This document shows positions 1-64,000 of a stretch of 64,000 nucleotides of DNA, piece by piece. The position numbers and the translations under genes are program-made. This DNA is from an uncultured delta proteobacterium (GTDB lineage: Bacteria; Desulfobacterota; Binatia; UBA9968). The notes below the pieces were generated by a model, which did no database searches, had not been told where the DNA came from, and saw only the letters and a program-made list of their open reading frames with translations. The stretch covers positions 416,001 through 480,000 of the forward strand of contig CAVSHR010000012.1 of assembly GCA_963727625.1 (NCBI GenBank), given 5' to 3'. Each line of letters begins with the position of its first letter. Within the stretch, counting starts at the first letter, position 1.

Positions 1-954
1 CACGCCGCCCATAACCAGATAGCTCGCCGCCGTGTGGCGCAGGTCATGAAACCGGAAGGCCTGGATTTCCGCCGCCTGGCAAACCTTCTTAAAAGCGTCA
101 TAGATCGTCGTGCGCCCTATCTCTTCGCCCCACGGCCACATAAACAGGTATTCCCCGTAGCGATGCTTTGAGAGCCACTCTATCGCCTCTCTCACGGCGC
201 GGTTCATCGGAATAGTCTTGAGTTTACGGTTCTTGGTTCTGCCGAAGTAAATCAGCCCGCGCTCAAGATCCAGGTCTTCCCACCGCAGCTGAAGCAGCTC
301 GCCTTGCCGCGCGCCCGTGTTGAGCGCCAGCGCTACCAGTGGATAGAGCCAAGGCGACGTGACTTGCTTTTCGCAAGCCTTCAGCAGCGCCGGGATTTCC
401 GTTTCCGATAAATAGCGAATGCGGCCTTCCTGCACCGGGAACGGCGACACGCCAGCCGCAGGATTTGACTGCGCCAAGCCCCACTTCACGGCCATCTTGA
501 GCATATGCTTTAGCACGGTCAGCTCGCGGTTGACGGTCGATTTCTCTACCTGCTTTTCCCGTTCCCGCTTCCACTTCTCGATTACCCACGGCGTAATGTC
601 GGCCAGATAGCGCCCGGAGAAATACTTCTTGAAGCCTTCCAGCGCGTAGCGCTCGCGGCTATATGACGCTTTATAGCTCTCCGCGTGCTTGTGGTAGCGC
701 TCGATCAATTCCGATACGGGGTGCGGTTTCCTGACCTTCTCAAGATTGAACCTACCTTGCGCAATCTCGCCTTCTCTAGCTCTCAGCGCTTCCCGCGCCA
801 GCTCTCACGTAAAACCCCGCGACTTGCGCCCGACCTTTTCCTTGAGGTCCTTGATAAATTCGCCGCCGTCCGCCCCCACGGTCTTGAACTGATAGCGGAT
901 GTAATAGGTCACGTCGCCGTTTTTGCCCTTGCGTTCGTAGATGCCCTTGGCCAT
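1..954 (-). pseudogene. Tyrosine recombinase/phage integrase with a premature in-frame TGA at 805-807; continues past the window edge
   Basis: MAKGIYERK...GFT*ELAREALRAREGEIAQGRF...STVNRELTVLKHM...LALNTGARQGELLQLRW...FRFHDLRHTAASYLV reads in one frame across the stop; catalytic R and HxxR motifs are visible. Confidence 0.85.
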
Positions 955-956
955 GC

Positions 957-1160
957 CTAGCCCCTCCGTTTCGGTGCCGTCTGTAGCTTCTTGCGCTGCC
1001 CCGCGAGATAGAGCAACGCCAGTTCCGCCAGCTTGGGCAAGGGAATTTCCCCGGTTTCCCAACGGGAGATTGACCGCACATAAAGGTCCATTTCCCTCGC
1101 AAGCTGCGATTGGCTGTAGCCGATGGATTTCCGCAGCTTTGCAAATTCTCGCGGTGTCAT
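957..1160 (-). CDS. XRE-family helix-turn-helix regulator
   Basis: 67 aa, LRKSIGYSQSQLAREMDLYVRSISRWETG is a Cro/C1-type HTH; lies directly upstream of the integrase. Confidence 0.85.
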   Translation of the reverse strand: MTPREFAKLRKSIGYSQSQLAREMDLYVRSISRWETGEIPLPKLAELALLYLAGQRKKLQTAPKRRG

Positions 1161-1195
1161 AGTCGAATCGACTATAGCCGAAACGGCTGATCACG

Positions 1196-1516
1196 TCAAG
1201 GGTATAATTGGCGTGCTTCCAAGCAATTGCGCGCAAGAAAACTTTCAAGGTCCGGGGCCGCTATGATTACCCGCCGCCCGACCCTCTGCGCTCGCAGCTC
1301 CCGCTTACGGATGTACAGACGGACTGTAGACGGCGCGATACGGGCAACGTCGGCGGCTTCCTTCACGGTCAAATAAGGCTTGGTCGGTTCGGTCGGCGCG
1401 CCAGCGTGGCTGGCAACAACCGATAAAACCTCTTGGCGGATAACTTCCCGCAGTTGCGTCACCGTGAGAGTCACGGCAAGAGGGGAGTTTTGACCGTTAG
1501 CTTTGCCGATATCCAT
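1196..1516 (-). CDS. Excisionase-family (HTH_17) DNA-binding protein
   Basis: YLTVKEAADVARIAPSTVRLYIRKRELRAQRVGRRVII is a typical Xis/MerR-like winged HTH; start taken at ATG 1516. Confidence 0.8.
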   Translation of the reverse strand: MDIGKANGQNSPLAVTLTVTQLREVIRQEVLSVVASHAGAPTEPTKPYLTVKEAADVARIAPSTVRLYIRKRELRAQRVGRRVIIAAPDLESFLARNCLEARQLYP

Positions 1517-1523
1517 TGGCGTC

Positions 1524-1946
1524 CTAATGCGCAGTGCAAGGCGTTGACGTGCCGCAGGTACAACCACGGATGCGGGTTACAACCCGGTTTTGTGGTGCTG
1601 CCGGTGCTAGCGCCTCGCGTAAGGTTGGCGCAGTTTCCGGCGCCGCGCTTACTACCGCCGTTTCAGTCATTGTTCGATTCTTGTCCCTCAGCCGCCAGTT
1701 ATAGGGCTTATAATCCGGTCGGTGGCGTCGTCGCGGGGGATTTCTAAGCCGCGCTCCCCGGTTGACGGCCACCTTCCGTTCTTCCCAGAGTAATATCAGA
1801 TCGTCGCTTGTGGCCCATATCAGCCCCCGCTTGGTCCAGTCGGGATATAGGGGAAAGTCGTCCAGCTTGTGCCGCCGCAAAACGGTTGCGGGCGACTTCC
1901 AAGCCATCCTTTTGGCGATCAGTCTTAGCGTTCTAAATTCAGCCAT
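1524..1946 (-). CDS. Hypothetical basic protein, possible N-terminal HTH and C-terminal CxC..C..H metal site
   Basis: 140-aa ORF with GGAG RBS, co-oriented in the element operon; ends RGCTCGTSTPCTAH. Confidence 0.55.
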   Translation of the reverse strand: MAEFRTLRLIAKRMAWKSPATVLRRHKLDDFPLYPDWTKRGLIWATSDDLILLWEERKVAVNRGARLRNPPRRRHRPDYKPYNWRLRDKNRTMTETAVVSAAPETAPTLREALAPAAPQNRVVTRIRGCTCGTSTPCTAH

Positions 1947-1992
1947 CGTTAGTTAGCTCCTACTCAACGCGCTTCTTGCTCCACCCCGCTCC

Positions 1993-2230
1993 GGCGAGAT
2001 CGGTCCATCGAATGTACCGACTCGCCTTCGCGGGGATTCCGATCCTTCGGATCGGGTACAAAAAGGGAAGTGACGCGACCCCGTGTCCTCTCTGCAAGCC
2101 ATGAGCCCGAAATCGTGTTGCCCCGTTCAGCCATTGTTTCAAATACCTCAGAAGGTCAGACGCGCTATATAAGATATATATTTCTGACCGATTTGGAGAC
2201 GTGAGGCGCGGGGGCATGATTGCCCCCCGC
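1993..2230. other. Cluster of inverted repeats around an AT-rich core; putative replication origin or structured RNA
   Basis: Hairpins at 1993-2026, 2039-2055 and 2208-2230; GGTCAGA(2154-2160)...TCTGACC(2183-2189) flanks TATATAAGATATATA; directly downstream of the helicase. Confidence 0.45.
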
Positions 2231-2248
2231 TGCATCTCTCACAGGACC

Positions 2249-3268
2249 TCAAATATCTGAATCAGGTTGTCGCAATTCGCGCTTCCATATCGCTTCGTGC
2301 CCTTTCGTTCCAGCGCTGACCTTAGTCAAAGGCCCCCCCCGTTTTGAGCGTCGCCGCAGAGCGTCTAAAATGTTGGCGCGTACCTTGTCCTCGTCGCCTT
2401 CAAACCCAAGCCGCTTGATGATCTCGGACGTTGTCAACTCCTCGTCGAGGGCAAAAATGGTGACATAGCGATCAAGCTCCCCAGGAACGAACAACCTGCG
2501 ATCCTCATCAAAGATGAATTTGACGGGGTCGGGCCTCAGTCCCCTCGAAACTTTCTCGAATGACAGTTTCACTGCGGGCTCTACACTTTCAAGCATAATG
2601 TGAAATCGGCAATGCTGCGGGAGTGCAGTGGAGCCGCGTGAAGAACTTTGATGACCGGTTTGAGCATTCTTCTTGGGCCGATGGTGAATCATCAAAGGAG
2701 TAGCCCTTGTTTGCTTCATGATGGCTCGAAGCATGCTAATTTCGTTTTTCATTAATTCAATGGCGTCGTTTTCATTCGACATTAAGAACGTACTCCACGA
2801 GTCGAGCGCGAATACTGCACCATCGGGAATCTGACTAATCAGATATCGAGCTGATTTAAGCTCGCTAAGAAAAAGGTGCGAACCTTCGATTGCGGTTGAA
2901 ATCACCCTAAAACGGCTCATCACCTCAGGTTGCGATTTAAGCGCAGGGAATTGCCGAAACAGCTCATCGACGATATATCCGGCTTCGTCTTCCTGCGATA
3001 TGTAGACTACCGTTCTTGGGATGCTGATTTGGAATGGCGCTCCAGGCATGTCTTGGCCAGTTGCAATGGCATAGAGCATTTGTAAAGCAAAATGCGTCTT
3101 ACCAGTGCCCCCGTCAGCAGTGATAAGTGCCATCGTACGGGCATGCCATAAATCATCGATGATCATGTCGGGCTCTTGAGCGGGCCTGTTAACATAGTCC
3201 GCGAGTAGAAAATTTTCCGGTTCGCCCTGGTTGCTATTTAGGATGGCAACATTGTTCGCTTTGGCCAT
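2249..3268 (-). CDS. RepA-like SF4 helicase (AAA_25 family)
   Basis: Walker A ADGGTGKT, Walker B VFALDS, IHH motif and SSRGSTAL as in RSF1010 RepA-type helicases; possible C-terminal wHTH. Confidence 0.8.
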   Translation of the reverse strand: MAKANNVAILNSNQGEPENFLLADYVNRPAQEPDMIIDDLWHARTMALITADGGTGKTHFALQMLYAIATGQDMPGAPFQISIPRTVVYISQEDEAGYIVDELFRQFPALKSQPEVMSRFRVISTAIEGSHLFLSELKSARYLISQIPDGAVFALDSWSTFLMSNENDAIELMKNEISMLRAIMKQTRATPLMIHHRPKKNAQTGHQSSSRGSTALPQHCRFHIMLESVEPAVKLSFEKVSRGLRPDPVKFIFDEDRRLFVPGELDRYVTIFALDEELTTSEIIKRLGFEGDEDKVRANILDALRRRSKRGGPLTKVSAGTKGHEAIWKRELRQPDSDI

Positions 3269-3390
3269 TTTGCTCCCTCTTCTTAAGGTAAATGACTTTT
3301 TTGGGTGCTGTTCTCAGCGCTAGAACCTCACCTCCACATAAACCGAATTTTAACGAACAAAGGCTCTAACTGCGAAAAAACCAGGAAGGG

Positions 3391-4398
3391 TCAAAACGCG
3401 CTTTTTGGCAGGCCCAAATCTTGAGCAAGGGTACCCGGTTCGCCCAAAAGGCGAGGGCGAAGGTACGTAGCCAGTATTTCGGAAAGGACGGGATTGGATC
3501 GTAGCTTTCGCGTGTTTGGCTGGACGTAAGTGTAATGAAATGACTCAATCTCTGAGACGATATTGTCCGAATCAAGCTTGCTGCGCATCAGCGGACCAAG
3601 CGCACTCAAGCGGCGCAAGCCGGAGATGCCTTTAAGCGCGCGACTCACAATAAACGCGGTGTAGAATCGTCGGCGATCGTGCTGTCGCTGAATCCAATGA
3701 AATCCCTCGATCTGGGAAGCTTCGTCAAGAATGCATTTCAATTCTTGGGAGGATTCACGCCCCTCTGCCAACTCATCCATTACGATTTGGTTCGCAACCG
3801 CAGCGGCAACACCGACCCAATACGTAAGCGGGCGGTCCGGCGTCGCTCCGCCCGGCTGCCGCTTCGCGTAATGACAAGCCATGGCCAGCATTCCACTTAA
3901 CCGTTGCGCGAAGTCGGCCAATACTGTTTCTAAATTTTCATGGGGCAATGTTTGAATCTTGCTGCCCAACTTTACTGTGACTTTCGCCGGTAGTTTAGAG
4001 TGAAGCGCCAGCGTCGAGGCTTGTAAGAGCGCGATCGCTTTTTCCCATTGTGGCTTGCTGCTGGAAAAGGTTATGGCTTGAGCTTCAATCGTCGGAACGT
4101 TACTCTTTGTTTTCTTTTGGAGGGCCCTAATCTTCTTTGCGGCACCGGGAGAAATCCACGACGTGCAAGGTTTACGTAGATTGACAATGAATTGATTCCG
4201 TCGAAGCGGAGGGGGGTAATTCAGGCTCCAGTGTAAGGCTCCCGTGATAATCGTCGCCCAATTGATGCAATCTTCTCCCTGCTTTGGCAGGTCGTGCCTC
4301 TTAATGGCCACGCTCACTGTGATACCGCACTCGGCAAGGTTCAATGACAATTTGATCGGCGCGGCTATTCTTTTCTGCTTTGAAGAAATATCTAACAC
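3391..4398 (-). CDS. Hypothetical protein
   Basis: 335-aa ORF co-oriented with the helicase; no motif recognised. Confidence 0.55.
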   Translation of the reverse strand: MLDISSKQKRIAAPIKLSLNLAECGITVSVAIKRHDLPKQGEDCINWATIITGALHWSLNYPPPLRRNQFIVNLRKPCTSWISPGAAKKIRALQKKTKSNVPTIEAQAITFSSSKPQWEKAIALLQASTLALHSKLPAKVTVKLGSKIQTLPHENLETVLADFAQRLSGMLAMACHYAKRQPGGATPDRPLTYWVGVAAAVANQIVMDELAEGRESSQELKCILDEASQIEGFHWIQRQHDRRRFYTAFIVSRALKGISGLRRLSALGPLMRSKLDSDNIVSEIESFHYTYVQPNTRKLRSNPVLSEILATYLRPRLLGEPGTLAQDLGLPKSAF

Positions 4399-4570
4399 GA
4401 TAAACCCACAGCAAAAGCAAGTTTTTTTTCTAATTTACTCTTTTCTTTCGTTGCTAAAAAGCAAAATATGACGAAACAGAAAATTAGAGGCCGCGCCCTC
4501 ACCTCAAGGTGCGACAACCGCAGCTAGAGAAGAAGCAAGCTTAAGCCGTGATTGCCGACAAGGAGGACTT

Positions 4571-4930
4571 ATGGAACTTCAGCTTGAATGGATCAGACCG
4601 ATAGTTTTCGCTTTGTTTACGATCTGGCTTTTTTCCAATCTTATTTGGGATTTCATTCTGACTGTGATTAAGACCTACGAGCGTATGCGGAGTGACGAGG
4701 CTAGCATTTTTGATTTCAAAGCAGAGATTCAAGGTTTCGCTGTGCTATGTGTTTTGGTTGGGTGGGCACTCGTTTATTTGTATCGCTCGTTTCAAGAGCC
4801 GGCGTCGGTGACTTGGGTTACCTGGACTATCGCAGGTGTATCAGTTGCAGTTGCCGCTTGGGTCAATCGCATAGTGGAAAACAAATGGCGGCGTATGGAT
4901 TGGGGACCTATAGGGCCTGAACGGTTATAA
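4571..4930 (+). CDS. Hypothetical membrane protein (about 3 TM)
   Basis: AGGAGG RBS 5 nt before the ATG; three hydrophobic segments. Confidence 0.7.
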   Translation: MELQLEWIRPIVFALFTIWLFSNLIWDFILTVIKTYERMRSDEASIFDFKAEIQGFAVLCVLVGWALVYLYRSFQEPASVTWVTWTIAGVSVAVAAWVNRIVENKWRRMDWGPIGPERL

Positions 4931-4973
4931 CTGGTCATCACCATCCACGGTCATATGCCCGGAAGCGCTTCTC

Positions 4974-5324
4974 TTATCGCCGCAACGTTGCATTTGCTAA
5001 CCGCCACTGTATGAGGTTGTCATGTGTGGTCGCTTCACAGCTACGTTCAATTTCCGCCAGATCAAGATCCGCTGGAACCTCCAGGGCGATCTTTCCTTCG
5101 GACCGCGCTACAACATTACCCCACTTCTCGCAGTTTGAATCGACTGAAACCGATATGGCTGATAAATTCTTTAAAGCTATACGATTCTCGGTCAAATCAC
5201 CTAACTGTGCTTCGGCTGGCATTACTGCCCAACCTAGAATGCAAGTGAGAAAAATAGTTGCACAAATATATGCCACTATGAGCGAGCCGAATGACCAAGG
5301 TTTCAGCAACATATCCGCTCCCAA
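4974..5324 (-). CDS. Hypothetical exported/membrane protein
   Basis: Hydrophobic N-terminus ending AEA; AGGAG upstream. Confidence 0.5.
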   Translation of the reverse strand: MGADMLLKPWSFGSLIVAYICATIFLTCILGWAVMPAEAQLGDLTENRIALKNLSAISVSVDSNCEKWGNVVARSEGKIALEVPADLDLAEIERSCEATTHDNLIQWRLANATLRR

Positions 5325-5403
5325 TTGCTATTCACTCCTGCGTGCGGCGCCAGTCGATGTTAAAGCAAGCAAGCTGGCTCCACTTATGAGGAGAAAATCA
5401 CGG

Positions 5404-6099
5404 TTAATAACACGAGACTGTGTAGAAGCTTTGGAGTATTTGACCATAGCAGTTCGTCGGTGGACGGTACGCTCGTGCATTGGCAAGCGCATACGCCTGT
5501 AATCCCGCCGCCAGCGCTAACCCGGTTGACCGCAGCGCACGCTCAATTCGCGCATCCTGCTCATCGGCTTTGATAGTGTTCGCCCTCAGCAATACTGCTT
5601 CATTCTTGGTTTGGTCTATCATCCATGTCCACGCATAATTAAACAGCGCCCTATGCTCCTCTGGCGTAATCTCCCCCGCATCAATGGCGTTCGCCAGATG
5701 GCGAGCCGCCGCAAGCATGTATTCCTCATAAATTTTCAGTGTGAAACGTTTCCTTGCTTCCTCCTCGTGCACTTGAACAATTACCGCGTGTGCCGGGAGC
5801 CAGCGCCACGTCCAATCGTCTGTATAAGGGCTGTTTGTGAACTTCCATAGGCGATAATCGCAGCCCTGAAAAGGGTCCGACCCAGTATGCCTTACTTGCA
5901 CTCCCTTCTTATATTCGGTGATGCCGGTCGGTTGTTTGGGGCACATTGAATTAAGCCGCAGGCGTGCCGCAATCCACGCTTCGTCCTTAAGTTTTAGCTC
6001 CTGCTCAAACTGCGCCTCTTCGCGGCGAGCCATCGCACCGGCACAGGCTTGCAAGAAGATTAATGCTACTATCCAAATCAGTCGAATGAACTTCTCCAT
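5404..6099 (-). CDS. Hypothetical lipoprotein
   Basis: MEKFIRLIWIVALIFLQAC lipobox; GGAGG upstream; C-terminal PTNCY...TVSCY motif. Confidence 0.7.
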   Translation of the reverse strand: MEKFIRLIWIVALIFLQACAGAMARREEAQFEQELKLKDEAWIAARLRLNSMCPKQPTGITEYKKGVQVRHTGSDPFQGCDYRLWKFTNSPYTDDWTWRWLPAHAVIVQVHEEEARKRFTLKIYEEYMLAAARHLANAIDAGEITPEEHRALFNYAWTWMIDQTKNEAVLLRANTIKADEQDARIERALRSTGLALAAGLQAYALANARAYRPPTNCYGQILQSFYTVSCY

Positions 6100-6246
6100 C
6101 CCGAGTCCTCCATCGGGCATTATAAGCCGGACTCGTCGGCGTGTCACCGGAAAAGTTCGCAGGCATGTTTTTCGTGGCTTCAGGCAAGCGTGCTATAATT
6201 TTCCGCGGTATCTTTCCGCTGGCGACCAACCTTGCAACTCACAAAG

Positions 6247-7731
6247 TTAAATTGTCTCTTGAGCCCGCTTATAACGCCTTCTAGCTATCGATCGAACAAG
6301 ATAGACGCTGCCTGCGGTTAGCGCCAAAATCAAAAATCCCAAGACCATAAAAAACTGGGTAAAGGTCAAGGTTGGGGTGGTCACAAAAGCAATTTGGCGA
6401 TCCGCTCGCAGATACTTTTGCGCGGCTCGTTGAACGTCATTGAGAGTTATCCTCGCTATCGAATCTTCATGGTTAGACAATTTACCATTGGTCTTTAACT
6501 CAGGCAGGCTTCCGACATAGTAGGCTGCAATATCGCGGTTCGCCTCGTATCCTTGCACACGTTCTAATAGGATTCGCTGTTTGGCCGCTTCAATGTCTTC
6601 GGCTTTGATGTGACCCTCTTTAATATTCTCGATCTGTTGCTCTAGCAGCGCTTTTGCTGTCTCAATCTTATCGAGATTCACATCCGTGGCGATCAAAAAG
6701 ATGCCGTAGTCTGCGCCCGCGCCATAGGCCGAAGCGGGGGAATACGAGAGGGCTTTATCAACGCGAATATTTTCATAGAGCTGGCGGTTGAGGTATCTCC
6801 ACGCGACCCAAAGCGCATAATAATCTGGCGAGGTTGACCCATCGGTGCGATACGAAAGCCCGATGGTCGCATCGTTTCCGACAAGGGGGGACAATGTTCC
6901 GGTAAAACTTTTTGCCTCCGTGGGATACGGCGGTGTAACAATCCGGTCTCCGTTGCTCGCTCTAGGTGGCAACTTGCCAAACGTGGTCTTGATCTTTGCG
7001 ACCAAGGAATCGCGGTCGAAGCTTCCCACCACAACTAGAGTCATATTCGACGGTACGTAGTACGATTTAAGCGCGTTGCGAACGTCGGTTTCCTCGATTC
7101 CTTCGGGCGAGATGAAGCCCGGGCAACCTGCCCCATCGCCAGGCAGTAGGGCGTCGGACGCCTTAGAGACAGCCGGTTTCATGATTCCCATTTCATAAAG
7201 CCATTGAACCAGATTTGATAGCTTACCCGAGCGTTCCCGATGGATGACGGCGCGGGCCGATTCGATGGTTTTCGGCGTGATCACCGTATCGGTCATCATC
7301 TCGTAAAGTGTGTCAATAGCTACGAAAAGGTGCTTGTCGAAAATATCGATTTGGTAACCCGTCTGCGTTGCGGACGTATAACCGTTCCAAGCTCCGCCAT
7401 GATCTTGAATCAATCGTTGAAGCCCCGCCTCGCTGTGCTTGGACGTGCCCATGAATAGCAGGTGCTCCAAGAAGTGCGGCGTTTCGCGCTTGGGACACGG
7501 AAAGTTTCTATTACCCACGTTGACGGCCAAACGAACCGACACGCTATGGGCTAGAGTGCGCTTCTTAAGCACGACATCGAAGCCGTTAGACAGCTTGAAA
7601 TAATCCACGTCGTAGAGGCCGGGCGGGTCGTATTCGCTGGCATGTAACGCGGTGGGAACAACCGATAGCGCTGCTAGGAGCAGTAGTCCTAAGAGCATGG
7701 CTAGTCGAGGCGCAAGCCCTGTGCCAGTCAC
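6247..7731 (-). CDS. M16 (pitrilysin/insulinase) zinc metallopeptidase, exported with a C-terminal membrane anchor
   Basis: HFLEH inverted zinc motif, WNGYTS, YYVPSNMTLVVVG; signal peptide; C-terminal TM helix followed by a basic tail. Confidence 0.9.
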   Translation of the reverse strand: MTGTGLAPRLAMLLGLLLLAALSVVPTALHASEYDPPGLYDVDYFKLSNGFDVVLKKRTLAHSVSVRLAVNVGNRNFPCPKRETPHFLEHLLFMGTSKHSEAGLQRLIQDHGGAWNGYTSATQTGYQIDIFDKHLFVAIDTLYEMMTDTVITPKTIESARAVIHRERSGKLSNLVQWLYEMGIMKPAVSKASDALLPGDGAGCPGFISPEGIEETDVRNALKSYYVPSNMTLVVVGSFDRDSLVAKIKTTFGKLPPRASNGDRIVTPPYPTEAKSFTGTLSPLVGNDATIGLSYRTDGSTSPDYYALWVAWRYLNRQLYENIRVDKALSYSPASAYGAGADYGIFLIATDVNLDKIETAKALLEQQIENIKEGHIKAEDIEAAKQRILLERVQGYEANRDIAAYYVGSLPELKTNGKLSNHEDSIARITLNDVQRAAQKYLRADRQIAFVTTPTLTFTQFFMVLGFLILALTAGSVYLVRSIARRRYKRAQETI

Positions 7732-7982
7732 TTAAGTGTAGTGGAATCGTGTAGTTGCCAGGTTTACCAAATACAGACTGAGGGTCAGAGGTGACCAATT
7801 CTGGCAAAACGTGACAAATGACGCTTTCGCCCCTCTAAGTCGGCAAACAGCGACACACGGAACTTTCGCTCGTCGTGCTCGGCCAAAAGCCTACCCGGCG
7901 TATTGGGTATTCATGTATAATCTTGCTCTATGGATTGGTTTCGAGCGGCGGTTGGACGCGTCGTTCTCGGTGCGGAGGCACA

Positions 7983-8499
7983 ATGAAAATCTGGCTGATC
8001 GTCTTTGTAGCGGTGTTTTTGGCGTCGTGTTCTACGGCCTACCAACCGGTCGGCCTTACTGGCGGATTTTCCTCGACGCAGCTCGACGAAAATGTTTTTC
8101 AGGTATCGTTCCAGGGAAATGGATACACGGCAGGCAAGAGCCGGAGATTTCGCCTTGCTTAGAAGCGCCGAAGTCGCGTTAGAGCACAGCTACCCATATT
8201 TCGCCATTGTCGATGGCCACCGCTACGCCGAGCAGACCGCGTACACAACGCCGCGCACCTCAACCACAAACCTGAATGCGACTACCTACGGAACCGTGTC
8301 CAGCTACGGAAGCACCGGAACCTATACCGGCAACACTTACGGCACCGCGACAACCACCAACTATGGCGGGCAAACCTTTTTCATCCGACGCCCGACCGCG
8401 TCCAATACCATCGTTTGCTTCAAGGAAAGGCCGCAGGGGTTCGTATATAACGCGGCGTTCATCGTGAAGTCCATGAAGGAAAAGTATGGCATTGAATAG
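7983..8499 (+). pseudogene. Frameshifted lipoprotein (CC0125/CC1285-like)
   Basis: MKIWLIVFVAVFLASC lipobox ...FQGNGYT then a frame change near 8130-8140 to RAGDFALLRSAEVALEHSYPYF...; the two ORFs join into one coherent family-like protein. Confidence 0.7.
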
Positions 8500-8797
8500 C
8501 GCTTCGTCAATTCGCGTTGCCGTGTTGCTCGTCGGTCTTTTGAGCATACCGGCTTTGGCTGGCGCTGCCGGATGGGTGTTGGTCGCGCCACCGCGAGATG
8601 AGAAGGGAAACTATCTCCGCAACGTGCCGGTTAACGGTTCGTGGACGCAGCTTGCCGCGTTTGACACTGCGGCCCAGTGTGAAGAACAGCGTAGGGTGGA
8701 AATCGATATTTATAAACCTGATTTCCGACTATGGCGACAGGAATTTTTAATTCGCTGCATGCCCTATGACTTGTGGTGGAAAGCGCAGCAAAAATGA
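8486..8797 (+). CDS. Hypothetical secreted protein
   Basis: Signal peptide, then GWVLVAPP...FDTAAQC...RC. Confidence 0.65.
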   Translation: MALNSASSIRVAVLLVGLLSIPALAGAAGWVLVAPPRDEKGNYLRNVPVNGSWTQLAAFDTAAQCEEQRRVEIDIYKPDFRLWRQEFLIRCMPYDLWWKAQQK

Positions 8798-8799
8798 GA

Positions 8800-9588
8800 C
8801 TAACGCCGCTCGTTGAAAAAGCCGGCTGACGTAAGTTCATCGAACAGAGTGTTGATATTGCCCTCGCAAAATTCTTGATAGGTCACTAAGAACCCGTTTC
8901 GCAATTTCTCCCCTTCTTCGGTTGTCTTCTTGCCCGTCGCATGTCTGAGGATTTCATAAACTAACCAATCGGCGGCCTGCAAAGGTGGAAACGCGTGGCT
9001 TGATTGGGTTACAACTGTCCCGATTTTCTCTCGGTCCTCAAAACTGACGTTTTCTTTCATTAGCAGCCTGATTCTGTCGGCCTTCCCAATTATCTTGTCT
9101 CTTTTATCCAAGACAAAAGAAACCTGCATTCCGTCTGGTACCTTCCTTGTTGCTTCGATCAAAAGATATTGCCAGCAGGCGTGATAGTGCGGTAGAAATT
9201 TCGACTTTGGATGCTGCCCGTAGTCCTCGATATTCAACGATACGCCAATCCCGGTCGGTGTCGTCGTTTCAAGCACAGTTAACAACTCGCCCTGTAGCTC
9301 CGTAATACGCTCGCTGGGCCAGCCCTTGAACTCCTTTTCACACTGGGTGCAATCATGCGCGTGATATTCAGAAAGACCGTAGCGGTTGGTTATTTCTCGC
9401 CAGCTTTCATCAAAAGTTTGCCAGGCATCTAGCGGCGCTATCCAACCACCAAGCACAAAAAGTATATTACCCTTTCCGTCAGCGCTTTCATCTATGTAGG
9501 CCGCAAGTGGCATAAGCAATCTCAACCGATCCGTGAATCTGTGTAGAGTGCCCCTAGTTTCGGTAAGGATATCACATTCGGTCGACAT
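8800..9588 (-). CDS. DUF3800-family protein (RNase H-like fold)
   Basis: AYIDES near the N-terminus, EYHA motif and C-terminal PLQAADWLVYE; true start probably about 25 codons in (MPLAAYIDES). Confidence 0.75.
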   Translation of the reverse strand: MSTECDILTETRGTLHRFTDRLRLLMPLAAYIDESADGKGNILFVLGGWIAPLDAWQTFDESWREITNRYGLSEYHAHDCTQCEKEFKGWPSERITELQGELLTVLETTTPTGIGVSLNIEDYGQHPKSKFLPHYHACWQYLLIEATRKVPDGMQVSFVLDKRDKIIGKADRIRLLMKENVSFEDREKIGTVVTQSSHAFPPLQAADWLVYEILRHATGKKTTEEGEKLRNGFLVTYQEFCEGNINTLFDELTSAGFFNERR

Positions 9589-9702
9589 CAGTCGCTCTTT
9601 TAAATCGCTCGCGTAGTTATTGGCCAGCGCCCTTTCTACCTCCCGTCACGGCACGCCGACAAGCTAACCGGACTCGAACCCCTCCCCCCCTGGGGCCTGA
9701 AA

Positions 9703-9724
9703 AAAACGTTCCAGAAAACGTTCC
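9703..9724 (+). repeat. Tandem direct repeat AAAACGTTCC x2; putative integrase arm-type sites
   Basis: AAAACGTTCC-AG-AAAACGTTCC about 120 bp inside the att core. Confidence 0.45.
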
Positions 9725-9842
9725 GGTTTTGTGCCAACTTCGGGTGACAAACGGTAGCAGCCAGTGATTACTGCACGCGGGGTGAAGCGTGATTTCTTGA
9801 CGCCTTAGCATTCGCTGTCATCCGGTGATTCGTCGTTTGGGG

Positions 9843-9879
9843 CTTTCGGACGGGGGTTCGATTCCCCCCGCCTCCACCA
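9843..9879 (+). ncRNA. ssrA: tmRNA 3'-end fragment (attachment-site duplicate), not a full gene
   Basis: CTTTCGGACGGGGGTTCGATTCCCCCCGCCTCCACCA has the T-arm, acceptor 3' strand and CCA, with the TTTCGGAC lead-in typical of tmRNA; no matching 5' portion nearby; smpB is 10 kb away. Confidence 0.8.
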
Positions 9880-9890
9880 ATATCCCTTCC

Positions 9891-11019
9891 AGATGGTGGC
9901 GCTGGAAGTATCGCTTCGCCGGCAAGGAGAAGCGGCTTTCACTCGGGGTCTATCCCGATGTGAAATTGAAAGCGGCACGGGACAAGCGCGATGCGTCCCG
10001 GCAGCAGCTTGCGGCGGGCATCGATCCTGGGGAAGCGCGCAAGGCGGAAAAGCAAGCGCAGGCAGGCGCGGAGAGCTTTGAAGCTATCGCACGCGAATGG
10101 CATGGCAAGTTTTCGCAGGGCTGGGAGACGAGCCACGGCGACCGTATCTTGCGGCGGCTTGAAAGGGATGTATTCCCGTGGATCGGCAAGCGGGCCATTG
10201 TCGAGATCAAAGCGGCCGAGCTATTGGCCATGCTGCGCAGGATCGAGAGCCGGGGTGCGCTGGAAACCACCCACCGCGCCAAGCAGAACTGCTGGCAGGT
10301 TTTCCGCTATGCCGTGGCGACCGGCAGGGCCGAGCGCGATCCGACGGCCGATCTACGCGGCGCGTTGCCCTTACCGCAAGAAAAGCACCATGCCTCGATC
10401 ATCGAACCAAAGCGTGTCGGCGCACTACTGCGTGCGATCGATGGCTATGAAGGATTTTTTGCCACGAAGTGCGCACTACGGCTCGCACCGTTGGTGTTCG
10501 TGCGGCCTGGAGAATTGCGCAGGGGGCAGTGGCCGGAGATCGATCTGGAAAAGGGCGAGTGGCGCATCCCTGCCGAGCGCATGAAGATGCGCGAGCAACA
10601 CATCGTCCCGCTGTCCCGTCAAGCCGTCGAAATCTTGCGTGAGCTGGAACCCGCTGACGAACCGCTCAATCCCCTCCAGGCCCAATGTGCCGTGCTACGT
10701 CTTCCCAAGCGCGCGCACGCGGGAGCGGCCCATGAGCGAAAACGCTGTCCTCGCAGCGCTGCGGCGCATGGGTTACAGCAAAGAAGAGATGACCGGCCAC
10801 GGCTTCCGGAGCATGGCGTCCACACTGCTTCACGAGCAAGGCTGGAACCATCAAGCCATCGAGCGCCAGCTAGCCCATGCCGAGCGAAATGCCGTGAGCG
10901 CGGCTTACAATTTCGCCGAGCATCTGCCGGAGCGGCGCAAGATGATGCAAGCTTGGGCGGATTATTTGGACAGTCTGAAAGCCGGCGCGGAGGTGATTCC
11001 GCTGTTCAAGAAGGCGTAG
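9891..11019 (+). pseudogene. P4-family (CP4-57 IntA-like) integrase, 5'-truncated and frameshifted
   Basis: Begins mid-domain at RWWRWKYRFAGKEKRLSLGVYP only 11 nt after the CCA; FVRPGELR; +1 shift at ~10650 (aacccgctg) into GHGFRSMAST...LAH...AAYN...MMQAWADYLD. Confidence 0.9.
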
Positions 11020-11097
11020 GCACCCTCGACCTCTTGAATGCCATTCAAATAACAAGCGTCGCTAAATTCTGAAGCGACCGTCAAAGCCCAACAAAAC

Positions 11098-11139
11098 CAA
11101 GCCCCGAGCGCTACCGTAACCGGTAGTTCTTGGGGCTTG
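11098..11139. terminator. Long hairpin between the convergent integrase and toxin-partner genes
   Basis: CAAGCCCCGAG-CG-CTACCG-TAAC-CGGTAG-TT-CTTGGGGCTTG. Confidence 0.5.
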
Positions 11140-11212
11140 TCGTTTCAGATATACGGACAAAAGGCGGACAATGCCTTGAAGTGAAGATAGGCTTCAGGTG
11201 TCGCGATTCAAA

Positions 11213-11422
11213 TTATTCGACATCAACGTTTGGGAGGCGGACGTCTTTGTTTATTTCTCGCCTCTTGTCTTCAGGGATAGCAAACCAGAGTTTATCCATC
11301 CTGGCTCGAAGTTCCTCACCTTCTTCAGATTCATCTTGACTGCGTTGAATGAGGTCCTTTAGCGTTGCTAACAGAGCCATATATTCCTGATAAGCACTCT
11401 GGCGCCTCGTTAAAAATTGCAT
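11213..11422 (-). CDS. Small helical protein; putative immunity/antitoxin of the upstream toxin
   Basis: 69 aa, GGGAGG RBS, starts 10 nt after the toxin stop; acidic central helix (DESEEGEELRARMDKLW). Confidence 0.65.
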   Translation of the reverse strand: MQFLTRRQSAYQEYMALLATLKDLIQRSQDESEEGEELRARMDKLWFAIPEDKRREINKDVRLPNVDVE

Positions 11423-11432
11423 AAGACCTCCC

Positions 11433-11990
11433 TCAATGGTTAAGACAAACCCAATCCGGCGCTGTAGCTACTAACGCGTTCGCGAAAACCAATATTTTCA
11501 TAGTTGAGGCCGGTTCGATTACTCCATGACTAATACGATTAGCCGTGTCTCCCAAATCAAAATGTAACCTCAGCCTCGTTGCATCTTCGACTCTCTTCCT
11601 ATCAAGAAAGAACCAACAGTCAACATCTGACCCGGTTCCGCCATTTCTCTTAGGGATCCGGCTGTTCGGCAAGAGAGCAACATGCATTACCGGAAGAATA
11701 GACATCCCGCCGCCGTCCTGTCCCTCGTCGCCTGGTTTTATTTCGCTTCCATCTGGCGGATTTGGCGGTATCACTTCTCGCGATGTAACCCCGAGAAATC
11801 TTGAATTTCGCGCCCACATGGTCGGCGATACGAGCGGACTCGCGTTAGGAACGACTTGGCCAACCGCTGATAGAGCAACGGTTGCGAAATTTGTCGCTTG
11901 GCCATTAATGCTTGGCGTCATCAATCGATAAACCCTGGCTGGATTGTAATCTGCTCTATCGAGGAGCCCCGAATTGATAACAGTCTGCAC
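11433..11990 (-). CDS. Tse2-like ADP-ribosyltransferase-fold toxin
   Basis: Motif order VYRLM...LGV...GGGMS...P.R.GGTG...W...HGVIEPA..M...F..AL.AT...W matches my recollection of the Tse2 ADPRT family (R-S-H residues); start codon uncertain. Confidence 0.65.
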   Translation of the reverse strand: MQTVINSGLLDRADYNPARVYRLMTPSINGQATNFATVALSAVGQVVPNASPLVSPTMWARNSRFLGVTSREVIPPNPPDGSEIKPGDEGQDGGGMSILPVMHVALLPNSRIPKRNGGTGSDVDCWFFLDRKRVEDATRLRLHFDLGDTANRISHGVIEPASTMKILVFANALVATAPDWVCLNH

Positions 11991-12374
11991 GAAAGATGAT
12001 CAAATACTTTCCTAGGGAATGGCCTTCTCATACTGTAGATTAGACGAATCTGTCAATAATTTAGTTTTACGCAACAACTATGCCGTCCCATGAGCCCGTG
12101 CCGATGTGTAAAATGTCTGCAAAATCGGCGTTTGAACGAGACACGGAATACGCACAACTGCCAATTCGGATACAATCTGTCAGGAAAGTGCTCTTTTTGT
12201 AGGACCAACCGCCGAGCGGTTTAAGCAAGCGTCACCTACAACAAAGTAACGATCAGTAAAAGTGAGACGTTGTTTGGTCTTTTCCCAGACGCGCCTTCAA
12301 AGACCAACAAACTAAGGCCAGAACCCTGCAGTAAGGTCCGGTCCGCTTCTTCGTCAGACCCGTATTAAGGTCGC

Positions 12375-13622
12375 TTAAGTGCCCGCTTTGGTACGCTGCT
12401 CAATTGCACGATCGATGAGCGCTTGAACGGTTGCAGAGGCGATGACAAATTCAAACGAGCGCATAAACGCCATAGGTCCTAACTCCACAAACAGCTTAGC
12501 GAATACTTCATCTGCAAAGCTACTCGATACAATAGGCACTCCATCGAAGTCGATAAGGATTCGATTGTTTTTCAGCATCCCAAGCAAGTTAGTCAGCTTA
12601 ATACGAACAGGTGTTCCTGCCGCGCGGCTTCCCGTCGACTCAGATTCATCGCGCATGCGGAAACAACCTCCACCGTCGTCCCCCTCGTACCTTAATTCAA
12701 CATGGTCGATGGGATGATGGATCTCTCCGGCGAATTTCAACGCTTCACCAAGAACCCCTGGGCGTGAGCAGTCAACACAAGAGACTATAAGAGCACCGTG
12801 ATAGGGAATGGCTTCATTGCGAACAACAAGTCCCCTTTTCGGATCGTAGGCCAGGTGCGCGTTACCAGAGTTAACCTGGAAATACCCGCCACTTACCCGA
12901 CAGATTTCAAAACTGCCGTACAAACCGTTTCCTTGACCAATTGATTTGTCGCGCGTAACACCTTCACGTACGGCGCGTTCGAGAGCGTGAGCGTCAGAGG
13001 TTATATCTGTTCGCGTCTCGCGGAGGGTACGCGGAATCCCTATTCCTGCATCACAAACAACAAATTCCCCCCGTCTGCGGGACTTTTGAAAGGTAGCCAC
13101 CTGCACGATGCCCCCGTGCTTGGCCGTCGAATGAGTGAGCACATTGTCAGTGATCTCGTTAAGTGACCATTCAATCGCTGCAAAGTCTGCGCGGCTAACC
13201 CCATCAAGCGCCCCGAGGATCACGTCAATGATTGAGGAAACCGCCCCTGCTTGCTCCGCTGGCGCGGCAAATGTCGTGGCAGGGACGTGCGTGTATCCCT
13301 GAAATGTCGAGCGTCTGTAAGATTCGGGGTTAATGAGATAAGCCCAATTAGCATTTCTGAACAGGTTGGCCAATTTGCCAGCAACTGGAAGTACAAGATG
13401 GACGGCAATACCCCGATCGCGTGCCTCGATTACCTGTGAACAGATGGCAAGCATTGGTCCGGGAAACGCTGCAATACACTGCGAAAAGTCGACTATGAGG
13501 TCTTCGTAACCGAGTTTTTCGATCGCGGTATGCAATGTTGCCAGAAATCGATGAAAGTGGGCGATGCCAAATTCACCGTTTATAATAATGCGATTATCTA
13601 GACGTGAAATGACTTCCATCAT
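12375..13622 (-). CDS. Fused STAS-like / HATPase(GHKL) kinase / DUF4325 STAS-like protein
   Basis: N-box EITDNVLTHS, G1 CDAGIGI, G2 GQGNGLY; C-terminal ILIDFDGVPIVSSSFADEVF; N-terminal LIVDFSQC STAS-like strand. Confidence 0.8.
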   Translation of the reverse strand: MMEVISRLDNRIIINGEFGIAHFHRFLATLHTAIEKLGYEDLIVDFSQCIAAFPGPMLAICSQVIEARDRGIAVHLVLPVAGKLANLFRNANWAYLINPESYRRSTFQGYTHVPATTFAAPAEQAGAVSSIIDVILGALDGVSRADFAAIEWSLNEITDNVLTHSTAKHGGIVQVATFQKSRRRGEFVVCDAGIGIPRTLRETRTDITSDAHALERAVREGVTRDKSIGQGNGLYGSFEICRVSGGYFQVNSGNAHLAYDPKRGLVVRNEAIPYHGALIVSCVDCSRPGVLGEALKFAGEIHHPIDHVELRYEGDDGGGCFRMRDESESTGSRAAGTPVRIKLTNLLGMLKNNRILIDFDGVPIVSSSFADEVFAKLFVELGPMAFMRSFEFVIASATVQALIDRAIEQRTKAGT

Positions 13623-13865
13623 CCACCCGGCGGCCAGAATCGATTGCCCGCTGTTCGCGACAAAAACCGGTAGACCAATTTTCTCACAGGGACATACGAA
13701 CCTCTAGCAAATTCGCTCCAATATTGTTCAGACACCTGTCAATGACGTACGAGCCGGTGATCAAGTCAGCCCACTTGATTGGTAACCAAGCGGTCCACAG
13801 TAACTTTTTATCTCACAAGGGCTTTTTCTAGCCTGTCCGTGAATTGTCCGCGTCCCTCCAACGTT

Positions 13866-14537
13866 TCACGCTGGCCGTATGCACTCTGGTGTGTCGTTCA
13901 TCGGTGAGTTAACCAGCGTCGAAACCTCCTGCGCTTCGATTAGCTCTGACGGAAACGGCTGGAGGATTGCCGCCAGAGCCTTTGCGGAATTGGTGGGGCA
14001 CCGGGGGTCCAGCCAATGTCGCGCCATATCTGCGTCATAGATCACCGGCATTCGGTTGTGAATGGGGCGTAGTAAGGCGTTCGGTTCCGTGGTGATTATC
14101 GTGAAGGTATGGAGCACATCGCCCAGCGCGACGTTTCGCCAGGAATCCCATAGGCCGGCGAAGGCGAATGGTTGTCGGTCCTTCGCGTGAATCCATACCG
14201 GAATTTTGCGTTTACCCTCCCGGCGCCACTCGTAAAAGCCATCGGCTGGAACGAGACAACGACGAGACCCTATCAAGCGTTTGAATGATGGCTTTTCAGT
14301 CAGCGTTTCGGCTCGCGCATTGATCATAGCGTTTCCTATGCTCGGATCTTGCGCCCATGACGGGACCAATCCCCATTTCATGAGCTTCGCTTCATTTCGG
14401 TCTTCATTGCGCAGGATTACCGGCACCTCTTGTGACGGCGCGATGTTGTAGCGCGGGCCGAAGGAAAGATCCCCCTGAAGATTCCACTGAAGCTTAATCT
14501 CACGGAAGCTAAATGTTGCTGTGAATCGGCCACACAT
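13866..14537 (-). CDS. SOS response-associated peptidase (SRAP/HMCES/YedK family)
   Basis: MCGRF N-terminus, RYNIAPSQ, INARAET, GFYEW, IHNRMPVI. Confidence 0.95.
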   Translation of the reverse strand: MCGRFTATFSFREIKLQWNLQGDLSFGPRYNIAPSQEVPVILRNEDRNEAKLMKWGLVPSWAQDPSIGNAMINARAETLTEKPSFKRLIGSRRCLVPADGFYEWRREGKRKIPVWIHAKDRQPFAFAGLWDSWRNVALGDVLHTFTIITTEPNALLRPIHNRMPVIYDADMARHWLDPRCPTNSAKALAAILQPFPSELIEAQEVSTLVNSPMNDTPECIRPA

Positions 14538-14687
14538 GAGAACGATTGAAAAACCTTCTGTCTAAAATCCGTTGTAAGGGGAAGCGTTCAAAGCCGCTCT
14601 CGCTTGAGAATTTTGCGGATGCATCATTTCTACTCTCGGCCCGTTAATAAATCGAAGTCAATCCTCGGGCAGGCGCCGATTAGATGC

Positions 14688-14713
14688 TACTCATAGTGTG
14701 TAGACTTAAAGGA
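14688..14713 (+). promoter_or_regulatory. Degenerate C-box operator of an RM controller protein
   Basis: TACTCATAGTG-TGTA-GACTTAAAGGA versus the PvuII-type consensus GACTnnnAGTC-TGTA-GACTnnnAGTC; 16 nt before ATG 14730. Confidence 0.65.
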
Positions 14714-14729
14714 TTCAAGAAGGCTTTTC

Positions 14730-14958
14730 ATGGGGCGTGAAGCGCAAAAAGCCGCGTCCATGCGACCTCAGACCGCCAGCAGGAAAGCCGGAAAACGGTC
14801 GAAAAGCTATCGCTTCAAATATTCGACGCGTTCGCTTGGAACGTGGCTGATCGCAAGAAGCTCCTGCAGCCCGAGCAGGGATTCACAGGACGTACATGGG
14901 TTAAGTGGAACGAGGTGAGCGCAACGTGGCGATAGACAACATCTGCCGAATCGCTTGA
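14730..14958 (+). pseudogene. RM controller (C-protein)-like XRE HTH pseudogene
   Basis: RKAIASNIRRVRLERG*SQEAPAARAGIHRTYMG*VERGERNVAIDNICRIA* with stops at 14848, 14902 and 14956, and a frameshift relative to ATG 14730. Confidence 0.75.
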
Positions 14959-15138
14959 GACTGGTTTGGTCGTGATCCAAAGAGGGGGTGGCGGACTGCG
15001 GGTCTAAGCCCAGTTTGATTGACGAATGCGAGCCTTGACCGCGTTTTTCTCCCTGTGATATTGCCGTTGCAATCGTGTGACTTTTGGTGGTTCATTCCGG
15101 CAAACACTTTCGATCGTAAAGACCGCTGACGCGTTAGC

Positions 15139-16848
15139 TCACGGCACAAGCCCTGCAGCCTTCAGGGCTTTGTAGATCGTATAACCTCCGGACAGGTTCT
15201 TTGAGTGATACCCGTGCTGGGTTAGAAAACGGCTGGCGAAATACGCACGCTGTCCGACCGCGCAACACACCCAGATGTCGCGATCTTTTGGCAGCTCGGC
15301 GTAACGGGAGCGCAGTTGGGAGAGCGGCAGGTTGATCGCCTTGGGTATGTGCCCGCGGCTAAACTCGTCGCCTTCGCGCACGTCGAGCAATAATGCGTCG
15401 GTGCGGTCAAGCTCCAGCCAATCTGCCACGGGCATGTCGCCATTCAGAACGTTCTCGGCAAGCATGCCGGCGAGGTTGACCGGGTCCTTGGCGGCGCCAA
15501 ACTGCGGCGAGTAGCATAGCTCGGCCTCAGCCAGATCGTGCACCGTGCCGTGGAATTGAATTGCCGTGGCGATGACATCGATGCGCTTCTCCACGCCTTC
15601 AAACCCCACCGCTTGTGCGCCGAGGATACGGCCGTCGGGCACGGAGAATACGAGTTTGAGATGGATCTGCCGCGCGCCGGGATAGTAGCCGGCGTGATGC
15701 CCCGGGTGAAGGTAGACTTTCTCGAAGCCCGTGACGCCGGCGCGTCGCAGTCCTTTCTCGCTCGCGCCGGTCGACGCGACGGTCAGACCCAACACGCCTA
15801 CCACGGCGGTCGCCTGCACGCCGCGGAACTGCGTCGTGCGCCCGGCGATCGACTCGGCGGCTACTCGTCCTTGCCGATTTGCCGGTCCCGCGAGAGGCAG
15901 CACCGTTTCTTGACCCGTAAGCACGTCTTGCACTTCAACGACGTCGCCCACCGCCCAGATACGGGGGTCGGTCGTGCGCATCTGCGCATCGACGACTATC
16001 CCGCCGCGCGGGCCGATCTCTAAACCGGCGTCCTTGGCAAGCGCGGTCTCGGGCCGCACCCCGATGGCCAGAATGACGAGATCTGCCGGCAAGCGTGCGC
16101 CGCTCTCTGCGACGACAACCAAGCCGGCGCCGTCGTGCTCTTCGATGCGCGCAAGCCCGTCGCCCAAACAGAGCTGCACGCCCTTAACAGCAAGGTGTTC
16201 CATCAGCGGCGCCGCCATCTCGGGGTCGAGCGGCGGCATGACCTGGGGCAGCTTCTCCAATACCGTGACGGCCAGCTCGCGATGGATCAAATTTTCGACC
16301 ATCTCCAAGCCGATGAACCCGCCGCCGACCACAACGGCGGTCTTGGCGCTATGATCCGTAATCCACGAACGGATGCGGCGGGAGTCCGGGATCGTGCGCA
16401 CGGCGAATACGCCGGGCAAATCTACGCCCGGGAGCTGGGGTCGAATCGGCGCGGCGCCGGGCGACAGGACAAGCGCATCGTAGTGCTCCGTGCGCCTGTG
16501 GCCTGTGCGGAGATCGCGCACGTTAATCGTGCCGGCGCTGCGGTCGATGCCAGTGGCCTCGGTATCGGTATGCACCTCGATATTGAAACGCTCATGAAAC
16601 ATTTCTCGCGACGCCACCAGCAGGCTGCTCTCATCAGAAATGACGTTGCCGACGTAGTACGGCAGCCCGCAGTTCGCGAACGAGACGTACGGACCGCGGT
16701 CGATCAAGATGATCTCGCTGGACTCGTCGAGCCGCCTCAGCCGTGCCGCGCAGGAGGCGCCGCCCGCGACACCCCCGACAATGAGTACGCGACGGGGTGT
16801 CTCACTGTTACGCGAAGCGGTTGACTGGGGGTCAGTTTGCTGGATCAT
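15139..16848 (-). CDS. CoA-disulfide reductase with rhodanese domain (CoADR-RHD / persulfide reductase)
   Basis: GGVAGG FAD site, SFANCGLPY redox Cys, GGGFIGLE, YSPQF, C-terminal rhodanese LLDVRE...CAVGQR; GGAGG RBS before ATG 16848. Confidence 0.92.
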   Translation of the reverse strand: MIQQTDPQSTASRNSETPRRVLIVGGVAGGASCAARLRRLDESSEIILIDRGPYVSFANCGLPYYVGNVISDESSLLVASREMFHERFNIEVHTDTEATGIDRSAGTINVRDLRTGHRRTEHYDALVLSPGAAPIRPQLPGVDLPGVFAVRTIPDSRRIRSWITDHSAKTAVVVGGGFIGLEMVENLIHRELAVTVLEKLPQVMPPLDPEMAAPLMEHLAVKGVQLCLGDGLARIEEHDGAGLVVVAESGARLPADLVILAIGVRPETALAKDAGLEIGPRGGIVVDAQMRTTDPRIWAVGDVVEVQDVLTGQETVLPLAGPANRQGRVAAESIAGRTTQFRGVQATAVVGVLGLTVASTGASEKGLRRAGVTGFEKVYLHPGHHAGYYPGARQIHLKLVFSVPDGRILGAQAVGFEGVEKRIDVIATAIQFHGTVHDLAEAELCYSPQFGAAKDPVNLAGMLAENVLNGDMPVADWLELDRTDALLLDVREGDEFSRGHIPKAINLPLSQLRSRYAELPKDRDIWVCCAVGQRAYFASRFLTQHGYHSKNLSGGYTIYKALKAAGLVP

Positions 16849-17693
16849 GCAACCTCCGATTGAAGGCGGTGTGCGTATCGTAAATTCGGTCGCATGACGC
16901 CACTCGGCCACAGTTCGCGGGCTAAAACCTGTGCGAGGGCACGGAGTCCGAACTTACCCACAGCAAGGTTGAGATTGTTGGCGCGACCAATCAGGGAGGA
17001 TGTCGAGCCAATCAAGGTAATGGTGCCGCGTCCAAGAGATATCATTTGTTTTGAAGTTTCGCGCGCAACGATAAAACCCCCAAGGCAATTTTGCCTCCAA
17101 CTATTTTCAAAAGATGACAAATCGAGGTCAATTACGCGACCACTGCTGAAACCTTGAACTGAGTAAACCACTAAATTGGGAACTCCCAAATCGCCACTGA
17201 CTAGAGAAATTAATTGCATAACTGACTTTTCATCAGTCGCATCGCAGCCGTAGGCACAAACAGCCCCACCAGCGCGATTCAATTCGTCAACCAGTTGGTC
17301 AAGTCGTTCGGCGCTGCGTGAAGCCAGCGCCACTCGTAGGCCCGAAGCAGCCAATTTGCGGGCTAATGCAAAACCAAATCCTGGCCCAACTCCAACAAGT
17401 AATGCTGTCTCGGACGTTGGGGAGGATCTGTCAGGATCCGTCTTATGTTCGGGCGTGTTCTTGATCGCGATCGGTGAAACTAGATGCGAAACTGGCATCG
17501 CAAGACTAAGCACTTTCGCAAAATTGCGAACAAAGCGCCTTCGCAGGTTGCTAGACACACGAATATTTCGGCCCACGCGGTAGTAAAGGGCGACAGGCCC
17601 AAGCGGCAGTCGCCTCCGCCGCTTAGCGGCTTGCCAAGCCCGAGTAAGCGAGTCCAAGGTCAATCTCCAAGGGAGCAGTAAGTTGTAATTCAA
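16845..17693 (-). pseudogene. Short-chain dehydrogenase, C-terminally truncated
   Basis: ALLVGVGPGFG, CDATDE, GKFGLRALAQVLARELWPSG; homology stops at ~16895 where the HVAH(V/I)IDG segment should follow; start uncertain. Confidence 0.6.
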
Positions 17694-17952
17694 GACGCAA
17701 AAGCCTTTTATCGCTAAAGCATGAATGCAAGCAAGGCCCCCGGAGCATCCGGAAGTTTTCCGAGCGCAGAAGCAATTGCTGAGGCCATGGTGCGTAGACT
17801 AACAAGTCAGAGCGAATCCGCTGGTCGAAGCCATAGCTGGCTCGTCTGATTATGCTTCGATGGCTGATCGCCGGCCCCGCGCGTGAATCCGCTTGAAATC
17901 TAAGCCCTACGGCGATAAACGCCAGCACATATTTTATTAGTTCCGCATCAGC

Positions 17953-18729
17953 ATGGGTCCTTTCACTTTCATCGGTATCGATCTCGCGTGGCGAAGCGAT
18001 CGCAATCACACAGGCGGCGCTGTGCTGCGAGGCGATCGCGGTGGCGCCGAACTGACGACGCTTTCCGATTCCATCCGGAGTATCGCAGAGGTCCGCCGTT
18101 TCGTTAACGATCACACGGGTGCCTCGACGGTCATTGCTATTGACGCACCTCTTATCATTGAGAATGAAACGGGCCAGCGACCGTGCGAGACTGCAGTCGG
18201 CAAAAAATACGGCGGTAGAGAGGCGAGCTGTCATACATCGAACCTGCGACTCTACCCGAGCGCCACGAGTGTCGCATTGGCTCGTGAGTTGGTAGCCGCC
18301 GGTTACGTCCACGCACCGGCGTTGGGCGGTGATTTCGCAAATGTGATCTTGGAGGTGTATCCCCACGCGGGTCTCGTCGCGCTTTTCGATCTTCCTAAAT
18401 CATTGAAGTACAAGAAGGGGAGATTGGCTCAGAAGCGCGCGGGGCTAAGGGCTTTGGGCCAGCACCTCGGTCGGCTCCGGCACGCGGTGCCAATCTTGCG
18501 GGCAAATGCCTGCCTGACCAATCTCTTGTCGCGCGATCTCGACTCTCTACGTGGTCGGGATCTCAAAGCTCACGAAGATCGGTTGGATGCACTCTTCTGC
18601 GCCTATCTCGCATATTACTTCTGGTATTGGGGAGTAGCTCAGAATGAGATGTTCGGTGATCTCGAAACGGGGTACATTGCGAATCCGAAGCTGATTCCCG
18701 GAGGAATTGGGACCGCAAATAGAGATTGA
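17953..18729 (+). CDS. DUF429-family predicted nuclease (RNase H-like fold)
   Basis: FIGIDLAW, IAIDAPL, NETGQRPCE, LEVYPH, LKYKKG, EDRLDA. Confidence 0.85.
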   Translation: MGPFTFIGIDLAWRSDRNHTGGAVLRGDRGGAELTTLSDSIRSIAEVRRFVNDHTGASTVIAIDAPLIIENETGQRPCETAVGKKYGGREASCHTSNLRLYPSATSVALARELVAAGYVHAPALGGDFANVILEVYPHAGLVALFDLPKSLKYKKGRLAQKRAGLRALGQHLGRLRHAVPILRANACLTNLLSRDLDSLRGRDLKAHEDRLDALFCAYLAYYFWYWGVAQNEMFGDLETGYIANPKLIPGGIGTANRD

Positions 18730-18744
18730 GCAGAAGTACTAGCC

Positions 18745-18826
18745 TGGGGGCAACAGCAATATCGACGCTTTTTTAATTGCTAAATTATCAATAAGTTATA
18801 GCTTAAATACGATTTCCCCCACCCCA
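18745..18826 (+). other. Candidate degenerate att (right end) of the P4-type island
   Basis: TGGGGGCA arm-like site, exact IHF consensus TATCAATAAGTTA (18786-18798), then CGATTTCCCCCACCCCA resembling CGATTCCCCCCGCCTCCACCA of the tmRNA end. Confidence 0.45.
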
Positions 18827-19050
18827 AAATTTTTGCAGTTTTCAATTTCTCTCGTTTACAAAGTTCCAGCAGCGGCACGCACTCAAAGACGGACCCGCGT
18901 GCAATCCACCAGAAATTCCTGAAACGATTGCATTCAATCAACCCAAACCACCGATCGCGCCTACCTCAATTCCCGGTGAAAACTCTCCAGCTGAAGGGGC
19001 ACAGTCCAGATGCACCCGCAGTGAGCGACGGGCCTCAGATGCACTCGCGT

Positions 19051-19485
19051 TTATTCTGCGTTTAGCTGATCCCTGAGAATCGCTGGCTTAGAGGGCACTG
19101 GGTCTTTGGCGGGCTCCGATGAAAGACATCGCTGCATCGCATCCATCAATTCTTTTAGCTCGAAAGGCTTGATCATGACCTTCGCTGCGCCGACGGCGAT
19201 TGCGCGCTTGGCAACCATTGCATCCATATATCCAGTGGTAAGAATCACAGGAATTTTCTCTGTGGATGGATCGGCTCGAAGGCGCACAATTGCTTGATCC
19301 CCAGTCATACCGGGCAATCCGAAATCCATGAGGATTAAATCCGGACTCGTCACGCGTGCTCGATCTATGGCCTCTAACGCTGTTGCCGCTTTAACGACCA
19401 CGTAACCCGACCGTCCGAGTACAAGAGCTAGCAGTTCGCGACAATCAGGGTGGTCTTCAACAATGAGAACCTTCTTGCTACCCAT
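19051..19485 (-). CDS. Single-domain response regulator (CheY/DivK-like receiver)
   Basis: VLIVEDH, DLILMDFGLPGMTG, ILTT, KPF. Confidence 0.9.
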   Translation of the reverse strand: MGSKKVLIVEDHPDCRELLALVLGRSGYVVVKAATALEAIDRARVTSPDLILMDFGLPGMTGDQAIVRLRADPSTEKIPVILTTGYMDAMVAKRAIAVGAAKVMIKPFELKELMDAMQRCLSSEPAKDPVPSKPAILRDQLNAE

Positions 19486-19498
19486 GCCGATTGGGTTG

Positions 19499-19679
19499 AG
19501 CAGGAATCATGCCGGGCGAAGTTGGGTGTTTTTCGGTCGCAGCCACTCAATTGGCAAGTGAGCAAGCGGGAGAATTCATGTCGTTCTTTACCCCAGAGGG
19601 AATATTGCGATTCATGCTTGCCAGTTGTTCTCTGCCAGTCCGTGTCAATGTTGGTGACCACACAGTCAATCGCTCTGAC
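19499..19679 (-). promoter_or_regulatory. Putative sigma54 promoter with tandem upstream activator sites
   Basis: Minus-strand CGGCATGATTCCTGCT (GG-N10-GC) at 19499-19514; two GTCA-N7-TGAC palindromes at 19644-19658 and 19665-19679, 21 bp apart. Confidence 0.55.
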
Positions 19680-19944
19680 GATAAACTATGGCTTTTACTC
19701 TTTGGCCCACATCGGCCACGGTCTGCTTGACCGGAGCTCCCCATTTGGGGTGACACGTTTGCCGTGGTTGTGTCCTCCCGCCAATTCATTCCGGCCGATC
19801 CGCGAAAGCCGCCCTCGAGACGCACCGGAAAACCGATGTCCGCTTTGCAATTTGACCTTAGGTGAACAAACACCTCGGCCGTTCGACGTCGGTCCGGATA
19901 CATTGAACCATGAATTTTAAACTTTGAACCGGCACTGGCTGAGG

Positions 19945-20421
19945 CTAGTGCCGCGCCTTGAGCGAGCGTTCGACTTCACGCTGGGCGACTTTGCGGCGCA
20001 GGGTTTCCCGTTTGTCGTAGAGTTTCTTGCCGCGCGCCAGGCCTAATTCCACTTTGGCCTGGCCGTTTTTGAAGTAAATCTTGAGCGGAATCAGCGTGAG
20101 CCCGCGCTCTTTGGTCTTGCCGGTCAGGCGCTCGATCTCGCGCGCGTGGAGCAAGAGCTTGCGCGTACGCGTCGGCTCGTGGTTGAACTGGTTGGCGCCA
20201 GCATAGGGGCTGATATGGAAGTTGACCAAAAACGCTTCGCCTTTTTGAATGCGCGCGTAGCTGTCCACCAGATTGGCCTTGCCGTCGCGCAGCGACTTCA
20301 CTTCGCTGCCGACCAAAACCATGCCCGCTTCGTAGGTCTCGTCGATAAAATAGTTGTGCCGCGCCTGGCGGTTGACGCAAACCACTTGCTCGCCAGATGC
20401 CGCGGGCTTTTTACTTGCCAT
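19945..20421 (-). CDS. smpB: SsrA-binding protein
   Basis: NRQARHNYFI, EAGMVLVGSEVKSLR, RKLLLH, GKKLYDKRE. Confidence 0.98.
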   Translation of the reverse strand: MASKKPAASGEQVVCVNRQARHNYFIDETYEAGMVLVGSEVKSLRDGKANLVDSYARIQKGEAFLVNFHISPYAGANQFNHEPTRTRKLLLHAREIERLTGKTKERGLTLIPLKIYFKNGQAKVELGLARGKKLYDKRETLRRKVAQREVERSLKARH

Positions 20422-21076
20422 TGTTCTTGTTCTTGTCGTCAGGCGTGATCAAGCCGCTCGAGGTGATCAGCTTAAGCGCCTCTTCCATGGTCATGTTGAG
20501 CGGCGTGACGTCGGTCGTCGGTACCAGCAAAAAGAATCCCGAAGTTGGGTTTGGCGTTGTCGGCACGAACACGTTGACCAGCTGGAGATTTTTTTTGTCC
20601 TCCAGCGGGGCCCAGGCCCTGCCCATGGCGAAGCCGACCGTAAAGATGCCGGCGCGCGGATACTCGATCATCACCACCTGGCGCTGCGCGTTGGTCTGGC
20701 CGAGAAAGGTCTGCACCAGCTTCTGCACGGCGGTGTAGACGCCGCGAAACACCGGAATCTTGATAAAGATATTTTCCCAGACGGCGAGAAAACGGCGCGT
20801 CGCCACGCCGCTGGTCAACACGCCGAGAAACAAAATCAAGACCAGCGTCACCACCGCGCCGAGGCGGGGCACCGGAAAGGGCAAATAGGTATTGGGATGG
20901 AGAGCGTCGGGGAGCACGGCGAGCACGCTGTCGAGCAGGCCGATGACCCAGCCGATAAACCACAAGGTGATCGCCACCGGCAAAAACACCAGCAGCCCGG
21001 CGAGAAAGTAGCGCCGCAGGCTATCGGTCCAGCGCGTCTTGATTTTTGGTGTAACCTCGTCCGGCACCGCCGCCAA
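20411..21076 (-). CDS. DUF502 membrane protein
   Basis: YFLAGLLV, IEYPRAG, VFVPTTPNPTSGF. Confidence 0.9.
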   Translation of the reverse strand: MAAVPDEVTPKIKTRWTDSLRRYFLAGLLVFLPVAITLWFIGWVIGLLDSVLAVLPDALHPNTYLPFPVPRLGAVVTLVLILFLGVLTSGVATRRFLAVWENIFIKIPVFRGVYTAVQKLVQTFLGQTNAQRQVVMIEYPRAGIFTVGFAMGRAWAPLEDKKNLQLVNVFVPTTPNPTSGFFLLVPTTDVTPLNMTMEEALKLITSSGLITPDDKNKNNGK

Positions 21077-21081
21077 TCTCC

Positions 21082-21930
21082 TTACTGACGGGCGAGCACC
21101 CGGTTGTCGATCAGCCGCGCCCGGCCGATGCGCACCGCCAAAGCGAGCAGCGCCGGCTGCTCGATGCGGTCGATCTCCGCGAGCGTCTCGGCGTCGCAGA
21201 GTTTGACATATTCGACGTTGGCCAGCGGCTCCGCCGACAAATCCGACCGCACCGAACGCAGCAGCGCCGGCGCGGAACGTTCACCGCGCCGGAACAGCCG
21301 CTCGGCTTTGCACAGCGCCCGGGACAAACAGACCGCAGCGCGCCGTTCAGCGTTATTTAGATAACCGTTGCGCGAGCTCATCGCCAGGCCGCTGTCTTCG
21401 CGCACGATCGGGTGGCCGATGATCTCGACGCCCATGGACATATCCCGTACCAGGCGCCGGATCACTTGCAGCTGCTGATAATCTTTCTCGCCGAAGACCG
21501 CCAGATGGGGCAAAACGATATTGAACAACTTGGTGACCACCGTGGCCACGCCGCGAAAATGGCCCGGGCGCGTGGCGCCGCAGAGCGGCAAGCTCAGCCG
21601 CTCGACCTCGACATGGGTCTCCGCCCCCTCCGGGTATACGGCCGACTCCGAAGGATGGAATAGCACGTCGACGCCCGCTTCTTGCAAAAGAACACGGTCG
21701 CGCTCGAAGTCGCGCGGATAGGCGGCAAAATCTTCGCCGGGGCTGAACTGGCTCGGATTTACGAAGATCGATACCACGAGCCGATCGGCGCGGCCGCGGG
21801 CGCCACGTACCAGACTGAGATGGCCCTGGTGCAAAAAACCCATGGTCGGCACCAGCGCGATCCGGTGGCCGGCACAGCGCTCCGCCTCGCTCCAGGCGCG
21901 CATCTCCGAAATATTTTCGATGATTTGCAT
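21082..21930 (-). CDS. panC: Pantoate--beta-alanine ligase
   Basis: VPTMGFLHQGH, RPGHFRGV, FGEKDYQQ, AMSSRN, RLIDN; start at ATG 21930. Confidence 0.97.
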   Translation of the reverse strand: MQIIENISEMRAWSEAERCAGHRIALVPTMGFLHQGHLSLVRGARGRADRLVVSIFVNPSQFSPGEDFAAYPRDFERDRVLLQEAGVDVLFHPSESAVYPEGAETHVEVERLSLPLCGATRPGHFRGVATVVTKLFNIVLPHLAVFGEKDYQQLQVIRRLVRDMSMGVEIIGHPIVREDSGLAMSSRNGYLNNAERRAAVCLSRALCKAERLFRRGERSAPALLRSVRSDLSAEPLANVEYVKLCDAETLAEIDRIEQPALLALAVRIGRARLIDNRVLARQ

Positions 21931-21940
21931 AAGTGAAAAC

Positions 21941-21995
21941 TGGAGTGATGGAGTGTCGGGGTTCCGTCCCATTACTCCACGACGCCATCACTCCA
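21941..21995. repeat. REP-like palindromic element built from GGAGTGAT units (copy 1)
   Basis: TGGAGTGATGGAGTG...CATTACTCCA...CCATCACTCCA in the panB-panC spacer. Confidence 0.65.
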
Positions 21996-22006
21996 AGTCC
22001 CCATTC

Positions 22007-22810
22007 TTACTTGAACGAGTGTTCCTCCGCCGGAAACTTTCGCTCTTTCACTTCGCCGATAAAATCTTTCACCGCGCCGGTCACGCTCGCTTTCAGATTG
22101 ACGTATTGTTTGACGAACTTCGGTTTGAAGTCATCGAACAAGCCAAGCATGTCATGCAGGACCAGCACCTGTCCATCGCAGTGCACGCCGGCGCCGATAC
22201 CGATAGTGGGAATGGTCAAACGATCGGTAATTTCCCGCGCCAGGTCTAGCGGCATACCTTCCAGGACCACCGAGAACGCGCCGGCTTCCTCGACCGCCAG
22301 AGCGTCGTACAGCACCGCGTCGCGCCGCTCCTTCTCCCGCCCCTGAATCTTGTAACCGCCGAAACGGTGCACCGATTGCGGCGTCAGGCCGATATGGCCC
22401 ATCACCGGAATCCCTGCGTCGACGATGGCGGCAATCGTCTCCCGGATGCTGACACCGCCTTCGAGCTTGACCGCCTCGGCGCCGCCTTCCTGTAAAAACC
22501 GTCCGGCGTTGCCTAATGCCTGTTCCTTGCTCACCTGATAGGAGAGAAAAGGCATGTCACCGATCAGCAGCGCCCGCTTGCGCCCGCGCGCCACCAGACG
22601 GGTGTGATAAACCATCTCGTCCATGGTCACAGCCAAGGTGTTGTGATTGCCCTGGACCACGCAGCCCAAAGAATCACCGACCAAGAGCATTTCGACGCCG
22701 GCTTCGTCGAGGATGCGCGCGAGAGAATAATCATACGCGGTCAAGCAGGTGATCAACTCGCCGCCCTGCTTCATCTTGAGAATATGGGGCACGGTAATCT
22801 TGTCGCCCAT
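22007..22810 (-). CDS. panB: 3-methyl-2-oxobutanoate hydroxymethyltransferase
   Basis: [33 protein letters not shown]; start at ATG 22810 with GGAGG RBS. Confidence 0.98.
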
Positions 22811-22824
22811 GGCGCACCTCCCGA

Positions 22825-22926
22825 ATAAAAAAGCCTTCCGGACGGATCCGGAAGGCCAACGGGGCGGCAAGAACCACTTTGCTCTTTCCGCGCGAAAGCG
22901 CCTTTAGGCATCCGTCTCGGTCCAGG
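22825..22926 (-). promoter_or_regulatory. pan RNA motif with intrinsic terminator (attenuator) upstream of panB
   Basis: Minus-strand GGACCGAGACGG...CCGTTGGCC stem with bulged purines, overlapping the hairpin GCCTTCCGGA-TCCG-TCCGGAAGGC followed by TTTTTT. Confidence 0.75.
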
Positions 22927-23568
22927 CTAGCTGGATCCAAGCGGTATATAATGCTGCGTCCCCGAACCCATGTTATTGATTTCCTTGATCAAGTCAGCTA
23001 GTTGCTCGCTGCTTGAAACGAAATCAATCTGCGAAGTATTGACCACCAAAAGCGGCGTCTCGTCGTAGTGGAAGAAAAACTGGTTGTACGCCTTGGCCAC
23101 TTCGCTCAGATATTCGAAGGTCACACCTCGCTCAAATTTTTTATCCCTTTTTTTAACCCGTTTGTAAAGCACCTCGGGGCGAGCCTGCAGATAGACGACC
23201 AGGTCCGGTTTCGGCACCCGGGCGTTTAGAAGAACGTAAATTTGCTGGTAGAGACTGAGCTCCTCGGCACTCAGGGTCAAGGTGGCAAAGATCTGATCCT
23301 TGGCGAAGAGGTAGTCGGCCACGGTGTTCTGATTGAACAGGTCCTGTTGCCCCAGCTCCATTTGCTGCTGGTAGCGGTTGAGCAGAAAAAAGGTCTGGTT
23401 TTGGAAGGCGTAGGTCTCGCGCGATTTATAGAATTTGGGCAAAAACGGGTTGTCTTCAACGCGCTCGAAGACCATCCGGGCCTGGAATTCATTGGCTAGA
23501 ATTTTTGCCAGGCTGGTCTTGCCGACGCCGATGGGCCCTTCGACAACTATATATTTTGCTTTTGCCAT
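22927..23568 (-). CDS. Deoxynucleoside kinase
   Basis: VEGPIGVGKT P-loop, NPFLPKFY, PDLVVYLQA. Confidence 0.92.
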   Translation of the reverse strand: MAKAKYIVVEGPIGVGKTSLAKILANEFQARMVFERVEDNPFLPKFYKSRETYAFQNQTFFLLNRYQQQMELGQQDLFNQNTVADYLFAKDQIFATLTLSAEELSLYQQIYVLLNARVPKPDLVVYLQARPEVLYKRVKKRDKKFERGVTFEYLSEVAKAYNQFFFHYDETPLLVVNTSQIDFVSSSEQLADLIKEINNMGSGTQHYIPLGSS

Positions 23569-23631
23569 CGCACCACCTTGAATCTACACGTTGACCAAAA
23601 ACTTGTCTAGTTTGTGCTATACTCGGGCGCG

Positions 23632-24711
23632 ATGGCGAGGTTGCGCGACAGACTCGGCAAGCTGATCATGGTCGGCTGCCGGGGTGACAGCCTGAGCCGT
23701 GACGAGCGCTTGCTGTTTGAGAAATATCGCTTTGGCGGATTTATCCTGTTTCAGCGCAATTGCGCCGAGCCGCGCCAGATTCTGTCGCTCTGCCGCAGCT
23801 TGTGGGACGGCGCGGCGAGCCACCCGCCGTTTATCGCCATCGACCAGGAAGGCGGCACCGTCCATCGGTTGCCGGGACCGTTCACACACTTTCCCGCCGC
23901 GGCGAGCATCGGTGCGCGTAACGACCCGGGTCTGGCCTATCGGCTGGGACGCGCTACGGGCGTCGAGCTAGCGCTCGTTGGCATCAATTTGAATTTCGCT
24001 CCGGTGCTCGATGTAAATTCCAATCCGCGGAATCCCATCATCGGCGCCCGCGCCTTCGGCGCCGAGCCCGAGCGGGTGATCAAGATTGGCGCGACCTGGG
24101 CGCGCGGCTTGAGGGACGGCGGCGTGATTCCCTGCGGCAAGCACTTTCCCGGCCATGGCGACGCGGAGCAGGATTCACACCTCGCCCTGCCGGTGGTCGA
24201 GAAATCATTGGCCGAGCTGCAAGCCCTCGAACTGCCGCCGTTCGTCGCCGCTTGCCGCGACCGTATCGAGGCGCTCATGACCGCCCACGTCAAATTCACA
24301 GCTCTCGATCCGAACTTTCCCGCCACCCTGTCCGAACCCATCGTCACCGGCCTGTTGCGCCATCACCTCGGCTACGACGGCGTGGTGTTTAGCGACGACT
24401 TGGCGATGCAGGCGATCAGCGATCATTTCGAAGCCGGCGCGGCGGCAGCCCTGGCGCTTTACGCTGGCGTCGACATGTTGCTGTGCTGTCATGATCTAGC
24501 GCAAGCAGCCGAGGTGGTCGAATTTCTTTGCTGCGAAGTCGAGCGCACGCCAGCGCTACGCTCCCGGATCGAAAACAGTGAGCGACGGATCAACGAACTG
24601 AAGGGGCGATGGTTGAAAGAATTCCGCGGCGCCGCAGATGATGAATTAGAGGAGCGCTTAAGACGGCTGGACCATCGGCAAACGGTCGAGGCGTTCTACG
24701 GCAGCTTGTAG
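23632..24711 (+). CDS. nagZ: Beta-N-acetylhexosaminidase (GH3)
   Basis: IAIDQEGG, NFAPVLD, KHFPGHGD...DSH, SDDLAM; extended -10 TGCTATACT just upstream. Confidence 0.93.
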   Translation: MARLRDRLGKLIMVGCRGDSLSRDERLLFEKYRFGGFILFQRNCAEPRQILSLCRSLWDGAASHPPFIAIDQEGGTVHRLPGPFTHFPAAASIGARNDPGLAYRLGRATGVELALVGINLNFAPVLDVNSNPRNPIIGARAFGAEPERVIKIGATWARGLRDGGVIPCGKHFPGHGDAEQDSHLALPVVEKSLAELQALELPPFVAACRDRIEALMTAHVKFTALDPNFPATLSEPIVTGLLRHHLGYDGVVFSDDLAMQAISDHFEAGAAAALALYAGVDMLLCCHDLAQAAEVVEFLCCEVERTPALRSRIENSERRINELKGRWLKEFRGAADDELEERLRRLDHRQTVEAFYGSL

Positions 24712-26025
24712 GCGCTGTAGGCGATCAATTTCTTAATATCCTGACGCAGCTCCCCTTCCCACTTTTCCACCACAACGTCCGCCGGGCACTTGCCCTGAAA
24801 CAACAAGTTTTTGAGCGGATTGAGATAAATTGTTTCGTCTTCGCCGTTGGCGTTGAGCGATCTTTGCCGGCGCAGCCCTTCCCAGCCGATCTGAAACAGC
24901 TCTTTGGCCAGATCCAAAAGCGTGTGGCGCCGCCAGGGCGCCGCCAGCGCATTCTCGTGGGAATCGAGGTAGGTCGCCATGCGTTCGTCCCAGCTCCAAC
25001 CCTTGACCAAATCCCAAGCCGCCGCGAGGCAGTCCGAGTCGTAGAAGACCCCCTTGATCAAGGCGGAGAGCGCCGGCATCAACTCCGGCGGTTGGCTGTC
25101 CACCGAGCGCACCTCGATGTAGCGCTTGATCCTGGTCTCGGGAAACAACGTGGTCAGATGGTCCGCCCAGTCCTCGACCGTCGCGCGCTCGCCCTTGTAG
25201 CCAAATTGTAGAAACTGGCGAAACGTGACTTCGGTCATATCGATGTAATCATGGTGGCGAATGATGAAATACATCGGCACGTCGAGGGCATACTCGACGT
25301 AGTGCGCAAATGAGACATCGCGCTCGAAGGCGAACTTGAGCAAGCCGGAACGGTTGCGATCGGTGTCGGTCCAGATGTGCTCGCGAAAGCTTCGGTAGCC
25401 GTTTAATTGGCCGTCGCAGATCGGCGAGTTGGCGAACATGGCGACCAAGATGGGAGCGATCCCCATGCCGGTGCGGAACTTCGCCATGGCGTCGTTTTCA
25501 TCGAGGAAGTCGATATTGGCCTGCACGGTGGCGGTCTGCTTCATCATGCGCTGGCCGAGGGTGCCGACTTTGAGCATGTAGGGCCCCATGATCCGGTAGC
25601 GCTTTTTCGGCACCCACTCGATCTCGTCGATGCGACTGATCGGCTGCATGCCGAGGCCGAGAAAAACGATATCGAGGGGTTCCGCGACTTCGAGCAACTC
25701 GCGGATATGTTGGGTGAATTCGCCGTAGGTGCAGTGGATGCTGTCGCACGGTTCACCGCTCAACTCGATCTGACCGCCGGGCTCGAGGGTGATCTGTGCC
25801 TTGTCACGGCTCAGCGCGATGATGTTGCCGTCTTGTTCCTCGGGCTCCCAGCCGTAGCGATCGATCAGCTCGCGCAAAATCCGGTCCACGCCGCGCGGGC
25901 CTGAATAGGGAATCGCTTTACCGGTGTTGCGGTCGATGCCGACCTTTTCATACTCGGTGCCGACGCGCCACTCGGCGCGCGGTTTGCCGGCGTTGTGAAA
26001 ATAGGCTTCCAGCTCGTCGTGCTTT

Positions 26026-26039
<14 letters not shown>
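24696..26039 (-). CDS. gshA: Glutamate--cysteine ligase (plant/alphaproteobacterial type)
   Basis: VGTEYEK, ITLEPGGQIELSG, MMKQTATVQAN, HLTTLFPE, YIEVRSVD. Confidence 0.9.
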
Positions 26040-27057
<1,018 letters not shown>

Positions 27058-27122
27058 AAATATTCCTAATTGAGCGGAGACCGAGTATATTAGCGGGTCA
27101 AAGGAAGCGTCAAGGGCCGCTC

Positions 27123-27371
27123 GTGGATTTCTATCAATTCCTCGGATACTTCACCGGGCTCCTTTTCATCAGACCTGAAATGGACCCGACTTCGTTGTGG
27201 CGCACCGCCGCTTTGGTGCATCTGCTCGATGCGATCCTGTGCTGCGTCATCGCCAATTACAGCGGACGTAACAAAACCATTTGGACGATGATCGGCGCCA
27301 TCGGCGGCATATGGGCGTTGGGAGTACTGTTTTTGATGCCGGCAAAAAAATCATCGCACGGTAGTGGATGA
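27123..27371 (+). CDS. Small hypothetical membrane protein
   Basis: 82 aa with two hydrophobic segments, GRNKTIW motif. Confidence 0.55.
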   Translation: MDFYQFLGYFTGLLFIRPEMDPTSLWRTAALVHLLDAILCCVIANYSGRNKTIWTMIGAIGGIWALGVLFLMPAKKSSHGSG

Positions 27372-27420
27372 CCGGTGGTTTGTCGGCGAACGGTTTTTCT
27401 TCTTGCTGCAAGTCTTTCTT

Positions 27421-27810
27421 CTACTCATCCTGGGCGATGACGAACGCCAGTCCGTGTTCTTTGGTATGGGTGATCGACAGCGCCCAGCGGCGGATGCCCA
27501 ACTCAGCGGCGAGGCGCGCGGTCTTGTCACGCAAAGCGATATCGGGCTTGCCGCTGCGCGCCCGCACTACTTCGATATCGAGCCAGCGCACCTTGGCGCC
27601 CCAACCGCGGCCGAGCGCTTTCATCACCGCCTCCTTGGCGGCGAAGCGGGCGGCGTAGCTTTCGTATTTACCGCGCTGTTTTTTCTCGCAATAGGCGATC
27701 TCGTTTTCGGTGAAGACGCGGGCGCGGAATCGCTCGCCGATGCGCGGGTCTTCGAGCGCCGCTTGGATGCGCTCCACTTCCGCCAAGTCGACGCCTGTGC
27801 CGATGATCAT
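27421..27810 (-). CDS. acpS: Holo-[acyl-carrier-protein] synthase
   Basis: IGTGVDL, ARFAAKEAVMKALG, SITH; start at ATG 27810 with GGAGG RBS. Confidence 0.96.
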   Translation of the reverse strand: MIIGTGVDLAEVERIQAALEDPRIGERFRARVFTENEIAYCEKKQRGKYESYAARFAAKEAVMKALGRGWGAKVRWLDIEVVRARSGKPDIALRDKTARLAAELGIRRWALSITHTKEHGLAFVIAQDE

Positions 27811-27849
27811 GACCGCGCCTCCCGACCCACCGCGCCCGGCTTCGGCAAC

Positions 27850-28050
27850 TTGCCCCACCGCCACATCGCGTCGACCGCCGACTTCGGAGTTCTACCCAAA
27901 GGCGGGGACGCGTATTCTATGCTGGGCGTTCCCTGCGCGCAGACTTTTCCCTCGACCCACCCGTGCCGCTCCAATTGTCTAAGTTGTTGGGTCAACACCT
28001 TTCGCGAAATCCCGGTCAATGCCGGGACAACTCGGAATAGCGTCTCGCGC
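27850..28050 (-). pseudogene. HxlR-family winged-HTH regulator remnant
   Basis: GISRKVLTQQLRQLERHGWV...IEY...LGR...WG is the HxlR C-terminal half; N-terminal half absent or degenerate. Confidence 0.6.
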
Positions 28051-28296
28051 CGTTCGTCAAATAAAAAATCAGCGGCATCTTCCAACGGCCACCGATCAGC
28101 GCCAGCGTGAACTCGGCGGGGCGATTCGATTCCCGGGCTTTCATTGCCGCTCTTCAAGTTACTCTCAGAAGATTATAGCACCGTCGGGTGCCTACTGAAC
28201 AGCCGGGCGCCGCGTGGACGACTTACACAGTCGGCGCTCGCGTTGCTCCAGGGGATTTGCTAGCATGGGCATCATTTCGCGAAAGGAAATTCTGCC

Positions 28297-29484
28297 GTGC
28301 CAAATCGTTTTCCTCGGCTCTTGGTTCTGTCCTTGGCCTTTGCATCGATCGGCCTGTCAACACCGGCCTGGGCGCAAAAAGGCACGATCAAAATCGCCGT
28401 GCAGGTGCCGCTTTCGGGCGAACAAGCCGCGCTCGGCGAGCATATCAAATTGGGCGCGCAGCTGGCGGTCGAAGAATCGACTCAGGCTTTCAAGGCGCTC
28501 GGCTACGATTTGATCCTGGTTCCCTACGACGACCAGGCCAAGCCCGAGGTCGGCGTCGCCAACGCGCGCAATTTGGTCGCCGATCCCGATGTGCTGGTCA
28601 TGATCGGCCATTTCAATTCCGGCGTCGCCCTGCCCGCTTCGGAAGTCTATAAAGACGCCAATCTGGTGATGATCTCGCCGGCCAACACCGCCACGGAGAT
28701 CACCGATCGCGGCTATCTCAACATCAATCGGGTTTGCGGCCGCGACGACGTGCAAGGACCGGTCGGCGCCCGCTTCGCGGCGCAGGACCTGAAGCTAAAA
28801 TCGGTTTATATCATCCATGATAAAACCCTTTACGGCCAGGGCGTGGCGGAAAATTTTCGCAACGAAGCCAAGCGGCTCGGCATGAACCTGCTCGGCTTCG
28901 ACGGCACCGAAGAACGAGCCAACTTTTCGCCGATGATCATTCCGCTCAAAGCGAAAAATCCCGACCTTGTGTACTTCGGCGGCATTTACCATCAAGGCGG
29001 CCTCTTGTTAAGGCAACTGCGCGAGAAACGCGTCAACGCGAAATTCATGGGACCGGACGGATTGGACTCGGCCGAGATGGTCAAGATCGCCGGCCGCTCG
29101 GTGATCGGCGCTTACTACACGAGCGTCGCGGGCCCGCCGGCGGCCTATCCCGAGACCGCCGCATTTGCGAAAAAATTCAAACAGCGCTTCGGCAAGGAAG
29201 TCGAGTCCTTCGGTATGTACGGTTTCGACGCGACTCTGGTCGGCATCAAGTCGACGGCGCAATGGATCAAAGCCCACGGCGGCAAGAAGCCCAGCCGCGC
29301 CGAAGTCTCCACAGCCGTGCGCAAGCTGAAAAATTTTAAAGGCGTCACCGGCGCCATCGAGTTCGACAATAAAGGCGACCCGGTCAAGGCTAAATATTTC
29401 GTCTTGCGATTCGACAAACAAGTTTATCCGGGCAAAGTCGTCAAAGTCATCGAGCAGCAGGCCCCGGCTGCGAAGAAATCCTGA
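28297..29484 (+). CDS. Branched-chain amino acid ABC transporter substrate-binding protein (LivK/LivJ-like)
   Basis: Signal peptide, IGHFNSG, GRDDVQG, DKTLYGQG. Confidence 0.92.
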   Translation: MPNRFPRLLVLSLAFASIGLSTPAWAQKGTIKIAVQVPLSGEQAALGEHIKLGAQLAVEESTQAFKALGYDLILVPYDDQAKPEVGVANARNLVADPDVLVMIGHFNSGVALPASEVYKDANLVMISPANTATEITDRGYLNINRVCGRDDVQGPVGARFAAQDLKLKSVYIIHDKTLYGQGVAENFRNEAKRLGMNLLGFDGTEERANFSPMIIPLKAKNPDLVYFGGIYHQGGLLLRQLREKRVNAKFMGPDGLDSAEMVKIAGRSVIGAYYTSVAGPPAAYPETAAFAKKFKQRFGKEVESFGMYGFDATLVGIKSTAQWIKAHGGKKPSRAEVSTAVRKLKNFKGVTGAIEFDNKGDPVKAKYFVLRFDKQVYPGKVVKVIEQQAPAAKKS

Positions 29485-29565
29485 CAAACTATTCAAATAA
29501 CCTTGCCAACTTCCATGCGGCGGGCGCCAAGTGAGCGGCCCGCCGCGCTCCAAAGTTATCACCCC

Positions 29566-30660
29566 ATGAAAAAGAAACTCCGAGTAGCCATACTCTTCGG
29601 CGGAAAATCCGCTGAGCATGAGATCTCGCTGATTTCAGCGCGAAATATTTTTCAGACGCTGGACAAGAAAAAATATCAGATCATCGCCGTCGGCATCGAT
29701 AAACGTGGCCGCTGGTACGTCGACGAGAGCGCGCGCCTGCTGCGCGACAGGCACTTATCCAAAGTTGAATTCGCCGGCATGAACAAGACCGCGGCGATCG
29801 TACCCGGCGAGACGCCTACGCCGATCATCGAGCCGCTGTCCGGAAAGCATTTCGGCGCCGTGGATGTCGTCATTCCGGTTTTGCATGGCCCGCTCGGCGA
29901 AGATGGCACGATTCAAGGCTTGCTCAAGCTCGCCAACCTGCCTTTCGTCGGCGCCGGCGTGTTGGGCTCCGCAGTGGGCATGGATAAAGACGTCATGAAG
30001 CGGCTGCTGCGCGACGCCAGTATCGCCGTCCCCAAATTCCTGGTGTTCGAGCGGCGCGAGCGCAACGCCATCGGATTTGCCAGAGTCAAAAAAGCTCTCG
30101 GACTGCCGCTGTTCGTCAAGCCGGCCAACCTGGGCTCTTCGGTGGGCATTAGCAAGGTGGTGAAGCGGAGCGAATTTGCCGCCGCGCTGAGAGAAGCTTT
30201 TTGTTACGACAACAAAATCATCATCGAGGAAGCGATTCGTGGCCGCGAGATCGAATGTTCGGTGCTTGGCAACCAAGTACCGATCGCCTCGCTGCCCGGC
30301 GAGATCGTCGTGGCGCGGGAGTTTTATTCCTACGACGCAAAATATCTCGACGATCAGGGCGCGCGGCTGGAAATACCCGCACCGCTGCCGAAAAAAACCG
30401 TTAAAATAATCCAGCAGACCGCGGTGCGCGCCTACCGGACGCTGTGCTGCGAAGGAATGGCGCGGGTGGATTTCTTCTTGCGCCCGAACGGGCAGGTGCT
30501 TGTCAACGAGATCAACACGATTCCAGGCTTCACTAAAATCAGCATGTACCCCAAGATGTGGCAAGCCAGCGGTTTGAGCTACTCACGGCTGATCGACCGG
30601 CTGATCGCTCTGGCACTGGAACGATCACGAAACGAGCGACGTTTAAGAACTTCAAAATAG
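29566..30660 (+). CDS. ddl: D-alanine--D-alanine ligase
   Basis: FGGKSAEHEIS, LHGPLGEDG, GSSVG, FYSYDAKY, NEINTIPG. Confidence 0.96.
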   Translation: MKKKLRVAILFGGKSAEHEISLISARNIFQTLDKKKYQIIAVGIDKRGRWYVDESARLLRDRHLSKVEFAGMNKTAAIVPGETPTPIIEPLSGKHFGAVDVVIPVLHGPLGEDGTIQGLLKLANLPFVGAGVLGSAVGMDKDVMKRLLRDASIAVPKFLVFERRERNAIGFARVKKALGLPLFVKPANLGSSVGISKVVKRSEFAAALREAFCYDNKIIIEEAIRGREIECSVLGNQVPIASLPGEIVVAREFYSYDAKYLDDQGARLEIPAPLPKKTVKIIQQTAVRAYRTLCCEGMARVDFFLRPNGQVLVNEINTIPGFTKISMYPKMWQASGLSYSRLIDRLIALALERSRNERRLRTSK

Positions 30661-30720
30661 CGCGGATAACCTAACTCGGGGGCATTGGACGGCTGGCTCG
30701 CCAATGGACTCGGAAAAAGT

Positions 30721-31110
30721 ATGACGCTTAAACCGGTGCCTTACGAGGACCCACTGTATCAACTCTTGCGCCACGGAAACGTCCAAGAGTTCAACCGGTG
30801 CAAGACGCGGGGGGAGAAATGCCAATGAACCTCCGGCGATTTCCGCCGCCTTAATTTGCGCGGATTCGACGCCGCCGGAACTGGTTTCAGTATCTGTTAT
30901 TTCCGCGCCAGTGATTTACCGGGCGCAGACTTTTCTAAAGCTCGGCTTGCCGGCGCCGGCATCCAGAGCGCAAAAATTTCCGGCGTCTTGTTTCCCACCG
31001 AACCGAGTGCGGACGAAGTCCTCCTCTCCGCCAACCACGTCACTCCCATGCGCCACAAAAATGAGCGCCCGATGGCTTGGAAGTCCCGGCTTCCCCTGCC
31101 GCAACATTGA
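30721..31110 (+). pseudogene. Pentapeptide-repeat protein pseudogene
   Basis: MTLKPVPYEDPLYQLLR...EFNR...* (TGA 30826-30828) then GDFRRLNLRGFD...YFRASDL...AKISGVLFP; degenerate substitutions and lost native stop. Confidence 0.7.
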
Positions 31111-31160
31111 TTTCCGTGGCTCGCGTCGACCCGGCCATGGACGACTTGATTCTGATTCGC

Positions 31161-32375
31161 TCAGTCCATCTGCCGGCGCAGGAATGTCGGGATATCGTAC
31201 TTGTCGTCGTCTTCCTGACTGGCGCTGAACTCGATACTATTTTTATTCAAAGTTACCGTCTCGACTTCGTCACTGCCGCTCTTCTTGCGCTGCCAGGTCG
31301 GTGTGTCGAGGTCATCGACGATCGTGCCCAAGTGCACCACCTTGCGATTTTTCTGTGCCGCGGCGGCAAGGTTTGCGACGCTGACGGTCGGCGCCGGAGC
31401 CGGCTTCTTTTCCTCGCGTGCGGCGCCGAAGCCGGTGGCGATGACCGTGATACGGATCTCGTCGGTCAAGTTCTCGTCGATCACCGCGCCGAATATGATG
31501 TTGGCGTCGTCATGGGCTTCTTCCTGAATCATCGAGGCCGCTTCGTTCACTTCATGCAAGCACAGGTCGGGGCCACCGGTGATATTGATCAATACCCCGC
31601 GTGCGCCCTGGATCGAAATATCTTCGAGCAGCGGGCTGGAAATCGCTTTTTGCGCCGCTTCGATGGCACGGTTCTCTCCGCAGGCCGACGAAGCGCCCAT
31701 CAGGGCCAAGCCCATCTCCGCCATGACCGTGCGGACGTCGGCAAAATCGAGATTGATCAAGCCCGGTGTGATGATGAGATCGGAGATGCCGCGCACCGCT
31801 TGCAGCAGCACGTCGTCGGCTTTGTGAAATGCTTCGAGCATGGTGGTGGTCTTGGCCGCGATGCTCAACAAGCGCTGATTGGGAATCACGATCAGCGTGT
31901 CGACGCTCGCTTTCAATTCTTCGATGCCGTCTTCGGCCTGGCGCATGCGCTTCTTGCCCTCGAAGATAAAAGGCTTGGTCACCACACCGACGGTCAACGC
32001 GCCAACTTCGCGGGCCACCCGCGCCAGGATCGGCGCGCCACCCGTGCCAGTGCCGCCTCCCATGCCCGCGGTGATGAAGATCATGTCGGAGCCTTCGAGA
32101 TATTCTTTGATCTTCTCTTGATCTTCGAGGGCGGCGCGCCGGCCGATTTCCGGATTGGCCCCCGCGCCCAACCCTTTGGTCACCATGCCGCCGAGTTGAA
32201 TCCGCACCGGGGCTTCGCTCGCTTCCAACGATTGCGCGTCGGTGTTCGCCACCATGAAGTCGACTCCCGACAACTTGGCGCCGATCATGGTATTGACCGC
32301 GTTGCCGCCGCCCCCACCGATGCCGATGACCTTGATGCGCGCGGTCATGCTATTTTGTTCCACTATCTCAAACAT
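31161..32375 (-). CDS. ftsZ: Cell division protein FtsZ
   Basis: [23 protein letters not shown]-terminal DIPTFLR. Confidence 0.99.
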
Positions 32376-32419
32376 AATTATTCCTCCTCCGGAAAAAGTC
32401 GTTAAATTTGGTTATCCGA

Positions 32420-33646
32420 TCAAAAAAAATCGCTGAGCCAATCCGACATTCGATGCTTGACCTTAGAGAGAATCTTGTCGTCGCGGACACGATAAGTACC
32501 GCGCTCGGCACGTTTCATGCCGTAGAGAACCAATCCGACGCCGGTGGCGTAGGTCGGGTTGCTAACGATATCGACCAAACCACCGACATGAGCGGGCACG
32601 CCCAGTCGCACCGGCAAACCGAAACAACGCTCGGCCATTTCAACGGCGCCGGGCAAGAGCATCGACCCGCCGGTGACCACCAGTCCCGACGCCAAGGAGC
32701 CTTCAAACCCCGTCTTGGCGATCTCTTTTTGGACCAGCTCGTAGATCTCGTCTAAACGCGGCTCGATGATTTCACAAAGAATTTGCCGGGAGACACTGTT
32801 CGGGCCCTTGCCCGCCACTCCCGGCACATCGACTCGTTCATCGCCGTCCACCATCGACGCTTTAGCGTAGCCAAAGCGCTGCTTGATTCGTTCGGCATCG
32901 TTGAACGGTGTGCGCAAGCCGGCCGCGATATCGTTGGTGACATGGTTGCCGCCGATGCCGATCACCCCGGTGTGTTTGACCGCGCCGTCGTGATAGACGG
33001 CAACGTCGGTGGTACCGCCGCCGATGTCGATGAGCGCGACGCCCAGTTCGCGCTCTTCGTCGGTCAGTACGGCTTCGGCCTCCGCCAAGGGCGCCAGGAC
33101 GATTTCGGCAACATTGAGACCGGTGCGGTTGCAGCACTTGACGATATTCTGTGTTGACGTCGCTGCGCCGGTGACGATGTGAACCTTCGCTTCGAGACGC
33201 ACGCCCGACATGCCCAAGGGCTCGCGGATGCCGTCCTGCTCGTCGATGATGTAATCTTGCGGCAAGACATGCAGCACGTCGCGATCCATCGGGATGGCCA
33301 CTGCCCGGGCCGCATCGATGACCCGATCCAGATCGCGCTGGGTAACTTCCTTGCTTTTGACCGCGACGATGCCATGGCTGTTAAAAGCCTTGATATGCCC
33401 TCCGGAAATGCTCGTGAACACGGTGTGAATCTCGCAGCCGGCCATCAGCCCGGCCTCTTCGACGGCGCGCTTGACCGAACTCACCGTGGCTTCGATGTTG
33501 ATCACCACGCCCTTGCGCAGCCCCTGCGAAGCGTGCGAGCCCACACCGATGATTTCGACGCCCTGCTCGGTCATCTCGCCGATCACGACGCAAACTTTTG
33601 TGGTTCCGATATCCAATCCGACTACGATGCTGCTTTTCTTCAACAT
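32420..33646 (-). CDS. ftsA: Cell division protein FtsA
   Basis: GLDIGTTKV, DIGGGTTD, TGG; start at ATG 33646. Confidence 0.98.
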   Translation of the reverse strand: MLKKSSIVVGLDIGTTKVCVVIGEMTEQGVEIIGVGSHASQGLRKGVVINIEATVSSVKRAVEEAGLMAGCEIHTVFTSISGGHIKAFNSHGIVAVKSKEVTQRDLDRVIDAARAVAIPMDRDVLHVLPQDYIIDEQDGIREPLGMSGVRLEAKVHIVTGAATSTQNIVKCCNRTGLNVAEIVLAPLAEAEAVLTDEERELGVALIDIGGGTTDVAVYHDGAVKHTGVIGIGGNHVTNDIAAGLRTPFNDAERIKQRFGYAKASMVDGDERVDVPGVAGKGPNSVSRQILCEIIEPRLDEIYELVQKEIAKTGFEGSLASGLVVTGGSMLLPGAVEMAERCFGLPVRLGVPAHVGGLVDIVSNPTYATGVGLVLYGMKRAERGTYRVRDDKILSKVKHRMSDWLSDFF

Positions 33647-33675
33647 GGCTCCGTCACAACTTCTCTCTTTGCTGC

Positions 33676-34491
33676 TTATCTTTGCGCTCCGCGTAAACGC
33701 GCGACCACTTGATCCCGAAAGCTCATATCCAAGGCGCCGAGGCGCTGTTCGTTGCCTTTCCACAGAGTGAGCAGACGCTCCATCCGGCTCAGCTTCTCGT
33801 TCCAATGGCCCCAGCCCATATGGAGGGCGATCGGATACTCGGTCGTATAGACCACTAGGCGGTCGGCCTTGGCGAAATGAATCTCCGAGAGCGAGTGCGA
33901 GCGCTGCACCATCATCTCGCCGAGACGAATCGCTTCCCGAATGCGTTTGCGCGTGGACGGGTCCGACGACATCAGCTGTTCGGCGCCCAGGCCGGTGAGC
34001 AAGGGAAATTGAACATTCTCCCCCGGGCTGACTTCCTTGAATACGACGCCGTCGGCGTCGACGTAGTAAAGCTTGCGCAGCGCCACGAGCGCCTTGGGCG
34101 TGCGTTCTTCGACGTCGATCACCACGCGCCGGGGAAATTCACGGCGCACGAGCACCCGGCGCACCCAGGGATGCTTGGCGATTTGTTTTTCAATTTTTGG
34201 CAGGTCGAGACTCCAGATGCTCATGCCACGGCGCAACCCAGCGAGGGCGACGATCTCGTTGCCGCTGACCTTGTCGCCACCGCGCACTTGAATTTCGCGC
34301 AGCGAGAAATAGGTATTTTCTACGACGAACTCGCGCAGGGAAAGCGCAGCCACCGCCAACGGCCCGCTGAGTCGATAAAGGAGCACAGCGGCAAACACCA
34401 GGCCCGCGGCGGTGCCGGCGCGCAACAAGCTGCGACGCCAGCGCCGCCGGTCCTTTTTTCGGTTATCCCTGCGGTAAACTTTTAATTGCAT
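33676..34491 (-). CDS. ftsQ: Cell division protein FtsQ/DivIB
   Basis: Basic N-terminus, TM, POTRA (HPWVRRVLVRREFP..VVIDVEER); dcw position. Confidence 0.9.
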   Translation of the reverse strand: MQLKVYRRDNRKKDRRRWRRSLLRAGTAAGLVFAAVLLYRLSGPLAVAALSLREFVVENTYFSLREIQVRGGDKVSGNEIVALAGLRRGMSIWSLDLPKIEKQIAKHPWVRRVLVRREFPRRVVIDVEERTPKALVALRKLYYVDADGVVFKEVSPGENVQFPLLTGLGAEQLMSSDPSTRKRIREAIRLGEMMVQRSHSLSEIHFAKADRLVVYTTEYPIALHMGWGHWNEKLSRMERLLTLWKGNEQRLGALDMSFRDQVVARLRGAQR

Positions 34492-34501
34492 ATCGCCTTG
34501 C

Positions 34502-35452
34502 TCACTCAGCCGGCCACTCGCCGAAAAATTTTACTTCCGGCGTCAACTCGACGCCGAACTGGCGGCGCACTTCGGACTGCGCCCACGCCATTAATTGGCG
34601 CACCTCGCCCGCTCTGGCGCCGCCGAGGTTAACGATAAAATTGGCATGGCGCGGCGAGATTTGGCACTGACCGATGCGCTTGCCCTTGAGACCGGCGGCT
34701 TCGATGAGCCGCCCGGCGTAATCTCCCTGCGGATTACGAAACATCGAGCCGGAGTTGGGGAAGCCGGAAGGCTGGCTGCTTTTTCTTCTGCCGACGAGCT
34801 CGCGGAGTCGCGAGCCGGCGCTCGCCGCTTCGCCCTTTTGCAGGCCCATGACGACCCGCGTCACGACCGTGCCGGCTGGCAAATGCGAATCGCGGTAACT
34901 GAACGTCATTTCCTGCCGCGACAACCGCCATGGTTCTCCCTCCGGCGTCATCGCCTCGACGGCATCGACCACTTTTTCAAACTCCGAACCATAGGCGCCC
35001 GCGTTCATGTACAGAGCGCCGCCGACGCTGCCGGGAATTCCCTCGGCAAATTCCAAGCCCGTGTAACCTTTGCGCGCCGCTTCTCGGACTAATTGAGTCA
35101 CGGCGTAGGCCGCGCCCACACTCACGCGCACCGTGTCAGCTTCTTCAAGCCATTCCAGCCGCTTGAATTCACCGGTTAAACGAATCACCGCGCCGCGTAC
35201 GCCATGATCGCTGATCAACACATTGCTGCCGTTGCCAAGCAAGAAGTGACTTGCGTGACGGCGTTGAAGAAGCTGGAGCAGGCCCGCCAGCGCCGCCTCG
35301 CTGGCCGCTTCGATATAGTAATCTGCCGGCCCGCCGATCTTCATCGACGTGTAGCGTGCCAAGGGCTCGGCAGTCTTGACCGTGAGCCCGGCGATCAGGT
35401 TTAGCTCACCGATCAACGGCGTTTCCTCACTCGTTTGAGCCATCGCAAACAT
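34502..35452 (-). CDS. murB: UDP-N-acetylenolpyruvoylglucosamine reductase
   Basis: KIGGPA, GNGSN, GIPGSVGG, MNAGAYG, GSMFRNP, HANF. Confidence 0.97.
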   Translation of the reverse strand: MFAMAQTSEETPLIGELNLIAGLTVKTAEPLARYTSMKIGGPADYYIEAASEAALAGLLQLLQRRHASHFLLGNGSNVLISDHGVRGAVIRLTGEFKRLEWLEEADTVRVSVGAAYAVTQLVREAARKGYTGLEFAEGIPGSVGGALYMNAGAYGSEFEKVVDAVEAMTPEGEPWRLSRQEMTFSYRDSHLPAGTVVTRVVMGLQKGEAASAGSRLRELVGRRKSSQPSGFPNSGSMFRNPQGDYAGRLIEAAGLKGKRIGQCQISPRHANFIVNLGGARAGEVRQLMAWAQSEVRRQFGVELTPEVKFFGEWPAE

Positions 35453-35463
35453 CGCAAAAGGTT

Positions 35464-35529
35464 TGGAGTCATGGAGTGATGGAGTGTTGAAACTCCGCGC
35501 CCCACCCATCATTTCACTCCAGCGCTCCA
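35464..35529. repeat. REP-like palindromic element built from GGAGTGAT units (copy 2)
   Basis: TGGAGTCATGGAGTGATGGAGTG...CACTCCAGCGCTCCA in the murC-murB spacer. Confidence 0.65.
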
Positions 35530-35542
35530 TCCCGGCCGCTTT

Positions 35543-36913
35543 TCATTGGAGCGCCTCGACCAGCGCTTCACCCACTTTGTAAATGTCGCCCGCACCGAGG
35601 GTTAACACGACCTCGCCGCTTTCAAGCCCGCTGGCAAGTTGCCCGGCGATGGCGTCTTTGTCGGGCATGAATTCGACGTCCAGATGTCCCTTGCGCTTGA
35701 TCGCCTGGTAGAGCGCCTCGCCGTTGGCGCCGGCGATCGGATCTTCTCCGGCGGCGTAAATTTCCGTTAGGATCAGCCGATCCGCGCCTTCGAAGGCGGT
35801 TAAAAATTCATCGAACAAGTCTCGGGTCCGGGTGAAGCGGTGCGGCTGGAAGATCACTGTCAATGGCCGTTTCCAGCTGTCGCGGATGGCGCTGATGGTG
35901 GCGCGGATTTCCGTCGGATGATGACCGTAGTCGTCGATCACCAAAATTCCCCTGGGCTCGCCCTTGACTTCGAAGCGGCGATGAATGCCGGTGAACGCGC
36001 CGAGGGCTTCGGCCGCCTGCTTGAAGGGAATTTCCAATTCGTGGGCAACCGCCACCACCGCTAACGCGTTCGTCGCGCTGTGCCGCCCCGGCAGATTGAG
36101 GCGCAGTTTGCCCAGAGTTTTGCCCCGGTGCGTAACCGTGCATTCGACGCCGACGGCCGCGGTATTCAAGTCATGCGCCGAAAAATCCGCCTCCGACGAC
36201 AAACCATAGGTCGTGAAGCGTTTGCGCACCTTGGGCAACAGTCCGTGCACGCGCGGATCATCGAGGCAGAGCACGGCAAGACCGTAAAACGGAATCTTGT
36301 TAATGAAAGCGAGAAAGCTCTCGTCGAGCCGTTCCATGGTCTGATGGAAATCCATGTGCTCCTTATCGATATTGGTGACCACGGCGATGATCGGCGATAA
36401 GAGCAAAAAGCTGCCGTCGCTTTCATCAGCCTCCGCGACCAGTATTTCGCCCTGTCCCTTTCTGGCGTTGGCGCCGAACATATGCACCCGGCCGCCGATG
36501 ACCATCGTCGGATCGAGCCCCGCCGTGCTGAGCACCGCGGCGATCATCGACGTGGTCGTGGTCTTGCCATGGCTGCCGGCCACCGAGATGCCCTGTTTCA
36601 TACGCATCAACTCGGCGAGCATTTCAGCGCGCGGGATTACCGGAATATGCCGGCGGCGCGCTTCGAGCACTTCCGGGTTGGAGTATTTGACCGCCGTGGA
36701 AATCACGACCACCGAGGGTTCGCCGGCCAGATTTTCCTCCTGATGGCCGACATAGACGCGCGCGCCGAGCGCGCGCAGGCGCCGCGTCGCCTCGCTTTCC
36801 TGGAGATCGGAGCCGCTCACCACGTAGCCCGAATTGAGCAAGACTTCGGCAATTCCGCTCATGCCGATGCCGCCGATGCCGACGAAATGAATTTTATGCT
36901 TCTTTTGCAACAT
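35543..36913 (-). CDS. murC: UDP-N-acetylmuramate--L-alanine ligase
   Basis: HFVGIGGIGMSG, GSHGKTTT, EADESD, DDYGHHPTE. Confidence 0.98.
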   Translation of the reverse strand: MLQKKHKIHFVGIGGIGMSGIAEVLLNSGYVVSGSDLQESEATRRLRALGARVYVGHQEENLAGEPSVVVISTAVKYSNPEVLEARRRHIPVIPRAEMLAELMRMKQGISVAGSHGKTTTTSMIAAVLSTAGLDPTMVIGGRVHMFGANARKGQGEILVAEADESDGSFLLLSPIIAVVTNIDKEHMDFHQTMERLDESFLAFINKIPFYGLAVLCLDDPRVHGLLPKVRKRFTTYGLSSEADFSAHDLNTAAVGVECTVTHRGKTLGKLRLNLPGRHSATNALAVVAVAHELEIPFKQAAEALGAFTGIHRRFEVKGEPRGILVIDDYGHHPTEIRATISAIRDSWKRPLTVIFQPHRFTRTRDLFDEFLTAFEGADRLILTEIYAAGEDPIAGANGEALYQAIKRKGHLDVEFMPDKDAIAGQLASGLESGEVVLTLGAGDIYKVGEALVEALQ

Positions 36914-36937
36914 GAAACTTCAGTCACGGCTCGATCG

Positions 36938-38005
36938 CTAGGTCCGCGCCAACCCATAACACTCATCGACGATACGCGCCGCCGCATCGGGGCGTCCGAG
37001 AGCGCGCGCCGCCGCCGCCATTTTTTTGATCCGCTCGCGATCTGCGAGATAGCCGCGGATCTTTTGCGCCAAAATTTGCCCGTTCAATTCCTGGTCCAAA
37101 ATCATTTCCGCCGCGCCCTGCTCCTGCAGCGCCTCGGCATTGCCACGCTGATGGTCGTAAATAGCGTAGGGGTAGGGCACCAGAATCGCCGCCTTACCAA
37201 ACCCGGTGAGCTCCGCAACCGTCGTCGCGCCGGCGCGGCAAAGCACCAAATCCGCCTGCGCGTAGGCCTCGTCCATGGCGTCGATAAACGGGGTCACCGC
37301 CGCCTCGAAGGGCAATTCCCGGTAAGCTTTTTCGATCGCCGCATAATCCAGCGCGCCGGTCTGATGGGTGATAAACAAGTCGGCTTTGAGATCGCTTAAC
37401 TGCTTGAGCGCTTCCACGACTGCGTAGTTGACGCGCCGCGCGCCCGCGCTTCCGCCGAAAATCAAAAGAGAAAATTTTCTCCGCTTGGCCGTTTCGGGAA
37501 GTCTTTGCCAACGCACCGGGTTGCCGGTCTCGATCACGCGCGCGCCTGGAAAAAACTCGGCGCTGCGCGCATAGGCGGTGAACACCCGAGCCACCCAGCG
37601 GCCTAAAAGCTTATTGGTAAATCCGGGGCGAAGATTTTGTTCCATGATTGCGCAGTGAACGCCGAATAATTTCGCCGCCAGCAGCACCGGACCGGAAGCA
37701 TAGCCGCCGAGGCCGATGACGCAATGCGGGCGAAAAGTTTTGATGATCGCCAACGATCGCAACAAACTTGCCGGTACGCCATAGATCGCGTCGAGCCATC
37801 CGCGCAGACCTCGTCCTTTTATTCCTTTAACCGCCAAAGTTTCCAGTTTGAATCCTTCCCTCGGTAACACGCGAAACTCGATTCCCTGTGCTGTGCCGAC
37901 GAACAAGATTTCCGTGGTTGCGTCGCGCCGCTGAAATTCCCGCGCCACCGCCAGCCCGGGGAAGAGATGACCGCCCGTTCCCCCACCGGCGAGAATCACC
38001 CGCAT
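36938..38005 (-). CDS. murG: Undecaprenyl-PP-MurNAc-pentapeptide GlcNAc transferase
   Basis: GGGTGGH, GGYAS, GNPVR, GGSAGA, RAGATT. Confidence 0.98.
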   Translation of the reverse strand: MRVILAGGGTGGHLFPGLAVAREFQRRDATTEILFVGTAQGIEFRVLPREGFKLETLAVKGIKGRGLRGWLDAIYGVPASLLRSLAIIKTFRPHCVIGLGGYASGPVLLAAKLFGVHCAIMEQNLRPGFTNKLLGRWVARVFTAYARSAEFFPGARVIETGNPVRWQRLPETAKRRKFSLLIFGGSAGARRVNYAVVEALKQLSDLKADLFITHQTGALDYAAIEKAYRELPFEAAVTPFIDAMDEAYAQADLVLCRAGATTVAELTGFGKAAILVPYPYAIYDHQRGNAEALQEQGAAEMILDQELNGQILAQKIRGYLADRERIKKMAAAARALGRPDAAARIVDECYGLART

Positions 38006-38006
38006 C

Positions 38007-39101
38007 CTAGAGTCTCCGCCGCGAGAGACCCAATAAAATTCCCGCCTCCATCAAGTTGATCACCATCGCCGAACCACCGTAGCTGATAAACGGCAAAACC
38101 AACCCCTTCGTCGGCATCAGCCCCATCACCACGCCCATGTGAATCAATGCCTGCAGGCCGAGCAGCACCGTCAGGCCGAAGGCTAAATACTGATCGAAAG
38201 GTTCTTCGATTTTTGCGGTTAATTGAAGGCCGCGCACGATGATCACGCCGAACAGGGCCAGCACCGCCAACGCGCCCACCAAGCCGAGTTCTTCGCCGAT
38301 CACCGAATAGATAAAGTCGGTGTGGGCCTCGGGCAGATACAAGAGCTTCTGCCGGCTTTCGCCAAGACCACGACCCAACCATTGGCCCGAGCCGAACGCG
38401 ATCAACGATTGGATGACGTGAAAGCCGCTGCCCGTCGGATCGCTCCAGGGATCTAAAAAAGACAGCAGACGGCGCAAACGATACTCGGCCGTCGTCATGA
38501 CGTAGACCAACGCCGGTACAGCTAACAGCGCGGTGCCGAACAGATGGCGCATTCGCACGCCGCCAATGAAGAGCATGAAATAGAGCAGCATGGTCAAGAT
38601 CAGCGCGGTGCCGAAGTCCGGTTCCAACAGAAGCAGGCCGGCGAACGCGCCGCTGACGATGAGATGGGGCAAGACGCCGACGGCAAAAGTTCGAATCAAT
38701 TCTTCCTTCTTCGCCATGGAGTGAGCCAGATACACGACGATCGCCAGCTTAGCCAGCTCGGAAGGCTGAAACCCGAAGCCCGGAAACATGATCCAGCGTC
38801 GCGCGCCACCGCGGCTCACGCCGATGCCCGGGATCAAGACCATGACAAGAGTGATGAAAGTTGCGGCCAACAACGGATAGGAAAATCGCCGATAAAGCGC
38901 GGTCGGCGCCAACGAGCAGGCGACCAGCACGATCACGCCGGCACCCATGGCGAGCAATTGCTTGCGGAAAAAATAGGTGCCGTCGCCGTAACGCTCCTGG
39001 GAGTGCAAATAGCTGGTGCTCAGCACCATCGTCATCCCCAGCGCCAGCAGCGCAGCCACCGCAAGCAGCATCCACTTATCGACTGCCAGACCGTCTTTCA
39101 T
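38007..39101 (-). CDS. ftsW: SEDS peptidoglycan polymerase FtsW
   Basis: FQPSELAK, PDFGT, LPEAHTDF, LPFISYGGS. Confidence 0.98.
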   Translation of the reverse strand: MKDGLAVDKWMLLAVAALLALGMTMVLSTSYLHSQERYGDGTYFFRKQLLAMGAGVIVLVACSLAPTALYRRFSYPLLAATFITLVMVLIPGIGVSRGGARRWIMFPGFGFQPSELAKLAIVVYLAHSMAKKEELIRTFAVGVLPHLIVSGAFAGLLLLEPDFGTALILTMLLYFMLFIGGVRMRHLFGTALLAVPALVYVMTTAEYRLRRLLSFLDPWSDPTGSGFHVIQSLIAFGSGQWLGRGLGESRQKLLYLPEAHTDFIYSVIGEELGLVGALAVLALFGVIIVRGLQLTAKIEEPFDQYLAFGLTVLLGLQALIHMGVVMGLMPTKGLVLPFISYGGSAMVINLMEAGILLGLSRRRL

Positions 39102-40432
39102 AGTTCCTGCGCCAAATCTTTGAAAACTTTGCCGCGCGCGGCGTAGTTGCGAAACTGGTCGAAGCTCGAACAGGCCGGCGAGAGCAGCACCACGTCGCCG
39201 GCGCGCGCATGCGCCGCCGCGTCGTTCACCGCCGCTCGCAGGTCTTCGACCACCGCCGTTTCAGTGAGCCCGCCCAGGGCGCCCGCGATGATTTCTTTCG
39301 CGGCGCCGAACAGCACCAGGCGGCGCACTTTTTGTCTGATCCCTTGCGCCAGAGGCGCGTAATCGCCGCCCTTGTCCACGCCCCCGGCCAACAAAATCAC
39401 CGGCCCGGGAAAGCTCGCCAGTGATTTCACCACCGCGCCGACGTTGGTGCCCTTGGAATCGTTGTAGTAGCGCACGCCGTCTTTCTCCCGGACGAATTCA
39501 AGCCGGTGCTCGAGCCCGGGAAAGCTCGTCAGAACCTCTTCAATAGGGTCGGCGGCCACGCCGGCGCATTTGGCCGCCGCGATCGCCGCCATCATGTTTT
39601 CCAAGTTATGCACGCCATGAATTTTCACGCGCTCAAGCGAAAAACGCTCCTCAACTTTACCGTCACGCCAAACGATCTCGCCGCCGGCCGCGAACACGCC
39701 CACTGGCACTTCGGAAAAGCCGAAAGAGACTACCCGCGAGCGGACTCGCTCGCGGAGCGCCCAGACCAGCGGATCGTCGCGATTCAGGACCGCGACATCC
39801 TCGCCATCCTGCGCCGCGAAAATCCGCTCTTTGACAGCGCAGTAATCGGCGAAACTCGAGTACCGGTCCAAGTGGTCCTCGGTCAAATTGAGCAGCACGG
39901 CAATGCGCGGGTGGAACTCGGCGATCCACTCGAGCTGAAAACTGCTGATCTCGACCACACCCCAATCCCACTCCCGTCCCAGCGAACCCACGAAGGGCGT
40001 GCCCAAATTGCCGCCGAGAAAAACTTTTTGGCCGCCCGCTTTAATCATCTCGCCGATCAAGGTGGTCGTAGTGCTTTTGCCGTTGGTGCCGGTAATCGCC
40101 GCCAGCGGCGCGCCGAAAAAGCGATAGGCCAGCTCGATCTCGCTCAACACCGCAACGTTGCGCGCGCCCGCCTGCTTGAGCAGCAGATTCTCCCGCGGCA
40201 CCCCGGGGCTTGGCACGACATAGTCGACGCCGTCGAGCCAGGCCGGATCTTCGCCGCCCAGACGGTAGCCGACGTCAAGCCCGGCGAGAGCTTCGATCTC
40301 CGCCTTGAGCTCGGCTTCTCCACGCAGATCGCTAATCAACACCCGCGCGCCTCGTTGGGCCAAAAAGCCGGCGCACTCCCTGCCGGTGCGCGCCAGCCCG
40401 ATCACCAAAAACTTTTTGCCTGCAAGCTCCAT
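39098..40432 (-). CDS. murD: UDP-N-acetylmuramoyl-L-alanine--D-glutamate ligase
   Basis: ITGTNGKSTT, EISSFQL, NDSKGTN, LSPACSSFD. Confidence 0.98.
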   Translation of the reverse strand: MELAGKKFLVIGLARTGRECAGFLAQRGARVLISDLRGEAELKAEIEALAGLDVGYRLGGEDPAWLDGVDYVVPSPGVPRENLLLKQAGARNVAVLSEIELAYRFFGAPLAAITGTNGKSTTTTLIGEMIKAGGQKVFLGGNLGTPFVGSLGREWDWGVVEISSFQLEWIAEFHPRIAVLLNLTEDHLDRYSSFADYCAVKERIFAAQDGEDVAVLNRDDPLVWALRERVRSRVVSFGFSEVPVGVFAAGGEIVWRDGKVEERFSLERVKIHGVHNLENMMAAIAAAKCAGVAADPIEEVLTSFPGLEHRLEFVREKDGVRYYNDSKGTNVGAVVKSLASFPGPVILLAGGVDKGGDYAPLAQGIRQKVRRLVLFGAAKEIIAGALGGLTETAVVEDLRAAVNDAAAHARAGDVVLLSPACSSFDQFRNYAARGKVFKDLAQEL

Positions 40433-40447
40433 CGATCATCGGCAACT

Positions 40448-41530
40448 TCATCTAAGCTTCAAGGTGCTCAAGCCAACCACCGCGCAAATAAACGAAATGA
40501 TCCAGAAGCGCACGATGATCTGGGGCTCCTTCCAGCCCTTGAGTTCATAATGATGATGAATCGGCGCCATGAGAAAAACTCGTTTGCGCCGGACTTTGTA
40601 CGACACGACCTGAAAAATCACCGACATCGCTTCCATGACGAATACGCCGCCGACGATGATTAAAAGAATTTCATTTTTCGTCATCACCGCAACCACTCCG
40701 AGCGCCGCGCCCAGAGACAGCGAGCCCACGTCACCCATGAACATCTGCGCCGGATAGGCGTTGTACCAGAGGAAACCCAAACCGGCGGCCACCACCGACG
40801 CGCAAAATACGCTGAGCTCGCCAACACCGGCCACGTAAGGAATTTGCAAATATTCGGCGAGCTTTAAATGACCGGTAACATAGGCGATCACGGCGTAAGT
40901 ACCGGCGGCAATCATCACCGGGCCGATCGCCAGACCGTCCAAGCCGTCGGTTAGATTCACCGCGTTGGACGTGCAGACGATCACCAACATCGCGAAGGGA
41001 ACGTAGAAAATCCCGAGGTCGAGACGAAATGTCTTGATGAACGGCACGGCAATTTCGGTACTGAAGCGCGGCTGGAAATAAAGCGCCACGGCAACCACCA
41101 ACGCGACCACCAATTGGCCGAGCAACTTGCCGCGAGGCGAAAGCCCCTTGCTGTTTTTGCGCGTCAACTTCAAGTAGTCGTCGGCAAATCCGACCACACC
41201 CGTGCCTACGGTAGCCACGAGCGCGAGCAAGACGTAACGATTGGCGATATCGGCCATCATCAGCGTCGACAACAATAGTGCCAGAATAATCAGTGCGCCG
41301 CCCATGGTCGGCGTGCCGGCCTTGACCGCGTGCGATGCTGGACCGTCGTCGCGGATCTGCTGGCCGATCTGTTTTTGCGTCAAGGTGCGGATCAACCACG
41401 GCCCGAGCAAAAACGAGATGAGCAGGGCGAGCAACGCCGCCATCGCGGCGCGAAAAGTGATGTAGCGAAAGACGTTGAATCCGGAGTACGTCATCGACAG
41501 TGGAAACGAGAGGTAATAAAGCAAGTCCAA
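40448..41530 (-). CDS. mraY: Phospho-N-acetylmuramoyl-pentapeptide transferase
   Basis: [35 protein letters not shown]. Confidence 0.98.
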
Positions 41531-41534
41531 ACTC

Positions 41535-42938
41535 CTATGCCCTTCCGCGTTTCAGCGCCTCTAAAACTCGCTCCATTTTCATACCGCGGGAACCTTTGAA
41601 GAGCAGCCAATCACCCGGGCGCAAATGCTCGCGCAGTTTGCCGCCAAGGTCGCCGGGATCCTTGCCGATAATAATTTTCGCCGGCTCCATGCCACCAGCG
41701 CGCGCGCCCTTGCCGACCAACGCCGCTTGAGCGCCGAGAAGATATAGACCATCGAGCGCCGCGCTGGCCGCGGCTTTTCCCAACGCGCGATGCTCGCTGT
41801 CGCTGTGCCGGCCAAGCTCGAACATGTCGCCGAGCACGGCGATGCGTTTGCCGCGGCATTGAACTTCGACCAGGGTTTGCAACGCCGCTTTCATCGAAGC
41901 CGGATTGGCGTTGTAAGCGTCGTTGATGATGCCGATGCCGTTCCACTCTTCGATCTGCATGCGCATCGAAAACGGCTTTGCCTTGCCTAGACCGCGGCGA
42001 ACGGCGGACAGTGTTACGCCGGCGCCCAGCGCCAGCGCTGCCGCGCCTAGAGCGTTGGCAACGTTGTGCTGGCCGATGTAATTGAGCCGGACTTTGCAGC
42101 GTTCGGCACCGGCTTGCAGGATAAATTCCAGCCTGCCCTTGCCGCTCATGCGCCATGAGCGCGTTCGTAGCCGGCCGCGTTCGCCGTAGGTGATTTTTTT
42201 TCCTTTGAACTTGGCCGCAAGCTTTTTGACTCGCGGGTCGTCGACGTTGACGGCGATCATCCCGCCTGAGCGAATGTTTTGGTACAGCGCGCCCTTTTCC
42301 CGAGCGACGCCGGCCAAGCTATTCAGCCCCTCGAGATGGGCGGCGGCGACGGAGGTAATGATGCCGCAGTCCGGATCAGCGATCTCCGCCAAGCGGCGGA
42401 TTTCGCCGGGGCGGTTCGTGCCAAGTTCGACCACGGCGAATTTGTGCCGTTTGCGCAGGCGCAAGAGAGTCAAAGGCAGGCCGACGAGATTATTGAAATT
42501 CCCCTCGGTCTTTAGTACTCGGCCGCGCAAGCGCGCGCCGCCGAGCACAGCCTCTTCGAGAATCGCCGCAACCATTTCTTTCGTCGTGGTCTTGCCGTTG
42601 GAGCCGGTGATCGCCAAGACTTTCGGCCCAAGCTGCTCGCGGCGAAAGTGGGCGAGATCGCCCAACGCCGTCAGCGTATCGCGCACTTTGACGACGGTCG
42701 CGCACCCGTAATTTAATCGAGAAGCCGCCCGATGAGCGATGATGCAGGCGGCGCCGCTCCGCAGTGCGTCGCCGATGAAGCGATGACCGTCGTGGCGCTC
42801 GCCCTTCAAGGCGACGAACACCGAGCCAGCTCTAACCTTAGTCGAGTCGGTCACAACTTCCCCGAACTGTTTGGGTCTGCTATCACGCCAGAGCTTGCCG
42901 CCCGTCGCTGCGAGAATTTCCGCTTTGCTCCATCCCAT
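41535..42938 (-). CDS. murF: UDP-N-acetylmuramoyl-tripeptide--D-Ala-D-Ala ligase
   Basis: [32 protein letters not shown]. Confidence 0.97.
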
Positions 42939-42949
42939 CCCTCGCCCGC

Positions 42950-44494
42950 TTACGCGCCCGCGGCACGTGCCGCCGCCTCGCGCGCGACTTCACGGTCGTC
43001 AAAATGTATCTTTTTGGTGCCCAAAATTTGGTAATCTTCATGACCTTTGCCGGCGATCAACACCAAGTCTCCGGCCGCTGCCGCACCGATCGCAATCCCA
43101 ATCGCCTGGCGCCGATCGGCTTCGACAAAATAGCCGCGGCTAATTCCTCCCTGATCCAGCGAAGCTCCCGAAACGGCAGCACTGATTTTTTCTTGCCTCG
43201 CCCTTTTGACGCCGGCTTCCACTTCATCGATGATCGCCGCCGGGTCTTCGGTGCGCGGATTATCCGAAGTGAGCACCACGATGTCGCTCAGCCGCGCCGC
43301 GATCTCGCCCATCAGCGGGCGCTTGCCGCGGTCGCGATCGCCGCCGCAGCCGAAAACCGTAATCAGCTTTCCTCGAGTCAACGAACGGACAGCGCCAAGA
43401 ACTTTTTCCAGCGCATCAGGCGAATGAGCATAATCAACCAAGATTGCGATGCCGCGGTCGTTGGCAACTTTCTCCAGCCGACCGGGCACGGCTTTAAGTT
43501 GCCGGATCCCTCGAGTCATCGCTTCGGTGTCGATCCCTAAAGCACGCCCGACGCCGATCGCACCAAGAATATTTTGCAGATTCGCCGAGCCGATGAGCGC
43601 GGAATCAAACTCTACGGCTTGCTCTCTAGCTTGAATCGTGCCGCGCAACCCAGCGACATCTTTCTCGACGCGGATCGGATGGACGTCCCATTGTTGCCCC
43701 TCGCCGTAACTCCACACCTCCAGATCGACGGCGCGAACCTTTTCAATCAACTCATTACCGCGCCGATCTTCGCCAAAGATCACCGCGCTTTTGTGCGGCT
43801 TTGGACTAGCCTTCAAGTAGTCGGTAAAGAGTTTTGACTTGGCCAAAAAATATTCGTCCATGTCGCGGTGATAGTCGAGATGATCGCGCGACAAATTGGT
43901 AAAAACGCCGACGTCGAATTCCAGCCCGCGCACTCGATCCTGGACCAGCGCGTGGGATGAAACTTCCATGGCAACAGACTTGACGCCTGCGCCTATCATT
44001 TGAGCCAGCATCTCCTGCAAATCGAGGGACTCCGGCGTGGTTTGATGCGAAGGGACTTCATGCCCCGGGTAGCGATAGCTGATCGTGCCGATCACGCCGG
44101 GGGCCAGCGCCGCCGCGTCGAGCACCGACTCGATCAAATAGCTGAGCGTGGTCTTGCCGTTGGTACCGGTGACGCCGACGAGCCGGAGATTTTGGCTCGG
44201 CCGCCCATAGAAATGCGCCGCCCATAGTCCCATCGTGCGCCTGACATCTTTTACCCGCACCGACGCCGCCGTTCGCGGCCAATCGCCCTGTTGCGAAAAC
44301 ACCACCGCCACGGCGCCGCGTCGCACGGCCTCGGCGATAAAGTCATGACCGTCGGCTTTTTCCCCCGCCACGGCAAAAAAGATGTGGCCCGTGCCGACCT
44401 TGCGCGAGTCATAAACAAGGCCGCTTACCGTCTGATCGAAATCGCCGTCGGCTTGCTCCACTTCGCCTATCTCTAGGAGTTCCTTGATTTGCAT
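42950..44494 (-). CDS. murE: UDP-N-acetylmuramoyl-dipeptide--meso-DAP ligase
   Basis: VTGTNGKTT, MEVSSH, DYAHSPD, DNPR (DAP-specific), AGKGHE. Confidence 0.98.
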   Translation of the reverse strand: MQIKELLEIGEVEQADGDFDQTVSGLVYDSRKVGTGHIFFAVAGEKADGHDFIAEAVRRGAVAVVFSQQGDWPRTAASVRVKDVRRTMGLWAAHFYGRPSQNLRLVGVTGTNGKTTLSYLIESVLDAAALAPGVIGTISYRYPGHEVPSHQTTPESLDLQEMLAQMIGAGVKSVAMEVSSHALVQDRVRGLEFDVGVFTNLSRDHLDYHRDMDEYFLAKSKLFTDYLKASPKPHKSAVIFGEDRRGNELIEKVRAVDLEVWSYGEGQQWDVHPIRVEKDVAGLRGTIQAREQAVEFDSALIGSANLQNILGAIGVGRALGIDTEAMTRGIRQLKAVPGRLEKVANDRGIAILVDYAHSPDALEKVLGAVRSLTRGKLITVFGCGGDRDRGKRPLMGEIAARLSDIVVLTSDNPRTEDPAAIIDEVEAGVKRARQEKISAAVSGASLDQGGISRGYFVEADRRQAIGIAIGAAAAGDLVLIAGKGHEDYQILGTKKIHFDDREVAREAAARAAGA

Positions 44495-44499
44495 CGCCG

Positions 44500-46455
44500 C
44501 TAGCCTTGCAAGTTCAGCACCAAGTATCCGTCATCGCTCCGGCGGTTTCCCGGCGCCGGAGATTGTTTCACGACATAGCCGCTGCCCTGTAATCGCACTT
44601 TCACTTTCAACAATTGGGCTTTTTCTAATGCTTCGCGCAAACTCAAGCCGACAAAGTCAGGCGCCGCGTCGGCCGCTCCCACGGGCGCCGTACGACCCGG
44701 CCATTTAACGAGTTGGCGCACCGGCTGCTCGGACAAGCTCGGCGCGGCGGGAATAGGCGCGGCCTTTTGCGGCGCTACGGCGAGGTGGCGCAAAGCGCCT
44801 TGAGCGATGTTGCGAAAAACCGGTGCAGCAACGACACCGCCATAAACATTCACTTCGGGCTCGTCGATCAGCACCAAGGCAACCAGCCGGGGATTGTTTG
44901 CCGGTACGAAGCCGACAAAGGAAGCAACCCGCTTCTTTGCCGCATAGCCGCCGTGGATCGGGTCCGCCTTTTGCGCCGTGCCGGTTTTTCCCGCTACGTC
45001 GAAGCCGTCGAGGTTCGCCATGACGCCGGTGCCGCCTTCGCTAGTGACATCTTGCAGCATAGATGCCAGCAAAGTCGCTGTTCGTTCCGAGATGACTCGA
45101 CGCACCACATGGGGCTGGTTTTGCCGGAGCACCTCTCCCTTCGGTCCGACGACGCGGCGCATGACGAATGGACGCATAAGAAAACCGCCGTTCGCGATAG
45201 CGGCATAGGCCATCGCCATTTGCAGCGGGGTCGTCGAAAGTCCCTGGCCGAAGGAGTGGGTGGCCAGATCAATACCCGACCATCGATCGGGCTTGCGCAA
45301 AAGGCCCGAAGCTTCTCCCGGCACGTCAATTCCTGTCGGTTCGCCGAAGCCGAATTTTTCGATATACTTAAAAAAACGTTCCTTCTTTAGCTTCTCGGCG
45401 ACCTTGGTAAAGCCGATATTACTCGACACCTGAAGGATTTTGGCGAATGACAACCAGCCATGTGGATGGGTATCGTGGATGATTCTACCGGCATAAGGAT
45501 ATTTGCCCATTTCGCAATAGAAGAGATCGTCCTTACCGACAACCCCCTCTTCGAGGGCGGCGGCGGCGGTGATCGTTTTGAAGATAGACCCGGGTTCGAA
45601 ACTATCCGTCACGGCACGATTGCGCCGCTGCTCGGCTGACTCTTTTGAATAATGGTTGGGATCGAACGAAGGGTAATTCGCCATTGCGAGCACTTCGCCG
45701 GTAAACGGCTCGACGACAATTGCGACCCCCGCTTTGGCGCGGTATTTGAGAATCGAAGCCGCCAATTCCTTTTCCGCTATATGCTGGATCGAGGTATCGA
45801 GGGTCAGGTGGATGTCACTACCGGGCGGGACATGCAGTCCCTCGATGCCCTGGACCAAGACCCGCCGTCCCAACGCATCACGCTCGATCACTGACGAACC
45901 GGTTTCGCCGCGAATATCATCGTTGTACTTAAGCTCCAAGCCTTCGAGTCCCTCGGAGTCGCGTCCGACGAAACCGATCAACTGGCCGGCCAGCTGACCC
46001 TGAGGATAGTAGCGGTCGGGCTCATAGAACATGCCGATCCCGTCCGCGTTGAGCGCTTGAATTTTTTCCGCTTCAGCCGAAGAGATTTGCCGCTTGACCC
46101 AAACGAAGGGTTTTGCCGCGGTGATCCTTGCTCTGACGTCGGCCGGTCGCAGCTTAAGAATCTGCGCCAGGCTTCGGCTCAGCTCGTCGGCACCCTCAAT
46201 CCGATGCGGTCGCGCGTAAACCGACTGCGACTCCATGCTCAAGGCCAACGGCTCGTTGGTGCGGTCGAATAAAGCGCCGCGTTTGGGCAGGACGATCCAT
46301 TCTTTGAGATGCTGCCGCTGACCCAACCGCATGAGCTTGTCGCCTTGCAACAACTGCAGTTGCATGGCGCGCCCGCCCACGATCAGGAACATAAGCAAGA
46401 ATACCAACTTGGCGACGGTGACGCGGCGCTGATTACACCGAAGCGGCCGTCTCAT
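44500..46455 (-). CDS. ftsI: Class B penicillin-binding protein FtsI with PASTA domain
   Basis: EPGSIFK (SxxK), SSN, KTG; C-terminal PDFVGLSLREA PASTA. Confidence 0.95.
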   Translation of the reverse strand: MRRPLRCNQRRVTVAKLVFLLMFLIVGGRAMQLQLLQGDKLMRLGQRQHLKEWIVLPKRGALFDRTNEPLALSMESQSVYARPHRIEGADELSRSLAQILKLRPADVRARITAAKPFVWVKRQISSAEAEKIQALNADGIGMFYEPDRYYPQGQLAGQLIGFVGRDSEGLEGLELKYNDDIRGETGSSVIERDALGRRVLVQGIEGLHVPPGSDIHLTLDTSIQHIAEKELAASILKYRAKAGVAIVVEPFTGEVLAMANYPSFDPNHYSKESAEQRRNRAVTDSFEPGSIFKTITAAAALEEGVVGKDDLFYCEMGKYPYAGRIIHDTHPHGWLSFAKILQVSSNIGFTKVAEKLKKERFFKYIEKFGFGEPTGIDVPGEASGLLRKPDRWSGIDLATHSFGQGLSTTPLQMAMAYAAIANGGFLMRPFVMRRVVGPKGEVLRQNQPHVVRRVISERTATLLASMLQDVTSEGGTGVMANLDGFDVAGKTGTAQKADPIHGGYAAKKRVASFVGFVPANNPRLVALVLIDEPEVNVYGGVVAAPVFRNIAQGALRHLAVAPQKAAPIPAAPSLSEQPVRQLVKWPGRTAPVGAADAAPDFVGLSLREALEKAQLLKVKVRLQGSGYVVKQSPAPGNRRSDDGYLVLNLQG

Positions 46456-46799
46456 GGTAGAACGATGACCTGGCCTTTCTCCGGTGGTCTGAGCCCTAAG
46501 CGTCGGCGCGCGAGCGCCTCCAGGCGATCTGGGGACGTCATGGTAGCCAATTCAATTTTCAATTCGCGATTTTCATGCTCCAAGCGGTTTTGCAGCTTGC
46601 TGCTGGTCGATAGCCCGTACCCCAGGTTCACCACCTGCAAACGCAGCCACACATGAACCAAAACCAGACCGATCAAAGCCGCTGTCAAAAAAGCGGTCCA
46701 AACAAAGGCCCGGCGCCGGCGCGTTCGAGCGCTTCGCGCCGGGATTTCCCGTTTTGCCACCGTGATTTTGCGCGATTGCGCGCTGACAGCTGAGGCCAT
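46452..46799 (-). CDS. ftsL: Cell division protein FtsL
   Basis: TM plus coiled coil, LEALARRRLGL; between rsmH and ftsI. Confidence 0.88.
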   Translation of the reverse strand: MASAVSAQSRKITVAKREIPARSARTRRRRAFVWTAFLTAALIGLVLVHVWLRLQVVNLGYGLSTSSKLQNRLEHENRELKIELATMTSPDRLEALARRRLGLRPPEKGQVIVLP

Positions 46800-46808
46800 T
46801 TAAAATCT

Positions 46809-47735
46809 CTAAACTCGCTCCACTGCGCGCAGCTTCGCCGAACGGGCTCGCGGATTTGCCGCGATCTCACCGGCCGATGGAACGATCGGTTTTTTTGTCA
46901 ACAGCCGCGCCTTTTGGCTCCAGCCGCATTGACAACACAGCACGCGCGGCGGGCAAAGGCAGGAACGGCTCCATTTGCGAAAAGCCGACTTCACGATGCG
47001 ATCCTCAAGAGAGTGAAACGAGATGACCGCCATGCGCCCGCGGGGCAGCAGAGCCTCATATCCGCTCTCGAAAAAACTATCGAGTTGCTGCAGCTCCTGA
47101 TTGACCGCGATGCGCAGCGCTTGAAAGACCTGCGTTGCCGGATGATAGTCGCGCCGCCCGCGACCCTTGACATGCTCGACGACGGCGGCGAGCTCCATCG
47201 TCGTTTCGATCGGCCTTTCTTTTCGCGCGGCGACGATCGCTTGGGCGATCCGGCGCGCCCTGGGCTCTTCGCCATAGTCACGAAAAATTCGTTCGAGCTC
47301 GGCGACGGATCGCGAGCGCAGGAGCCCTTCCGCGTCGAGCGTTTGGCGACGATCCATGCGCATGTCGAGTCGAGCTTGCGAGCGAAAACTGAAGCCTCGC
47401 TCTGGAGAATTGATCTGGTGTGAGGAAACGCCCAAGTCCAAGACAACTCCGTCGACCCCGTTCCAGCCGAACTCGGCCAGAATCTCCTTCGCATTTGCGA
47501 AGCTCGCTTGACGCGCGACAAAGCGTTGATCAAATCGCTGCAATCGCTGGCGCGCCGCGGCGATTGCTTCAACATCCCGATCCAATCCTAAAACCCGACC
47601 ATCCGGACTGCTCGCGACAAGAATTGCCTCGCTGTGGCCCCCCGCTCCCACCGTGCCGTCGAGAAAACGCTTGCCCGGCGCGGGACGAAGCATTTCGACC
47701 ACCTCAGAAACCAGCACGGAAGCATGCGCAAACAC
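46809..47735 (-). CDS. rsmH: 16S rRNA m4C1402 methyltransferase
   Basis: DGTVGAGGHS, DLGVSS, LDMRMD, ISFHSLEDR, NPRARSAKLR. Confidence 0.98.
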   Translation of the reverse strand: MFAHASVLVSEVVEMLRPAPGKRFLDGTVGAGGHSEAILVASSPDGRVLGLDRDVEAIAAARQRLQRFDQRFVARQASFANAKEILAEFGWNGVDGVVLDLGVSSHQINSPERGFSFRSQARLDMRMDRRQTLDAEGLLRSRSVAELERIFRDYGEEPRARRIAQAIVAARKERPIETTMELAAVVEHVKGRGRRDYHPATQVFQALRIAVNQELQQLDSFFESGYEALLPRGRMAVISFHSLEDRIVKSAFRKWSRSCLCPPRVLCCQCGWSQKARLLTKKPIVPSAGEIAANPRARSAKLRAVERV

Positions 47736-47738
47736 CGC

Positions 47739-48101
47739 TCAGTGACTTGTGCCGTCACCCTCCCAATCGTCATCAAAGCTTTCGATAGCGTCTTCGAGGG
47801 ACGTGTAGTCTTCGAAGAAACGATCCATGCCGACCACTTTGAATATATCGCGCAGGAACGGACTCATTCCCGCGAGCTTTAAATCTCCGTTCAGGTTGCG
47901 CAAAAGCTTCAGCCGCTCCAGCAGCACGCCGATGCTAAGATAATTGATATGATCCACAGATTTTAGATTGAGAACGACCTTCGTTTGCTCTCGCTCGATC
48001 AGCGAACCGATTACATCTTTGATGCGAATCATCTCACGAAAATCGATATCGCCGGCGATATCAATCACCGAAATATCTTGAATGGGTTTTCGTGCCAGCA
48101 T
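47739..48101 (-). CDS. STAS-domain (anti-sigma-antagonist-like) protein within the dcw operon
   Basis: VIDIAGDID, VVLNLKSVDHINYLSIG, GDLKLAG, IFKVVG; AGGAG RBS. Confidence 0.88.
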   Translation of the reverse strand: MLARKPIQDISVIDIAGDIDFREMIRIKDVIGSLIEREQTKVVLNLKSVDHINYLSIGVLLERLKLLRNLNGDLKLAGMSPFLRDIFKVVGMDRFFEDYTSLEDAIESFDDDWEGDGTSH

Positions 48102-48146
48102 TCGTTTTGCTCCTTTCCCCGACTCAGCCGCCGCGCCGTTGAGCTC

Positions 48147-48608
48147 CTAGAGCCCCAAGTCCCCGAGAAAATCTGGATCCTGCATAATTTTGTCTTCGGC
48201 CTCGCCGAAGATTTTCTTCCAGGCCTCGCGGTCCAACACGCGAAATTTTTCCAGCGCCGAAACCAGCACCACGTCGCGCTTGAGATCGGCGTACTTTCTG
48301 AGCCCCGGTGGAATGAGAATGCGCCCGTGCGTGTCCAAGCTGCATTCACAAGCGGACCCGAGATAGTAATTTTGGAACTTCACCATGCGCGGATCGAACT
48401 TGGGTTTCTTGCGAATTTCTTCTTCGAACGTCAGCCACGCGTCGATGGGATAAACATCGAGACAACGCTGGCCGTCGATGACGAAATTGGTCATGATGAT
48501 TCGCGCATCACCTGCACCGAGCAGGACGTCGCGAAACTTCGCCGGAATGCTCAGCCGCCCCTTTGCATCAAGAGTATGCTCAAAGCTGCCACGAAACATA
48601 GTTTCCAA
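48147..48608 (-). CDS. mraZ: Transcriptional regulator MraZ
   Basis: MFRGSFEHTLDAKGRLSIP and LDTHGRILIP repeats. Confidence 0.97.
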   Translation of the reverse strand: METMFRGSFEHTLDAKGRLSIPAKFRDVLLGAGDARIIMTNFVIDGQRCLDVYPIDAWLTFEEEIRKKPKFDPRMVKFQNYYLGSACECSLDTHGRILIPPGLRKYADLKRDVVLVSALEKFRVLDREAWKKIFGEAEDKIMQDPDFLGDLGL

Positions 48609-48629
48609 CCGCTACCGATGTCCTGCTGT

Positions 48630-48692
48630 ACCAAATCATCCCACCTATTCCCACTATCGCACACTTATAACTTGCTCTCTCTAGCCTGTCAA
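48630..48692 (-). promoter_or_regulatory. dcw promoter with MraZ-binding direct repeats
   Basis: TTGACA-N17-TATAAG followed by GTGTG-N5-GTGGG-N5-GTGGG-N5-TTGG at 10-bp period. Confidence 0.75.
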
Positions 48693-48949
48693 TAAAAAAG
48701 ATTGGAAATTACAAGGTTTTTTTGGAATTTTGAGGCGGTCGAATCAACATATCGAAGCTTTGCTTCTTACCCTCTACTAGGGGTAGAACATCGACGTATG
48801 CACACTGCAAAATTGACCTGCGAAAAGACGTGCTGACATGCAAACCGAACTCGAATCAAAAATCGTTGGAAAGGATTCGTATCGCTATGCGTCGTTGCAC
48901 GTGATGGGGAAGTCGACCGCGATGAATTGCAGATAATGCAGGGCCGAGT

Positions 48950-49323
48950 GGGCTAAAGTGGATCGGTAAGCCGGTTTCTGTGATGACTCGTAATATGAGC
49001 CACAGCGATCATTCATCTTGCCCCGAGATTGCTCACGGGGTCGAGCGACCGTACCCGAGGGCTATGGGCGGACCACCCAACCCTCCTATTTGGCCTTGCT
49101 CCGGGTGGGGTTTGCCATGCGCTCGCCATTACTGGCGAACCGGTGAGCTCTTACCTCGCCTTTTCAACCTTACCTGCCGGGAAACGGCAGGCGGTATGTT
49201 TTCTGTGGTACTTTCCCCCGATCACGCGGGGCCGTTGTTAACGGCCACCCTGTCCTTCGGAGTCCGGACTTTCCTCCCTCCATGATTGATCACGGAGAGC
49301 GACCGCTTGATCCACTTTAGCCC
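48950..49323 (-). ncRNA. rnpB: RNase P RNA (type A)
   Basis: Minus-strand GAGGAAAGTCCGGACT ... CAGAAACCGGCTTAC; 15-bp P1 pairing GGGCTAAAGTGGATC / GATCCACTTTAGCCC. Confidence 0.96.
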
Positions 49324-49750
49324 GCAGTTGTGCGTTTGCCAGCTTGATCGACGCCTCGATTGGCCAACCGATCGGCGACTTTGTTCATCTCGCGACGCAC
49401 GTGAACAATACGATATGAGCCGAACCGGCGCAACAATTCCATGGCGTGCTGAAACAGGATTTTGAGCTTTTCATCCTTGACCGATATTCGCCGTTCAACT
49501 GCCGCACCCTAAGCTGTGAATCGCTTTGCACGGTAAGTTTTTTTGGCCAAGCTGTTGTAGCGCTTTGAGCCCCAGCAAAAGCCCTTCGTATTCGGCCACG
49601 TTATTGGTCGTCCGACCTAGATAACGGCCCAGCTCTTTAACCCGCACACCATTTGTCGTCAAAAATCGCCGCACCGCATCCGGCCTCGCCCGGATTGCCG
49701 CGCGCGGCTCCGTCCACCATCAAAAGCCACTGCTTTTTTGATTCCGGCAT
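49317..49750 (-). pseudogene. rnhA: Ribonuclease HI with two frameshifts
   Basis: VDGAARGNPGEAG / +1 at ~49653 / TNNVAEYEG...SDSQL / -1 at ~49481 / HVRREMNKVADRLAN; stop codon lies inside the rnpB 5' helix. Confidence 0.8.
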
Positions 49751-49908
49751 GAAATTTCGCCGCCATTGTCAGTCACAAGGAAAAGGAGCTAGAAACAACG
49801 GGCAAGTGATCGCCGCCTTGTTGGTGCGGCTATGTAGGTCATGACCCCGGAAAGAGGCCCAATAAGCGAGAAAAGACGAAATACAATGGCCGGGTAAAAC
49901 CCGTCAGA

Positions 49909-50655
49909 CTAAGCCGACTTAAGCGCTTCCTCACCGATCGGCTTGACGTAAACAATTCTCTGGCAGCTTGGGCATAGATGGAGCTTTTCGTTTCGGATGA
50001 TTTCGTTCCAGAGTTGCGGCGGAACGTTCATAAAGCAGCCTTGGCAAATGCCGGCAGTCACTTCCACGACCGCAATCCCGCCGCGGCGCGAAAAAATCAA
50101 CTCGTAACGCGAAATCAAATCGCCGTTCACTTGAGCGGCGATGCGCTGGCGGCGCGCGAGCGCCTCGGAGACCGCCGCGTCTATGCCTTTAACTTGCTGC
50201 TCTAGCTCTTTTTGCTTTTTTTGCCACTCATCTTGCAACGCAGCCATTTCCGCTTCTTTGCTTTGAATTTGGCCTTTTAGATTGTCCGTCTCCTGCATGA
50301 TCCCAATGAGCGCTTCCTCAAGCTCGCCGTTTCCCTGCCGCAACAGTTCGATCTCCCGTTGCAAAGCTTGCAGCTCTTTGGCATTTTTGATGCGGTTCAT
50401 GCGCATCCGCTTATCCACCGCCTTCTTGCCCTCGTCTTGAAACAGACGCTCTTTTTCCAAGCGCAATTTTTCTTTTTCAGCAAAGGCGGTCCCCAAGGCG
50501 TCGATCTCGCCTTTCTTGGCCCGGATTTCCTTCTCTCTGGCTTCGAGCTCGCTCAACAGGTCCTGCTTTCGCCCGGTGTGCTCCTTTATCTCACGATCGA
50601 TGGTTTGTAATGACGCTAAAAATTCAATTTGTGCTTGCAACTTCACTTCCCCCAT
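49909..50655 (-). CDS. C4-type zinc-ribbon coiled-coil protein (DUF164-like)
   Basis: Long coiled coil then CQGC...CPSCQRI; start uncertain (50640-50655). Confidence 0.9.
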   Translation of the reverse strand: MGEVKLQAQIEFLASLQTIDREIKEHTGRKQDLLSELEAREKEIRAKKGEIDALGTAFAEKEKLRLEKERLFQDEGKKAVDKRMRMNRIKNAKELQALQREIELLRQGNGELEEALIGIMQETDNLKGQIQSKEAEMAALQDEWQKKQKELEQQVKGIDAAVSEALARRQRIAAQVNGDLISRYELIFSRRGGIAVVEVTAGICQGCFMNVPPQLWNEIIRNEKLHLCPSCQRIVYVKPIGEEALKSA

Positions 50656-50657
50656 AA

Positions 50658-50687
50658 AGAAAAAAAATGCACCCATTTGGGTGCATT
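50658..50687 (-). terminator. Terminator-like hairpin directly upstream of the zinc-ribbon gene
   Basis: AATGCACCCA-NN-TGGGTGCATT perfect stem followed by a T-run on the minus strand. Confidence 0.55.
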
Positions 50688-50869
50688 ATTCTAAACAAAA
50701 TGTTGTCGATGAAAAATAATTTTGTCCTTGGTCATTCACTCCAGTCTCAAACCCTTGTTTAATATTTATCTCGATTGATCCCCTTTGTCAAAGCCGTCTA
50801 AGCCGTCCTTCGAGTGCGCCGGATCACCACTCAAACACAGGCGCCGGGCCGGTTAGAAACGCGATCCAA

Positions 50870-52072
50870 TCACGGCCGGAAGCGATAGTTCGGGCGAAGT
50901 TGCTGACGTCTAAGCCGACGACCGATATTGCCGGTGGTGCGCATTACGTTGCCGAGCCAAACCATCAACTCACCGAGCCGGCTGCCGCCGTTTGAAGTGA
51001 TCTCGGACCACGGCCGGCCACGCCGATAATCATCGGCAATCCGATTGATCGAACCGCGTCCTAAATACCAAACTCCGCGGAGCGCCGCGTATTGTCCGTA
51101 ACCGACTTGCAGTTGCTGTCGTTCTTGAAACAGGCCCCGTGCGCTGGTTCGCAGTTCATAGGCCAGGGCCTCAACAACCGCACGCTCACCGTTTTGCTCT
51201 TCGACAAACTGATTGATCGCCTCGATACGCTTCAGCAGCTCCCGTTCCGCTTTGGCCGCCGGGCTATCCAAAGATGCCGCCGACGGGAGCCGTTCAATTT
51301 TCACATAGCTCGGTTGATAATAGCGCAAAGCCCCGGGGAGAAATGCGCGCAATTGCTCGATGCGGGTTTCGTACCCGGGATGGGTCGAGAGAATTTCTGG
51401 CGGCGCATCCCTGCCACCTTCTTTTTTTTCCATCCGTTGCCAAAGATCGAGGGCGACCCGCGGATCGTAACCCGCTTTGGCCATCAGGATCAGACCGATC
51501 CGATCCGCCTCGGTTTCTTGCGAGCGGCTGAACGGCAGCGCCACGCCGATGCCCGCGCCGATACCGTAAACCTGCAGCACTTGGTTTGCCACAGCTGGAT
51601 TCTTGCTCAATGCGACGCCGAGTCCGGCGCCGACCGCCTGCAGTATAAGCCCTTGGCTCATCCTTTCCGCCGGATGACGCGCTAGCGCATGGGCGACTTC
51701 ATGGCCCAAAACGACGGCCAGACCAGCCTCGTCCCGCGCCGGCCCAAAGATTCCCGTATAGACGGCGACCTTGCCGCCGGGCACGGCGAAAGCGTTGACC
51801 ATTTCAGGATCGTTGATGACCGAAAACTCCCAATTGTAAGCCGGCCTGTCGGCGACCCGCGCGATGCGCTCGCCGACTTTTCTAACGATTCGTTCAGCCT
51901 CGCCGGCATGGGTTAGGACACTATCCCGCAACACATGCCTGTAGGCGTCATTGCCAAGAGCCGCTTCCTGGCCCTCGGAAACCAAAATCACTTGGCGACG
52001 GCCCGTATAAGGCGCAGTCGCGCAGCCTATGACGAAACAGAGAGCCAAAATCAATGACGAGTTTTTTTTCAT
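50870..52072 (-). CDS. M48 metallopeptidase lipoprotein with C-terminal extension
   Basis: Lipobox VIGC, NAFAVPGG, HEVAH, SRSQETEAD, LSTHP. Confidence 0.92.
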   Translation of the reverse strand: MKKNSSLILALCFVIGCATAPYTGRRQVILVSEGQEAALGNDAYRHVLRDSVLTHAGEAERIVRKVGERIARVADRPAYNWEFSVINDPEMVNAFAVPGGKVAVYTGIFGPARDEAGLAVVLGHEVAHALARHPAERMSQGLILQAVGAGLGVALSKNPAVANQVLQVYGIGAGIGVALPFSRSQETEADRIGLILMAKAGYDPRVALDLWQRMEKKEGGRDAPPEILSTHPGYETRIEQLRAFLPGALRYYQPSYVKIERLPSAASLDSPAAKAERELLKRIEAINQFVEEQNGERAVVEALAYELRTSARGLFQERQQLQVGYGQYAALRGVWYLGRGSINRIADDYRRGRPWSEITSNGGSRLGELMVWLGNVMRTTGNIGRRLRRQQLRPNYRFRP

Positions 52073-52218
52073 AATCTTGTCGCCGGCCGGTGCGTGCGAG
52101 TAGCTCTGCTCTCAATTTCAGCCAGCTTCGAAGGGATATTAACTGGTGATTTATTACACTGCAACAAACCGCCGCGCTGTTGATCGCATGATCGACGAAG
52201 GCGCAAGGACAAAGCTAA

Positions 52219-53616
52219 TCACAGCCCTAATTTGCCGGGATTCAAAATGTTGTTGGGGTCGAGGGTCTGCTTGATGTGGCGCATCACTTCCAAGCCATAA
52301 CCATGTTCCTCGGCCATTAGAGGCGCGAGCTTTATGCCAACGCCATGGGTGTATTCCATCGAGCCGCCCATTTGCTGGGCGAGACGAAGCAATTCCTCCA
52401 CGGTTTCTTGCAAGGCAAGCCGCGCGTTGGGCGTAGCCGCGCTCTCCTCGGCGCCGAGCCGCATGGAAAATAATTCCGGCTGCACCCACAAACCGTTCTC
52501 GTGCAAGCGCACGCCATGCCGGCGTACGACCCCCTGCGCCGCGCGTTTGTATTCAAGCACCTTAGACCCTGGCAGCGCGACGTGGATCCAATCACGATAG
52601 ACGCCGTCCCGGCCGCGCTCGCGGCGCTGGCGGCGGTTGCGCATGAAGCGGCGCGCGATGTCATGGCGTGCGAGCCAAAATTGTTCAGGTCCCTCTCGAG
52701 CTAAAGCTGCGCCGCCACCGGCTGTACATATCCGCTCGGCTAACACCTGCTCAGCCGATACCATCTCTTCGGTGCCCTCTAAAACCAGATACAACATCGA
52801 TCCCGGGGCATGCTTGTCCACGTCGTCGCCGAAGTCGAGCATCGCCGGCCGCAGGCGCGCTTCGAACAGCTGCTGAATCGCCTCGTATCCCGCTTCGAAG
52901 GAGGAAAACATGAAGCCCAGAAACCCCCGTGCCGCAGGCTTGGGAAAGATTCGAATCGTCGCCTCCGTGATGATGCCGAAACAGCCTTCGCCGCCGATTA
53001 GAAGACCGTTGAGATTCAAGCCGGCCGAATGTTTCGACACCGCACGCGTGCATAACAACTCGCCGTTGGGCAGCACCGCTTGCAATCCCAAAACCTGCTC
53101 GCCCATGGATCCGTAAATGGCCGCGCGATAGCCGACACTGTTAGTCGAGATCGCGCCGGCGACCGTCGCCACGGGTACCGTCCAAGGGTCGTGGCCGAGA
53201 ATGAAACCCACCTCGTTCAATTTCTGGTCCAAAGATTCCAAAACAACGCCGGCCTCGACCCGCGCCGCGCGCGCCAATGTATCGATTTCCAGAATCCGGT
53301 TCATGCCGCGCAAATCGACGGTCACGCAAGGGTGAATCGACAGCACCCCGCCCATCAGCCCCGAGCCGCCACCGAAGGGGACCAGGGCAATTTTTTCCTG
53401 ATTGGCAAACCGTACGATGCGTTGAACCTCGTCGGCGTTATGCGGCCGCACGGCGCAGAGCGGTGCGCGCACTTTGGGATCATGCGCCGGGTGGATCCGC
53501 CCCTCGCTCAAAGCATCCCACGACAGCTCGTCGAGCAGATCTGGATCGCGCGAAATATGCGCCGGATCGATCCAACTAGAAAGTCTATCGATAATTGCGT
53601 CCGCAGAAATACTCAT
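52219..53616 (-). CDS. FAD-binding oxidoreductase (GlcD / alkyl-DHAP-synthase-like)
   Basis: PFGGGSG, GEGCFGII, HGVG, LDPNNILNPGK. Confidence 0.9.
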   Translation of the reverse strand: MSISADAIIDRLSSWIDPAHISRDPDLLDELSWDALSEGRIHPAHDPKVRAPLCAVRPHNADEVQRIVRFANQEKIALVPFGGGSGLMGGVLSIHPCVTVDLRGMNRILEIDTLARAARVEAGVVLESLDQKLNEVGFILGHDPWTVPVATVAGAISTNSVGYRAAIYGSMGEQVLGLQAVLPNGELLCTRAVSKHSAGLNLNGLLIGGEGCFGIITEATIRIFPKPAARGFLGFMFSSFEAGYEAIQQLFEARLRPAMLDFGDDVDKHAPGSMLYLVLEGTEEMVSAEQVLAERICTAGGGAALAREGPEQFWLARHDIARRFMRNRRQRRERGRDGVYRDWIHVALPGSKVLEYKRAAQGVVRRHGVRLHENGLWVQPELFSMRLGAEESAATPNARLALQETVEELLRLAQQMGGSMEYTHGVGIKLAPLMAEEHGYGLEVMRHIKQTLDPNNILNPGKLGL

Positions 53617-53736
53617 GGCGATTTTTTCCCTGGGGCGTCGGAAATCATAGCGCAATCTCTCGGGTCGAGAAAGCACAATGCTGTCACACGAAGGCTTGGA
53701 ACTTGCCGATTGGAACTCGCGCACCACGGAGCCAAT

Positions 53737-55050
53737 TTAAAGCAACGTGCCTTCCAGGATCACCGCGGCGATAGTGAAATAAATAACTAAACCGGTCACG
53801 TCGACCAACGTGGCGACGAACGGTGCTGATGCACTGGCAGGGTCGAAGCCCAGACTACGCAGAATAAACGGCAGGATCGATCCCACCACCGAGCCCCACA
53901 GGACCACGCCGATCAGACTCAGGGCAACCGTCAAGGCGACCAGAAAATAATGATCGCCGTAAGCGTTGAACATATATTGCCAGAGAAGAATGCGGACGAG
54001 ACCGATCGAAGCAAGGATGGTACCCAAGCCGAAGCCGGTGATCACCTCACGCCGGATCACCCGCCACCAGTCGCGCAGTCGAACTTCGCCCAGAGCCATA
54101 GCGCGAATGACCAGCGTCGTCGCCTGCGAGCCGGAGTTGCCGCCGCTGCTGATGATCAGCGGAACGAACAACGCCAACACCACGGCGCGGGCGATCTCAG
54201 CTTGGAATTGTCCCATAGCAGTCGCGGTCAGCATTTCACCCAAAAACAATGCGGCCAGCCAACCGGCACGCTTGCGAATCATGCGCAACAAAGGCACCTG
54301 GAGATAGGGTTCCCCCAGCGTTTCCACGCCGCCGAGTTTTTGAATGTCCTCGGTCGCTTCCTCTTGGACGACGTCGACGATATCGTCGACGTTGACGACG
54401 CCTTTGATGCACCCCTCGGCGTCGACCACCGGCATCATGAGGAGATGATGGCGCATGAACAATTTGCTGAGCGCTTCCTGGTCGAGATCTTCTGGGACAG
54501 AAATGACCTCCGTACGCATGACGTCGCGCACCAGCTTATCTCCGGGCGACACCAGCAAATCGCGAAACGAAGCCACACCGAGCAGATGTTCCTCGGCATC
54601 GACAACAAAAACGTAATAGACGGTTTTTTCCCGGGTTCGCGCGTCCCTACGCAGGTAGCTAATCGCCTCGTCCACCGTCATCGTGGCGCGCAGGCGGGAG
54701 TAACGCGTGTTCATCAACCCGCCGGCTTCGTCTTCGGCGTAGTCGAGCAGCCCCTTGACCTCCCGCTTCATGGGATCCTCGAGGAGCGAAAGAAAATTCT
54801 CGCGTTCTTCTGCGAGCGCTTCTTGAATGACGTCGGCGGCATCGTCAGGCGCGAGTAGACGCATCCACAAGCGCTGCTCACCGGTCGGAAGTGTCGACAA
54901 GAGTTGGGCACGATCGCGCGCGCTCAGCTGCAGGAAAAAACTGTCAGCGTCGTTGCGCCCGAGATATTCAAACCCCTCGACGCGCTCTGGCAACGAGAGC
55001 ACCGGCCAGGCCTCATAGAGCTCCGCAGGTGAAAAATTTCGCTCTGCCAT
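53737..55050 (-). CDS. mgtE: Magnesium transporter MgtE
   Basis: AGGLM CBS pair, EEATEDI, SSGGNSGSQ, DPASASAPFVATLVD; start at ATG 55050. Confidence 0.95.
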   Translation of the reverse strand: MAERNFSPAELYEAWPVLSLPERVEGFEYLGRNDADSFFLQLSARDRAQLLSTLPTGEQRLWMRLLAPDDAADVIQEALAEERENFLSLLEDPMKREVKGLLDYAEDEAGGLMNTRYSRLRATMTVDEAISYLRRDARTREKTVYYVFVVDAEEHLLGVASFRDLLVSPGDKLVRDVMRTEVISVPEDLDQEALSKLFMRHHLLMMPVVDAEGCIKGVVNVDDIVDVVQEEATEDIQKLGGVETLGEPYLQVPLLRMIRKRAGWLAALFLGEMLTATAMGQFQAEIARAVVLALFVPLIISSGGNSGSQATTLVIRAMALGEVRLRDWWRVIRREVITGFGLGTILASIGLVRILLWQYMFNAYGDHYFLVALTVALSLIGVVLWGSVVGSILPFILRSLGFDPASASAPFVATLVDVTGLVIYFTIAAVILEGTLL

Positions 55051-55394
55051 TGCTGTAAACCCCCCGACACAACCGAAGACCTCACATAGGTAACATATCG
55101 CAAAGATGGCGCAAACCGGCGGGGGTTTAATGAACGAAGATGGGCACAACCTTAGCGAAAGGCACCAGAGGATTTGTTTTTAGTGTCATGGAAAATAGCG
55201 GGACGCCGTGCCGTTCAGTCAAATCGCCGACGCGGTATCTCGCGAAACATCATGGGTGCCTCCACAGGTGATCGAGCAGGCCGACATGGCTCAGATTCGT
55301 TACCAATCGCCGCATCCGGTTAGCGCCTACGGATCTAAACAGCCAGCCCATTTGATACGGCATTGGGAGCGGGTTAAGGTCGCTCCTAAACAGC

Positions 55395-56261
55395 ATGCTT
55401 GCCATCCTTCTCGGTCTCTTCGGTTCCTTCTGGTTCGCGGTTTCGATGATTTTGATCAACCGCGGCCTGCTGTCCGTAGACTATTTCCGCGGCCTGCTCG
55501 CCAATCTCGGCGTCAATGCTCTTTTTCTTTGGATTTACGTTTTGTTGTTCACCGAGCGGATCGACCTCTGGGCGCCGGCCAATCTGCTGTTCGTGCTGAT
55601 CGGCATCTTCGTTCCCGGCGTCGCGCGCTATTTCATTTTCAAAGGCATGGACAGACTCGGTGCGTCCATCTCATCGTGCTTGACTAACAGCAGCCCGCTG
55701 TTTGCCACGATTTTCGCGGTGGCCTTTCTCCAGGAGCACCCGAGCGTAACCAATCTCCTGGGGACACTTTCCATCGTCTCCGGTATCGCCTCGCTCTCCT
55801 GGCGCGGATCGAACAAGACGTGGCGCACCAAAGACTTGCTCTTTCCGCTCACAGCGGCCTTCCTGTTCGCCGCCCGCGATAACGTCGTCCGCGTCGGCGT
55901 GGTCCACATCAACTCGCCGATCCTCGGCGCAGCCATTGCCGCCACCACGTCGTTCGCCACCATGCTGCTCATGTACTTGGCTTTTGAGAAGAAGAAACCA
56001 CTCGCAGCATCGGCATTGCAGGGGCTGAAATTGTTCAGCGCCGCCGGCTTCATGAACTTTCTTTCTTACGCGTTTATCTTCACAGCACTTAGCATGGAGC
56101 GGGTGTCCATCCTCTCGCCCTTGGTCAACGCCTCATCCCTGTTCGTCGTGCCGCTCTCGGCGTTCTTTCTAAAAGGCGTCGAACAGCTCACGCCGAGAAA
56201 AATCGGCGCGGTGCCTTTGGTGATTCTCGGAGTATTTTTGATCGCGTGGGAAAAACTCTAA
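55395..56261 (+). CDS. DMT/EamA-family transporter
   Basis: About 10 TM helices in two repeats; PLFATIFAVAFLQE. Confidence 0.88.
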   Translation: MLAILLGLFGSFWFAVSMILINRGLLSVDYFRGLLANLGVNALFLWIYVLLFTERIDLWAPANLLFVLIGIFVPGVARYFIFKGMDRLGASISSCLTNSSPLFATIFAVAFLQEHPSVTNLLGTLSIVSGIASLSWRGSNKTWRTKDLLFPLTAAFLFAARDNVVRVGVVHINSPILGAAIAATTSFATMLLMYLAFEKKKPLAASALQGLKLFSAAGFMNFLSYAFIFTALSMERVSILSPLVNASSLFVVPLSAFFLKGVEQLTPRKIGAVPLVILGVFLIAWEKL

Positions 56262-56375
56262 CGGCTTTGCGCGCATGTCAGTGCGACAGGACACCCGTGA
56301 CGATCATGAGCCGCATCGATCGTCCTTACGGCTATGCGGCTCCCTACAGCCACCGAAGCCAACGGGCCATCAAAC

Positions 56376-57098
56376 TCAGTGAAACGTCGGACCACCGGAG
56401 TCGTCATCCTTGCCTCCAGGGACAATTTTGAAGCGACGCTTGAGCCGATCGAGCCGGCGGCGATCGAGATAGTCTTTGAAGCGATCCCAGGGATTGAACC
56501 CGCGCAAATAAATATAACCGAACACCATGCCGCCGAGATGGGCCAGGTGGGCGATCCCGCTGTGGCCTGATTGCATCGCAGAATAGAGCGCAATGGCTCC
56601 GATGATCATTACAAAATATTTTATCTTTATGGGAATCAAAAAATAGAAATAAACGATGCGGTTCGGATAGATCAAGCCATAGGCGAGTAAAATGCCATAG
56701 ACGCCGGCCGAGGCGCCGATACTCGGTCCCATTTGACCCGGAGCAAAAATGGTGTTGAGAATGCCGCCGCCGATGACCGAAACGAAGTAGTAACGCAGAA
56801 AAAAATTGCTTCCCCAGCGCCGTTCTAGATCGCAGCCAAACATCCACACCGCGAGCATATTAAAGAGTATGTGAAATATTCCCCCGTGCAAGAATTGGTA
56901 AGTAAATAGCTGCCAGATGTAAAGATCCCCTATGACCCGCTGCGGCACTAGACCGAAGTAGCGACTGAATTCGTAATCGAGATTCGTACCAACGATGGTC
57001 TGTAAAATGAAGACCGCGGTATTGGCGATGAGGAGAAACTTGATCGCGGGCGTCACCGCGCCCGGGCCGAAGATCATCTGTCGGGTCTGGTATTGCAC
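56376..57098 (-). CDS. Rhomboid intramembrane serine protease
   Basis: TYQFLH, HILFNM, GASAG, AHLAHLGG. Confidence 0.93.
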   Translation of the reverse strand: MQYQTRQMIFGPGAVTPAIKFLLIANTAVFILQTIVGTNLDYEFSRYFGLVPQRVIGDLYIWQLFTYQFLHGGIFHILFNMLAVWMFGCDLERRWGSNFFLRYYFVSVIGGGILNTIFAPGQMGPSIGASAGVYGILLAYGLIYPNRIVYFYFLIPIKIKYFVMIIGAIALYSAMQSGHSGIAHLAHLGGMVFGYIYLRGFNPWDRFKDYLDRRRLDRLKRRFKIVPGGKDDDSGGPTFH

Positions 57099-57151
57099 TG
57101 GGTTTGAGTTTAACCGTTCGGCGGCGCCGATTAAAGACGGCGACGATGAAT

Positions 57152-57839
57152 TTATCCACCCAAGTAGGCCTGGCGGACAAGATCGTTACCAGCCAATTCG
57201 CTGGCCGTACCTTCAAGAATCACGTTGCCGGTTTCCAGGACATAGCCGCGGTGCGATATCGCCAGCGCCATGGCGGCGTTTTGTTCTACCAGCAAAACGG
57301 TTACGCCGCTGTCGTTGATCGCGCGGATGTCCTCGAGAATTTGCTCGACGATCTTCGGCGCCAGTCCCATGGACGGCTCGTCGAGGAGGAGGAGCTTAGG
57401 TTTGGCCATCAGTGCCCGACCGATGGCGAGCATTTGCTGTTCACCGCCGGAGAGGGTGCCCGCGTATTGCTTCTGGCGCTCCCTCAAGCGAGGAAACATT
57501 TGGAAAACGAAATCCAACTCCGGCCCGAGTGCGCTTTGATGACGCGCGTAGCCGCCAATCTTGAGATTTTCCAACACGGTAAAGCGCGGGAAAACCTTGC
57601 GGCCCTCCGGCACATGGGCGATGCCCCGCCGCACGATCTCGTGGCTATCGATCTTGTGCAACGCTTCGTTTTCGAGCTGCACCGAACCGCGGACCGGCCG
57701 CAACAAACCGGACAGGGTTTTTAGCGTGGTGGTTTTGCCCGCGCCGTTGGCGCCAAGCAACGTCACCAATTCGCCCTGCTGGACGGCGAACGACACCCCT
57801 TTCAGAGCGTGGATCGCGCCGTAGCAGACGTGGATATCG

Positions 57840-57853
<14 letters not shown>
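57152..57853 (-). CDS. livF: Branched-chain amino acid ABC transporter ATP-binding protein
   Basis: GANGAGKTT, VPEGRKVF, LSGGEQQ, LDEPSMGLAP. Confidence 0.93.
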
Positions 57854-58625
<772 letters not shown>

Positions 58626-58626
58626 A

Positions 58627-59874
58627 CTAATCCTTGCGCTCCCGGCCCGGCGGCAAAACTCCCTGCGGGCGAAAGATCATCATCAAAATCAATATCAAAC
58701 CGAACACCATGCGCTCGTATTTCGCCGGCTCGAACTGGACCGGCAGCTGGCTGAGCGGGTAGCTGCCGAGCAACGGAATCGTCAGCACCGCCCCCGACTG
58801 GCGCAGGCCGTTAAGCCAGAGCGACATCCCTTTGAGCAACTGCAAATTGAGAATTGTGACACCGGTGGCGCCGAGCACGGCGCCCGGGATGGAACCCATG
58901 CCGCCGAGAATGACCATCGCCAGGACACCGATGGATTCCATGAATGTAAAGCTCTCCGGATTGATGAAGACCTGCTTGGCGGCGAACAACACGCCGACGG
59001 CGGAGGCTAAGGACGCGCCGACGGCACAACCGAGCAACTTCATGCGCACCACCGGCACGCCCATCGCCGAGGCGGCGACCTCGTCTTCGCGGATTGCCTT
59101 CCAGGCCCGGCCGATGCGGGAATTTTCCAGCCGCCGCGTAGCCACGACGATTACGCAAACGATGATCAAAATCAAAAAATAAAAATACAGCGGATAGAGC
59201 TTCGCCTCGGGGACTTGCACGTTGAAGAATTCCAGCAGCGGTTGAAAAAATAACGGCGGCTTGGAAATCGGCGAGATGCCGCGCGGGCCGTTGGTGAGAT
59301 TGACCGGCTTGTCGAGATTGTTCACCAGCGCGCGCACCACTTCGGCGAAACCAAGGGTGACGATGGCGAGATAGTCGCCGCGCACGCGCATCACCGGCAG
59401 GCCCAACAGAAACCCGGTCACGGCGCCAATGGCGACGCTCAGGAGCAAGAATGGAAAAAACCAATTGGCTGAGAGCGGGAATAAACCGCCGGCGATAAAT
59501 TCGTTGGCCTGCGGCGAGCCGAAGATCGCCCAGAGATAGGCGCCGATGGCGTAGAAGGCGACAAAGCCCAAATTGAGCAGGCCGACGAAGCCGACAACGA
59601 TGTTGAGACCTAGCGCCAGCGCGACATAGATGCCGATCTGGATCGCCACTTCGAGATAGTAGCCGTTCAACCAGCCGAGCACTGGCAGCAACACCCCGAG
59701 CAAGAGCGCGCCGAGGATATATTTAACCTTGCGCGGCGCCGCGACGTAGTAAATCAAGAGCAGCGAGGCTTCGACGGCCAGGAAAGCGAGAACCGATTGG
59801 GGAAAGAAAAACGCGAGCAGGCAACTGGCAACAATATAGCCGCACAGAGACAACACAGTGAGAAAACGGTTCAC
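58627..59874 (-). CDS. livM: Branched-chain amino acid ABC transporter permease
   Basis: GLNIVVG, GDYLAIVTLGF, AIREDE. Confidence 0.92.
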   Translation of the reverse strand: MNRFLTVLSLCGYIVASCLLAFFFPQSVLAFLAVEASLLLIYYVAAPRKVKYILGALLLGVLLPVLGWLNGYYLEVAIQIGIYVALALGLNIVVGFVGLLNLGFVAFYAIGAYLWAIFGSPQANEFIAGGLFPLSANWFFPFLLLSVAIGAVTGFLLGLPVMRVRGDYLAIVTLGFAEVVRALVNNLDKPVNLTNGPRGISPISKPPLFFQPLLEFFNVQVPEAKLYPLYFYFLILIIVCVIVVATRRLENSRIGRAWKAIREDEVAASAMGVPVVRMKLLGCAVGASLASAVGVLFAAKQVFINPESFTFMESIGVLAMVILGGMGSIPGAVLGATGVTILNLQLLKGMSLWLNGLRQSGAVLTIPLLGSYPLSQLPVQFEPAKYERMVFGLILILMMIFRPQGVLPPGRERKD

Positions 59875-60839
59875 GCCTTGCTCTCCCGTACCGTCTCTCC
59901 GAGCAGCCCTTTGGGACGAAAGATCAGGATGAGTATCAAGACCAAGAAAGCAACGACGTCTTTATACTCGGCGCCAAAAGCACCGTTCGTCAATAAGGAA
60001 AGATAAGAAGCTGCGAACGCCTCCAACAAACCGAGCATCATGCCGCCCACCATGGCGCCTGGGATGTTGCCGATGCCGCCGAGCACCGCCGCGGTGAAGG
60101 CTTTCATGCCGGGGATGAAACCGGTGTAAGGATTGACCAGGCTATAGTGGATGCCAAAAAGCACGCCGGCCAACCCGCCCAAGGCACCGCCGACAAAAAA
60201 CGTCAGCGCGATGACCCGATGAACCGGCACGCCCATCAGCGAAGCGGTGTCTGGATCTTGCGCCACGGCGCGAATCGCCATGCCCATTTTGGTCCGGTTG
60301 ACGAAGTAAGACAGCCCCGCCAGCGTCAACAACGCCATGACGATCACAAGCATCGATTTTACCGGAATCACCAGACTCGCAGTGATCGGCAGAGTCCGGT
60401 CGAGAAACTCCAGACTGGGATAGTTCAGATAAAATGTGTTGCGCCACAGACTTTCGAAAAGGCGCAGACTATCTTGCAAAAAAAATGACGCACCGATCGC
60501 CGAAATCAATGCCACCAGACGCGGGCCGCCGAGGAGGGGGCGGTAGGCGACGCGCTCTAGGGCCATCGCCGCGACGCCGCTGATCACCATCGCGGTAACG
60601 ATGACGAGAAACAATACGACCGCCGGATGGAGCGTGCCGAGGTAGCCCGAGCTCTGCAGCGACAACATCACTTCGACGCCGACAAAGGCGCCGAGCACAA
60701 AGATCTCGCTATGGGCGAAGTTAATAAACTCCAAGACGCCGTACACCATGGTATAGCCCAAGGCGATCAGCGCGTACATGAAGCCCAAGACGACGCCGTC
60801 CAGGAGAACTTGAGGCAGAATTTCCAGTGCGAGTTCCAA
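59871..60839 (-). CDS. livH: Branched-chain amino acid ABC transporter permease
   Basis: YALIALGYTMVYG, INFAH, KAFTAAVLGGIG. Confidence 0.93.
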   Translation of the reverse strand: MELALEILPQVLLDGVVLGFMYALIALGYTMVYGVLEFINFAHSEIFVLGAFVGVEVMLSLQSSGYLGTLHPAVVLFLVIVTAMVISGVAAMALERVAYRPLLGGPRLVALISAIGASFFLQDSLRLFESLWRNTFYLNYPSLEFLDRTLPITASLVIPVKSMLVIVMALLTLAGLSYFVNRTKMGMAIRAVAQDPDTASLMGVPVHRVIALTFFVGGALGGLAGVLFGIHYSLVNPYTGFIPGMKAFTAAVLGGIGNIPGAMVGGMMLGLLEAFAASYLSLLTNGAFGAEYKDVVAFLVLILILIFRPKGLLGETVRESKA

Positions 60840-61105
60840 AGCGCTGTTGACCCTTCAAAGGCCGTCATGCTAACAAATAGTCGCCGCCGTCGCCACTATT
60901 ACGCCGGCGCATTTCGCAAATCGCCGTCTGATGGGCAACGACAATGACGCAAGCCTAATGATTCACGGCTGACAGTCGACGCCGGCACGGCCAAATGCTT
61001 TTGCGAATCCAACCGAGCCCGCGGCGGAACGACGGATAAACTTGCCGGCGATTCTTTGGAAACAAGGGCCGATCGCGTATAATAAGCGCAACAAAGAATT
61101 GTAAT

Positions 61106-62680
61106 ATGCCGGACGCAGTTTCATCGCCGACCCTAGCTTTGCCGTCGTGGAGCTACAAGATCAAACGAGTGGCGTGGATTGCGCTCGGGGTCCTCACCTT
61201 CATATTCGCGGTCATCTTGATCGTGCCCCATTTCGTCGACCTTGGATTATTCAAGAGCACTTATCTGCCACGCGTCGAGGAGGCACTTAATCGCCATCTC
61301 GACATCGGCGAGGTTCGGCTGAGCCTCGTGCCCTCGCCGTCGATCCGCTTGTCTAACTTAAAAGTATTCGACGGCCCGGCTTTTGCGAACAACACCTTCT
61401 TCTCGGCGCAGCAAGTCCAATTGCGTCTCAGGCTCTGGCCGCTCTTGCATGGCCGCTTCGAAGTTTCCGAGCTGGTGCTCGACAAGCCGATTTTCAATTT
61501 ATTAAAGAAGCCGGACGGCACGATCCATTATTCCGATATCGCGGGCAAGAATACGGCGCCGGTCAGCCGGCGCGACGTGAGAAGACGGACCGTGGCGCCG
61601 CGCGCGGTCGAAACCGCCGCCCCGCCGCTGTTGATTCCCGGCAAAATGAGGGTCCGCGACGGCGAGCTCAACGTGGTCACCAAAGGGCAAGCACCGGTCA
61701 AAATCAAAGGCATCGATCTGTCGCTCCGCGAGTTTTCCAGTGACGCGCCGTTTCCGTTTCGCGCTTCGTTCAGCTATCCCGGGCTCAGGACCGTAACCTT
61801 GGAAGGCGAGCTGAATTATCAGGAAGACAAAGCACTTCTCGATCTCAAGAATAGTCGGATTAAAATTCAGGACCTGACTCTGCCCGTGCAGGGCAGCGTG
61901 AGCAATCTATCGGGTACGCCGCGGGTCAACCTCAATCTCAACACGGGTGATGTTGACGCCAAGCCGGTCTTTCAGATTCTGTCGGTTTTCGGTCTGGCGC
62001 CGCGTGACACCGAGATTTCCGGCCCCATGGGTTTGTCCGTGAACGTCGCCGGTCCTTCGACCGGTTTGGTGACTCAGGTTCGCGGCCGATTCAAGGATGT
62101 CAAAGTCGACGGCAAGCGCGCCTTAAAAGGCAACCTCAGCGGCGAAGTTTTGATCACCCTGCCCTTGGGAAGCGGACCCGTGAGCGGGCGACTGCGGGGC
62201 AACGGAAAATTGACCGCGCGCGACGGCGAGCTCACCAACGTCAATCTGATCAAAAAGATCGAGCGGGTCACCGGCATGATCGGCTTGTCGAAAGACGAGC
62301 GGCGCCAAGCCACCACGTTCAAAACGCTGGAAGCGGATTTTCTGATCGGCGGCGGCTATGCCGAATTTACTCGCCTTTACCTGGTCAATCCGCAGATGGA
62401 AGTCACCGGCAACGGCACGATGACCATCGAACAGCCGACCCTGGACATGGCGATCAGCACGGCGCTCGCGCCGCAGGCTTCGGCGCGCGCGGGGCGCGGC
62501 CGGATGACAAATTTTTTCAAGGACAAGCAAGGACGAATCGTCGTGCCGTTGAAAGTCACCGGTCTGGTGGAAAACCCGTCGGTCAACTTGAACACCGGCA
62601 AGCTCGCCGAGTCGGGAGTACCTCAAAATATCGAGCAGGGATTCAGCTCCTTCTTCAAACGGCTGTTCCGCAGCCGTTGA
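61106..62680 (+). CDS. AsmA-family protein
   Basis: N-terminal TM, LRLWPLLHGRFEVSELVL, beta-rich body, VPLKVTG..NP C-terminus. Confidence 0.82.
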   Translation: MPDAVSSPTLALPSWSYKIKRVAWIALGVLTFIFAVILIVPHFVDLGLFKSTYLPRVEEALNRHLDIGEVRLSLVPSPSIRLSNLKVFDGPAFANNTFFSAQQVQLRLRLWPLLHGRFEVSELVLDKPIFNLLKKPDGTIHYSDIAGKNTAPVSRRDVRRRTVAPRAVETAAPPLLIPGKMRVRDGELNVVTKGQAPVKIKGIDLSLREFSSDAPFPFRASFSYPGLRTVTLEGELNYQEDKALLDLKNSRIKIQDLTLPVQGSVSNLSGTPRVNLNLNTGDVDAKPVFQILSVFGLAPRDTEISGPMGLSVNVAGPSTGLVTQVRGRFKDVKVDGKRALKGNLSGEVLITLPLGSGPVSGRLRGNGKLTARDGELTNVNLIKKIERVTGMIGLSKDERRQATTFKTLEADFLIGGGYAEFTRLYLVNPQMEVTGNGTMTIEQPTLDMAISTALAPQASARAGRGRMTNFFKDKQGRIVVPLKVTGLVENPSVNLNTGKLAESGVPQNIEQGFSSFFKRLFRSR

Positions 62681-62700
62681 TGGGAAACTCCCGAACGCGA

Positions 62701-64000
62701 TCAACGGCGCCGTTCAGGCGGGCTGAGGCTCACGATCAAGGCTTGCAAATTTTTCCCTTCGAGCGCTTGCGCAGCGCTCTGATCCACGTCGGCTAACAAC
62801 TCATCGATGGCGTCTTCTTCCTTACTGCGCTCACCTTCGATGCGGACGCCTTTGCCGGCGTTTTTCACGCAATTTAAAATATCTTTAATGCCGATGGTCT
62901 CCGGATCGCGGCCCAAGACGTAGGTGTCTTCATGGGCCAAGGGCAGCACGAGTTTAGACTGCGCGAACATGACCATAAACTCTTGAACGATGCCGGCGGG
63001 CAGGCGCAGTCGCGCGCCGATCTCAGCAACGCCCATGGGATCGAGTCCGTGATAAAAATTGCGCCCGATCAGCAGCATCATGTGCAGTGCCAACTTCTCG
63101 CGCCCCGCCGGACTCTGCGCCAAGAGCTCCCGGTCGCCGAGAAAGTAATTGATATGCTGGTGCGCATAACTTACCTGCGCGCCCAATAAGACGATCACCC
63201 ACCCGACGTGGAGCCAAAGTAGAAAGAGCAATAGAATGGCGAAGCTAGAATAGATGACGTAATAGCGCGTCGATGAAGCCACGAACACGGCGAAACCCCA
63301 ACCGACAGTTTGCCAAAGAATCGCCGCCACCAAGCCGCCCACCAATGCCGAACGCAAGCGGACCCGCGTGTTCGGTATGAACATGTAAACGAACGTGAAA
63401 GCGGCCCAAAGCGTCAGATAAGGAACCAACTGGAGCAGAATGAGGATCACCGTACCGAGCGCCTGCAGTGACAAGAGGGCTTGGACGATGGCGGTGTTCT
63501 GCAACGTCGCGGTAATCGTCACTGCGGCGAACACCAGCACCGGACCGACGAGAATAGCGCTCAAGTAATCGCTGAAGCGGCGCGCCAGCTTGCGCGGCGC
63601 CTTGACGCGCCAGATGTGATTGAACGCCTCCTCGATGGTGCCCATCAGCGACAGAACGGTAATGAATAAAGTCACTAAACCGACGCTGCCCAACGCCCCG
63701 GCGCTCATTTTGTTGACGAAGCCGATCAAGTGGGCGGTAATTTCTTGACCCTTTTCGCCGAGCGGCGACAGCGCTTCGAGCAGAGCCGGCTCCATGCGAT
63801 TGTGCACACCGAATGCTTTGAGAAGTGAAAACACCACCGCCAACAAGGGCGCGAGGGACAAGAGCGTCTTGAAAGCCAGCGCCATCGCCTGGAGCTTCAC
63901 CAAGTTTTGAATGAAATCGTGCGCGACCATGACGACGATTTTCAGCACCAAACGGATCAATCGTGTGAAGCGGCTGACTTCCGATACATCGCTCGTAAGC
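62701..64000 (-). CDS. YihY/virulence factor BrkB family membrane protein with C-terminal wHTH (5' end outside the window)
   Basis: ALAFKTLLSLAP, IEEAFNHIW, FIPNTRV, WVIVLLGA; the frame is open to the window edge. Confidence 0.88.
   Translation of the reverse strand, partial: LTSDVSEVSRFTRLIRLVLKIVVMVAHDFIQNLVKLQAMALAFKTLLSLAPLLAVVFSLLKAFGVHNRMEPALLEALSPLGEKGQEITAHLIGFVNKMSAGALGSVGLVTLFITVLSLMGTIEEAFNHIWRVKAPRKLARRFSDYLSAILVGPVLVFAAVTITATLQNTAIVQALLSLQALGTVILILLQLVPYLTLWAAFTFVYMFIPNTRVRLRSALVGGLVAAILWQTVGWGFAVFVASSTRYYVIYSSFAILLLFLLWLHVGWVIVLLGAQVSYAHQHINYFLGDRELLAQSPAGREKLALHMMLLIGRNFYHGLDPMGVAEIGARLRLPAGIVQEFMVMFAQSKLVLPLAHEDTYVLGRDPETIGIKDILNCVKNAGKGVRIEGERSKEEDAIDELLADVDQSAAQALEGKNLQALIVSLSPPERRR

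Follow-up and report, generated by a model that had tools for sequence, protein, structure and literature searches.

The closest described systems to the gene analysed here are two bacterial modules in which a GHKL kinase acts on a small STAS protein. CapK (HTH-STAS-GHKL), when bound to single-stranded DNA (ssDNA), phosphorylates S54 of CapS (STAS-wHTH), and adjacent immune operons are de-repressed; VapK (STAS-GHKL) acts on S48 of VapS, and the VapC toxin is freed (PMC13373217). CapK/CapS has been termed a 'controller of adjacent pathways' (Chambers et al., EMBO J 2026; PMC13373217). The ssDNA lies between the STAS and GHKL domains, where the stacking aromatic is W68 in CapK and F54 in VapK, the active-site Asn of the CapK N box is N218, and the structure of VapS with VapC is available as 9z7o (PMC13373217). 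The published sets comprise 443 capKS loci, 88 of which lie just downstream of restriction-modification (R-M) genes, and 289 vapKSC loci, 36% of which have an immune gene no more than 10 kb away (PMC13373217). Together these systems constitute a portable DNA-damage sensor for immunity. In both, CapS or VapS is a separate gene directly downstream of the kinase, whereas the gene described here and its 240 full-length relatives encode both partners in one ORF and carry no effector. The main text of the CapK/CapS paper makes no mention of such a fused form, although its Datasets EV1-EV3, which lay outside that search, could list some (PMC13373217), and none is described in the literature on DUF4325, STAS-like proteins, STAS plus HATPase phage defence or CapK/CapS.

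The gene, here called the K-S fusion, is a real ORF on the reverse strand of the window, by which we mean the whole 64,000-nucleotide stretch of DNA that was analysed. Its features, and those of the neighbouring gene pair, are collected in Table 1. Two Pfam models matched the protein above their cut-offs, DUF4325 at residues 350-399 (E 9.2e-10) and HATPase_c at residues 154-253 (3.4e-6), while the anti-sigma kinase model HATPase_c_2 matched residues 119-205 (7e-5) at 23.3 bits, below its cut-off of 27.4. An AF2 model built from an alignment of 115 sequences reached a pLDDT of 90.2 and a pTM of 0.88, and in this model the last STAS helix (397-414 of 415 residues, DSSP) runs to the end of the chain. 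Pfam detected neither a DHp/HisKA domain, the N-terminus being a STAS domain instead, nor an HTH or other DNA-binding domain. A two-component histidine kinase was also considered and rejected: the NCBIfam histidine-kinase match scored 16 bits against a cut-off of 342, without HisKA.

Table 1. Positions in the window of the K-S fusion gene, its domains and motifs, and the adjoining gene pair.
Feature	Position	Strand	Residues	Basis
K-S fusion gene: STAS / SpoIIAB-like GHKL kinase / DUF4325 STAS-like	12375..13622	(-)	415 aa	ORF, ATG start, Pfam, AF2
N-terminal STAS domain	13317..13622	(-)	1-102	VIA-align, Z 10.2-10.4
GHKL kinase domain	12759..13298	(-)	109-288	SpoIIAB 1l0o_A, Z 13.9
N box, EWSLNEITDNVLTHS	13128-13172	(-)	151-165	checked by translation
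G1 box, VCDAGIGIP	13032-13058	(-)	189-197	checked by translation
G2 box, GQGNGLYGS	12912-12938	(-)	229-237	checked by translation
C-terminal STAS-like (DUF4325) domain	12378..12671	(-)	about 318-415 (boundary at ~318 estimated from secondary structure)	Pfam, hhalign, VapS match
SSSFADE, candidate phospho-acceptor serines	12507..12527	(-)	366-372	translation, conservation, VapS alignment
Independent gene pair including its own upstream region, outside the K-S system	11078..12086	(-)		blastn homology limits
185-aa Tse2-like protein	11433-11990	(-)	185 aa	
69-aa partner	11213-11422	(-)	69 aa	

To place the individual domains, the model was compared with 48,161 PDB chains using VIA-align. The kinase domain was matched best by SpoIIAB (rmsd 2.7, 137 residues aligned), followed by UsfX (8ih8_C, Z 11.2), RsbW (6m36_A, 11.2) and the RsbW domain of Rv1364c (3ke6_B, 11.1). 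The CA domains of histidine kinases (Z about 8) and the ATPases of the topoisomerase/MutL type came lower, with Z of about 9 or less. The N-terminal domain matched STAS proteins, among them 1sbo_A (Z 10.4), SpoIIAA (1tid_B, 10.3) and RsbS (6jhk_A, 10.2). Foldseek with the whole model returned weak multi-domain matches only (LvrC, 9qih_B, E 5e-4, and Hsp90 N-domains), and a single-protein phmmer search of the PDB gave chance matches only. These comparisons support a kinase of the anti-sigma Ser-kinase type.

Conservation was assessed across the 240 full-length relatives, which are 28-100% identical. The residues E156, N160, H164, D191, G193, G231, G233, L234 and G236 are invariant in all of them. 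The C-terminal domain is STAS-like by sequence only, as judged from DUF4325, a weak PF01740 STAS match in the relative P0192 (1.7e-4) and a match to VapS. At E 0.013 the match to Escherichia VapS (9z7o_A) is weak, yet no other PDB match of the family profile came near significance; the VapS match covers residues 349-411, and within it the VapS stretch ASPFF is aligned such that its Ser falls opposite S367 of the serine run. SSSFADE opens a predicted helix (367-381, DSSP on the AF2 model), and the run is extensively kept among the relatives (S366 in 219, S367 in 237 and S368 in 238), as are D371 and E372 (238 each). The N-terminal STAS domain, as read from the sequence and a DSSP helix at 54-69, has F53-P54-G55 at the canonical phospho-site and no Ser or Thr there; the C-terminal domain would therefore be the sole possible canonical substrate. 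The first-pass annotation, made from the DNA alone, had proposed a STAS, GHKL and STAS-like order with no DHp domain, and had put the SSS run where SpoIIAA/RsbV-type proteins have their phospho-Ser. Pfam, the structural model and the VapS alignment agree with this reading, and translation finds the three boxes and SSSFADE exactly where they had been placed.

The GHKL domain could instead be an ATPase or nucleotide-binding switch, with the STAS-like domains binding a ligand or a protein and the SSS run having a structural role. GHKL folds include many ATPases, with topoisomerase II, MutL and Hsp90 appearing lower in our match lists, the HATPase_c_2 score is below the Pfam cut-off, and STAS domains can bind nucleotides. 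We nonetheless think this quite improbable, given that the Ser kinases match the domain well above the ATPases and that the serine run, at the position of the VapS acceptor, is kept in 237-238 of the 240 relatives.

The fusion is colinear, at the level of sequence alignment, with kinase and STAS-like genes that occur elsewhere as separate pairs. In one such pair (genome G025, locus L083), the 285-aa kinase protein aligns to residues 21-288 of the fusion (hhalign probability 97%) and the adjacent 121-aa DUF4325 protein to residues 332-413 (94%). Further split pairs were found in genome G101 and on the Alicyclobacillus plasmid pAACI02. The first-pass annotation had mentioned separate kinase and DUF4325 genes next to toxins and immune loci; such pairs are in print as CapK/CapS and VapK/VapS/VapC (PMC13373217). 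Residues 1-288 of the fusion resemble VapK in joining STAS and GHKL domains without an HTH. VapS, too, is a small STAS protein, and the Ser/Thr with which its helix 2 begins is absolutely conserved; the fusion has its near-invariant S367/S368 at this position. The fusion differs from vapKSC in having kinase and STAS in one polypeptide, and in lacking a C-terminal inhibitory tail, a VapC/PIN gene or any conserved partner. With CapK/CapS it shares a SpoIIAB-like kinase preceded by a STAS domain, and a STAS substrate whose helix 2 begins with a conserved Ser. However, CapK has an additional N-terminal HTH and CapS a wHTH that represses the downstream operon, whereas the fused protein has no DNA-binding domain and no fixed downstream operon. 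By motif, rather than by an alignment to CapK itself, CapK N218 would be equivalent to N160 of the fusion. F53, whose column is F or Y in 201 of the 240 relatives, and W93, kept in 231, are candidates only, by sequence, for ssDNA-stacking aromatics; that F53 is the counterpart of VapK F54 and CapK W68 is a guess.

The classical SpoIIAB-SpoIIAA and RsbW-RsbV modules offer a further comparison. They share with the fusion the kinase fold (1l0o_A, 6m36_A), the STAS fold (1tid_B) and a Ser at the N-terminus of helix 2. They differ in that the fusion has no linked sigma factor or PP2C phosphatase, that its kinase is flanked by two STAS-type domains in one chain, and that its N-terminal STAS domain, unlike SpoIIAA or RsbV, lacks an acceptor Ser. 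Rv1364c of Mycobacterium tuberculosis is a single-chain PAS-PP2C-RsbW-RsbV regulator. It thus shows that a kinase of the anti-sigma type and its STAS substrate can be joined within one protein, although its PAS and phosphatase domains are absent from the fusion, and no STAS domain precedes its kinase.

Our analysis suggests, with a probability that we place a little above even, that the K-S fusion is a single-chain sensor kinase of the CapK/VapK type with a tethered substrate of the CapS/VapS type. The N-terminal STAS domain and the SpoIIAB-like GHKL domain would comprise the sensor kinase, and the C-terminal DUF4325/STAS-like domain the substrate, with one of the near-invariant serines of SSSFADE as the acceptor. 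The activated kinase would phosphorylate the C-terminal domain, either in cis or between protomers, and phosphorylation would switch the binding partner of the STAS face. By analogy with CapK, the signal may be ssDNA arising from DNA damage or phage infection.

The family to which the fusion belongs is large. A word-indexed search found at least 1563 homologues of similar length among the 8000 candidates scored; the best 120 are nearly all full length, at 410-440 aa, and 51-89% identical. Against 1.84 billion cluster representatives, the family profile returned 4830 matches at E<=1e-3; the 612 clusters that pass E<=1e-30 outnumber either of the published capKS and vapKSC sets. Relatives are labelled in databases as 'STAS-like domain-containing protein' or 'anti-anti-sigma / anti-sigma regulatory factor (Ser/Thr kinase)', and are almost always about 415 aa long. 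Longer forms are rare. In P0121 (804 aa) and P0251 (855 aa) the K-S module is followed by effector-like domains, namely a cold-shock domain, a NusB-like region and a NUDIX domain, and in P0010 and P0064 an IF2_N domain sits N- or C-terminally. A dedicated search for longer fusions returned P0121 alone, a result that counts as weak evidence. Moreover, residues 147-411 of the fusion match the PADLOC DrmA profile PDLC02567 (E 2.3e-31) at profile positions 137-393 of 1750. A DISARM DrmA identity, with its helicase/DUF1998-associated core of about 1100 aa, was rejected, as only this stretch of the profile is matched. Within 301 genomes of the phylum no DrmA carrying the K-S module was found, and the long DrmA matches there start from profile position 390 and so do not include the part shared with the fusion.

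The distribution of the family is patchy. A member, 57% identical, was found in one of 24 congeners, and none of 300 other genomes of the phylum encodes the full-length form, nine of them having split-type partial matches. This patchiness is best explained by a stand-alone accessory gene that spreads horizontally. The family is rare on plasmids (three of 72,556 records) and phages (one of 50,697), and its identity across phyla, about 50%, is unusually high for a defence gene; both points count against the sensor-kinase reading.

The genomic context of the family was assessed in 80 genome loci, which were fetched with 212 of 318 pattern matches confirmed and ORFs predicted by a simple custom caller. 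The focal ORF was located in 78 of the 80; L040 and L061, in which no ORF matched the query, were dropped. No conserved neighbour emerged from BLASTP clustering of the four ORFs on either side, in which the largest cluster spanned three of 79 loci and none contained the neighbours seen in the window. For the 47 ORFs that share the strand of the focal gene at a distance of -60 to +120 bp, the only groups that recurred in phmmer comparisons were those explained by synteny, and no Pfam domain occurred in more than three of the 78 loci (288 ORFs, two positions either side). On our reading of the Pfam matches within two ORFs, roughly a third of the loci feature R-M, toxin-antitoxin, nuclease, recombinase or transposase domains; the remainder have housekeeping or unknown flanks.

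When 389 ORFs of at least 110 aa within four positions of the focal gene were searched with PADLOC, a convincing defence-family match was found in 18 of the 78 loci, as a raw count; the other 60 have no defence gene within this range. Proximity to immune genes is a likeness to vapKSC. The matches comprise NsnA (L001, L010), PDC-S54 directly downstream (L002, L003), type I R-M, where hsdR immediately precedes the focal gene on its strand (L004, L006, L012), adjoining CBASS (L016, L047), BrxA (L031), SoFic (L072) and Upx (L078), with six further loci (L008, L011, L032, L034, L042, L064). Generic PADLOC matches were excluded from this count (L007, L009, L027, L045, L051, L058, L063, L065, L069, L073, L074, L080). 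The positions downstream of R-M genes and beside CBASS recall those of capKS.

These neighbourhoods also bear on whether the fusion acts as a classical partner switch, in which a sigma factor or other regulator encoded elsewhere is bound and withheld by the SpoIIAB-like domain, with the tethered STAS domain as antagonist, and the module tunes a general stress response. The nearest folds are true anti-sigma factors, many family loci have housekeeping flanks, a sigma-factor-like HTH gene lies just upstream of the split pair on plasmid pAACI02, and Rv1364c is a single-chain precedent in which phosphatase, kinase and STAS domains are joined. However, no sigma factor or PP2C phosphatase was found among the annotated window ORFs from 805 to 24711, in line with the first-pass statement that no sigma factor is nearby, and neither recurs by Pfam among the 288 ORFs neighbouring family members. 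The patchy, horizontal spread of the family also suits an accessory gene better than a core regulator. We consider a classical switch, the main rival reading, unlikely.

The first-pass annotation had further proposed a three-gene system in which the fusion is a sensor that gates the downstream pair, a Tse2-like ART toxin of 185 aa and its 69-aa partner. Within the window the three genes adjoin on the same strand, and VapKSC provides a precedent for a kinase and a STAS protein that control a toxin (PMC13373217). To read the 185-aa protein as an ART toxin is plausible but weak: its best fold match is indeed Tse2 (5ako_D, Z 5.9, rmsd 4.2, 121 residues aligned), but this was obtained with a poor AF2 model (pLDDT 56.5), with other ART-fold toxin chains following at Z 2-3.7. 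The protein had no Pfam match and no usable match in the ESM Atlas. Its WD40 matches were rejected as summed repeat noise with no significant stretch.

Co-occurrence speaks against the three-gene system. No relative of the 185-aa or 69-aa protein lies within four ORFs of the fusion in any of the 78 family loci, and none of the 32 metagenome loci that encode relatives of the 185-aa protein contains the fusion. Four loci (L098, L101, L102, L103) lack it despite 1.8-6 kb of upstream DNA. Conversely, genome G012 contains a member of the fusion family and no relative of the 185-aa protein. The latter protein is rare, with only 11 homologue clusters in a collection of 5.8 billion proteins and no relatives in the genomes of 40 relatives, and it keeps the 69-aa protein directly downstream in 10 of 11 close loci (L106 stops at a contig edge). 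The genes that flank the pair elsewhere are transposase-related or unrelated. Nucleotide homology of the pair is limited to a single block (Table 1), which reaches 96 bp beyond the toxin start on the upstream side and leaves 289 bp before the fusion gene. The 385-bp gap between the toxin and fusion genes holds a TTGACA-containing stretch, though a consensus promoter scan called no sigma-70-like site within 11000-14700; terminator-like sites were at chance level. The absence of co-occurrence and the separate homology of the pair leave the three-gene system unsupported, and we regard it as very unlikely indeed. The position of the fusion beside a Tse2-like pair is best explained as incidental, a caution against inferring a system from a toxin pair that happens to adjoin a gene in one genome.

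To return to the single-chain sensor kinase with a tethered substrate, the protein has no tail that would bind DNA or a toxin, and none of its neighbours is conserved. Its output would therefore have to reach an unlinked target in trans, or work through the oligomeric state of the protein itself. With neither an output domain nor a partner, this mechanism is left incomplete. A bolder version, which we hold to be doubtful, is a partner switch contained within one protein: a danger signal such as ssDNA would lead to autophosphorylation of the tethered STAS domain, whereupon either the SpoIIAB-like domain or the STAS face would be free to capture a conserved component of the host. Such a switch would explain the lack of a conserved neighbour and the identity of about 50% across phyla, and also why the module has been reused at the N-terminus of NUDIX and DrmA-type effectors to control them. 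If it were true, DNA damage or phage attack would be sensed by one portable gene, which would need no dedicated effector gene to act in trans. More generally, the target of the K-S fusion, once found, would show whether the module signals in trans to unlinked targets, and the protein offers a compact kinase-substrate pair in which to study kinase activation by ssDNA or other signals.

The fusion gene has a GC content of 0.509, compared with 0.568 for the window, and lies within a low-GC islet, where the value is 0.49-0.52 at 11-14 kb and rises to 0.61-0.64 on both flanks. Nearby, a tyrosine integrase at 9825-11072 and 10639-11019 is N-terminally short and frameshifted, and a tmRNA-like fragment at 9778-9879 scored 38 bits, below the family threshold. 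A SRAP gene is located at 13866-14537.

The 185-aa protein encoded by the rare two-gene module in the window is taken up by no Pfam family, and its own family amounts to only 11 homologue clusters among 5.8 billion proteins. Its top fold match is Tse2 (Z 5.9, from a poor-quality model). Of 11 close metagenome loci, 10 have the gene for the 69-aa partner directly downstream of its own. The pair probably consists of an uncharacterized toxin of the ART type and the protein that acts as its immunity factor or antitoxin.

The tmRNA-like fragment scores 38 bits against the Rfam tmRNA model, under the threshold of 47 bits, and is likewise matched by the permuted-tmRNA model. The tyrosine integrase that it abuts lacks approximately 30 N-terminal residues of the arm-binding domain, and its catalytic end lies in a different frame. 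Together, the fragment and the broken integrase look like what is left of an island that targeted ssrA. The window carries smpB, and no intact ssrA was found in it with ARAGORN or at Rfam gathering thresholds. The remaining neighbors of the kinase fusion (STAS/GHKL kinase/DUF4325) include an SOS-response-associated peptidase (SRAP) gene directly upstream and, on the far side of the integrase, a DUF3800 gene; neither was found again beside members of the fusion family elsewhere.

Features of the window and of loci holding relatives of the kinase fusion
Feature	Location	Strand	Note
DUF3800 gene	window 8800-9588	-	
tmRNA-like fragment abutting tyrosine integrase	window 9778-11072		Rfam
Integrase catalytic end	window 10639-11019		
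Rare two-gene module	window 11078-12086	-	
69-aa gene	window 11213-11422	-	
185-aa gene	window 11433-11990	-	
SRAP gene	window 13866-14537	-	E 3.7e-75
smpB	window 19945-20421		
CBASS beside fusion	L016:4335-8239; L047:6920-11260		
PDC-S54-matching gene	L002:8319-9563; L003:2288-3532		E 6.5e-140
Helix-turn-helix and split genes	L128:79-1748		Alicyclobacillus plasmid pAACI02
Split kinase gene	L128:540-1433		
STAS-like gene	L128:1440-1748		

CBASS adjoins fusion family members at two loci. At one (L016), the fusion is preceded on its own strand by genes for a phospholipase effector, a cyclase and an uncharacterized 187-aa protein; at the other (L047), the fusion sits beside a cyclase-E2 operon controlled by CapP/HTH. 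Two further loci (L002 and L003) feature a DUF433 gene upstream and a co-oriented gene 74 bp downstream of the fusion, whose 414-aa product matches PDC-S54, one of PADLOC's candidate defence families.

In the PADLOC profile for DISARM DrmA, PDLC02567, an N-terminal stretch (positions 137-393) shares homology with the fusion over its GHKL and DUF4325 domains (E 2.3e-31); this stretch is absent from the long DrmA matches in 301 genomes. PADLOC may therefore mislabel stand-alone K-S (kinase plus STAS-like) proteins as DrmA fragments.

The K-S module also occurs in other arrangements. In rare longer relatives, P0121 (804 aa) and P0251 (855 aa), it is followed by a cold-shock domain, a NusB-like region and a NUDIX hydrolase, and an IF2_N domain occupies the N-terminus of one and the C-terminus of the other of two homologs, P0010 and P0064. 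On the Alicyclobacillus plasmid, the kinase and STAS-like parts are split between two genes, which are preceded by a "sigma factor-like helix-turn-helix" gene and adjoin IS elements.
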